64,000 nt of DNA from NCBI RefSeq assembly GCF_000497125.1, contig NC_090599.1, forward strand, positions 1,426,001-1,490,000, written 5' to 3'. The notes below the pieces were generated by a model that was given only the letters and a program-made list of their open reading frames with translations, was not told where the DNA came from and did not search any database. Position 1 is the first letter of the stretch, and every line of letters begins with the position of its first letter. The position numbers were made by a program, and so were the translations under genes. The stretch comes from Spironucleus salmonicida (taxonomy: Eukaryota). Of the stretch, positions 1 through 64,000 are shown in pieces.

Positions 1-930
1 TACACTGGCAGTGATAAATTTCTCATTTTTAGTAATTAAGTAAAATATTAAACAAATGATGCTTGCAATTGAATTATCAAAAGCTTGCCAAGCACTTCTA
101 CCCAATTTTAATTCAGTAGAAATTGTCTTCTCAATCTACAATCTTTTTTATTTCCTAAATTAACTTGCAATTACTCCTAGTATTCCAAATCCGAAAAATG
201 CAAGCAGAGCTTTGTATGAAACATATAAATGGAATGCTAAAATAAAAATAGATATTATAGCTCCATTTTTAGTTAATTTGCGCTTTATCATTAAAAATGA
301 AGAAATATGAATTAAAATAGTCATAATAAAAACCTTATATGGAGAGTAAAATGACAAATATGTTAGTAAAGTAATTGTAAAATTATCTGATATTGCAGGT
401 ATAGACTCACCTAAACATGCTACTAATGCGGAAAATATATTAATATCACCATAAAACCATTGACAAATAATGGTCCCGAACAATGTTAAAAATACACCTA
501 ATATAGTTTTCTACGGATTTGATGGCAGTGCTTTGCTTTTAAAATAAGTAGAAAATCCAGCAAGTCCATCACCACCAATTAATGCACATAGTGACATGCC
601 AAATTTATGGTCACATTTAAAAATTGGATAAGCAATTACTAAAGCAAAATATGTTATAATTTCAAATGGGTAAGGCTTGTTATTTTTAGAGAGCAAAATC
701 GGAACAAATATAAAATTAGGTATTATTAAACAAATAAGATAAATAAATAACCCTATTCCAGGATACAGTGCTGAAATTAATGGACATTATTCCGGATTAA
801 CAAAATAATTAATGAAAACAAATCCTGTAACTATATGAGTTATTTTTCTAATATATCTTTATGGAAGCATTATAACACTAATTGATAAAACTATAATCAT
901 TAAACCAGCGGATATAAATTATTTATTCAT
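1..930 (-). CDS. Phytol/farnesol kinase-like (CTP_transf_1, VTE5/FOLK-type) domain fused to a DUF92 (VTE6/TMEM19-type) domain; 3' end runs off the window
   Basis: Code-6 translation from ATG 930: RKITHIVTG, GGDGLAG, LPSNPQKTILG, ACLGESIPAISDNFTITL (polyprenol kinase motifs), then KRKLTKNGAI...LGRSAWQAFDNS (DUF92-like). No TGA down to base 1. Confidence 0.8.
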
Positions 931-1086
931 TTTTGTTATATTAAAATAAATATATTATAATAACGATCAAGATAATTTATAATTTCTAAAATAATACAAA
1001 TTAACTAAGACTCAGTAATATAATGTTATGAAAATTAATAATTATTAAAATATACATATATAATAAATAAAACTCAATGCAGGTTA

Positions 1087-4000
1087 TCATTTATTAGAAT
1101 CTCTACAGCTTTCAGAATTTGTTGCTTATCCACCATGACCAGTAGCACTTAATATTTATTACACACATATTTACTAATTAGAAATGAAGTAGTCAAAATC
1201 CACATATTCCGAAGTAAATTCAATAGCCTTCCCTATATTAACTTCCATTTAACTTATAACATCGTATAAATGACCTTAAAATTCAGCTTTTCCATAGCTA
1301 ATAATATCAAAAACTAACTAACTTACAGCTACAGAATTTAATCTAGCATTAGACTAAACTGTGTCTGCTTCTTTAGGTACTTTTCCAAAAGCATCAAATC
1401 TGCAAAGTTTATGACCTAAAAGGGATCCGATAACATTACCATATGCAATACCCACACGAAGTGATACCAAATTTTCAAATTATGGATGCATTTTTCTCAT
1501 TGTCTCTTTACAGTCATGAATAAATCCCAGTCCTACTGCTAAAAGAATAACTATTGCATCATACGACTTTCTTAATTCTGATGGAGTTTTAAATAACTTT
1601 TATAAATGCGCAGGTAATTATTTTTCAAATGTTGCTTTTTCTTTGTAGTCTTAAGTATATATCTTTAAAGTACATGGCAATGACATTAGTTCATAAGAAT
1701 CACCAGAAATTTTAATTTAAATTAAATTTTTGGCTTTTGAGATTCTGGTATCAAATTTATGGAATAAATTATCTAAAAAGCTCATCATCTATTCGACAGT
1801 TATTGATGTTGAAAATTATGTGAAATTTGCAATATCAAGATTTAAATAAGCTACATTATCAAAATTAATAACGGGCCGTGTTTATGTTAAATTTTTTGTG
1901 TTTGGTAGAGACAAGTAGTCATTGAATTTTCGATATAATTTTACTGATATATCTTAATTTTTTTCCTCAGATAGTATAGATTAAGATTGATATTTTAGTA
2001 GTTTTTTATTATTTTCTTTAATTCCCATATTTTTTAATAATAATAAAGTATCTTAGTACTTATGTAAAAATGGAAAAGAGTGTAGTAATCTTTTTAATAG
2101 TTCTGGTGATGACGTAGCTAATAATGAATCTATAGTGATATGTGGCAATACTGATCTTAGTAATTATCTTCCGTTGTTAATTTGTTAAATAGCCTTAATA
2201 TTAATCAAAATGTTTCCAAAATATAATTTAATGAGTGGAAATAATGCAACTACAATAATTAAATAAACAACAAACATAAAAGATGCTAAGAATGTTTCTT
2301 TCTGTAAAAACACTACTAAAAATATGAAAATAAACATTGTTGTCACACTAAATGTTCTGGATATAAAAAATTATGGCATTGTAATGAATGAAAATTAAGA
2401 TATAATAAAGACAAGTATTTATAATATCTGAAGTGTTAATAATGAAATTTGAAGGTTATTAGAAAGGTAAACATTAATGTTTTAATTTAAAATAATGTAC
2501 GATTTTACGCAAAATAGTGCAAAAAACCCTAATAAATTATAGAAGTAAATTTGGCCAACACTTTTAACTTAATCATAAGATTTAATATTCTAGAATACAT
2601 TTTTCTTCTTTTGCTTTCTAATAGTTAACATTAACTGTGTTATTATAGATATGTTTGTGATTAGTATTATCATTTAAAAATATTATGGGTAATAAAGTGC
2701 ATTTTATAGACTAACTTCAATAAACATTATTTAAATTTTTGTATTGACTATATGTGAATTCATAATAATTAAAATTTCTGTAAAAGTAGAAAATGCTAAA
2801 AATAACGTGGTAATAAAAAACATCCACTGATTAGTAGACTGAATATTAATTAATAAATATGATTTGTTCTTAGAATACTATTTTTAAATTTCTGAACTAA
2901 GTGAACTAATAAGTGCAATAAATTTTAAAAATCTCTAAATCATAACTGAATTATACTAACGATCGTACGAAAAAAATAATCTTTCAAATACTTGATCAAC
3001 AGGATACTCATCACCAAAAACTTCTTAGTCTTTATTAACTTCAACATTATCTTTGGAATTATTCTGCATATTAAAAATAGGTTATTAATCCACTGGAAAT
3101 TAATACTCTTAACTGATACTCTCTGCACTAGGTTAAATTTTGATTGTGCTGGTATTAATTTCCCCTTCTAGTTAAAGTTACTCGCCAAATTTAGTTGATA
3201 AATTTACAGCAGGTTAAAAAAATGAATCTTCAAACTCAGATTAAAGCGAGTCATTTAGATGCATTGTGACAACCCCACTAAAGCTTTATGATTAATCTTC
3301 TAAAACTTCTTCATTAAATTTTTCTTGGATACAAATTTAGTCTCTTTTGAGATTAGTAAGTCTAGCCATTTCAAGGAAGTTATTAAATTAAGGTTTTAAA
3401 GCTGATGTTGGGGTATCCTGGTTTATACTCAATTAATTACTGGAATATTTTCCTGCTAATATATTACTATTCTTTTTTATAATTTCTAAATCTTCAGAAG
3501 AGGATTGGCATGATTCTTATAAATTTTAGACTTTTGTCATACCTTAAGGATCCTCATCAAGCTAAAGTTATCTATCAGCTATCATGGGAAAATTACTATT
3601 AAAAAAACAATCTGAAAAATTAGCATATTAGACTGAAATTGATGAGGGTAATTTGAATGTTGATTTTTTAGTTAATATAACACTTAATGCTGATTCAACT
3701 GGAGAGTCTTTATTAAGCATTTGCTCTAGCTCTTTAGATTAAAATGAAAATTATAATAAATCTAACAAAGAATTATTGGACTATGTAAATGATTATTACT
3801 GAACAATATTAATTAAATCATAATCATCGTTAAAATCATTTTCATCTACACTGCCTGAAAAATAATTAGTGATTAAATCTAAGTCTTATTCATCGGGTGA
3901 AGTTTATTGATGAGTAACCATTACATCATGGGTGAATGGGATATATGCTTTTTTAAATGCTATATAAATCATTTCGATAAATTATTTTTCTTTAAAAATT

Positions 4001-5325
4001 TCAATTGTTCTTATATTACCTTTACCTTTATACTGTTTAACAGTAGACTTTCCAAAAAGATAATATGGCTAAGATAACAGCAAGTATTATTTAGCTTAAT
4101 TATAAATATCACCTCTGCCTAAATATTATTTTAAAAGATTATCATCTTAGTCATTTCTATTAGTAAAATCTTTATGTTATGGAGGACAATTAATAAAACT
4201 ATCAATCGCTATATGAACTCCTCTATCTGCATTTCGTGCTATACGAGCGGCAGTATTAATGGTATCACCATAAGTATCTAAGTTTACGTTAGCTGATCCT
4301 AGCCCTAAAACCCCTACCACTATATTTCCTTTTGTGATACCACATGCACATTCTAACTAATATGCTTTTGCAACTTCTTATGCCGACAAAGCGAAAAATG
4401 TCATTAGTTTCTATTATTAGTATTGAGATGAATAAGATGTTTCTGGAATTTATCCATTCATTGACTCAAGAAAATATTATGCTCCTGTACATGCCATGTA
4501 ATAAGAATACGAAGATTTAATTTTTTAAACACCACAAATATCTGTTAAAAAGTCTAGAATACAATAGAAACTATTAATACGTGATAAATATTCAATTGCT
4601 TCATCTGATTCTGGATTTACCAAAAGCTCATCTTATGTTTTTAAATGAATATAAATGTAAATAACTTGCGGAACTATATCACACGGAAGTTCTTTTGACT
4701 ATAATATCAAAGGTAAAAGTTTTGAAGGCAAAGCATTTACAAAAGATGTCATCAATGTAGAAGCCATTTAATTCATTGCATTAATTACTGGCTATTAATT
4801 ATATATTTCTACTAGCATTTTTTGTTTTATTAACATTATCAAACAAAACTAGCTGAAAACTAGTACAATAACTAAAATAAATTCATGTGAAGTTGAATTA
4901 GCATTAAAAACTTCTGCTAATAGATAAGAAAGAATAGCAACATAAAATATTTACAAAATAAGAACAGTTTTGCTAGTATTTATAAGCAAAAATAATTATA
5001 TAATGTAAATTACTTAGGCAAGAACATCTTGTTTCTCCTTTTTCAGGACATAAAAAAGTGCAAAATCCAAAAAAGCCACCAGAAGGCTTACTTGCTGTAA
5101 TTTAAACGTTTACATAGATGGCTTAGTTTTAACCAAATAAATTATTATGACCTAGAAGAAAATTGTGATAAATTTTACAACACAAACCCATATAAAATCT
5201 AGATGGCTATTATACCGAACCGTTGAAAAATATGACAAATAAGTCTGATAAACTGCTATAATTTGCAGTACTGAAATATATATATTGTCACTAAACTCGT
5301 AAATTGCCTGTTGTATCTCCCACAT
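1087..5325 (-). CDS. Class III transmembrane adenylyl cyclase with two TM clusters and two catalytic domains, 1412 aa
   Basis: Domain 1: GVQKIKSSYSYYMACTG ... VVGVLGLGSANVNLDTYGDTINTAARIA. Domain 2: DNVAYLNLDIANFT ... KIKISGDSY ... GNVIGSLLGHKLCRFDAFG. ATG 5325 is in frame with TGA 1087-1089. Confidence 0.9.
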
Positions 5326-5378
5326 TTTTTAATGTGAAAAGGAAAGGATTGTTATATATTATACAATAATGAATTAAA

Positions 5379-6815
5379 TCAAAAAAGTGAAACTGTTTTA
5401 GATTCCCCTTTGTCTGTCTTTGCAGCCTCTTGATGTGCAAGCATACCTTATGGCACATATACATTCTTCTATACTGCTTTAGCATTTTCAATATTTAGAT
5501 TTTCCTAAGCCACGCAAACTGCCACATTTTAAATTCCCCAATCGTCGCCTCGGCGTAACAATGTCATAACCTGTAGTTTTGGAATCTCGATAGACCAAAT
5601 CTCTTTCAAATCCAATCCCCTAACACTTATTCCATTATCAACGTTCAGTCTAGGAGCAAGTGTTCCCATCAATAGAAACATGTCATTGGAGCTGAACTAA
5701 CAGTGTGTTTTGTAGAGAATTTTCTCCTTTCCTGAAATTTGAATCTGCTGATCCAACAACTTCCCAGGACCAATTCTACAAGAGTAACAAATTCCGTCCA
5801 TTCCAGCTTCGCCGCGAATTATAAACTGATTCTTTCCTAGAGTCAGCGAGTTTATATTAGTTTTATATGAGAGGGAAAGATCCGTTATAGCAACTGCATT
5901 TTAAGTCGTTTTCAGTTCGGCCATTTTTATCTGTGTTGGAATCTTATCTATGATGTAAAAAAGATGCTCAATGGTGGGTGAAATAAGCATTGTATCAAGT
6001 CCATGAACTTGTTAAGATTATAGAGATAAATTAGTTTGCTTAAACGAAATGAGGTCGAAAAGGAACAACTAGCGGGTACCGTAGTAATTATATTATTTGC
6101 TATTTCTATCTATTTCTACTTTTACTGTAGCTATAAACCAAGAATGAAGCTTCGAGTTGAGGAACACAAAGCTATCTGCTTTTTGAAGAATCTTTTTTAT
6201 AATTTCACACTAGTTTTTATAAACACGAATATAGCCAGGGTCTTATTGAGATATATAAGCAGATGCAATAACAAGTACATCTTTACAATATGTTATTTAA
6301 ATTAATCTTGGCTGCTAAGTAGGCTTTTTATCAGTGCCTTACTGTGGTGGAATAGCAGTGTGAACAATCTCTGTTTCTTCAGTTATTAAATTTAGAGATT
6401 TAATATAGATCTCATCTTAGAATGTGAATTATTCTTCATTTGAGTTAAATTAACCCACATGCTTTATATCAATAATTTTGAGGTCAGATAGAATGGAATT
6501 ACCAGATAAATCTAAAACACTATAATATGTTCTATAAATAACAGTAACAAAATTACCCTTAGGTGACAATTAAAAACTAATTGGGTTATCCTAAATTTTT
6601 ATTAAGATAGATGTATAATCATTTAAAGATGTAAATGATAATATTTCTATCTCATTAATAGATTTTAAAAATGCTAATTTCACTATATTTTCATACTTAA
6701 TTTAATGATAAACACAACTTACAGTAGATAAATCTATTATCTTGTTAATGTTACCATTATCTTATAATTATGATAAATATAAAGTTCCAAACGTTCCTAA
6801 AATAATATTATCCAT
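5379..6815 (-). CDS. EIF2A: Translation initiation factor eIF2A (beta-propeller), 478 aa
   Basis: Fully translated. FQLSPKGNFV, PGYIRVYK..KILQKAD, VEIDRNSKQYNYYGTRQLFL and THCQFSSNDMFLLMGTLAPRLNVDNGISV (cf. eIF2A TATCAPRLRVNNGYKI). Confidence 0.85.
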
Positions 6816-6820
6816 GATGA

Positions 6821-6830
6821 TGGAAAGGAA
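6821..6830 (-). promoter_or_regulatory. C-rich upstream element TTCCTTTCCA (eIF2A)
   Basis: 5 nt before the ATG; similar elements precede FCF1, dynamin, ALG7 and the adenylyl cyclase. Confidence 0.6.
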
Positions 6831-6906
6831 ATATAACCATATACTTAATATATAATAAATTTAGAAATATATTTTGGCAAAACAAATAAGTTGAACAAAA
6901 TTTAAA

Positions 6907-7374
6907 ATGACATTTTTAGACCTGATAAACACTATACCAAAAGATACACTAATAAATATTATAAGATAAAGATTCGAGATATCCTATAATACATCAGAGA
7001 ACTTAATACTTCGTGTATAAGCCTGTATAATCGTTCAGTGCTTATCTTACATCGATTTGAATGAAAAAACAATTTTAAAATTAGCTGCTAACTCATTAAA
7101 GAAACCTTTTTCGGATAAATTTTCTTTCATGCATTTTACTGCAGTTCTCTAAATGATTTTCTGCTAAGATTCATTAATGAATAGATTTTGTCCTTCTGAT
7201 TTACATGTTTAACTTAAAAAATTCGCATCCTAGCTCCCATTACTGAACGAAAGAACGGTAAATATAAGTGCATTTTAATTCTATAATAACATTAAAAATA
7301 GATTTACTGTAAATTTGATGGAATTCTCAGGTACCCCTCATAATAGTTTAGTGGAAATTTCTGAAAAGTTTTGA
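6907..7374 (+). CDS. Hypothetical protein, 155 aa
   Basis: AAAATG start, open in code 6 to TGA, fills the gap between neighbours. Confidence 0.7.
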
Positions 7375-7417
7375 ATTGTTTTATAAGTATAATATCGTAT
7401 AATTTAAAATCTACAAA

Positions 7418-7846
7418 ATGTAGCGAATTTATCCCTACGCTGACTAGCTACATTTGTTTGAGTTTCAACACTACCAAACACTAGCAAACTCAATTTCATA
7501 TGGCTATGCTATTAGTTTGTTTTATTCCCTACTATCGAATTCCACTACAGTTGGATGTGCATAAGGAAAAGTAGTTAACCCGCTAACATGGTTTATATAT
7601 ATTTTAACTGCAATTAGTGTTGTTGCTAGGTCCATTATTGTAAGAACAGTTTTCAAATCTTTTAACCCTGTATTTTTGCTATCTACGATTGTTATTTCTG
7701 TAGTGCCTGTTCTTCCACTAATGGTAATTCTTTGCTTTTTTTAGGTTCATTTAATAGATATTTTCTTAACAATTTACTATTTGGTTATATTAGTCATCCA
7801 TAACATTATTATATGGATACTGTTTTCTCGTGTGATTAAATTATGA
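7418..7846 (+). CDS. Small multi-pass membrane protein, 142 aa
   Basis: Open frame with about 4 hydrophobic segments (e.g. PLTWFIYILTAISVVA, PVFLLSTIVISVVPVLPLMVILCFF). Confidence 0.75.
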
Positions 7847-7848
7847 AA

Positions 7849-8205
7849 TCACTTTAATAACTTTATAAACTAATCAAATAGTTAGTCATCTTCCTGTTTG
7901 TACTGATGGGGGAGAAATTCTAATTTATAAATAATATTTGTCAATTAACCGTAACAAAGTTTTCTATCTCCGCCATGTTGATTCTTCTTAAATTAAGCAA
8001 ACTTAATCAAAACGTTATCTTCTTCGTTTCTTATAAGATCTGGATCTAATAATTTACCTCGTCTAACACTATTGTGAAATTTTAGTTTAATCTATTAAAT
8101 AGTTCTCTCTGGAAAATGAGGTATATATTATTACCATTGAGGGCCCATAATCTTATATAATTCATAAATCTTCTTCATGTCATCAAGTTCCCATTTTTTA
8201 GACAT
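7849..8205 (-). CDS. Single-repeat Myb/SANT protein, 118 aa
   Basis: KKWELDDMKKIYELYKIMGPQWQQYIPHFPERTIQQIKLKFHNSVRR; stop lies in AAAGTGA. Confidence 0.85.
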
Positions 8206-8328
8206 TTAATTTTATAAGGAATTATATATCCTATTAAATTGATATATAGTAATGTAATTTAATCACTGACAATTCTTTCCTTATTTATTATTTATAGTAT
8301 ATAAAACTAGTGGTATTAACAAAATTAA

Positions 8329-9225
8329 ATGTAGATTATTCAGTAATAGCAATTATAGAAACAACACTAAATATTATCTGTGTCAGAAGTAACTATCATA
8401 CTTCTTTCTACAATATTTGGTAAATAGTCATTCACCACATCACCTAATTTGCCTGCTATGACTGCTGCATTATTACTAGACCTTTAATAAAAAAGACATG
8501 TTGATCTATTCTTTTGCGTTAACTGTTAGTATATTAATATTAGATCTACATAATAATTAAGTCTCATCGAGAATTTCAGCTCAAATTTATTAGGTAGCGT
8601 TCTAGCAGTATTGCCGTCGTAAACACATTAGGTTAATGGACCATAAGGTGTACTTTTTTAAGAGTTGGTGCGAATAACTGATAGATAAGTTCCTGTATTA
8701 GTGGTTGACTTTTTATAATGTGTAAAACAAACTGTTTGGATAAATTAAGTTTTATAAGATTGTACATACGATATACAAACAAGCCTTGTCTGTAGGAATA
8801 TACTGTCCGAATCACGTTCATTTATTTTCTTTAGAAATTTTTAGATCACATAAAGTGGAGAAAAGTTTATTCTATTTATCTAGAAAAAAGCAAGATGTAT
8901 TTTAGAACAATCTTATTATGTTGGACCTGATGAGGATTTCCAAGAATTCGAGTCAGATGATAATTATTTATGCATCTATTTTGCTACTATGTTAGTTTCA
9001 GCGAACTGCTATTCAGAAATAACAAAGGCAACTAAGATTTCATCAGAAACTTTTAGTAAGTTTGAAGGAAAACTAAAAGCATTGTTGGGCTCTATAGGAG
9101 CTATTGTTCGAACACCATCACTTAAATTATAGCCTGATAATATTGAATCTAGATTTGTTTCAATAGTTGTGTCTCTTTGTGCAGCCCTAAAATAGTCATC
9201 ATTAGAAGATCTCCGTATTTTGTGA
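8329..9225 (+). CDS. GOLPH3/Vps74 (GPP34)-like protein, divergent, 298 aa
   Basis: LSVSEVTIILL..GKQSF..AMTAALLLDLQQKRHVDL (cf. LTLMEEVLLLGL..GYTSF..GLRGCMLIELALRGRLQL); PQGVLFQELVR; IQTSLVCRNILSESRSFIFF (cf. LAKNLVEKGVLTTEKQNFLLF). Confidence 0.6.
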
Positions 9226-9284
9226 ATTTATCTTTAATAGTAATAATTAAATATTATACGATAATATAAAATATTATTTCCAAA

Positions 9285-10724
9285 ATGTCCGACATTGATA
9301 ATTTCATAAACCAAATTGATACATTTACTGACTAATAACTATGCTGTCAAATCTGTGTCAAATTAGAAGATTAGATTAATGTATATATGGATGTTATCAA
9401 AGAATAGGAGAATTAAATTTATTCCCTGGAGTAATAACTTTAATCTGCAGAGGAAAAAGCTAAAAATGAACTTAGAAGTGAAGCTGAAAGACGAATTAGA
9501 GAAAAATTAATTGTACAACTTAAATAATAATTATAAATCGAGTTACGGCCGCAAATTGTTGCAGAAATTAGAACTAACTACTTAGGAGCATTATCTGCTG
9601 AGGAAAGAGAGGCTTTAACTTAGGATTTAAGAAAATAAATTTATAAATAATCATTGTTTGAAGCTAGAAATGAGCTTGAAAGTGAAGTTTAAAATAGAGT
9701 TAAAGAAGAGAAAGAGAAACTTAGAGTGAAACTGGCAGAAGTTCAACAGTTGAAAGAAAATTTAGAAAATACTTCAAAGCTGAAAGTCTTAGAAACTAAA
9801 CATAAAAAAGAAATTTAAAATATACATAATTTACACAGTCGGGAAGTTGCTAATTTGAAGGTGAATGTATAAAATTTAAAGAAAAAATAGTAAGAAATGA
9901 CTGATGAGTTAAATATCTAAAGAGAAAAATTCTTTATACAAAAAGAAACGTTAGAGTAACGTATCATTGAACTTTAAGTTACTAGTTAAACTGCAGAAAA
10001 AATGGCTAAGGACTAAATGAGCAGATCTATTTAATATGAGAATGATAGTGTGAAAGTAATATAGAACCTTCTTAGCAGTTAAATTTTAGATAAAGGACAT
10101 TTTGGATTTAATAGTTAGGTTTAATAGACAGAAAAATAGTTAAGTAGCAGTATTTTTAGGACACCACAGCATGATATTAATATTAATAAGTAGTAATAAA
10201 GTGTATCACCGATACGTGAATAAGTACAAAATCTCGAAAAATCATATGAGATTGTGAAATTAGAAGAAAAGAAAAATTAAATCAGACATATAGTGGAGGA
10301 TCATTTGGAGAATGAGTAATTGCAATAAGAAATATTTGAAAACTTACCGCCTATTTCTCTTCCAGATAATAAAATCGGAAATATGCTAGAATCTGCATTT
10401 TAATTTGTATTTGACTACTGGGACAAGATTGAAGAAAGCTACAAGCACAGAATTCATTGGATGAGATAGATATAAGAATTTATGCAAATATAAAGACACG
10501 ATTAATCACTGAAATATGCTTAGACTGAGCTTCTAAGACTAAGAGATCTCGAAAAAGCACAAGGAAGTGTATTAAGGCTAATTTAATCTCGTGAAAGCTA
10601 GAAGCTCAATAAAGAAACAAAATCTCTAAACCAATAAATTATGCAGCAAATGAGGTCTCAAATCGTGAAGTATAAAGGTATTGATTACAAAATGATCATG
10701 GAAGCAGAGAATGCTTTGGATTGA
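9285..10724 (+). CDS. Coiled-coil protein, 479 aa; C-terminus weakly resembles the CCDC87/MAP65-like helical domain
   Basis: E/K/Q heptad-rich; C-terminal YWDKIEESYKHRIHWM...VKYKGIDYKMIM. The family call is weak. Confidence 0.8.
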
Positions 10725-10778
10725 AAAATTATAAACTTTATTTTATTTTATTTTATATTTAATTTAATATTTATATTT

Positions 10779-11798
10779 ATGGCATCGATGCACACGAATT
10801 TTGACAAGCCGGTATCAGTTACTGTCCTGAAGAAGCAATTTCCATCAGCTAATAAGACTCAGGAAGAGTTGATCTCGATGATAATGCAGCTCCAAGATGT
10901 GGATTTGATGCAACAAAATATCTCCAAAATTGACGGACTGGACATGTGCTCCGAGCTAGTAACGGCCAGCCTATAGTGTAACAACATTTACGAAATAAGC
11001 GTTATCACCCTCGAGCTGCTCCCGCTGCTTAAATCACTTAATCTGGCCCAGAATAAAATCCTGTCTCTGCCAGACATTTCGATGACCAACATTGAAGACT
11101 TGAACCTGGCCTTCAATCCAATTTTCATCGACCCTGCATATCTACCAAAACTCCTGAAACGAATATCCATTTCTGGAGTGGACATCGAGCGGCGCCTCAT
11201 CTCTGCGGCGTTTCCACAGGTAGTTTTCTACGACACCACGGAGGCCCTCTTTACGCAGGTGAACGAGGTGGAGCGGGAGCTTTCACTGGCTGGAGCGGAT
11301 CCCGCCACTGACGAGGAAGTTGTAAAAACCAGAGGCAAAATGAACTCGACCAAGCAACCGAAAGTCATAAGTAAACCGCCCACACAGGGGTCAAGAAATG
11401 CTGTTATTAGGCAGGTTCAGGCTGTGAGTAAGCTGACGAAATCGAAGCCGGCAACGCCCACAATTCTCTCTAGAATCGACTAGTCTCAGTTTCAGCCTAA
11501 TGCATATCAAGAGCTGGTTGATATCGCCAAAAAATATCAGGACGCGCTAAAGGAAATTGATCAAATGAAACTTGATGCTTATAAATAGAGAATTGAAGAC
11601 ATTATAAGCTAGTCAGAGGATAGGGCTCATGGAAGTTTCATGAAAATAAAGGAGGGTATTGAATATGATATGCAGGTACTTTCGTAAAAGCGAGTGTAGT
11701 AATAATCTGTAGTGTAAAAAGACTAGTTAACATAATAGCAAATAGAAGATGAGTTAGATGCTGAGCTAGATTAATTTGATAAAGATAATTTCGAGTGA
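10779..11798 (+). CDS. Leucine-rich-repeat (SDS22-like) protein with C-terminal coiled coil, 339 aa
   Basis: LQDVDLMQQNISKIDGLD, LVTASLQCNNIYEI, LKSLNLAQNKILSL, IEDLNLAFNPI. Joins two ORF-track fragments through TAG=Gln. Confidence 0.9.
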
Positions 11799-11809
11799 AA
11801 ATTTAAAAA

Positions 11810-12646
11810 TCACATTTTTTGTATCATTTCTAAGATATCTAGCGCTTCCTATGCCTATGAAGTGACTCTATGATGTTGGTTCATCCTCTCGACATTAAAT
11901 TTCTTGTATTCTTTGACCTTGATATTTTACTTGAAATTTTATGCTTCAGAATAAGCATCTGCGACAAGAAAATCATCCTCAGTATAGTCCGGGTTGTATT
12001 CACGAACTATCTCCAACCCATTGAATCCTATTTTATCTTTTTAAAAAATTGGAATACCTGGCACCTTCTAGATATCGGTAAACTTTGCACCTTTCGCTTT
12101 CATGATTTTGAAATTTATTGAATTTTCGTATAAATCTTGCTCAATATCATATTACTTACGCTCCTCGTCAATAGTACGCTGCCGCAAAACTGCCTTCCTT
12201 GCCCTTTCTTATTCTTTCTAGTCTAATTCTATTTTTTTCTATAATTTTATGTTCTTATTTTTCTGAATTTCATCATATTTTTCTTTTAAATTCATAACTG
12301 CAATTTTGTGGTTTTCTTTGCAAACTTATTCAGCTTTAAATAGTTTCTCAGATTTTTGCTGAATAAATACTTGACGTCTATGCAATTCTGCTGCTGCGGT
12401 GTCCTCTGCTGTAGGAAGATTAGAATATGCATGTTCATATGCTAGTTTATTTAGGTATTTTTGAGCTAAAAATTATTTTTCTTTTTAAATTTTATACTAT
12501 TCCAGTTCTTATTGTTTTTAGAGCTAAATATCTCTAGCCTTCTCAGCTGCTTACATTTTATCTTCTTTTTCTTGGTTTCTTAGAGCTTTTAAGCGCTCAA
12601 TTCTAGCCTGTTTGAATCTTTAAATTTCTGTTTACCTCTTGTCCAT
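11810..12646 (-). CDS. Charged coiled-coil protein, 278 aa
   Basis: MDKRQTEIQRFKQARIERLKALRNQEKEDK...; ATG in frame with TGA. Confidence 0.8.
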
Positions 12647-12756
12647 TTTCAAACTAAATTTTATATAATGTTATATAATAAATTAAATAATTTGAAAATG
12701 ATTAATATCATTATGATATATTAATAGATAATAGCTGTTTCAATCTAATCACCAAA

Positions 12757-13152
12757 ATGTAAAATTAATAAATAATTGAACAACCACTCGTTGGTGATAG
12801 TTAGCTACAAAATGACAGCTTTTCGGGAAAGAAGAAGAAATAGATTAAGCCCCCTGGTTTTGCTAACATGTGTTGTTCTTTCTGTTGCTTGTTTACAGGT
12901 TTCTCTGGATTTATTCTTTTAGGGATTTTTGCGATCACACTTTATACATAAGCTTTTTATGAATAAGAATGGCTAATAACAGAAGCTTTTTAGAAAAAAT
13001 AGTAAGATGAGATAGATAAAGAGTATAACGCACAGGCAATCTCATTTGGTATTGGCTCGCTTGTAGAACTTATAATTGGTATATTATCATTTTTTTGGGT
13101 TAAAGCTGTTATGAAATGTTCTAAAAATTATAAAAATAATAAGGCAAAGTGA
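12757..13152 (+). CDS. Two-TM small protein, candidate RNASEK / V-ATPase subunit f-like, 131 aa
   Basis: CCSFCCLFTGFSGFILLGIFAITLY ... EYNAQAISFGIGSLVELIIGILSFFW. The CDS is solid; the family call is tentative. Confidence 0.7.
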
Positions 13153-13473
13153 TCATTTTGTATTCAATTTAAAATCATGAATTTGAGTCTTTTTTATCGT
13201 ATAAGATGAGATCTCCTCTAATTATTCAATCCTATCTGAAAATCTGCTGATAGAATTGACAGCATCTTATACCCGATTTTATAACTCACATAATGTATAT
13301 TACGGTGTAAATTTTAGTTGTTGTTCAAGTTAAGTAATCTTGTTTTCTTACTTTACAAGTAGTTCAGTAACCTACTAAAACATCCATTTTTAAAAGTCAT
13401 CTTGTTTTATATGTTTTGATACTTCTTCCATTACTAAATACAACTACTGTGCGTTTTCTATTTTTTCTGACAT
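13153..13473 (-). CDS. Small coiled-coil hypothetical protein, 106 aa
   Basis: Fully translated; its stop directly abuts the stop of the + gene (TGATCA). Confidence 0.75.
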
Positions 13474-13514
13474 TTTATTTATTGTATTATATTTAAGTAA
13501 TATCATAATACAAA

Positions 13515-14183
13515 ATGTCAATGCGAAAATTTGTTTTAGAAGCTGAAAATTATCCAATTAAACCTGCATCAATGATATAAACATAAGTTAATGAATACTC
13601 TATTACAAAGCCATAAAAAGTTAGACCTAAATCACAACATTTATTTAGATAAGCTACAAAATAAGAAAATTAATTGTTACTTTCTCATGTAAATCAAATA
13701 GATTCATCTGCAATCAATATCAATTTAAATCAATCATAAATTTCTAACAAATATGATAATAATGAACTATTTTAAAAATCATATCAATATACATTGGATG
13801 GCATATCTCTAAAACCTACAAAAATACGACCTAAACCCAACAACCTGAAGGTATTTAGATCATAAAAGAAAATACAATAACTTGATATTTATACTTTAGA
13901 TCCTAAACCAAATACAAATATTATATCCGATCCTATTCATCAGCTACTTTCAGTGAAAAGCCTATGTCAATATGGTAATTCATAAATTAAAGAAGCTATA
14001 TCAGATATTTAATTATAACCACATTATAAATTTGTTGTTAAACCTAATATCTAAGATTAGCTTCGTAATTTTTAACGTAGAATTGACTGTCTAGCTCCTA
14101 CATAAAAAGCAGATGCAAAATATTTTTCCTTAGTTTCTGAATGGGAATTAATAAACAAAAAATAGCTAAAAATTAAAATGTGA
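13515..14183 (+). CDS. Hypothetical protein, 222 aa
   Basis: CAAAATG start, in frame with ATGTGA; P/K/Q-rich. Confidence 0.7.
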
Positions 14184-14389
14184 ATATAGTATAGTCTAAT
14201 ATTTTTTCATTTCATGAAAATTATCCATTTTATTTCAGCAAAATAAAGATATTGTTAAAATTAAACTATAATAGTAAGTTCTAGAATAATCATAAAATAT
14301 TGGCAATAATCATATCATTGCATCATATTCTTAATTTTAAATGCATTATTAAATTTTATCTATATTATTGTATAGTTAGAAAATTATTA

Positions 14390-14743
14390 TCATTTAAAAC
14401 CTTGAAACTTAAATTATTGGAATAAAAAATATAAAGATTTAGTATTATTACTATCTAATATAATAGATGCAACTATAGAAATTATGTATTTATAATAAAC
14501 TTCTTTATAATTTTTATTGAAAGTTTTATCTAATGTAATGATTTCTGAGTTTTGTTTTTGCGACAATTCCAAAACAGGTTAACCATCAAATATAGATTAT
14601 CTATACTATACTTTCATAATATCCAGCTTTTTATCTGTTTTTAGTATATAATATTTTATTAGGAACACACATTAAATTTATTCATACCTAAACGCATATT
14701 CTGCATAATACAAATCCATTTTCATTTACTGTACTATTACCAT
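14390..14743 (-). CDS. Possible hypothetical protein, 117 aa
   Basis: Open code-6 frame with AAAATG context, but in a very AT-rich, low-coding region and with no recognisable motif. Confidence 0.3.
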
Positions 14744-17700
14744 TTTATTAATAATATAAGGTAACTCTTGTCAATAAAAAACGTAACTTATGGTTACATA
14801 TTTCATTAAACTTAATATTCGTATAAACTACATTCTACATTCAGATTTTACACATAACTTTCAAATATAAGTATTTTATCATTGTTAATAACAGTAGCAT
14901 GATATATTGTGTATATCTTTCTTAATTAGATAAATATCAATCTACATTTCTATATTATTATCTAGAATATCATTAATCTTTATATTAATCTAAGTGCTTA
15001 GAATATCCATTCATATCTTGCTTGATTAACTAAGTCTACTTTTAAATATAAATATGTATTTTAACATAATATATCTATTGTTTAAGAAGTTTTCAAAAAT
15101 ATAGGGTCTTTAGCTTATTGGATATCAATTAAATTTTAATAATAAAACAAATATTTCTATGTGTTAATATAGGAAAATTTACAATCCAAGAACATGGTAA
15201 CTATGTTTTGTGGAATTCTATTTCTTGCTTTCTAAAAAGAAAGAACGCTAAGTGAAATAAGAGTATTATAAAAGAAACTGAACTTGCTATATTTAATTAT
15301 ATGAAAATACTCCATATTAATATAATTATTGGCATAGTATACAAGTATACGTATCCCCAGTTATTATGGTCTAGATATTTTTAACCACAGTTATTTAAAA
15401 ACGCGTTCTTTGCTCCAATATGATTATCTAAGTTTGTTTATGGTAAAATAGATGTTGGTCTAACTTTTTTAAATTTTTACGTATTAATAATTATTAGTTA
15501 TAGAAATAAAATATTAAATAAGAAATTGTTTGATCCTCAAACAATCTTTTAACTTAGTTTCCCTAAGGAGTAGTTTCAAAAGTAGCAATTATATATTTCT
15601 TTTAATTTAGTAGTAGATTAAGCTTATGATTTATAATAGTTAGTATAGACAAGGATTTAAAAATATTGAAAAACCATTCAATTATTTTACAACGGTTAAG
15701 TTTTTTATTAGATACTATTCTATTATTAAAAGACTAAGATATGATTGAAAATGATAGTTATTACATCTACGTCACCTTTGCTTCACGATGATATTGTGTT
15801 TAATACTTATTGCAAAATTATGTGATATTATATAGATAAAAATGAGGAGAATATGGCTGCTCTATATTCTACTGTATATTCTCGTAAAAATTTATACTGG
15901 AACCTTTACAATATTTGATATTAGTCTAAAATTTATCATTATTTATCGTATTTTATTGAAAATAATTATTAGATGTTTAGTTTTTATTCATTATTTTTAA
16001 ATATAAAATTGCACTAACTACAAATTTTGCTAACTAACGTCTATAACCAAAAATATTATTAAATTTATGACCTACTTATTATATTTGAAGCGTTTATAAA
16101 CGTGACAAGTATAGTAATATTTTTGGTACAATAAAATATAAATAGTAGATTTTTAAAATGTAGCTAAGAAAGCTAATCATTACTTTAGACATATAAAATA
16201 TAAACCAATAATTGAATTAAATAATATTTTTAGTAATAGTTTACTCATATAATGCTTCAGAGTGAAGTGATTTTTCATTTATTGAGTTTACTATATTCTT
16301 ATTGAATGATTAATTTACTTTAACCCATATTTTGGCATTAAAAACTAGATATTATTAATTATAATTATTATTTGTTTGTCTTATTCCCTATGATTTACTT
16401 AAAAACATTTAACGATGCATAATTTATTGTTCTCTGATAAATATGTGTCTTATAATTGATCAGAATGCTTGATATGATACAATTATATTTATTATATATC
16501 ATAGTTATCACGTATAACTAAAAATAATTTAATCAATAATAAACAAATTGATATGAATATCAAAGATATGAATAAGTATAATTACACTAATTATATTTTG
16601 ATAGTTATATAGTATAAATTTTAGTAAGAATGATTAATATATAAGTGGAATATAATGATAATAACAATAAATTGTCAGCTGAATATATTTCTTAATATTC
16701 ACACTACATACGATATCTAGCAATTTTCTATTACTAAAAATTATGAGATACTAACCATAAGAACCTTTATCATAGTATAAATATTATAACACGATTTAAG
16801 ATGAAAAAAATCTATTACATTTTTAGGAAAATATTTTATGGGATACTCAATTTTACTAATTTGCTTTTCAAGCCTAAAATGAAGTTATATTCTAACCAAC
16901 TATGTGTACTGTAATATTTATTAAATAAAATACTTAATGGACTAGTTCTTGGCAACTTCCTAGGTTGCAAAATATTATAGACATATATTAGTACAACTAA
17001 GTGTGATAAAATAAGGAAGTTTCTTATATACTTGCTAAAATATTTTTTGATAGAATACTATATAAGATTTAAATAATGTAATATAATTTACCAATCTTCA
17101 TAACAGTAATTCTGCTTTATTTATTAATTTTTAGTTTAAAGCATCCGTTAATAATTATTAGTGTTGATGATTAAATTTTTGTAATATAACTAAATTATTT
17201 GAAATAAAAGGGTAATATAATATAACTAGATTAGAATTAATACTATGAGAGATTTTAGTGAATATAAATTCTAAAAATGTATTCCAAAATAAACGCTTAC
17301 AATTTATTAGGTGACCGGAAAATATCTACTAATAGATTAGGTTGTATACAGACTATAAACATTTGGCATCTACTAAATTACGTTTTTTTGGTATCTTCAG
17401 TATTAGTAAATAACTATTATAAATAATAAATCATATTTCAATGTTTTAATCAAACTTTTATTTAAAATTATTTGACTGTAAGTTATATGGTTTATATTAT
17501 CCCATGTAGCCTATATAATTTTACAGTTTATGTTTTATATTTTAACGACTCAAAAATATAAATGCTGATTATTTTATCATAGCTAATATATAAAATATTT
17601 CTATATACTAAAATGCTCTACACAAAAACGAATCTATATTATCTAAGTTTAAAAATGTGATCCATTTATATAATTGGAGTTCAGTTCATATTGAGTTTAA

Positions 17701-19213
17701 TTAGTTTTGGTTTATTACTAATGAGTAACAAGTTAATCACTCCCATATTTGCTTTGATTTATACAAAATATACACTATATAAAAACTTGGCAAATTTACG
17801 CTAACAAAATATTTTAGTTTATATTATGATAATTATTCAAATATTTATGTTTAAATATTACTTATAATGATTTTGTTTTAGACGAACGTATAAATATACA
17901 GTAAAAGCTAATATGAATATAGTTGTTATATTTTATTTATTTAATATATTGATACAGAATACAGATCATTATTTAGCATTTAAGTCAAGAAATCTTTATT
18001 TTTCACATTACCAATGATCATAATTCTGACATAAGTAATGCATTAAACTTTTTTCTATACTAAGTTTATAACATAAATTAGCAGTTTTTATATTAACTAT
18101 CAATCATATTATATAGATAGCTTTCTTATATGACGAATTGATTCAAGTAATTTAACTTAGAATGAGTTTTAACTATAAATTTGAGATCAGCATAACATAT
18201 ATAAATACTAAAACTGTATTTCATTTTTTACTTAACGCTAAAGTTTCTATATTAATAATGTTTTATTAACCGAAAATCCGTATTTAAAGTTGCATAAAAT
18301 TAAGGGATTGACTGTTTTTATATAATGGACTCTTGCATTATTGAATGACACAAATATTAGAAACTGGTTCAATAAAATAGTTGGATTAATATTTGTCATT
18401 AAAGATAGATAAATACTTTTTATCAAATATTTCAAATCAGGCTGAAACTAAAATTTTAATATCAAATAATATTGTAATACTAGTCAACTTAAGTATTAAG
18501 ACTACTATTAAAAACAATTAGTATTAATAAATATTTAAAGAAATTACATTTAAGATCATAGAGAAGGACAATGATAATCTGAAAAGTTATTTATTAAAAT
18601 ATTTTCTTTCAGATCTTAGTTCGATATATAAGATAGTTTTTTTAAATTTGAATAGGAACGTATGTTGTTGTCAGAATATGAGTTTTATCACTAGAAATAA
18701 AGGAATTTTAGTGCACATATGTTGAATTTTTTAAAAGCAAAATTAAGCAGATTACAATTTTTACATAGCTGCTATTTTAATGATATATAACTTTTATGAT
18801 AAAAATTATATATATATCAGGTGTACTGACTTTTTAAATCAGCTACCATTGATAATTATTTATTTAAGGTCTATCAGGATAATTTTACATATAAAATTCT
18901 CTGGTGGCGTGCCCCTCAATAATAGATACTGGATATATATTGGTATTAAGTAGCAATGTCTAACTAATATTGAAAGCTATTAACTAAATTTAATGCAATT
19001 ATTTTCCGTCGTTTAACAAAATTACAATATTTTATAAAAAAATGAATATATAAGGTAAATATTAGATAATAGGATGGTAGATTAAATATATGTAAAAGAA
19101 TTTGGTTCCACAAGCATCAGTTATATTTAAGATGATATTATGTCCAGGCAAAATGTGGAGGTAATATAACAACATTTTTATAAATTACGGAAAATAAAAT
19201 CACTGGATGAACT

Positions 19214-19930
19214 TCATTTTTTTAACATAAGTTCATATTTCAATTTCCATTCATGTGCTTCAAGTTCATATTTTTCAACTAGTTATTGCAATTCTTGAAC
19301 CTTATTTAGTTATATTTCGCTTTCCATTAATTTTTATGATAGTTCGTGATCTTGACAATTAAAATTATCAATTTCATTCTATAAATTATCGTTACTTTAA
19401 ATTAATTTTTACAGTTATTAAGTTTATAAAAATTTATCCTCATTAAGGGCTACAATTTCTGACTTTAAAGTTTAAATTTGTTATTAAAGTTAATTATATA
19501 CTTATGATTACTAATATTATTCTTCCACGTTTATTTCAAAAACAGAACAATCCATTTTCTTCATAAATTAAATAATAGAAGGAAATTTTGATTAAAATTC
19601 ATTTATAAGGAGAAGTTATGATTATATTTTACTTTAGAGCAAAATACAATTTTCACACTAAACAATACCTACTAATTATTGAATTTTTTCTAATTCGATC
19701 TGTTGATTAGTTATAATAATATCTTTTTCACAAATTTTAGTATTAAAATGTTATTATAAAGTTAACAATTCTTCTTCTAGTATTTTAATTCTCTTTTCTA
19801 ACTATCTAGTACTTTAAGTTTATAAGTTATTCCTATCAGCACGAGTCTATATACTTTAACTTTCATTGGCTTACATTTAAGAGATTTCCTATAGCTAAGA
19901 TTAATGAGTGGAAGTGTTATCAACTTACAT
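19214..19930 (-). CDS. Coiled-coil protein, 238 aa
   Basis: Fully translated (QLEKRIKILEEELLTLQQ...EWKLKYELMLKK); an AGTGA lies just downstream at 19200-19204. Confidence 0.8.
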
Positions 19931-19981
19931 TTTGCAAAGTTTATACTTAATATAAATAATATTATATAATAATTTATATAA

Positions 19982-20395
19982 TCAATGTGTATGATCATGA
20001 AACTCTGTTGCATCGTTATGCTGAAATGCTTTACATTTATAATATATTATTTTATCAATTTCACAATCAGATATATTATAGAACCTCGTAAAAATAGAAA
20101 AATAATACTCTTTTTTCTTTAAAATTTCTTTTACCACACATTTTCTTTTTGCACTACTATGATTTAGACTAATTACATTATTATGACTTATCTAATTCAT
20201 CGGTAATGATAGTAACTTGATAACATCTTCATTTTGAAAATCTCCTTCATATGAAGCAATAAAAATAATAATTCCAAATGCAATATTATTAAAATTTAAA
20301 ATAGCACCTAGTTAATCTTAATGTTATTACTAAATTTTCAGATTAGTATCAAATATAACCTTCATCTTTGTCCAAACTGGGTAAATTAGATCCAT
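19982..20395 (-). CDS. Possible hypothetical protein, up to 137 aa; overlaps the 3' end of the next gene
   Basis: Open frame that fills a gap, but it overlaps the 20349-21605 CDS by 47 nt and has no motif. Confidence 0.3.
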
Positions 20396-21605
20396 TATTT
20401 AAATAATTATTTATCTTATTAATTAAATAATATTAATCTATAATTATTATAACATAAAGTTAAAAAAATTATGGCATAACTAATTATTTAGCACAGTCGA
20501 GCATGTCTTGTCCTACATCAAATCCATAATATAATTTCTTATGTAACTAAATACACTTTTAAGACACAATCTAGTTAAACTGTATTATATAAGCATTTTT
20601 CTAATTACTAATTATAAAATACCATTCCTAATTCAAAAATATGCAATATTCAACGTTGCCACTTACATGTTGCTGAAATAAGTCAACAACCTTCACTTCC
20701 AAACCCTTCATATTCCATAATAAATTCCCAATTAATTTCCTTTCTTCTTAGTCAAATAAAAGTGTTTTATTATAATTATCAGCATGACCTATGATTTTAC
20801 ATTCAGATTTTTCAACTTAATATTCTTTCATATCACACTAAACAACATAAAATCTTCCAAATTCTTTTAATATGAAACCGATTTTCTCTTGATTTCGTAT
20901 CCAAAATTCAACACCAAATCGCAAATACTACTTTTCTACAACTACAGTTTTAACCCCATGCCATCCTATTTTTTGGTAAAACAATGACTCACAACGTTTT
21001 AAATTAGTTTCAAAATTAGCAGATTTTTTATCAAAAAAGTGGAATTTTTAAGACCCTTAAAAGGATATAATTTTGCCACAAAAAATATCACTATTATACA
21101 TATATTAATCAATGTTAGTAGAAACTTAGTTTGTAGGAATATTTTCAATAATTCGTACATCGTTAAAGTCAATTTTTTGCATTAAAAACCAACAAAAAGC
21201 TTGTTTTGCTAGCTAATAAAGGGGTTAGTTTTCATCAAATTACTATTCGGCGCATTTTCTACATTTTTATGAAAATAAAAAATTCTAATCGTAAGAAATT
21301 GTATTAATTACGTTCTTGCAGCTACAAAATCCAGGAAAAATGTGATAATTTTTTGCAGTTTTGATTGTTTGTGAGGAGAAAAGTATAGGGGTTTTAATAT
21401 GTTATAATATGAGTTCATCTGCCTCGACTGAAAGCGCATTTAGAGGATATTTAAGCAGTAGTTTATCAACTTCGTAATTATTAGATTACAAAAGGGTTAA
21501 AATATGAAGTATTTAACGATTAACTGATTAAGATCGTTAGGTATCAATTTTTGGTTTTAAAATCTTTTTCAGCTTATTCAAAATAGTTTAAACCGTTTAG
21601 TCCAT
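20349..21605 (-). CDS. Hypothetical protein with a possible Zn-binding Cys cluster, 418 aa
   Basis: Fully translated; contains FPGFCSCK...QKCRKC. Confidence 0.75.
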
Positions 21606-21720
21606 TTTATTATTATTTGCTTAATTATATACAGAGTAACTTTATTATTTTAAATCCAGAAATTCTCTTAATGTATATATTTTTTATATTATTATTTTTT
21701 ATAAGACATAGAAAGTATAA

Positions 21721-22233
21721 ATGCCGTATCGTGAATGGGATATTTAGGAGCTTGATAAGCTGAAATCTGCGGTATAACAATACACAAATAAGAATAGAAC
21801 AAATTGGTTGGCAGTTGCATGCTTTGTCAAGACGCGATCAGCACGTCAGTGTTAAGATAGATATCTAAATAGAATGAAAAATTAGGAACATTTTGTTACA
21901 AAAACAAATAATTTTCATACTGCATGGAAATAGGAAGAAGAGATATTGCTAAAAGAGCTGGTTGCCCTTCATGGGCATAAGTGGACTTTATTCTAAGAGT
22001 ATTTTCCAGGAAGAGACGCAAATAAAATAAAATCTAAATTTTATAATGTTGAAAGAAGATCATAATGTGATAAATCAATGGAGAATACATAGACAAGTAA
22101 TATTGAAACTTCTTTTAGTTGGAAAGTTTTTGATCATTAAAGGCAAGCTTCAATTGAACTAGAAGAAGACTAAGAAGAAGTTGATTTTTTCGGCACAGAA
22201 TATTTTGATTATATTAACAAAGAAGATAAGTGA
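21721..22233 (+). CDS. R2R3 Myb transcription factor, 170 aa
   Basis: EWDIQELDKLKSAVQQY..NWLAVACFVKTRSARQCQDRY; AWKQEEEILLKELVALHGHKWTLFQEYFPGRDANKIKSKFYN. Confidence 0.92.
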
Positions 22234-22356
22234 ATGTATAAGCTTAGATATATTCTATTCATATATTATAGAATTTTTTAATTATTCAATTATTTCTAGA
22301 ATCACCTTATAATACACTATTATATCATGATTTTATTATTTATATTAAAATTCAAA

Positions 22357-25300
22357 ATGGAAGACGCATTACGCCGCTTCTAAAATCTAAAACTAGAATA
22401 AATAACACTCGAAGGATAATCAAAAACGGCAATAAGCGATGATATTCCTGAAATAGTGAATAATTTAGCTAGGTAACTTACTCCACTTTTTTGGAACCGT
22501 TTGATTGCTATAAATTTATCAAGTTCCAATCTCACAGTTTTCCCCTCTTGTTTAAAGATTTGTGAATCATTATAAGAGCTAAATTTATCTAAAAATAACC
22601 TTTCAAGACTCCCATCGTAATTTTTTGTTCAGTATTTTCCGTTTTTGAAAATTATTGATGTATCTGATAATTATCTTAACAATATCTATGATATACAAAA
22701 ATTAGGTTAGCTGCATGAGCTTGAAGTTTTATCAGTTCAAGGTAATATGTTACCATAAATTGCATCTAGAATTGAATTTCTTTCGACTATTTTGTTCTGC
22801 AAAATTTCAGAAAATACTTTATTTAACCGTAATTTAAATCGGTTTGCAGTATTTATGAACCTAGGAAACCATTTTGTTATTTAAAACTCATTTATAGATC
22901 AGCTAAAATTAGTAGTAAAAGCTGAAGAATTCATTAGCTTAAACGGATTGGATTAACTTAAAAATGGAGCTTATGAATCAAATGAATTACCAGTTGATGT
23001 TACACAGCTTGTAGATGGATCTTTATTTAGCAAGAAAGGTGAGGTTTGGTTCAATGGTCCAGGCTGTGTATTAATTAAAGATGATAGATTAGAAGCCCCA
23101 ATTGTTGTATTAGGTAGTTGTAAAGATAGCCAGCTTATGGGGATAAATGAAAGAACAAGAAAATTATTGATGGAAGAGACTTAATAATACGATTAAATCC
23201 TTAATACATAAAATAACACTTTTGTATAATAACATGTTATTAAATATGGATTTTTTGGATCAACTTATTTTTGTTACGATTTACCGATAAAGACAAGATA
23301 GACAAAATAAAATTCAAGATAGTTATCGACTACAGAACTTATCAATAAAAAAGTCGTTAAAGACTAAAAAATTTCATCTACATCCAATAATGCAAAGCTA
23401 GAAAAGTTATCATTAGACATTATTAATTAATTACCTTCTGAAATAGAAAAATACTTATTGAATAAATGTTAAGAATAACATTTTATAGTAAATTTAAATT
23501 AAAGAAAATTGACAGATACTGGCATGTTTAGAAGATTAAGAGTACTTAATGGTTTAATTATTACGGTATCTGATTATGATGGCGCGCTATAGTCTCATAA
23601 CCTGTAAAATAAAAGTAGAATTATGATGTTATAGGCAGCGTAACCAATTAAATAAAATGTGCCTTAACCACCTATGATGAAATAAATTAAATCAACAAAT
23701 TCGTAAAAAGTTACTGGATAAGCTGCTGAAGATCTTAAATGTGAACCTAGTGCAATAAACACTACAAAAAATATGTCAGAGGAAATTAGAAAAAGATAAG
23801 TTTATGATAGAGTTATTAAACTGAACAAAGATGAGCAAATCAAAGCACAATAAGAAATAAAGGAGTTTATTAAATCTGGGCAATTAACTGATGATGATAA
23901 TGAATATTAATTTAGTATGATTCTCAGAGCATATGATGAAGAAACTGACCCAGATGTATTTACATTTATTTAAAAGTGCAAAGAATTATAGTCAGAGTAT
24001 GCACTGGAATAAACATAGAATGATTAATAACATAGTAAAGGAGAAGATTTTGTATAAAATTTATTGGCTAAAGACGATCTTACAATGTCTTAGCGATTCT
24101 AATAAACGTTTGATTTCAAATCAACATAATCTTATAACAACTAAGTATCAACAAAAACTCTAAATATTGATGATCTTAAACTATCTACTACTAACTAAAT
24201 CCCAGAGTCCGATTATTTGAAAAAACTATCAATGACAACTTCATCAGTTGGTGTAAATCATAGAAATTTTAGCAATAATATTAACTCGCCAGAATAACAG
24301 ACACTAATTTCTACGAGATAATCGCCAAGTAAAGAATAGAAATCATAAATAGTTGAAAAAGATTCCAGAGCCATAGAAGTGGCAATGCTATAATCTTAAT
24401 TAGCCTAAGAATAACTTGATAAGTATAAATTATAGAAAGCTAACTAACCAATATCAATGGGTGTGATAAAATCAAATAATATGTCGACATCGTTGAATGT
24501 TACTGAAGAAAATGCGTTACTGTCTACATTTAAAATGTCTTTGGACTATGCGGACCCAATGAACCATGTTTAAGAAAATACCATGCTTTACACAACAATA
24601 AATGAATAATAATCTAGATTTTAGCATGTATCAAAATCATAAATAGGAAACCCAATAGTTATTACAGATGCATCCAAAATCCCGCTACCACTAGAGAGTT
24701 AAAGTTTATCATTCTAAGATATAAAAGATTAAACAATGCAGCATAGTTAATTTTCTAAAGCTCTACCTACAGTATAAAGAAGTAAATTAGAACCTAGTTT
24801 TGATGAAGTTTTACGAGAAGAAATAATATAGCAACATTAGGCTACAAGTTAATTATTCAAATAAACATCAGAGAGATTGGATCCTTAAGTAAGGCGATAA
24901 CTTGGCCGGCCAGATAGTCAATATTCTACAGTGGACACAAAACATGGAGGGGTTTCTGTTATGCGCCACTCAGCATTATTAGACGTCGTGATGTAAGGCG
25001 ATGCATAAAGAGCAGCAGCAAATAGATACAACTTAAAAGATTCCACAATGAATAGATTAAAAAAACCAACTATGGCACAAAGTCCTAAAAAATAAAATAA
25101 AAGATTAAATGGACCATTAGCTTATACCAGTTAAGAATTAATGTAGAATATAGATTCTAGTTTAACTAGGTAAAATTTATAGTTTGAATTTGGAAGAAAG
25201 GATAATTTTGCTAATTCAGATACGTAATAGTAGCATATGCTTAATTAACTAGTAAAGTAAAACAATGAGGATATTGAAAAATAGATATATAATAAAAATT

Positions 25301-25935
25301 TTAGAGAGCACTAAAGGAAAATGAAATTAATTAACGAATAAAAACAAATGGATTAATATTATGACAAGGCATCAGGCCCTCTTTTGGTGTATGTCAAATA
25401 AAAACGAAAAGTTGAACATTTACAAGAAAAGAATGAGTAAATAAAATTAAGAAAACATACTGCGTCTGGTAATGCTACGTAAAACTAAACTATTAATAAA
25501 AGTGGCGGAATAACACGGCATGGAAAGGTGATCAATGTATTGAATATTTAATCTGTAGAAGAGGCAGCTGAATAAGCTAGCACTATGAAGGTAACATAAG
25601 GCGAACTTATTGATGTTAGTAGTTATATTATGAAGAATGCAAATACGCAAATATCATAATTACATAATTATGGTAATAGTTTTATACAAAAAGAAATGCT
25701 TTGGGATGAATAACAGTAAGATCCTGTCTATAAACTTACACGAAATGGTCAAACCAGCGATTTCTTTAAAGAGTTAGATAATGAAAAACCTATTGAAAAT
25801 TTCAAAATTACAGAAGAATGCAAAAGGTTTAACAACGCGTTACTGCAACAAAAAGATACTAAAAATATATTTAAATCATAAATAAGCTAGGCACGATAAA
25901 TAGCACAGGAAGTTGCTAATACTCTATTTGAGTGA
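22357..25935 (+). CDS. Large protein with N-terminal LRRs, 1192 aa
   Basis: LIAINLSSSNLTVFP, LQELNLSKNNLSRLP, LKIIDVSDNYLNNI, LEVLSVQGNML; LRVLNG LRR-cap-like motif further on; stop in GAGTGA. Confidence 0.85.
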
Positions 25936-25981
25936 TGTATTATATATGATATAATAATGATATCTTCGATTCCTCTAAGTA

Positions 25982-26542
25982 ATGTAGTAGACACATGTCT
26001 TTAGACTCGCTGACGGTTTGCCTATTTGCAAAAGCCCAGATATACTGGACTAAAAAGTAGAGAAGCTAGCATAATAGTTGATCTCAACGAAAGAGCTAAG
26101 TGGTAAATTTGAAAAATATTATTTCTTAAAGAGAAATAATGTTTTATTTGTATCAAGCAATGCAAATCTGTTAGAGCCATTAGCAGACGCTTTTAAGTAC
26201 GATGATATTAATTTATTAGCATAACCATACTAATATCAACATTTATCTTAAATAATAAAAAATACTAGACCTGTTGACTTCGTTCAAGCTTCATTTGACA
26301 AACTTAGTTAAGAAGTTTAAATCTCAAAACAACTAGCTGAATAAAATTTATCATAAGTATTAGAAAGAGGATAAAAACTTAATGATATAGAGACTATTAC
26401 ATCAGAGCTTGCTGAGGGATCTAAAAATATATTTGGAGTAGCTACCAAACTAGACCGTGCTGCATTTTTAAGAAAGTATGGAACAGTTGCAACAGTTTGT
26501 GGTTTTATGCTTTTGCTGTTGCTACTTAAAATATTTTGGTGA
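25982..26542 (+). CDS. SEC22: Sec22-like longin R-SNARE, 186 aa
   Basis: THVFRLADGLPIC (cf. TMIARVADGLPLA), QPYQY, VLERGQKLNDI (0-layer R), AFLRKYG followed by a C-terminal TM. Confidence 0.85.
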
Positions 26543-26555
26543 TTTATTAAATTAC

Positions 26556-29500
26556 TCATTCCAAATCTTCTTCATCAAGTCTTGATTTAGTATAACTCAA
26601 TCTATTCATAATTTCTTTGCTTTATTCCATCGATGAATCCAATTATCCTCCAGTAGCTTTAGAAATTAATGCTCTAACAGTCCAAGAATTTTTATGCTTG
26701 TCTAATATCGTAGGGTTAAGTCCAGTGCTTTTTAGCAATGCTCTAGCTGGATCAGCATCCAAGGATGGTACTGGAATTGATTACTAGATAATCCTAGTAG
26801 TCTTTTACACCACTTAATTAGAATTTAATGAAATTGCAGACGACGAAACAGTATCTGTAAAATTAACTGTCGGCATGTACCTCCAAGGATAAGAATTAGG
26901 AGGCGGTATTTCTAATCGCTAATAAGGCATAACTTCAGCTAATGGTGATGATGGGCTTAACTCATTTAGAGTAAGTTTATTTGACTTCTTCTAGGTGATT
27001 GATTTTTCTTTTTCTTAAGTAATTTCACTGAAAAACATTTTTTCCCAATTACTTGGAGGTGCATCTAAAGTAACTCTCTGACACATTCCAAATAACTTAG
27101 AAGTTTTAAAATCATAAATTGTAGCTCTACGAGATTCGCCAATAACCAAAAATGCAGGCTCTTTCGTCCCTGTCAATAATTATAAATAGGAGATCCCCTC
27201 ACGATCGCACCGAACACTATAATTTATAACCAAATTTTCGTGCGCATGCAATAAAGGTATAACTTTACCAGAATACTCTTCGGTGAAAAGTGTTTTTTCA
27301 ATTTTTTGCTCATTGAAGCCCAAAATTATTTCTTGTGGTGGTCCACCTTACGGGTCCTATATATATTTTGTCTTCATTGAAATCTCCTGCGCATTTACAT
27401 TTTTAATCAGCTTAGAAATATCGTACGACGTCACAAATCCCTGCTCATCACCGACAAGCAAAATCTGCTTTTTCTAACAAAATACTACCTAACTAACACT
27501 GACATTGTTCTTTAGACCCTCAAGAGCGATTTTACGAACTGGTAGATTTACTTCTTTACCATTTTACTGCAATTTACGGTATAAAAAGCCCTTTTTTTCG
27601 GTTGTGATGTCTTCTTGCTCAGCAGCAGTCAAGGTTACAAATTTCTCGTCATAATCATCCTCCTATTTCGAGTTTTTAGTATAAAATCGCGACTTCTAGA
27701 AATCTGAAATTATCTTTTTCGTTTTGTCGCTGATCTGCACAGAATTTATTATTTGCTCCGACTTTTTTACATTTTTACCGTTTAAAAGCATATCAGTGAG
27801 ATCAAATTCTACAGGTTTCCTCTTCAATTTCTCATAATCTGCTGCAGTTTTTGACACTAAAACACTCAAATTAGTTTCTAAAAAGTCCAAAAAACAGTTC
27901 CGCGTCACACTGATAATCTGGCAAGCGGCACGTATTTTGACGACCAACTTGCGCATTTTTCCCTGTTTCGTAGCTAGCTAAAGCGTGCTCTACAATGGGC
28001 CCTATATCGCGCTCCTTTTACATAAAATTTGCTTGCAAATAATGAAATTTTTAGGCGTGGACGGGGAGGTGGACGGGAGTTTTGAGGAGTGGAAATTAGA
28101 ATTATTAAGCGGTTGATTTGAACTGGCGAGCGAATTTGTTTGACTAGGGATCGGGATTTTTGACTGGTGAACGGCCTGTGCCGGGGTAGCATTTTCGAGA
28201 TCGTCTGGCGAGAGGTCCGTATTCCCAGCCGTTGAAACGCTCAGACGCGAGTTTGGCATGTTCACGTACGCCCTCCGGAACGCCAAAATCTTGTTATCTT
28301 CGGTGGTGGAAAATGCCGATTCTGGCTGCCTGAATGCTTCCTTTTGTCCGCTTTAGCCCTCTGTTTAGATCGGTTGTGGTGGCATTTTAGACTGCGACTG
28401 CGACGTCGACTGGCGCAAATTCGGTGCTCCAGACTAGAAAATATTCTCAGTTTCGAGGCTCGCATCGTCGTTTTGGAAGTAAATTGAGCTCTTCATCTCT
28501 GGACAGTGGTGGAAAAAGAGGTGCTTGATGAACTCATTTTCGCTGGTCAGCTGGTTTTGGACTGCAACGCTTTCATCGGTGTAGGGGAGCAGGAAACGCT
28601 GCACTGAACGTGCCTTTCTGATATAATTTTCGTACGGGTTGTTGTTGCTTGGAATGGAAATCGGAGCGTAGGAAGAGTGGTTGAATGAGCAAATTAGGAT
28701 GTTTGCCGGAATGAGCGGTCTGACGGTGTAAATAAAGCACTGACCATTTGATAAGCAGATAAAAATAAGCGGTAGAGAGCCCATAAACTTGATTGCAGTG
28801 ACTGCTGATGAATTTGCAAATTTTGGTAGGTAAATTACGCCCTACCTGAGGAATTTGATAGATGAAGTATCGAAAAGTTGAACTCTCGAATCGTTGGTTC
28901 CGATCGCTAAAAGAGCTAGTTCAGGAGAGGCTTCAATAACCGTCACCTGCGACTAGTGGGCTTCCTCATAAGTTTGGTTTTCATTCAAATAGAGTGACAA
29001 CATTTTTTTGTAATATGAGATATTGTTGTTGTCGTTGAATTTGTCTAGACCTTAGTATCCTTAATTTTGTAAAAAATCCGGAATAATCCTCAGGATCTTC
29101 GAATAATCTTATTGGGCTCTAACTTTTCCTAAAAATGCTTGCTTTTACGAAAAGTAAGAAATTGCACGCATTTTAAGCTTATAACAAGGATCTAGCATTT
29201 TTTGCTGGTATGTAATATTCAAGTTCATGAGAATTCGGCTGTTAATTTTGCCAGCAATGTAATCTGCTGAAGGAGAAACTGAAATTGCTCGCACCTCTAA
29301 AGGATTAAGTTAATCATATAGAAATACAACATGACGTTGTGGATCAGAAGCAGTCATCATAGATCTTGTAATACCTTAAATGTTACTTCTAATTTAGTTA
29401 TCTCTTTGAAGAATAATGCTAAGATCTAAGTTAAGGGAATACGACTAAAATCCACCACCAGCACTTTAGGCATTTTGCTACATAGTTTACTAAGCTTTTT

Positions 29501-32387
29501 ATGTTTATTCGTTGAATGGATTACCCACTGAACTTAATGCCAGATCATTTTCAACATTTAGCAGTTATCTACCTAAAACACCAACGCCACTATAATCAAA
29601 TAGGCATCCAGTTTTCCAATAAAATGTAAGAACACCTTTGGTTCCAACAACAAATAAAATTCTTGACTTAATATCAGTAAAAATAGAAAGGATTTTTTGT
29701 CCTAAGATTTATAGAAGATTTTATTTCTCCTTTGCTTTCAACATTTAAATAGGGTCTAATTGTTTAGGTATAGAGCTCACATATTACTTTTTTTGTGTTA
29801 GTAAAGAGTTAATATCTTTAGGGTGATCTATTCTGTCTCTATCTACATTATCAGAGATATGAGAAATATTATTCGCATTTGCTGCAACATGGTTTTCTGT
29901 AAAATACTGTGCATTATCATTTGATTCTATAGTGGTGTATTCAGTTGGTATCTCTTCAGTATCTTATCCGTCTTATGAAATAGTCTTTGAAATAGTTTAA
30001 ATATTAACAACACGAATAGGTTAACCAGATAGCAAACTATAAAAAGTAATTTCAAAATCTCCAGAAATAATCGCAAACTCATGAATCTATTAATTTACAA
30101 CCATACCTTAAATAACAGTCGATATTGATCCAACTGGAACCTTATTACTAACTTTCACACTTGGATCATCTAACTATTCTTCCTTATTTGCCTTTCGTTC
30201 CTCTTTTTCGATATCGTTCAGTATATTCCATACAACACCCGTTTCTCCAATCTCTTCATTAGCAATGGCCTTAATATATAACATATGCTTACCTATTGGA
30301 ATAAAACCCATATCTCTATTAAAATTATAAAAACACTGTCCAAATTTAAGGCCATGAATATTAGGTAGAGATAAAGTTGTTCTTGTTAGATGGGCACCAG
30401 ATATAGCATGGAATAAAGTTACGATATAATCATGATCAACTACTCCAATAATATTACCCATTTGGAATGAAGTTATTATTGGCTACCCTGGTCTTGGTGG
30501 CTAAATCAATCTAATATGTTTTTATGTTTTTAATAACTCACCTTTCATTAATTTTGATTCAGTTATATCAATTTTAACTTTTCCATATTAACTATGCTTA
30601 CCAACTTCTGATGTTGAATAATCAGGGGCATCTTCAGGTAAAATACATTTTCCAATAAACTATTACTAAACCGCCATAGGTCCAATTTAATAAACATTAT
30701 TATATCCAATTGATGTAATATTATCCTATACAACATGAAGAGATACTATACCCTCTTTATGTAACTCTGGGAATGTTGTTATAACATTAAGATACTCATC
30801 ACAAACTGTAATAGAACCGTCGCCTCCTGCAACTACTAATCTAAAATTACCATCAGTAATTTTATTTTCCCAATGACCAAAGTCACCTTAAATTTTTCTT
30901 ACACTTTCATTTACAATATACTATGCACACAAAAATTAAGCATCAACATCAATTTATACACCTCCATGCTTCTTTTCTTTTATTGCGGTTTATAAAGGTC
31001 CAGGTTATGCAATAGATTCTATATAAGCAGTAGGATCTTCAAGAATTACAGAAGATGGCTTAATCTCATGTGACTCCATTGTAGATACATGCGGATTAAA
31101 AATTTTATCTGTTATTAAGTGTTTTATTTCTACATCTTTAGAAGTTAACTGCATCAATTTACTTACATCAATTTTAGAAAGATATCGTTTTCTTTCCTTT
31201 TCTAATTAAGCTTCAGGGTCTTCAATGCTGATATCTACAATTTCTTGTCTAAGTTCTGGATATATTCTGATCAAATCCTCTTTTGGAATTTCATCCAACG
31301 TGATATTCCTGTCCTTGCAGATTTTATGAATTTATTCAATTGGATCCCCGGAAACTAATTATTATTTATTAACTTCTTCTAAAAATGCCATAATTGAATG
31401 TTTTTTCTTTTGTAATTTAATTTTATAAGCTGAAACTGCTCCTGAGTTATGACCAATAAATAGCATTTCTTTTTATGCACACCAATACAAAGATGAGGCC
31501 GGAGATGCTAGTTTTTAAGGCTCTGATGCACCTTATGTCCCTGAAAGTGAAATAAATACAAACAAAGGCTAACGCATACAAACCATTAATAATGGTAAAG
31601 GAGATAATAAAACTGAGCATACAATCGGTGATAATTAATTAATTGGTTAACGACCAATTCCTCTTAATAATTCGTTTCTGTCAAACTCTTCCTCTTTACT
31701 TTATACTTTTAATCCTCCATAAACGTCAATACTCTGTGTATCTACACCCATTGCACTAAGCTTTCTCATAGCTTATGTTTCCAATCTCTCTTTGGTGCGA
31801 TCATCCAGTTTAAAAACTCGTTTTTAAGCAGAATCACCTTATAAAACAGGAGCAGTAGGTTCAAATATAAGTTTTGGAAATAGAAATGTTGAATCAGAAA
31901 CAAAAACTCCTATATCTGTTATAAAATAATAATTTTCGTTGAAAATATGAATAGCTGATATAGTAGTTCCCGGTATTTCAGTAAACTCTGCATTGTTAGG
32001 TAAAATAGATTCGATTAAAACCTTAGCAGTTTTTCCGGATGAACTAGTTGCTGAATGTTGCATTTATTAGAAAATAATCTAACTTTTTGGTAGCTCCTAA
32101 ACTGGATCTGTTGGCTCTTATGATGCTTCTGAATAATATGAAATAAAATCGTTCCAAGTAATAAAACCGTCTGCATCAGAGTCAATTTCTTCAAACATAT
32201 CAATAATAGCGCAAACTATCTCTTCCATTTAATCTTCTGTTTCTAAATAATTTTTAGGAATAAAAGTCTAAATAGTACGTGTAAAATATTCTAAGCTGAT
32301 TAAATTTCCAGAGAATAGTGCTCTGATACTATCTAGATCTTATGGATTAATAATACGAATCAATTCAATAGCTGAAGTAATTGGCAT
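26556..32387 (-). CDS. EF-hand + WD40-repeat protein (WDR49/WDR64/EFCAB8-like, probably flagellar), 1943 aa
   Basis: N-terminal MFEEIDSDADGFITWNDFISYY; WD blades LVVAGGDGSITV, LAIGTNDSRVQLFD, LLVGDEQGFVTSYD. Several ORF-track fragments share this frame. Confidence 0.8.
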
Positions 32388-32541
32388 TGCGGATTAAAAT
32401 TGGGATATTTTAATACTTATAATATAATATATAATACTATTATAATAATATTTTCAATGTACATATTTTCACGGTAATTAATAAATATAAATTACTATTA
32501 CAAAAATCTTCCGTTGTTAACTAAAAGGAATAAAGATGTGT

Positions 32542-33039
32542 TCACATCAAAATTTCATTTCTGCTTTCTGTAACTACCGTTTTATACTCTTCAAAATCAA
32601 GTTAAGTTGGCACAAATAACTTTTTACCTTCCATCTACAATTGTTACTTTTTCTCAGTCTGTTTAATTAATATCAATTCAACATTTATGTTGAGACCTAA
32701 CTACATAACTGCACTTTAAAATTAATTAACTTATATATAGCCTGATTTATCTTAATTTCCACCCAACGCAATCCAACTAAAATGAATTTCGGAATCCATT
32801 TCAGAATCAAAGTTTCTCCTCTTTAACTACTAAATAAGCTAAACTAAATTATTGAAGGTAAGCTGACCATCATTTATAATTTCAGAATCAATTAGTAACG
32901 AAAACAAATCATCGTCAGACAGTTCGATTCCATATTCTTTTAATATTTTACGCAATTACCACATATCGACAGAGTTTTATTTTTTACTATCATGTGAGTC
33001 AAATATCAGTTATAATTAATTTAACTCGTTTTAGTTCAT
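32542..33039 (-). CDS. EF-hand protein resembling outer dynein arm docking complex subunit DC3, 165 aa
   Basis: FDSHDSKKQNSVDMWQLRKIL, DDDLFSLL, WIALGGNQDKSGYI (cf. DC3 FVALGGNxDKTG). Confidence 0.75.
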
Positions 33040-33096
33040 TTAAAATATATTTATAAATATTATTATATAATATTTTTTAATAAATGCAATCAAAAA

Positions 33097-36000
33097 ATGC
33101 AAATTAGAATAGAGCAGACACTTGCAGATATCCAAATTTACCTAGACGCACCACCCCCATCATTGTAGAAGAAATAAATTATTTAAATGACCAATTATCA
33201 GCCCCAAGGTACATAATCAAGACCTAAAAGCATGATATCTCACAAACCTGCAAAATTCGCTATTTAAAGAGCACTAGAGAAGCCTCTACCTAAGTAGATC
33301 ATACCAGTATTAGAAAATGGATCTTTAGCTCCAGGTGTGAACACACGTAAACCAAATTTTCAATAACTTGCAAGAGCTGAAATGAACTCACTGAAAGCGC
33401 TCCCAAATCCATAAATTGAACGATTAAAGTAGTTAAATGCTTATAATAACCCTCATAATTTTTATTCTCCGCTAAACAGGTACCAAACGTAGGATCACTA
33501 CTAGAATTTAACAGTTCATGATATCCAGAAGCACGGCATGTATAACCTGCAGTTAAGACGTGAGTTACCACAGAACTTCGATCTCTCTCCCGTATTAGCT
33601 GTCCCAGGCGAGGATGGAAAAGATATTTTGGTTACAAAAACAGTATCTCCGTAAAAAGTAAAATCCGTCGATTTGAAGCAATCACCGCACCAAAAAGCGT
33701 TTGCAGATATGGCAAGAGTGCGGTTGCAAGACTAAGAAACAGTAGATTTAGAGGTTATGGAAATGGTAAAAACCCGACAGTTACAACAAGTTCAGCTCCA
33801 CGATGAGGACCTAAATCAACTGGACTTAGAAATAGTAGAGGAGAATATTGGGAGCGAAAAGGACGACATTGTGGCCGTTCAGCATTGGACATAAATCACG
33901 CATAAGCGTAACTACAAAACAAGCGAAATCAACAAAATGATGGATATTTTTATTGAATAATAAGAGGAATTAGGATTACAATCTACATTTTAAGATCGTA
34001 TTCTGTTTAATGACGTTTAGCAAAATTTTGAACTGAATATTGCTGATAATGAAATTGTACGAAATGTGGTATATAAGGGACTATTTTAGAAATATGCATT
34101 CGCGTCTGCAGAAATAAGCTATATTATAGGGTAAATAATGTCAGAATGCTAATTTGCTGATGGTATTTTATTAGGGGATATGCTTATTTAGGCAGGTTTG
34201 GATTTATATTTTAATAAAATCATGATTGATAAAAATGGAATAGGCGATATGTTGGTTGAAAGAGTCGTGGATAATACAGCAGAATAATAGCGTAGACTTC
34301 ACGAAGCTAAATTGCGTTAATAATAATTAGAATAAGAAAGAGCCAAGAAAGATTCAGAATTACGTAAAAAACTTGCAGCTGCATTTATCATATAAAATTA
34401 TTTCAAATTTATTTAGTGTAAAGAAAAATTTAGCAGTATAATGTCTCAGAAATTCAGTATTTTAGAATAGAATTTTGTTAAAACATAGGAACGATTCGTT
34501 GTTGATTGTCAGCCGTATTATAGTAGATTAAACAACCATCTATCTGAAAATTAGCACAATTTACAAATGTCCCTTTTTAACTCAATCGATTTGCCTTTAT
34601 TGGATATTGAATTCTGGTATGATCATAGAGACTAACATACAGACTAAAAAATACTCATTTTTGTTTTTATAACAGATGATATGATTATTATTCCAAACAT
34701 TTTATTAGAAGATAAGTAAGAAGATTATATTTTAGATGATAAGATATTGACGTTGTTAATAGATCCTAGGGTTACCCTTTGTGTTATTTCAACCAACGAT
34801 ACCAAGATACCAGAGAGTCCAGTTTTTAACGCGTGTGATGCTATACATAACTAACAAGGCGGTGCATTACATCGATTACATATAATTAATATATAAACTA
34901 TTGATTATATCGGTAAACTTTCTGCATTGAATGTTAGTGTTCCATAGCTTTTTATACTATAGCTTAAAAATAATCTCAACATATTAGCAGATAAAATGTA
35001 AGAATTAATTGACAAAATTTAGCCTGATATAGTATTTTAAACATTAACAACTGAGCAATAATTAAATGTAAGGTTATTTCAAGTCTTAAAAGAAACTCGA
35101 CTTCCTATCCACTAAGTATGCTTTGATTTAATGCGGTTTTCTGGTATTATGACTGCTTTACATGAGACTGCATAAAAAACTTTAATAAAATTTAGATCTA
35201 TTAATCCATATCTTGATATTGAATAATAGTTAATATAATATACATCTAACGAAAATTTTATTGCTCCAACCTATATTTTACGACCAGATCTGATGGTATC
35301 AGCACCAGGTGCAGATTTAGTTTATAATTAACTTGGAGGGATTGGTATAACCCATTACCTTAATAAAGCTCCATTTAAAGTATTTTAAAATGTAAATTCT
35401 ACTGAGTTTTATTAAAAACATGGCGCTGTTTTATGTCCTTACTATACTGAAGCCTAAATATATCGATATTTATCTTTCAATATGACTATTCATGGACAAT
35501 CACCAAGATTTTAATATGTCGAAGAATCAGCAAGATCATATGTTCAGTTTGGTCATACTATGTCCGCAGGATCGTTTTCACCAATAGAATAGTCGTATTG
35601 GAGATTAGTTCCTAAAGAATCATTTGATGTTTTTGTGTTTTAACTAACTGAAACATTGAAAAGATTAAATTATAAAGGAACATTTGAATGTAGCATAGTT
35701 CTCCTCAAGATGGGTTAAAGTTTTTAATTCGAACTTAACTAGTTAACATTTGGTTATACACCTAGATTTTTGACGCATAACAGAACATTACTAGTTAGGG
35801 CTTATAAATGTATAGTGCAAGACAGATCTATTGAAATATCAAGAAATTATTACTTTATGAATGGCCTTCGTAATTAATTCTTCTCAACACTTAGAAATGA
35901 ACTTAAGTTAATAAAGATGAATTAAGTTTATGTTAGTATTTGTTAAAATTTTGGTCTGGATGTTGTGGTTGAAGGTAATACAGAAAAATAGATGTGGGAA

Positions 36001-36174
36001 TACGCAACAGAATTTTTGACTTAAATATAAGCAAAAAGCGGCGGAGAGGCATAAATGAGATAATTATTGGCAGACCATGCAGGAGAGCCTTTGCACTGTG
36101 TTTAATCATATATAGAAAAAATAGGAACTTCACCTTTTTATGTATGTGGAGTTAATAGTGCTTTAGAACAATGA
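33097..36174 (+). CDS. IQCH-like (IQ-motif protein H) protein, 1025 aa
   Basis: LTVHDIQKHGMYNLQLRRELPQNFDLSP (cf. IQCH D..KG..SL.ERG.IP...DL); IQ motif AAFIIQNYFK; degenerate ATP-grasp-like C-terminal region. Confidence 0.7.
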
Positions 36175-36188
36175 TTTGTTTGCTTATT

Positions 36189-36389
36189 TCACTTAATATT
36201 AGACAAATTTCTAATTTACAACTTAGAAGATGTTTTTAACGGAATCAAATCTGGTAGTTTATTTTTATCTTCTATTTCTAATTTTTTAAGCACAAAAGGT
36301 GCTTATTGACTTCGTTATTACTACATCCACTATACAATATTTATCTCACAGTCTTAGTCAGTCTTATTTTATAAATCATTGATATTCAT
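36189..36389 (-). CDS. Small hypothetical protein, 66 aa
   Basis: AAAAATG start, AAGTGA stop, fills the gap exactly. Confidence 0.6.
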
Positions 36390-36488
36390 TTTTTACTTAA
36401 ATATTATTATATTTATTATACACGTCTATATAACCGAAGTTTCAATTTAGTTATTGTAATAAGTGACATAATAGTTTAATATCTTAAG

Positions 36489-37394
36489 ATGGAATAGTGT
36501 TCAATATGTTTTGAAGCCCTATCTTCTAACATTTCTTAATTAACATGCTCTCATATATTTCATAAAAACTGTATTTAGCCTTGGATTAACGAAAATAGCT
36601 CTTGCCCTATTTGTCGATGTCCAGTTTCATTCAATACACTTTAAGTAAGCTATCTTAGATCATTCAATCATGAAGTCAAACAGTTTAAAATTTTCTAACA
36701 CAATTATATTATCTAAACAGATTCAAATCTAATTATAAACCTCAATTGTCATAGCTTCTAGGTATCGATGTCAAGTGTTTTTTCTATTAATTCTTCTTTT
36801 GCTATTATTTCTAGAGGATCAACATTAGAAATACTAACAAAAGATAATACTACAATTATAGCTTGCCCATCATAGTTGTAATTTTAGTAAGAAGTATTTG
36901 ACCTTTAAATTAAGTTTTTAGTTCTTTAAGAATTGGACTTCTTTGCAATATCAGCTGCTAAGATGTTTCATTGCAACTACTATGGAAAGATACTATAAGT
37001 ATATAACTTAAATAGTGCAATCTTATCTGTTAAACTTCCATATATTTTAACTGTTAAGGAATTATCAACTAGACATAAAAATGGATTTAAATTCTTATTT
37101 TAAAATAACTGTTACATTGATTTTGATTATTATGGCGAATATTTTGTTTATTTAAATAATAAATATGATGTATTATTAATAAATAACCAGAAAATTATAT
37201 TTTAAATTCATATTCCAATAGTAAAAGCTGTTTATGTAGGTGCAGAAAAATGTGCAGTGTTTACTGGTATTAATGTTATATTGCTATCCCTAGAAGGGTT
37301 AAATTTAGGATAAATTATATGTTAAGATGCTTAAAAGTAAGGAGATGTTCTTTATGTTTCAAACGATAATTAAATAAGTAGATTACTAATATGA
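36489..37394 (+). CDS. RING-H2 finger protein (putative E3 ligase), 301 aa
   Basis: CSICFE...[26 protein letters not shown]. Confidence 0.9.
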
Positions 37395-37409
37395 TTAAAA
37401 CATTTGATC

Positions 37410-37973
37410 TCACAACATGTCTGCTTCTGGTAGTCTTTCTATTTCGACTCTTCCTCTTTTTGCATATAATAATGGAATACCAGGAATCTTTCTAACACGA
37501 CGACGTAGCTCTCTATCATTAGTTGCTATCATATAGCATCTATGATCTTCGGCTTTTTTACATAAACAATCATCAGCATATCCTATATTTTAATGAGTAC
37601 ATTTTAACCGTTTGACTCTCGGATCTTTAGCTAGCTTAAGTGCAATTCCAAATCTGTGAGCATTTTTTTCTAATTCTGACATGACACAATCTGTAACATA
37701 AAGCGTTACTTTTGCTGATAAACATTTAATACACTCATTGATTAAATCTAATCTATATGTTATTGAATAATTTAAGAAGGATGTATCCATAATAACATGG
37801 TAAGGAGGGCCTAAATCATTATTAACCTAGAAATATTCATCAGCTGCAAGATCTCGTTCTTAAAATTTAATATGGTTATCAAAATTATCATTATATATTT
37901 AATTTGATATCTTTCTCCCGTCGTTCTTAGAAATAACTTTTAATTTTGCTCGTCGTTAGGCGTTTTTACCCAT
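37410..37973 (-). CDS. FCF1: rRNA-processing PIN endonuclease Fcf1/Utp24, 187 aa
   Basis: LGPPYHVIMDTSFLN, VTDCVMSELEK, YADDCL, IATNDRELRRRVRKIPGIP. Confidence 0.95.
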
Positions 37974-37975
37974 TG

Positions 37976-37985
37976 TGGAATGGAA
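37976..37985 (-). promoter_or_regulatory. C-rich upstream element TTCCATTCCA (FCF1)
   Basis: 2 nt before the ATG, in otherwise AT-rich spacer. Confidence 0.6.
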
Positions 37986-38029
37986 AAAGAAAAGATAATA
38001 AAATATAATGAAAGTAAAATAGAATTTGC

Positions 38030-40270
<2,241 letters not shown>

Positions 40271-40277
40271 TTTTTAA

Positions 40278-40287
40278 TGGAAGGGTA
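40278..40287 (-). promoter_or_regulatory. C-rich upstream element TACCCTTCCA (dynamin)
   Basis: 7 nt before the ATG. Confidence 0.55.
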
Positions 40288-40499
40288 ATAAATCGCACAG
40301 ATCTTTTAGAAAATTTATATTAATTATTATATAGCTATATTGAGTTTATATAAATCTATTAATAAACCTACTATAAAAGGTATAATACTATATACCACAC
40401 TTTCATTATTTCATATTGATTTTTATATTCCTATAATATTTTTAAACTAGAATCAAATATATAATTATAAAGATTTAATATTATCAATTTTAATAATAA

Positions 40500-41129
40500 T
40501 CAAATTACTAGGTTTCTCACCACACATCTTACTTCATGGTCTGTTTCAAATTCGCTATCTATTCTGTTTTTACACAGTTAAAAGCTTGCTATCCACATAC
40601 ACCAGAATGTAAAAATAATACTTATGGTAATAATAATAATACTAAACTCTGTAAAAATAATATCTGAATTTGCTTTTACAATTGTAACTGTGGATTTACC
40701 TGGTACTACATTTGTTGTTAAAATTTCACGCTGAATAATTTCTACTGCGCAGTTAGTTTTTGTCACATTACATCTAAATGGAAAACGAGTTTGGGCCTTA
40801 ATATGTAGATTTATATCTGTTGCCTCTGTATCAAAGTTTATAAAATCTGATGTGTATCCTAATGAAGTGTAAACTCTAGCAATAAGTTTGAATTGTTAAG
40901 TTATATCCAGTTCTGCTACATTATTGGCTCTTAAAGTAATACCTAATTAAGGAACAAATTCTGCAAATAAGGGACGTGTGGATGAATACAAACAAAACAT
41001 GCTTATAAGGCAAACCACTGCGATACTAATTATTGTTAGAACACATAATAAGAATATTTTTTATATATATGCAAAAGAACTACGAGGCCCGATAAAAATT
41101 TTTTGAGTAGGCAGTGACTAAAATTTCAT
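40500..41129 (-). CDS. Two-TM protein, candidate divergent TMEM231, 209 aa
   Basis: N-terminal FQSLPTQKIFIGPRSSFAY + TM, beta-rich loop, C-terminal TM then FQLCKNRID. The CDS is solid; the family call is tentative. Confidence 0.7.
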
Positions 41130-41172
41130 TATACATATATAGACTAATAATTATATAATAATAAATAGAATC

Positions 41173-41952
41173 TCATGGCATATATTCCGAAGTGAGCAAA
41201 CCAAATTATATAAATTTGTGTCCCACCTTAGCTAATCGATATCTGACCTATATATCAGTTCTACCTCCTAATTTTTCCGCAATTTGCACCCATTTTTTAG
41301 GCTCGCATTATAAACATGATTCTAATAATCTTTTGTCTTCTGCTTCTGTCCATTTTCCTTTTTTAAGGGAAGGATTACTAACTCTATTCCACCTTTAATT
41401 ACATTAATTTGCTGATTTTTAAACACAATTAGACTAAGAATTAATATATGAAGCCACTTCTTACCATGAAGACAAACCAAATTACGATATTGCTTGTTCT
41501 AATAATTATATTTCAATCTCTGACCAGGTATTTTATTCTGAGCCCTGTGGCCTTTTTTTAACATCAACATTCTGTTTATCTATATCAAACTTGTGACTTT
41601 TCTCCTACTAATTTCTGAAAGCTACTTTCTCTTCTGGAGCTTTTGGTTTTATTGATGGAATCTATAATTATTATTATGAATTCTAACTCGTATCATACAG
41701 ATCTTATCTACCTAAATATTATTAAACCTATTTATCTGATTAAATATCCAGTGATTATATTGATTGTTACAATATCTATAATGATAAATTAGATATTTAC
41801 TCAAATGAAGAAAGTAGACTTTATTACTAAACAATATCAAATTATAGTAAAGGTTCCTCTGTTTCTGTAGGTTCAAATGGTACACACTCTTTGTAATTTT
41901 AATATGTGTACTCCAAACAGTCGATTTCAGGCTTATTTTATTCGTTTTCCAT
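41173..41952 (-). CDS. Myb transcription factor with C-terminal R2R3 repeats, 259 aa
   Basis: TWSEIEIQLLEQAISQFGLSSWQEVA..KSANQCNQRWNRVSNPSLKKGKWTEAEDKRLL..KWVQIAEKLGGRTDIQVRYRL. Confidence 0.93.
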
Positions 41953-42105
41953 TTGTATACTACAAAAAATTGTTTTATTTATTTCTTATTATATATAATA
42001 AATAGAATATACAAATTGTAGATTTTGTTCTAGCTATTTACAAGTTTACCTCTTTTAAAATAATATTAATATTATATAATACTATAAATAGCTATTCGAT
42101 TTATT

Positions 42106-43773
42106 ATGGATTAACTTTTCACACATTCAACTCAAATTTTGACGCAGCTGCTTGTAAACTGTATTAGTGATGCCTTATATATACTGATAGATCCAGATCA
42201 ACTGGAATAGGTTAACTATCATTATCTAAGTCTATTTAAACCATACCAAATAATGCTTATTTCACCTACTATTTCTCCATAAAAATTCAAAACTAATGCA
42301 ACTATTATCTTTATTTCAAAGAATCATTTAATACCAGTGATTACTAGCATTATTTCAACCATATCAGCAAAACTTCCAAGTGCACAATTCCATCTTTTTT
42401 CAACTCCAAAACTTTCTCTTACTTCTGATGCTTTTCTACGGCAGCACCACGTTATCGATAAAATTTTAACATTCGAAAACGTTAACTTCGATATCTCACA
42501 ATCTTATGATTCAAACTGCTTTATTTTGAGCGCCAGAAATATTGAATATGATATGTCTAGATTCTCGATTAACTGTGTCTAAGAGATAGCAGAAATTGCT
42601 TTTTAGACTCTTAAAGTTCTGGGCGGTGCCAAGTGTATTTAAGCACGAGGGAAAATTGCAATATAAGCTGGAAAATCTTTAGAAAGACTTGTTTTGGAAG
42701 AGAATTTGACATTTAATAAAATTAAATTTGAATAGGTAATTTTTGTTGATCGTCTGACCGATATGCTTAGTGTTATGGTTACAGGCTAGTCTTATATGGA
42801 GCAATTGGACTCACATCTGAAAATTTAGTAAAATAAAGTAGATAACCAGCCAATTTATGATTGCTTTGATATTGTTGTTCAAGATTGTAAGTACACTCAC
42901 ATAAATAATTTAGGGGATAAAATTTCCATTTTGGCTAAAAATGCATAAGCAAAAGTGAAGGAATGTAAGGAAATTTAAGGTGATAAATCGAGACCTATCA
43001 GCGAAATTTCATAGGCATTTGAGGGTTACAAGAAAGCTGAAGCTGCAGCAGTTTTCATTAATGAACACACGTAACGAATTTTAAAAATATAACAATCACG
43101 GAATGCTGTATATTGTGAGGAAATTCTTCTTAAAAAAGAAATTTTAGATAGTAGGGGGCGTGGTAAAACCGATTTAGTTTTTAAATAAATTAACAGTGGA
43201 AAAGATTTGCAGACAGTTTTAGAATATCTTTCGATAATTTCTATGTCTGTTGGAGGCCTTAAAGCAAAAGATTTATTTACTATTAAGAAGCTCATCACTT
43301 TGACATATGGTTTATAAGGATTGGCTTTACTCAATCAGTTTTAAAAACTTGGATTAGTTACAAATACTGACTAGGAGCAGATTTATTAAGATATTTTTAA
43401 AGAATATCACATTGTAGAGTAGAAAGATAACGAAAAAATTGATTATCAGTAAATAAGCTATCCTTTTACTGGAATCACACCGATTAATGTTAGGAATATT
43501 TAGGAGATGATTTTTGGATCTAAAGACAAGAAAAAACAAATTGGCTAATGGTAAGGAAATGTTACTTATAAGAAACAGTTAACCACAGAATCTCCGGAGA
43601 AGCCCAAGTTTCTAGTATTTTATATTGGTCCAATTACTCATAGCGAGCTTGCCAGTATCGACGTTATTAGAAGGTAAGCTTAGAAAACTGATCCAAATTT
43701 CGAAATTTAGATAATTGCTAGCGACTTAAAAACTGGTAAAGATATCATGAAAACAATTTGCTAGGTTATGTGA
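42106..43773 (+). CDS. VPS33: Sec1/Munc18-family protein, Vps33-like, 555 aa
   Basis: VIFVDRLTDMLSVMVTGQSYMEQLD (cf. [24 protein letters not shown]), LITLTYG, VFYIGPITHSELASI. Confidence 0.8.
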
Positions 43774-43835
43774 AGTATCGATTTTTGCTATATATACTAA
43801 TAATATCTAGTTAACTAAATAATTCGTGTATAAAA

Positions 43836-44327
43836 ATGGATATTTTAGGATAATTTATTAATCCTGAAATCCTCGTCCAAAATCTTAATAAACTGAATGC
43901 AATTTCTTTATTAACCCTTAATCCTGGGGTCTCTATTTAACATCTCTCTTAACATTAACAAAAAAACTTTGTTTTACCTCCAGATTTATAATAATTTTAT
44001 AAGCAGTTTAACGGATTTGAACTCAGTTGGACTAAGTAATCAGTTATAGGGTTACTTTAAGTTCATAAAATTTAGTAACTACGCTAAGAAAATGATGAAA
44101 TCGAGTTCGCTAAGTGTGCACATGGAATTTTTTTACTTGCATCTTAGGGAGTAATCTTCAAACCTTGTTATACGTCAGCATAATACTAAATAGCTGCCTC
44201 TTTTACAGATTTTTGGATTAAAATGGTACAGTTTCTAGGAGTCAATGGTTGGGCACTGCTTGCAGCAGGTCAGCAGATTGGTGCAATTGAATAGGAATTT
44301 GTACATTAAATATATAAAAATGAGTGA
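43836..44327 (+). CDS. TPGS2: Tubulin polyglutamylase complex subunit 2-like (SMI1/KNR4 fold), 163 aa
   Basis: QQKNFVLPPDLQQFYKQFNGFELSW (cf. EQKNNCVLPEDLKNFYLMTNGFHMTW); IAASFTDFWIKMVQFLGVNGW. Confidence 0.75.
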
Positions 44328-44336
44328 AATAATAAG

Positions 44337-44822
44337 TCATTTATCTAAGAAATCTAGTGTAGGCGCAGATATAGAAACTGTTTGTACCTAGTCCATTTAT
44401 ACTTATTATACAACTTCTTATTCTTAATTAACAATCGGCAATTCTAGTTCTGCTTGAATAAACTAGCTTCTAGGAAACTTCCATTTACATTTTTTGGCCA
44501 GCACTGCTAAATCTGGAAGCGCAAACTTATAACTCTCAATAACTAGTTGGATAAACGCTAACTTTTCAAGATCGTCCTCTTAAATCTTCGATTTTAAAAT
44601 CTAAGATGCATTATTCTGTATCTCTCGTGAAAATAGGATTCCCTATTCAAGATTTGCTAGCTATGTCGCGGTCAGCTCAATTGTCTATTAGCAAAGTTTT
44701 GACTACAAGTTGCTTTCCGTGGAAAGCATATTTTGCTACTAATACAATGCTTGTATCCTCTATCGATGCACATTTGAGAATTTTTCAAACACTTTCATTA
44801 TTGCAATAAGTTGACTGTCCAT
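44337..44822 (-). CDS. Hypothetical protein, 161 aa
   Basis: Fully translated from AAAAAATG to TGA. Confidence 0.75.
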
Positions 44823-45000
44823 TTTTTAGGTATAAAGAGAATATGAAAACCTATTATTATATAATTATATGCTAAAATAAAATTCTGATAGTATTTTTAT
44901 GGAAATAAGTTGTTCACTCAATTTATGTAATATACGATATATAAGTACTCATACCTAATAATAATTTGTAATATCAATTTTATATAGTCAACAACCTTAA

Positions 45001-45010
45001 GCCATTTCCA
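45001..45010 (+). promoter_or_regulatory. C-rich upstream element GCCATTTCCA (ALG7)
   Basis: 8 nt before the ATG. Confidence 0.5.
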
Positions 45011-45018
45011 ATAAATTA

Positions 45019-46014
45019 ATGTCACAGTACTGGACTGCTATAGCATAGTTAATGTTACTGCCACTCTGCTCTGCCCTATTCACACTTTATACATTGCCAA
45101 AATTTCTTCCGTTGCTGCTTTAAAAAAATCTTGGCGGGTTCGACTTAAACAAACCCAGAGAACATCAAACAGAGAAAACGCCTGAAGCTGCGGGGATTGT
45201 GCTGTTAATCAGTTTTTGTATTTTTTCCGCTCCGCTGAACTCCCATCTCCGTGTTTCGCTCATTTCGGCGGGTCTTTTAGGATTCGTTGACAATGTTCTG
45301 GATCTCAAATGGAGGTGGAAGATCATTATTCCTCTATTCTAGCTTATTGAATTGGGTATGTACCACATTGGTTTGGGGTGCATAGAGCTAGAATTACCGT
45401 TTATGAATTTGAAACTGTCGTATTTATCTCCTTTTTTGGTTATTATTTACTCTATTATATCCCAAAATTTGGTTAACATTTATGCAGGAATTAATGGCCT
45501 GGAAATTGGATAATCTATCGTCGCTTAGGTGTTTTTATTCACATACGTCACTATCAGAGACGGATTTAGCTCTATTTTATCATTAAACTTAGATTTTGCA
45601 ATTCTTACAGCACTTTTTGTATCAGGGTCTTTTGTTTTGTATTAATACAATAAATATCCAGCTAAAGCTTTTGTTGGTGATGTTTATACATATTTTGCAG
45701 GAAGTTGTTATGTTGCATCAGCTGTTTCAGGTAGAGCAGTCGTACTATCCATATTTTTATATTTTATGCAAATTATTAATTGCGGTGCTAGTTTACCATA
45801 ATTGCTAAAAATTGTACCTTGCCCTAGACATAGATTGCTTGAGCTTAGAAAAGATGGCAAGTTGTATGGATAAAAATGTAATTGGAATAACATTAATTAG
45901 TTTTCTCTCAAAGTTTTTAGAAGAGGATTATTTGAATATCAATTATTTAATTATTTAATGATAATTTAGATATTCGTAAGTCTTATTGTAGTATTTGTCG
46001 CATTATATGTATGA
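45019..46014 (+). CDS. ALG7: UDP-GlcNAc:dolichyl-phosphate GlcNAc-1-P transferase, 331 aa
   Basis: GFDLNKP, PEAAGI, GFVDNVLDLKWRWK, NIYAGINGLEIGQS, NKYPAKAFVGD, PCPRHR. Confidence 0.95.
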
Positions 46015-46826
46015 ATATTTTTTAATTTTTTATTAGTTTTTAATGCACAGTCTTTTTTAAATACTAAATTATACTAATACTAGGTATCTATTTATATTTA
46101 TAACTATACAAACTTTTACAGCTAAAATATTTCTGTAAACATGTTAGTATTTATATTAAATGTAAAGATTCGCATAAATACAAGAATATCAGCAAAAGAA
46201 TACTCATTATTGATTGATAAAAATAACATAATAAGTTCATAGCTATAATTATATTATTTTAAAAAGATATTTAGTATCATTTGATAAATTCACTAAACTA
46301 GTAAAAAGTAAAAAATGATATTATATATATTTGCGGTATTGCGAGTGTTGCATTTATTTTTACTTTAAAAAGGTATAGTAAATATACTATATTATCTTAT
46401 TTACTTCATTATATGACTAAAGTTAATTTTAAATATGATGTATAGACATGATTTTTAGTATATGACTAATTTCTAATTATTGATCTAGCAATTTTTAAAT
46501 TTCTAAACTGTTAAAATTTTATAGATTAGTTTTCAATTATTTATTATTTTTATCGTATCCATGAATTATTTTTAATAGATACTCATTCTTTATCGCAGTA
46601 GTAACTTTATTTGAATAATTATTATATGATATTTTACGTGAATAATATATTAAAATAGTTAGAAATACACGAATTATTATGTATAGTATATAATAACTTT
46701 ATATTGCATTCTTATATAATCCAGTTATAGATTATTACACTTTAATTTACTTTAGAATACTTTATATAATCAAAGTATTATTCATTATTATACAATATAT
46801 AACGTATCATATTAGCTTGAAAATTT

Positions 46827-48818
46827 ATGTAATCTGTACTATCGATTCTTTCTAAAGATATATCTAAATTTTAACAGAAGTAAGATGAGAAGTTATAACT
46901 ATCTTTAAAATTCTCTAATCTAAACGTTTCAAACTAACCAATTGTACCCAACCCACCCCTCTAAAAATCTACATGCGAGCTTCTGAATATTCATCAAAAT
47001 AATTCATCATTACTTGATGCATATAATGGCTTGTTTGATGATGCTAAAGATCTTGCTGCAGCTGAGTTTGGAGCTGAAGCATTCACAAGATAAATTGAAA
47101 TATGGGATGAACGAAAAGAGTAAATTGAAGAATTTTTAGGTCTCTAGGGATCTCCATAGTTCTAATAACAATTAACTTAACTTATTACTGCTTTCTATGT
47201 AGCTAGTCAGCGTAATGATAGCTAGCATTTTCTCATTAATTCTTGTATTGAAATATTCAGTGATGCAGGCCCACTTCTAGAAATCCTTAAATATTTAAGC
47301 TACCTTATGAAAGATAGCACTGGTACTAGCATATCATACCTCCAAAAGTGCCTTGTTTAGGAATTAAAGTAGAACGCTAAATATAGTTCCTTGGGGTCGA
47401 CTCTAGATGTTACAACTAGTATGCTAAATTAGTCGTAGTAGATTGTTTCTGACGCCACATAGACTGGTAGAACACTTCGTACTAGTTAAACAAATATATA
47501 TGAGACTTTTGGTCAAGATTTTTCAGTTTACGGATAGATCTATAATTGTGTGAAATGCGGATATTCAATTGAGGCTCTAAATATTTTGGAGAAAAATTCA
47601 TAAATTGATTCTGACCTTGCTGTTTGTATTGAGAATTTAGTCGAGAATGATTATGAAACTGGAACAAAATTAACCAAAATTAACGAAGAAATTTAGGATC
47701 CATATTATCATCTTTTAACATAATTCTTTACGCCATGGGCTCCGAATAGTGTCGTTGTACCAGCATTCTTAGATTCTGTCTTAACTTTTATAATTTCGGC
47801 TAAAATATGTGGTAAGTAAAAAATTGCTTAAATTTATTCAAATAACAATATTAAGGGATATGGAACACTAACAAAAGCATTTATATTGATTCTACAAGAA
47901 GATTATGTTTCACTATTTAATTTCTTATATTAGCACTCATTGAATTTAGAGCTTTTCGTTATTTCAGTCTTCTTACAGTCCTAATTAACTGAAAGCCTTT
48001 ATTATCCTTTAAACTATTCAGATGCTGGGAATGATCTATTGACTGACATAATGAAAAAGTAGAAAACATAACTTTCTGTTCCATTAATTTTAACCAGATT
48101 TGTAGATCTTATTTAGTAAAAGGCGCCGATTTTACTTTCTAATAAAGAAGTAGATTTAAATAAAATATTCACACTTTTCAATTCGAAAAAGCTTAACTCA
48201 TCAGTTTTAACGGTTCAAAGTTATATCTAATTTTTGCGTAAATAACACACATAGCAACCGCCTTTAATTTGTTTCTATTTAGCAAAATTCAATTATTTAA
48301 GTAAAAATTTCGCAATTTCAATTGAGTGTTCTTATGCTGCTTATATCACATAGTCCCTTGCGTCTAATCTGGCTATAAGCAATTTGAGTTAGCTTTTTTC
48401 CAGTCTATTGAGCTACTTTTTTGAGTCAATCGCTCTCAAAAGCTTCGATATTTCGATATTTTATAATATGGAATAAATATACTAATAATCCATTTAGCAC
48501 TTTGAATCACATTAATAAACGGAGCTCAATTTTGTGTATTAATTTTGCGTTATGAAATTGAGCATTCTGACTCAAAAGACTACCGCCGCGTGTGACATTT
48601 TCAACTCTGTCAAATATGCAAATTTGGACCTCAATTTTGCTAAATTGCATATAGCCGACCTTGTGAAATTCATTCATTTCTTCGTAAAAATTGATGCCAT
48701 AAATACGAAAATTTCGTCTGAAAAAGTCAGAGAATTCGTTGTCTTTGCACATAATGGTAGCAGACTTGCCAGGGAGGACGAAAGACTTGTTGGAGAAATT
48801 ATGGCCGTGGTGGAGTGA
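46827..48818 (+). CDS. NUP93: Nucleoporin Nup93/Nic96-like, 663 aa
   Basis: EIWDERKEQIEEFLG (cf. EWEQVKQRILHTL); VYGQIYNCVKCGYSIEA (cf. VWALIYYCMRCGDLLAA); QDPYYHL (cf. DPYKRA). Confidence 0.7.
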
Positions 48819-49044
48819 CGATTAAAAATTAGTATATAACATTATAAAATAGTCAATATTAGAATTTTAGTACGAAATAACATAAATTATATATAATCAG
48901 GTGCATACTTATTCCATTTAATAAAGATGAGAATATATATAATAGGATTAATGCAATAGAACTAATCAAAGTGTCCATTTTTCGGAATAATTTCTTTGGT
49001 ATTATAATTATTATATATTTAATACTTAATCGGCTTACATTAAA

Positions 49045-49893
49045 ATGAACTTAACTAATATTGATGCAGATTTACAGGGTTAACTTCCATTTAATAAAGC
49101 CACCCATTTAGACTAGTAGAGGTATAATAATGATTTATAATAACCTGATATTATTAATAGAAAAACAGAGCATAATTCATAGACAATTAAAGATACCTAT
49201 TTTAACAAATTTTAACCTGATATTCAATAAGTACCTTCACGAAATATAATAACAGGAATATTTCTCAATTTTATTCCGTAAACACTTGAAATCTTACTTT
49301 ATTGCGAGGATTTTTTAATCTAAAGAAATAGTTTTCCGTAATTCTCAGTTGAAGATTTTTAGGATAATATTCGTGAGTTCTTTTGGAAATAAAATATTAC
49401 TGTATCGGAAGAGGATATTTTGTGTTTCTTGTAGGATTTTTCTTTTGCAAGCCTGGATTTCGAACGAGAAAAACATATTGCATACATTACAAAAATTTTT
49501 GAAAAATTATTTATTAGCAAACATTAAACAAATTTAAAAATTAACGAATTTCGATTTGTATCTGTTGAAAAATTTTTTTTCGAATAAAATAACTTGGCCG
49601 AAATAGTCCATAAATGTATTAAAAATGCGCCGATTGATAACAGAAAGGAGATGTTTTAAAATATATTTATTGCTGGAAGCGTCTGCCTAATTAACGGGTT
49701 TGATAAAAAGCTGAAATTTGAGCTTTTAAATGTCTTTAATGACTAATATAAAAGAGATTTTTAAGATTAGTATGTCTATGAAAAAAACTGGTTAAATATT
49801 AATAAAATACTTGAAATTTAGAATCTGCACATTACCTAAAACATTGAAGAAAAAAATAAAACTCTTTAAACAAATAATTAAATTATTATATGA
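49045..49893 (+). CDS. Truncated, divergent actin-related protein, 282 aa
   Basis: ITGIFLNF (cf. TTGIVLDS), EFRFVSVEKFF, LAEIVHKCIKNAPIDNRKEMFQNIFIAGSVCLINGFDKKLKFEL. No N-terminal DxGSG loop. Confidence 0.75.
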
Positions 49894-49921
49894 TGTAATA
49901 AATTTATATTCTAGGTTAGAA

Positions 49922-50476
49922 ATGTCGAAGTCAACTAATGAGCTACTGTTTCCATAATTTCCTAAATCACCTGTAAATGATTAACTATGCTTCTTTTGTC
50001 TGGAATCTTAAGATGATGTAGTTTTTTGTGATGGATTTTGTTAAAAATCTTACTGTAGAAGCTGCCTAGGATTATCAGGTATTTCAAGCTAAGAATATAT
50101 TTGTCCACATTGTCTTATAGGAGTTTTAAGATGTGAGTTGTGTCATATGGCTGATAATACTGTAATTAAGTGTGCTAAATGCTCTTATGCTGTTCACTTA
50201 AAATGTGCAATGCCTTTAGAAGAAATTGGATTTTATGAATTTTAACTACCTAATACTGTAGGAATACTAACTACTACATATTTATGTTAAGGTTGCAGTG
50301 ATAATATATAAAGATGTTTTAGATGTACAAGAACCGAAGACCTTTTATAAAAAATTGATGACGTATAGTTTTGTCAAATTTGTTGTGTGCAGCCATAGAT
50401 GCCTGTTGAAATTTCTAAGTTTTATGTAGAAAAATCTGCAGCTAAAAAGTACAAAAATATTTGGAGACGTTTTTGA
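49922..50476 (+). CDS. Tandem PHD-finger protein (NSD-type PHD1-PHD2-like), 184 aa
   Basis: CFFC..VVFCDGFCQKSYCRSCLGL..YICPHCLIGVLRCELC..VIKCAKCSYAVHLKC. Confidence 0.8.
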
Positions 50477-50525
50477 AGTAATTATTATTTTATATTTCAA
50501 TAATTATTATTTTTACATTTCTAAA

Positions 50526-51719
50526 ATGAGGTCTGTTTATTTAAATTTGAAAAAATCTTGTATATCATAGGCAGATAATAGATAGGTTAACATAGATAAT
50601 ATACCAGATTATCTTTTAAAATTCTTAGAGCTTAATGAGACATCTATGCTAGATGAAATAACAGATGTCTTGTAGTTTCTTTCACATGATCAAATTATTA
50701 CACATGATTTGGTAATTAAATTCTTTGAACTTACAAATGATGTTCCTAATAAGCTATATTCACTTTTACGATGTGATTACACATATCAATTTATAGCAGA
50801 TATACTTGTAATATATTTTTCAGAGACTAACTTCATTAAACATATTAAAAGAATCTATTTTGATTTTATAACAACATATTAAGAGAATTTCTTAATAGAA
50901 ATGTTCTCTGTCGATGAGATAATGCTTAAGTTTGTTTTTCAAATAAACTTGTTGACATTATATAAAAATCAAAACTATAATTTACTAAATTTTATTTCAA
51001 AAGCAATAAATGCCCATGCATCATTAAAATTTTCATAAAAATAATTTGAAATAGATTAAATTCTTCATTAAGTAACTTAGTCTACTGATTATATTGATTA
51101 ATCATTTAATTTTCTAAAGACATTAGTTTCTGACACATACAATTAACGGATTGTTCAGTTTCTACTATAACTACCATAAGAATCTATACATAAAGCAATC
51201 CCATTAATTCTAGAGTTAGATGAGGAATCTATCACAGATAATGCTAATTCATTCTTTAATATTGCTATCAAATCTTTATCATTAGAAGATTCCTCTGCAC
51301 TTAAATTATTGTCGTTGCTACTTTTTCATTCAATCCAATTTGAATATTACGAATGTAATTTTAGTTTTATCATAGCTCTTTTTAATTCGAAATTGATGAA
51401 AACTGCATCTTAGTGTGTCAGTTTTCTTATTGATTTCATTGATATTTTCTATCAGATAAAACCAACTTAATTATAAATTTTAATTGAAGATTTTAATATT
51501 ATGAAGCTTATTAGTATTTTTGTATAACGCCTATAAAACGATTCTTTAGAGTTTACGATAGAATGTTGCAAATTAATATAACTAGTAATTAATCTTAGCG
51601 AGCAACAGATGGATACATTTTTAGAGTTAAGATTTGATATTTTTGATTCTTTATGCTGTGTAGATAACATAAATTATTGTGATGATTTTTTATGCCTAAG
51701 AGATGAGTATTGTTTTTGA
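50526..51719 (+). CDS. Hypothetical helical (ARM/HEAT-like) protein, 397 aa
   Basis: AAAATG in frame with TGA 51717; amphipathic helical composition. Confidence 0.7.
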
Positions 51720-51813
51720 TATTATTTCTATTGATATATTAAACCATAAGAAATTTTGTATTGCATTAAATAATTAACGTTTACTTAATATTAGAATTAA
51801 TTATATGATTAAA

Positions 51814-52713
51814 ATGCGATTCAAACCCTAACCAAAAAAAATATTATCACCACTGAAGCAACCAACCAGAACGCCAATCCAACTCGCAGTAGTTTCAAAA
51901 TAAGCAATTAATAGACATATTACTGCTAAAACTTAGCAAGTAGACACTGTTTTTATTGAAGATATTTACAGACATATTGGGGATGATCCAACTGAATAGT
52001 TGCTTGATATTACAAAGTTTACAACTGATTAAGTGAATCCGATTCAGCGAAATGCAATGTTTAGAATGCCAGGAAAACGTTAGAGAGATGCGACATCACA
52101 TTTTGGAAAATTTAAGATTAACACCTAGTGTTTATGCTAGAAGTATCAGTATAATCGAATTAAAGATCATCTATTGCGACTAATAGACAAAGAGTTCAGT
52201 ATTTTAGAGGAGAAATTTGCATATAAAATGTAAAAATCCCTCGCTAAACAATTAGATATTTCACTTTTTCTGAATGATGTTAACGAAGCGAAGTCTTTTC
52301 TAAAACTTGAAGATAAAGAACTCATGGAAAATATGATTTAAGAAATAGTAACAACTTGCGAACGGTCTTGGGAAGGTGATGTTAAAAGAGCATTTCTAAA
52401 TTCCTACTCATTATAAGAGTAAATTAATGTGTTTTTAGCAAAATTCGAGATTTAATCAAAGTCTATATATGAACTACATGAAAATGCAGAGTTTTTCTGT
52501 GATGACTACCTAATTTTATTATAAAAAACAAGGCTTTCACTTTTATCTCCCATATTTGTTGATAATTTTACTGTTATGGTTGATTAAGCTTAAAAATTAG
52601 TTTATTAACTTGAAGAAAAATATACTAGGATTAATAAGAATATTTAAGGCCGTTTTTTATAACATTAAAAATTAGAGAAATAAATAGAAGAATTAGGAAA
52701 TTGGAATATATGA
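51814..52713 (+). CDS. Hypothetical protein, 299 aa
   Basis: Fully translated open frame. Confidence 0.75.
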
Positions 52714-52717
52714 CAAG

Positions 52718-55700
52718 TCACTTAACGTTAATAATTAAATTAAATTATTATAAATCTGCCTAGGAAAATATATTTCCAGTATAGTTTTTCAAAATATCGT
52801 CAATAGTTATATAAGCAGCTAATGAAAGTGCTTATTGTTATTTTTTGTCCATTTAAGTAGAAACTTATGTCCATAATTTTTAAAGCTAGATAGCCAGATA
52901 ATTCAAAATACTAAATGTATCGAATGTAATTAAATTTGGTTCCAAAGTATTACAAATATTCATTAATTATTACTTTAAAATTTCACATTTAGAAAAATGC
53001 TATTTAACTGATCTTAATGATTGAATAATTCTTATACGATTACCTTTTGATTGAAGTTAGCATACATGTTTTTATATTGCATTAGGTATATTTTAAAATA
53101 ATAACCTTAATAACTTATTATCTGGTAATTGCTCTTATAACTAAATAATTCCTAGTGATTTTAATTTCTATTATAAAATCTCATAGTCTCTATTAATTAT
53201 TTCTGATTAGAAAATAAAATAAAAAGGAGACTATGAGGGCACATCAGACGAATTAATAATATTAACTAAATAAACATAGTTATATATTAAAACTTAAATT
53301 CCTGCTATTTTGTACTCTGGTTATTACTCTAAATACTATTCAATTATACTTCTAAATATCAAAGACATTTTAATGAATAATATACCTCCGTTTTATTAAA
53401 ATGAAAATAACAGCCACCAAATTATATCAAATTCTTACTCAGTATAAAAATATTACCTCATAGTACATAATTATGACATAGTTTATAAAACATTTAATAT
53501 TTATATATTGACAAAGCTTCTGTTTGTCTGTTAAGTCTTATTTTCCAATATTTCAGGTACTTATATCTTATTTATCTATTTTATTGCTTATTTATCATCT
53601 TAAATCAAAATTAATCTTTTCTTATATTAAAAATATCGACTGAACTTATCAGTTAATGTTTAGTAAGTCTACTTATCGATACAGTTGGAATGTATATAAT
53701 CTAATATGATAAATCGAGGGAAAACATAGAAAAAGAATGGTAACATAAAATTCTATAAAACAAAATCTGCTGTCTATTATAGTGTTTTAAAATTATATAA
53801 CCCTTGAATAAATAGTATAATCTCATTAATATTTTATCCTTATATTAATCGCTCACAAATTATATTTTGAACTAGAAAGTTTTTGTCAAATTAAAATGAA
53901 TACTTAAGTTATTAACCAAACTGTTTTGCTGTTTTAGGAGTAATTTGGTTTAGCTTATAATTTAATTCTACTCTTATTTTTTCTGTAGGAATTTCACAAA
54001 TGACTATGTTTTTAAATTAGGCTTAGTCATATATAGGAGTGAAGGTAGAATTTTTACATAACTTCTATAACGTTTTCATGAGCCAAGGTTTATTACTAAT
54101 ACCATATAAGTTAAATAAATTTACTTAAAATAAAGATTTTAAGTAATCACAAGATGCTTATTACTCCTAAAGTTCTAAATGTATTTGATCGTAATGATAT
54201 TTTTTCTCATAAAATTTAGTGAGCGTTAAAAAGATTTATTACTCTTCTTAAGATAATTAAGATATTTCTTACTATGATAGTTATATTTCCTAATCCAATT
54301 CTTGTCGTTTTTTATATAGAAAATCTTTTTTTCTAATAGCTGGTTGAATATTTGAGTTAAAAAATTATTCTCTGATATTATCAGGAAGTTTAATAGCTTA
54401 AAATTAAAGTTTTGATAATGTACTAGTTAAATCGTTAAACTCTTTATCTGTATGTATGTATATTTATTTATTATTTTATATTTGGTCGAAAATAAGTTTT
54501 ATTTTCTGTTATAAGAGCGGTGAATATTTCTTAAATGATATGTTTAAATCTTGAGCAGCCTATTCTAATTATGATCTTTCAGCTTTTAGAGACTATAAAT
54601 GCTAAGAATCTACATCAAAATATTGGCGAATAACCTATACTAATCTATATATGAATAAATTTGTGAACTATCTTTCAGTATTATAAAGTTTTAACATTAC
54701 TTAATCATAGTCTTGAAAAATAAGATTATACTTGTTTATTATAAATAATAATATTGATAATATTCTTTACCTTTCTGATAATTTTATTGTAAAATCTATC
54801 ATCATTGCTGATAAATGATTTAGAGTAGATTATAATACTATAAACTAAGAATAACTTGGATAAAAATTAATTAATTTTTAATCTGATCCTTATAATTATG
54901 GGAAAATATTAGATACTAAACAATCTGCTATAGATTCAATATTGAAGTTAAAATTTCTTATAAAATTTTATACGCTATCAACTATAATTGATGGGAGCAA
55001 ATTATTATATAAACGAGGAACTTAATCAGTTAATAAAATGATATCAACATTATGACATTATTTGATATTAGTGGCTAGTTAGACTAAATAACCTTTAGTT
55101 AATTTTATATCTTATCCTTAAAAATTAATATTATCATAAATCCAAGGTAGACTTTATGAAAATTCAAAAATGAAATATAATATTTCTAAAGGTACACTTT
55201 TAAGAATGCTTAATTATGCAACATATTGTAACAATTCATTAACAAATACAGGGCCGTCTTAGTACGTTCTTAACATTAAAATACTGCTAATACTAATTAA
55301 AGGGTAATTTGATATACAAATATCAAGTAATAACTAAACTGAGGCCGTTGAGAATAATGATTGCTATAAATTTTTATCTTATAAAAATATTTCAATTATC
55401 TTTGACAACAGTTTACCCGATTTATTTATCTGCCCAACTAAAATAGAATTAAAATTATAGGTACTAATTTTCATGTTAACTTTATCAAATATAGTACATT
55501 TTTCTTATTCCTAACAAGAAAGTATAGAGGCCAATAAAATAAGCTGATCTCCAGATTTTTGAATATTTTATAATTAAATATTATCTTAAATGTACTATGC
55601 ATTTACTTGTAGACTAATATTTTATTTTTATAATATGTTATTTATAAATTGATCTAACTTGGCATGAAATATAGTATCGTAGACAGTATTATATTGAATA

Positions 55701-56347
55701 AGATAATATGGAAGCTTTATTTAGAAATTAAAATTAGAAATTAAATACAATGCCTCTTATTTTGTCATGATAATAAATAAAATATCTAGTACCTCAAATG
55801 GATTTGCAGCTATTAATTGTTAATTATTTAACTTAATTTCCAAAGAATTGTTATGTAAAACCTATATATTCTATAGATTTAATTAAATTTAGTCTAGCTC
55901 CTCTACTTATTACTTTAATTATTATTTATCATATTTAACAAAACTTTAGTAAACAAGTTGTGTTCCTTAGTTATCAACAAATGATTTTAATAATAATTAT
56001 GCTATTGTAATTGAGCTGCCATTTTCAATTAAATAGTTAATATCTAAAATGAAGTCTTATCCATCTTAACCAAGCATAACGGATTAGTTATAATTGGTAG
56101 GAAGAGGCTGCTATTCACCGAAAAAATTATGTAGTAAAAATTAGCGATAAAAGTTATTAGAAGTAAGCTGCTCAATTTAAATTTATGTTACTTATATTTA
56201 GTCTAGGTATTTTAATATTTCAGATGTTTTCAACTCAGATAAAAATTCGAAAACGATTTTATTATATATTTTTAATGTAGAGCTCAATCCATCTTCAATA
56301 TAAACCTCAATATTTTACACTTTGGTGGCCTCTAGAAAATAATTCAT
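52718..56347 (-). CDS. Large AT-rich hypothetical protein, 1209 aa
   Basis: ATG 56347 is in frame with AAGTGA at 52718. The segments translated (55620-56347, 53700-54240) are open and protein-like; not every codon was checked. Confidence 0.65.
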
Positions 56348-56454
56348 TGTGAAATTAAATAACAAATAATTATAATACAGTAATATAGTATTCTTCACAA
56401 AATCCATATATTCTTATATATATTCAATCATTAAAAATAGATTTTCAAAATTTA

Positions 56455-59115
56455 ATGAATAAATAAGAGCCAAACCCGGCCTGGTTTATTGCAGCGGAGA
56501 ACAATGATGTTCCCAAGCTTAGAAGATATATGGTCTCATCTTAAAAGAAACTAGATTCGTCTGGACGGACTGCATTAATGTACGCCGCTTCTTCAGCATC
56601 TGAAGATGCAATTAAGTTTCTCGTGGAAGATGAAGGATAGATAAGAGGACCTGGTGGATGGACAGCATTGATGGAAGCGTCTGCATCTGGCTAGCTTCGG
56701 TCAATCGAGTTGCTTTCTCCGCTGCTTGCTGGATCTAGAATGCTGGACGGACACCCATATTTCAAAAAAGGTACTACAGCACTCACTATTTCTGCTGAAA
56801 AAGGAGATTTCGCAGCAGTTTAACTCCTCTAAAACGAACAGGATGCAGCTGGATGGACAGAGTTGCACTGGGCCGCTTTTAACTAGCGATATGCCGAAAT
56901 TTATGCTCAAACTGCATATTTCTCACGTCCAGACTTACTAAAAAGATCGCCAATTTTTTATGCTGTTTTTTCTGTTCCACAGCACGATAAGCTAATTTCT
57001 CTCCCACACCAACTTGCTATATAGACGTCTCCATTGATTTTAGATGATAAAACATATGCAGCACTCATCCATATATTGTGTAAGCAGCCCGATGCACTTC
57101 AGTTTAAACTAGATTCTTATGGAAAATCACCCCTCCATTATGCTGTAGAATCAAATAATTTAGTAGCTGCAAAAGTATTATCAAAATATTTTTCTGGTGT
57201 AAAAACAACTAGACTCTGCAAAGATTATGCTGCTGGAACTACAGCTCTCATGATTGCAGTTTTGAATTTAAATATTGAAATGGTAAAAATATTAGTCAAG
57301 TATGAGCATGGTCTTAAAAATGAACTTGGTCTCCCAGCAATATATTTAGCAAACCAAATCCCATAGTAAAATACTAGAATAATTATTCTATAATTATTGT
57401 ATTAGAAGGAGAAGAAAGTATTAATAAAGGAAAGAGAAAATGGAAAACTTAGAGTTTCTACTATGGAGCAAAGCTTAAATGGCAATTTATTAAATAGTTT
57501 AGAATAAAGTACGCGGGTAGAATAAGACTTTAATGAAATCATAGAAGGATTAACTGAGGACAATAAGGAGGAGGTTTGTGAGTATTTGTGTGAAAAGCTC
57601 GCATTTGTAGTATAAAATAAGGAAATTAATGATATTAAAGACGCTGAAGATCTTGGATTTGCTGAACTTTATATTAAAGAAATGGATGATCAGCATGTAA
57701 TAATTCGTAGTATATTGGACATAATTCTGTCGAAAAACACTCAAATAGGGATAGAAAATACTTAACTTTTGTTATAAGATTTCGATTTGCTGTCAAATGG
57801 ATAAAAATTAACAGAGTAATCTCTATCTGAATATGTTTAAGTTTTATAATCTGAAAATAAGACATTAAAATAAAATTTAGAAAACATTCAAAGTAGTATT
57901 CTATAAAAATCTGAAACTTTGAATGTAGATGGTGTATTAGAAAAAGAATTGAAAGAGACTGTTAAAAATTTATAAGAGGAATTGACAACGTATAAAGAAT
58001 AATTAAAAAAATTAGAAGAAGAAAATCGTAAATATAAATAAAAACTAGAACAAACTAACCACTTATTGTCATAATCGCTCGTGGACTCCTAAGTTTCGTA
58101 ATAACAACAGGAGTATTCTTTATCATCTCCTCATAAAAATCCGTTCAAACATAATTAATCGTAAGTTTAATGTAATGGTTTGGTTGTTAACAATGATTCT
58201 TCTCATAGCGCTGATGTATTTTTATCGTTAAACTCAACATCTATTTAGAATTCTTAAATGGTAGACTTAAATCGTAAATTATCTGATCTTGAGTTACTGA
58301 ATAGATAGTATAAGGAAGATTTACAGATTAATTGTATAATGTATGAAGAAAAATTATAAAAATAAACAATTTCTATTTCTAATTATGAAGATGAATAAAA
58401 ATAATTATAACAAACAATAGACTAATTGTTAGATGAGATAAATCAATTATAAACTGATGATAACTATAATAAAGAGACTATAAGCGACCTTGAGGAATAA
58501 ATTTATGCATGTAATGTAGATATTAACTAATTGTCGGAAACTTCTAGAAAATTTGAAAAAGATAATTCTTAATTTATATTAGATAAACAATATTTAGCAG
58601 AATATATTACTGACTTGACATAAAATTTAATGATTACTTAATAAAAATTAGATGATTAAATATAGTAAATTAAATAAAATTAGTAGGACACCTCAAGCTT
58701 ATCTTCCTAAATAAATGAATAATAATCTTTATTAAAATAATAATCTAATTAAAATCTCTATATATAACAACTTGAGTAGTAAATATCTGAACTTAACAGA
58801 GAACGAGTCAAACTAATAAATAAGATAAAATTACACTAACACTAAATTAAAGAAGCTGATACTACTATTTCATAATTATCAGCCTCAATTGTTACAATAG
58901 TAGATAATATTAATTTAGAATTTAATTAACAGATATCTAGATCTTTAAACTTGCCTGTGTAGCTAGAATCAGCTGTCAACTTTTTAACCGAATAGTTGAG
59001 AACCTTATGTAAGAAGACATAGAATTTTGATTAAGGTATTGATAATTTTATTGACTAACTTTCATAGCAATCAAATTCATTACTCTAAACAGTTAATCAG
59101 GTAAGTAACAAATGA
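56455..59115 (+). CDS. Ankyrin-repeat + coiled-coil protein (diplomonad Protein 21.1 type), 886 aa
   Basis: AWFIAAENND, SGRTALMYAA, GWTALMEAS, GKSPLHYAV, GTTALMIAV, then a long Q/E/L coiled coil. Confidence 0.9.
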
Positions 59116-59146
59116 TATTTTTAATTATTAATCAGTACATATCACT

Positions 59147-61567
59147 TCACATATTTTTCTTACACTCTTTTTTAACTAAATCAAATGCACTATCAAACTC
59201 CTATCTGGTAATTTTATTTTAACCAATAACTAATTTAATAGCTTGCTTGACATTATCTTCTCCAAATTTGATAAATGCGTTTAGTTTTTTCATAATATAT
59301 TCAAATTCTACTGCATCTATGTTACCTGATAAATTTGAATCGGCTGCTATAAATAGTATCTATTTGATGTCAACATCATTATTATATGCAGTCAGAATAG
59401 ATATAAATCGATAAAATTCTATAAAATTAAGAATAGAATTATCATCTGCATCTACTAATCCCATAACATAAATAATATCTTCTTCTTAAAAAGAGTATTT
59501 CTAGAATGCAAGTCTAGCTTCCATGATATCAATTTTTTTATCTTATGATATATCAACATCTAAGAATATTTAATATGCATGTCTTCTTTTTACCTATTCA
59601 TCTTATGAAACCGTCAAATCATTTAAAAACTGTTAAACTTTGCCCTCTAACAACTCATTATCAGATAATATCGGTTGTTGCGCTATAATTATTTCATCAT
59701 AAAATATATCTTTGTTATCTTAAAATTCATATACATTTTATGATTGTATTATTATGTTTGTATCAGCATCTTCTTCGTAATAAATTGTGTGATTATAATC
59801 AAATTCGAATATAAACTATTTTTCTGCTTCAAAATCTATAATTTCTTTTTAAACCACTATAAGTTTCTAAACATAATCATTACCATATACTATTTATTCC
59901 TATACTAACATATCAAAAATATCAATAGGTTGCTCTGGTTATATTGCTATGATCTATTGATATATTGTATAGTCTGTGTACTCGGATTCCCATAATTTTT
60001 CTATTACAATAGGGTAATATACAATAGGCAATAATATTTCATCGTCCCATTTCAGTACGTATTCTAAATAAATCATTTAATAAAATAATTATTCTAAAAT
60101 CTCAAAATCATAAATTTCTATATCATATTTTTACATATTAATCTATTCATACTATGGTTAATAAGCGTCATATTACAAAGTACTATGTATAGAGAAATCA
60201 AAAATATCTTCCAGCTTAGGTATATCCTATTAAATCAATACATAATCATAAACTATATCATCAACTACTTGATCATAAATAATAATATCTTATTCAATAC
60301 GTTCTTAAATTGTTTAATATTTATTTTTTTAAATTAAAATTTCGTATAGAACATTATCTAAGATAATATAATCAAAAATATTAATATAAGATTCAAATTC
60401 TAATAATTATTATATTTGTAAATTTTATTAAACTGTGTTAGCAAAACAATACTAAACATGATCTTCCAACTCAAAATTAAATGGATAAAGCATCTAGGAT
60501 TTAAAATTTTATAAATTGATATTAAATACAAATGGGGCTAAAAGAAATTTTTTGATTTCTAAGACCTACTTAATAACGTCATCATCCTTTATCTCCATAT
60601 CAAATGGATATGGCATAGATTGTTAAAAATTTGATAGATTAATTTTAAATTCAATATTATCAATAACAATTTATGTTTACTTTTTTTATTTCTCCATCAT
60701 AATAGGCTTGATCTTAGGTTTTTTATTTTCAATTATATTATCAGATTTTTAAATTATTTCTATTGGTTTTAGTTTAGGTTATTCAGCTTATGAAATTAAA
60801 GATATTTTCATTAGGTCAATGGCTTTTTAGAATTCTATTTCAGACTATTCATATTCTAAAATATCTGGTTATTCTCCATTTAATAACCATTAACTAGCAA
60901 CTACATCCTCCAATCCTCCTAAAAATGGTAAGCATGCGCTATTAATTTAACTCTATTCGCATAATTTTTATGTTTCTTTAACTTACCAAATGGGGCCGCA
61001 TTAAATAGTATAAGATGATACTTTAATCATTTCTTCCATTTTCTATATAGGATTTTTATAGCACTCAACAACATTATTATTGTATTTTTTTAGAACATTT
61101 AAATAAGGAATATCTCCTTATTGATGAGCTGTTATAAGGAAACTATTTAATAGTGGTTGAATTTTATAAATAGATATCAACTAAAGAATAATCGGTATGC
61201 TTAGACTGTGAGATATGAATAGCACATTTTCCTATGGAAATACTAGTCTCGGTTAAATTTAGAATGTTGTATATTTTATTTCTTGATTCGGAATAAGCAT
61301 TCTTGAATTTTATGTTAATAAAGCAAATTTAATTCTATCCTTACCATACTCTAGCATATGTGAAGCAATTTTTTAATTCTCATAGTCAAATATAATCCCT
61401 CCACCCAATGGGAATGATAGCTCTGAAGGTTTTTCTATCGACACTATGCTAACATCACCTAGAGGTCTTCTTGGATCTACTTTCAATACTTTGTATGCAG
61501 TAATTTAATAGTTAGAGTCTGTTGAAATAATTTGCTAAATTTCTTTCCTAGATGTTGCACAGCCCAT
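59147..61567 (-). CDS. MGC-acylated protein with a degenerate FNR/cytochrome-b5-reductase-like domain and C-terminal EF-hands, 806 aa (826 aa if the upstream ATG 61627 is used)
   Basis: MGCATS start; LSFPLGGGI, NVLFISHSLSIPIILQLI, FLITAHQQGDIPY, TIQCGPIW; EF loops DISQDKKIDIME, DADDNSILNFIEF, DSNLSGNIDAVEF. Confidence 0.75.
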
Positions 61568-62419
61568 TTCAGCAATAAAATTGATAGTGTAGAAATAATA
61601 ATATAATAATAATAATAATAATTGCATCCTAATATATATTATCTAAAACTCATAATCAGATGAAATTTTTATATATAAGAATTAATTCTGTTTAATTAAG
61701 GACCTTATGCTATGTTTTACAATCATAACTTATAAAAATAATTATTTAAATATGATTATTTATATTTTTACTTCAAAAAATATGTTATAAGATTTGAAAA
61801 AATTAATATTAAATACTAAAAATACATTAAAATATTTACCTATTTACTCAGATTATGATTTAATACTTATAAACTGTATTCATTAAATTATTTTATTAAG
61901 TTTTAATGTTAGTAATCCCTTTAAATTGTAAATTCTATACTTGATAGGAACTTATCATTAAACTATACTAATATTTGTAAATAGTTTATCTATTAGTTCG
62001 TAAGATATCGTAATTTTATAAAAATCTTACTAAGACTTGTTATACACATAGAATTATAGTTTTTTAAGAATGCAGTTTACATTACACTAATAAGTTTAAT
62101 AATGATTTATTATATACAGCTAAAATTGATATACTTTGTGATTCTTTAATTATTATAGATTAGAATAATTGTTTTAAACTCTAAATAATGATTGTAATAA
62201 ACACTATTATGAGTAAAATAAATTTACATTCGTAATAAGAGAAATATAGATATAAAATAATTGAAGTTTAACAATATAAGATATATAAATATTCAATAAG
62301 CTTATTTGTCATCTAATATACAATAATATGTATATAATTATCCATAACTTAAAACTTTAATTTCATTTATATACTTTAATTAATTTTATAATATTATATA
62401 TTATAGTGGTGTTTATTAA

Positions 62420-64000
62420 ATGAGGATTTCAAATGTGTTTGGCTATAATTAATTATCAGAAGATAGTTACGCTATTTTAAATGATAAACTATTTATTATC
62501 AATGAATATATAATTGAAATTCATTCTGCTAACCAAAATAAGAAATTATCTGACTATTCATTTGGGAATATGGATTCATCATTTAAAATCATCTAACTTT
62601 AAGCTTTCAATGATAAAATATTTGTATTATTATAAAAAAATAAGAATTCTATTATATTTGAATTTTATTAAAACGTGTTCTAACAAGTTCAAATCATCAA
62701 TGAGAGATGTGTCTAATTTCTCGTGCTCTAACAAGACGGTATAGTTTCCTTTTTGTTTAAAACTATTACCGGATAAATTTTTCAGTAAATGAGCAATCAA
62801 AAAAAAGAAATTATAGTTAAAGGCCTTTCGCGCCTATAAAATATTTAATTCCTATCTTTATTAGTTCTGGACAATAGTTTTATTGATCTCAATGGGTAAT
62901 TTGCTATTGATCAAGAATTTCCTTCTTGTATAAGATAAATTGTTTATATATAAGATCGCCTTTATATTCTCCTTTTTAATAACCATGTATATGGCATTGA
63001 ACGAGGACATGAACCCGTACTTATCATAGATTATGATGTTCTTTAGTTTCCAATAGCAAAGCTTTTAGCTTTTCATGGTGTGTTATTTTTTGTTACAACA
63101 AAATTGCGTCTATACTATCTTACCGAAGGTCCTAAAATAATAAATATAGGCGCAGTGCGTGATACTGAACTAGAAATAGTAGTGTTTGCAGCTTAATTAG
63201 AGAAGTAGATACTTCTATCAGGTAAAAATGGGAAATTTATAGTATTTAATCCAACAAACAAGGAAATGTTCCAGTCGAACTCTAATTCACGATTACTACC
63301 ATTAGAGATTGAACATTATGACCCAAATTCTATGGTACTGAACTATCAGCCAGCAGCAAGATATTAAGGATTTGTGCCATAAGGGTATTGGTAGTTACTG
63401 CTTGATAATGGGCGCAAGGAATTTCTTTTTCAAAATTTCGAAAAATAAAATCGTTGTTCTATTATCGATCTTTCTGGTGCACCAAGGCTTGAAGATAGTC
63501 AGCATGCAGTGGTAGATGTGGTTGATAAAATGCTTATGCTGTTTTACTCACCTGATGGGCATTCATTACATTATGCTAAATGTAAGGGTAAGGATAAAAT
63601 ATTCAAATAATTCACTTGTAGTATACAGATTTAAAGGCTTTATATGTCTAAGTGTGAGGATAAGGTGTTTGTTGCTGATATTAATAACAACTTAAAATTG
63701 CTCGATTTTACATAAATACCGGAATCAAAACTAATATAGTCTTTTCGGAACGAGATCGTATTTGTTGAAGCACAACCTTCATATATTTTGATAGGATCAG
63801 GTATGAATATGTATATTTGCTGCAATCTTCGCACAGTAGACATATTCAAACTATAGGAAATTCCATCAGCCTGCTTTATAGCTAATCCAACGGATCATCT
63901 TGGACACCAAATCATTGCTCTAGCTTACCAAAATGGTATTATAGAATTGCGACATCTTATGAGCTTTACACTTCTTTAATAGGTATCTATTTTGAATCGA
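62420..64000 (+). CDS. WD40/beta-propeller protein, 3' partial
   Basis: MRISNVFGYN start, beta-strand-rich, LFYSPDGHSL, IIALAYQNGIIELRHL; appears open to the window end. Confidence 0.7.

Follow-up and report, generated by a model that had tools for sequence, protein, structure and literature searches.

An intact gene at the left edge of the analyzed diplomonad DNA, a stretch of 64,000 nucleotides (G000:C4:1426001-1490000) that we call the window, joins a candidate prenol-kinase-type domain to a DUF92 domain in one reading frame. It belongs to a known type of fusion; its context sets it apart, since no other candidate is visible for a pathway gap that has been documented. The protein would be a multi-pass membrane enzyme with two domains in tandem, both from the CTP-dependent cytidylyltransferase/prenol-kinase superfamily. 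We propose that it carries out a two-step, CTP-dependent salvage of prenols, a reading to which we assign a probability of about 0.6, its activity, substrates, use of CTP and essentiality all being predictions.

The fusion gene and its surroundings

Positions 1 to 930 of the window form a single minus-strand frame of 310 codons (NCBI table 6) that is open at the window edge. As the first-pass annotation of this DNA had anticipated, the frame continues past the window: the full fusion ORF (L001:1084-2430, minus strand) extends 417 nt beyond the edge, encodes a complete protein of 448 aa and ends at a stop codon in the flanking genome sequence. The features referred to below are the following (window coordinates unless a locus is named).

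1..930, minus strand: 5' part of the fusion ORF, a membrane protein; 310 of 448 codons, table 6
L001:1084-1500 (G000:C4:1425584-1426000), minus strand: last 138 codons and stop of the fusion ORF, left of the window
346..930, minus strand: prenol-kinase-type (COG0170-like) domain, aa 1 to ~195, from hhalign and predicted structure
835..849, minus strand: RKxxH motif (R28, K29, H32), RKITHI at aa 28-33
496..576, minus strand: CTP/metal-binding-type segment GGD121GLA...K141-T142-x-x-G145, a sequence motif
382..408, minus strand: E175...D182-N183 at the end of the kinase-type domain, ESIPAISDN at aa 175-183
1..309, minus strand: first part of the DUF92 (PF01940) domain, aa 208-310; D319 and D393 fall beyond the window edge
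44869..46014, plus strand: ALG7/DPAGT1-type glycosyl transferase family 4, a Dol-P consumer (PF00953, 78.4 bits, E 8e-22); context only, unlinked to the fusion gene

All the kinase-type and DUF92 motifs quoted in the first-pass annotation are present in the ORF, two of them with one spacer residue more than written. The ALG7 gene that it had placed at 45019 is also there, this position being an in-frame Met of the plus-strand gene listed above.

Within the fusion ORF, 9 TAA/TAG codons are decoded as Gln. In the genome (14.5 Mb, 42 contigs), which reads TAA and TAG as Gln, the fusion gene was the only DUF92 locus found, and a bacterial fusion used as the query matched this single-copy locus alone. 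The domain junction is bridged by contigs from all four public runs of one study, with no difference, indel or joint listed; a 1353-nt contig from these runs, which may be RNA, covers L001:1070-2422 and thereby comes near both gene ends. The GC content of the fusion gene is 0.30 compared to 0.28 for the window, and its GC3 is 0.21 compared to 0.19 for the upstream gene. A contaminant origin was rejected on the basis of the reassigned Gln codons, the matching GC and GC3 and the 1.7-Mb length of the contig. The fusion gene is native to this genome.

The upstream neighbor (window 1087-5382, minus strand) encodes a membrane protein of ~1410-1430 aa that resembles, by eye, a two-domain class III adenylate/guanylate cyclase. 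On the downstream side, left of the window, lies a gene with a zinc-finger-like Cys/His pattern (L001:147-940, minus strand). Its GC and GC3 are 0.56 and 0.77, an abrupt step in composition from the 0.30 and 0.21 of the fusion gene. Elsewhere in the window, the ORFs at 38030-40270 (minus strand) and 42106-43773 (plus strand) look by eye dynamin-like and Sec1/Vps33-like, respectively, and would be ordinary trafficking genes.

Domains, relatives and origin

The two-domain architecture read from the window was borne out in the complete protein, by Pfam for the DUF92 half and by hhalign and residue conservation for the kinase-type half. The C-terminal half matched the PF01940 HMM over nearly the whole model (aa 208-440, model positions 5-250 of 251), with 142.3 bits against a cut-off of 27.5 and an E value of 2.3e-41 in the full protein, compared to 2.6e-8 for the window-encoded part only. 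This half harbors the motifs LTKNGA (aa 219-224) and GRSAWQAFDNS (aa 277-287). Furthermore, the motif ADTxASExG, predicted to lie in the C terminus beyond the window, was found there as the variant TDTFGSDLG (aa 318-326). In alignment A2, which comprises 46 full-length rows including the fusion protein itself, R278, D319, G345, G348, G354, G397, N429 and N433 are invariant (46/46), and position 393 is Asp in 41 rows and Glu in 5. We take D319 and D393 to be the aspartate pair to which PMC5898192 refers. The equivalog cut-off of TIGR00297 was not reached (81.6 bits versus 205.85, E 6.7e-23).

The N-terminal half matched no Pfam or NCBIfam family. PF01148, the profile by which the first-pass annotation had hoped to recognize the kinase half, gave no match in the full protein, and this model also misses most relatives, detecting 1 of the 25 members of A1 (E 0.0013) and, below the cut-off, one out of three stand-alone sequences. 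We collected 84 shorter relatives of the N-half of a bacterial fusion, among which three carry the source name phytol kinase and one phosphatidate cytidylyltransferase, and used 77 of them for a stand-alone kinase HMM. Against this HMM the N-half alone scored 6.0 bits, a value exceeded by 1 of 500 shuffles; the Hexamita inflata protein reached 38.9 bits, three diplomonad-type fragments lay between 23 and 39 bits, and 38.6 bits was the score of a second orthologue. Because the N-half alone is weak against the kinase HMM, its assignment goes through orthologues, profile-profile matching and residue conservation. Two fragments covering only the N-half match the fusion protein at E values of 2e-22 and 7e-22. 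An hhalign comparison of 11 diplomonad-type with 40 stand-alone bacterial sequences, whose names come from database sources and not from assay, gave a probability of 97.2 and an E value of 4.2e-11 over aa 19-194.

Residue conservation points the same way. In alignment A2, R28, K29 and H32 are kept in 38-39 of the 46 rows (7 rows are gapped there), K141 in 45, N183 in 44, and D121, G145, E175 and D182 in 43 each. Across 47 kinase domains, ten positions that are kept in the N-half are at least 90% conserved: R28, K29, H32, D121, A124, K141, G145, E175, D182 and N183. The half also carries GGDGLAG (aa 119-125) and LPSNPQKTILG (aa 135-145), and the GGDGxAG and KS/TxxG motifs are common to the diplomonad-type sequences that cover them. 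By homology, the N-half is a candidate divergent prenol-kinase-type domain. Two family glycines are replaced, by E90 (Gly in 42/46) and T128 (Gly in 38/46). These lost glycines, the weak stand-alone HMM score and the very long branch on which the N-half tree described below places the lineage would fit a decayed N-half that acts as a scaffold, with the DUF92 half alone active and the first phosphorylation taking place elsewhere or being unneeded. The ten retained residues, which span R28 to N183, and the motifs shared by the diplomonad-type sequences argue against such decay, which we regard as quite improbable.

AlphaFold2 modeled the full-length protein (pLDDT 92.6, pTM 0.88) and the N-half (pLDDT 90.3) with high confidence. 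In wide structural searches, the archaeal CTP-transferase CarS (5GUF) came first for both halves, at Z scores that are within the range helical proteins reach by chance: 7.7 for the N-half (rmsd 3.0, 92 residues aligned, aa 106-200), tied with designed helical proteins, and 6.9 for the C-half (rmsd 3.6, 120 residues aligned, aa 294-448), tied with unrelated helical rows. CdsA (4Q2E) was listed for both halves (Z 5.1 and 6.2 for the C- and N-half, in that order). Foldseek returned nothing at an E value of 0.001 or lower with either model. Its ranks 1-4 for the N-half were all CdsA chains (E 0.43-0.98). A PDB sequence search gave only two lactate oxidase rows (E 0.27-0.28). The CarS and CdsA matches agree, short of proof, with a tandem arrangement of domains that both come from a single superfamily. 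We also observed that aa 237-389 of the DUF92 half give a weak alignment (2.7 bits) with the kinase HMM in the region of the catalytic Asp, which fits a distant homology of the two halves.

The kinase family also includes dolichol and DAG kinases, the yeast enzyme Dgk1 being one of the latter. With CDP-archaeol and CDP-DAG synthases as the nearest solved folds and one stand-alone relative carrying the source name phosphatidate cytidylyltransferase, the protein could instead be a non-isoprenoid lipid enzyme, for instance a CTP-dependent DAG kinase or a CDP-lipid enzyme in phospholipid remodelling. This seems to us a long shot: phytol kinase is the name given to three of the other stand-alone relatives, the genome has a separate CDS-like gene, the one tested DUF92 enzyme, VTE6, is a phytyl-P kinase (PMC5745509, PMC9782597), and archaeal DUF92 genes are described as adjoining uppS (PMC5898192). 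A prenol substrate remains our preferred reading.

A full-library search with the fusion protein yielded 2077 proteins at an E value of 0.001 or lower. Among the best 150 of these 2077, the top non-self match was a Hexamita inflata protein of 451 aa (40% identity, E 7e-77), present in 4 copies, an orthologue annotated only as a transmembrane domain-containing protein. Next came fragments of 129-248 aa (32-42% identity) that probably belong to other diplomonads and that group with H. inflata in the N-half tree where included. They were followed, within the same 150, by prokaryote-type fusions and stand-alone DUF92 proteins at ~24-35% identity; Ferruginibacter, Saprospiraceae, Lachnospiraceae and Anaerococcus are among the names of the prokaryote-type relatives. 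Forty-one non-self matches in this set are 400-560 aa long, and 32 of them have the RKxxH motif. Thirty proteins looked up by name included none from Giardia. Metagenomes scanned with the Hexamita protein yielded no match, plasmids gave one DUF92-only match, and two word-based homologue searches recovered 6 proteins each, with no named eukaryote among them.

The origin of the gene was addressed with a FastTree phylogeny of 147 DUF92 segments and with IQ-TREE (LG+F+G4) and AU tests on 51 hand-picked rows (48 of the 147 segments plus 3 fragments). In both trees, which are open to long-branch attraction, the diplomonad-type DUF92 sequences sit on a long branch of their own, and the TMEM19-like clade does not contain them. 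None of four placements was rejected by the AU test, i.e., with TMEM19-like proteins (p 0.216), Firmicutes-type fusions (p 0.162), Bacteroidota-type fusions (p 0.512) or a second Firmicutes-like group (p 0.156), these labels resting on few named members or on the analyst's reading (1 of the 7 TMEM19-like rows bears that name). The N-half tree, built from a set without a eukaryotic reference, placed the lineage among Firmicutes-like sequences (branch 1.88, SH 81). Local signatures of the DUF92 half are shared with TMEM19-like rows (LQYSG, GxNGG, SNGAVN and a one-residue gap). The TMEM19-like HMM was the best of six group HMMs for the fusion protein (146.7 versus 119-132 bits) and the best in just 2 of 5 diplomonad-type sequences. 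The lateral acquisition that the first-pass annotation had called probable was not upheld: the AU test keeps the TMEM19 placement (p 0.22) as well as three bacterial ones (p 0.16-0.51).

Seven GTDB loci were inspected for gene neighbors. In one, from an Oscillospiraceae (L012:1444-5365, plus strand), the fusion directly follows flavin-desaturase-like and squalene/phytoene synthase genes, an arrangement that suggests prenol salvage feeding into carotenoid synthesis. In two others of the seven, a kinase-like gene stands beside a DUF92-type gene.

Isoprenoid metabolism and the proposed salvage route

Family searches of the genome were run at an E value of up to 1 and each controlled on 14 named genomes, as a loose first look that can miss divergent diplomonad genes. 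At this threshold there was no genome match for HMG-CoA reductase (PF00368; control 5/14), IspG (PF04551; control 9/14) or trans-polyprenyl (FPP/GGPP) synthase (PF00348; control 14/14). A mevalonate-type kinase was not found either, the sole GHMP kinase carrying a galactokinase signature.

Several consumers of isoprenoid lipids were present. Three PF00432 matches over the cut-off correspond to prenyltransferase beta subunits, in which what we take to be the CY and His motifs of the zinc site are kept, with Cys replacing the presumed zinc-site Asp in one. This divergent subunit (L005:1261-2547, plus strand, G000:C3 near 380868) lies tail to tail with an alpha-subunit-like gene (L005:2558-3280, minus strand; PF01239 E 0.003, below the cut-off). 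ICMT (PF04140) had no genome match at E values of up to 1 (control 6/14); the organism may have prenylated CaaX proteins without methylation, or its ICMT may be too divergent for detection. STT3 is present in the genome in addition to ALG7. A single cis-prenyltransferase-like gene was found (L006:1081-1836, plus strand, G000:C6 near 257544), with a Pfam match of 40 residues only. The family motif is DGNxR; here the first motif reads DGDGEH and the RTSGE motif is retained, so that the enzyme looks degenerate.

For S. salmonicida and Trepomonas, Table S1 of PMC7762791 records the absence of HMGR, MVK, PMK, DMD, IPP isomerase, FPP and GPP synthase and tRNA dimethylallyltransferase; FTase, Rab GGTase and ALG7 are recorded there as present. 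In published reconstructions, including the accessible text of PMC7762791, Hexamitinae have lost mevalonate and FPP synthesis and retained protein farnesylation and Rab geranylgeranylation, the source of the lipid donors not being named there. Since no de novo route was found and the consumers are kept, the organism apparently requires C15/C20 diphosphates and Dol-P and is unable to assemble them from C5 units. The protist seems to have no means of synthesizing isoprenoid lipids itself, and the fusion gene is the only candidate that we found for filling this prenyl-phosphate gap.

We hypothesize that free isoprenoid alcohols are taken up from the host or from food, that the N-half uses CTP to convert farnesol or geranylgeraniol to the monophosphate and that the DUF92 half attaches a second phosphate, the step that plant VTE6 carries out on phytyl-P. 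FPP and GGPP would then be supplied to the three retained protein prenyltransferases, and dolichol could plausibly be phosphorylated once by the same N-half. The choice among phytol, farnesol, geranylgeraniol, dolichol and DAG as the substrate cannot be read from sequence. The first-pass annotation had suggested that salvaged prenyl diphosphates may serve prenylation or dolichol synthesis. Salvage itself has gained strong circumstantial support from the retained consumers and from the lack of any detected de novo route or FPP synthase. Dolichol synthesis from salvaged prenyl-PP became doubtful, because IPP, which chain elongation requires, had no detected source and the cis-prenyltransferase looks degenerate; direct phosphorylation of scavenged dolichol appears to fit better.

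Dol-P supply might even be the main job of the protein, with the N-half as the lineage's dolichol kinase serving ALG7 and STT3, and with FPP and GGPP obtained otherwise, for instance as host diphosphates. Both Dol-P-dependent genes are indeed present, the cis-prenyltransferase matches just 40 residues of its Pfam model, and the sole PF01148 match in the genome is a CDP-DAG-synthase-like ORF. Furthermore, Table S1 of PMC7762791 is without a row for EC 2.7.1.108 and counts dolichyl-diphosphatase among the losses of S. salmonicida. However, this explanation leaves the DUF92 half without a role, the N-half has 200 aa compared to the 15-TM layout of DOLK, and a separate divergent Sec59 may have escaped the genome searches. 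We consider this explanation unlikely, and it is partly compatible with the two-step prenol salvage that we favor.

A stronger form of the salvage reading would make the fusion protein the Hexamitinae's only entry to FPP, GGPP and Dol-P, these organisms being obligate salvagers. Its presence in the diplomonad ancestor would have allowed the loss of the mevalonate-FPP synthase route, and the C-half would be an orthologue of TMEM19, pointing to TMEM19 as the animal prenyl-phosphate kinase. We doubt that all of this holds. The genes of animal prenol salvage are described as not yet assigned in PMC9782597 and PMC13022625, and the word TMEM19 is absent from these two reviews.

In the open full-text literature, which excludes subscription papers, we found neither an enzyme assay of any COG0170-COG1836 fusion nor a paper assigning the fusion gene or any diplomonad prenol-salvage enzyme. 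The supplements of PMC4967989, PMC7985675 and, for the part covered, PMC3916229 do not mention DUF92 or phytol. With this one gene, the documented prenyl-donor gap of the Hexamitinae becomes directly testable with a single protein. If our reading is true, a natural two-step enzyme from an apparently dependent organism would offer a clean system for prenol-salvage chemistry, and it might serve as a drug target, provided that the organism is the fish parasite that it seems to be.

Comparison with known systems

The domain layout is already known, having been described in archaea in 2015, and the fusion itself is thus not new. According to PMC5898192, archaeal proteins of arCOG02245 such as Mbar_A3310 carry an N-terminal Sec59-like domain, and pfam01940 is linked to pfam01148; COG1836 had been tied to phytol-phosphate metabolism in 2011 (PMC3223725). 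The prokaryotic COG0170-COG1836 fusions have the same domain order in one chain and keep the catalytic-type aspartates in both domains. Unlike them, the diplomonad gene is nuclear, coded in table 6 and found in a host without detected isoprenoid synthesis, and identity to the prokaryotic fusions is only ~25-34%.

Among eukaryotic proteins, those of the TMEM19 type share the DUF92 domain, but they are stand-alone in the matches seen. Sec59/DOLK shares with the N-half the D-x-x-A...K-T-x-x-G core of the CTP-binding motif, whereas the N-half departs from that motif at its two glycines, a lysine and the glutamate and is far shorter than the 15-TM DOLK. When compared to the DOLK motif DXXAXXXGXXXGX8KKTXEG as given in PMC13586052, the N-half has 5 of the 9 fixed positions, with a spacer one residue shorter.

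The Arabidopsis proteins VTE5/FOLK and VTE6, which act in the salvage of phytol and farnesol, belong to the same two domain families and have the same predicted two-step chemistry, a likeness by family and not by sequence comparison. In plants they are separate proteins that feed tocopherol and phylloquinone. In Plasmodium, PolK has been modeled with a "charged clamp" of R29, K30 and H33 and takes part in farnesol and geranylgeraniol salvage in the parasite, plant VTE6 being the only second kinase named as identified in the available text of that study (PMC10849223). PolK is a single-domain protein in an organism that keeps the MEP pathway, unlike the two-domain fusion described here. Nevertheless, its clamp and its Thr/Glu "hinge" have counterparts in the fusion protein, by motif and not by alignment, in R28, K29, H32, T142 and E175 (PMC10849223).
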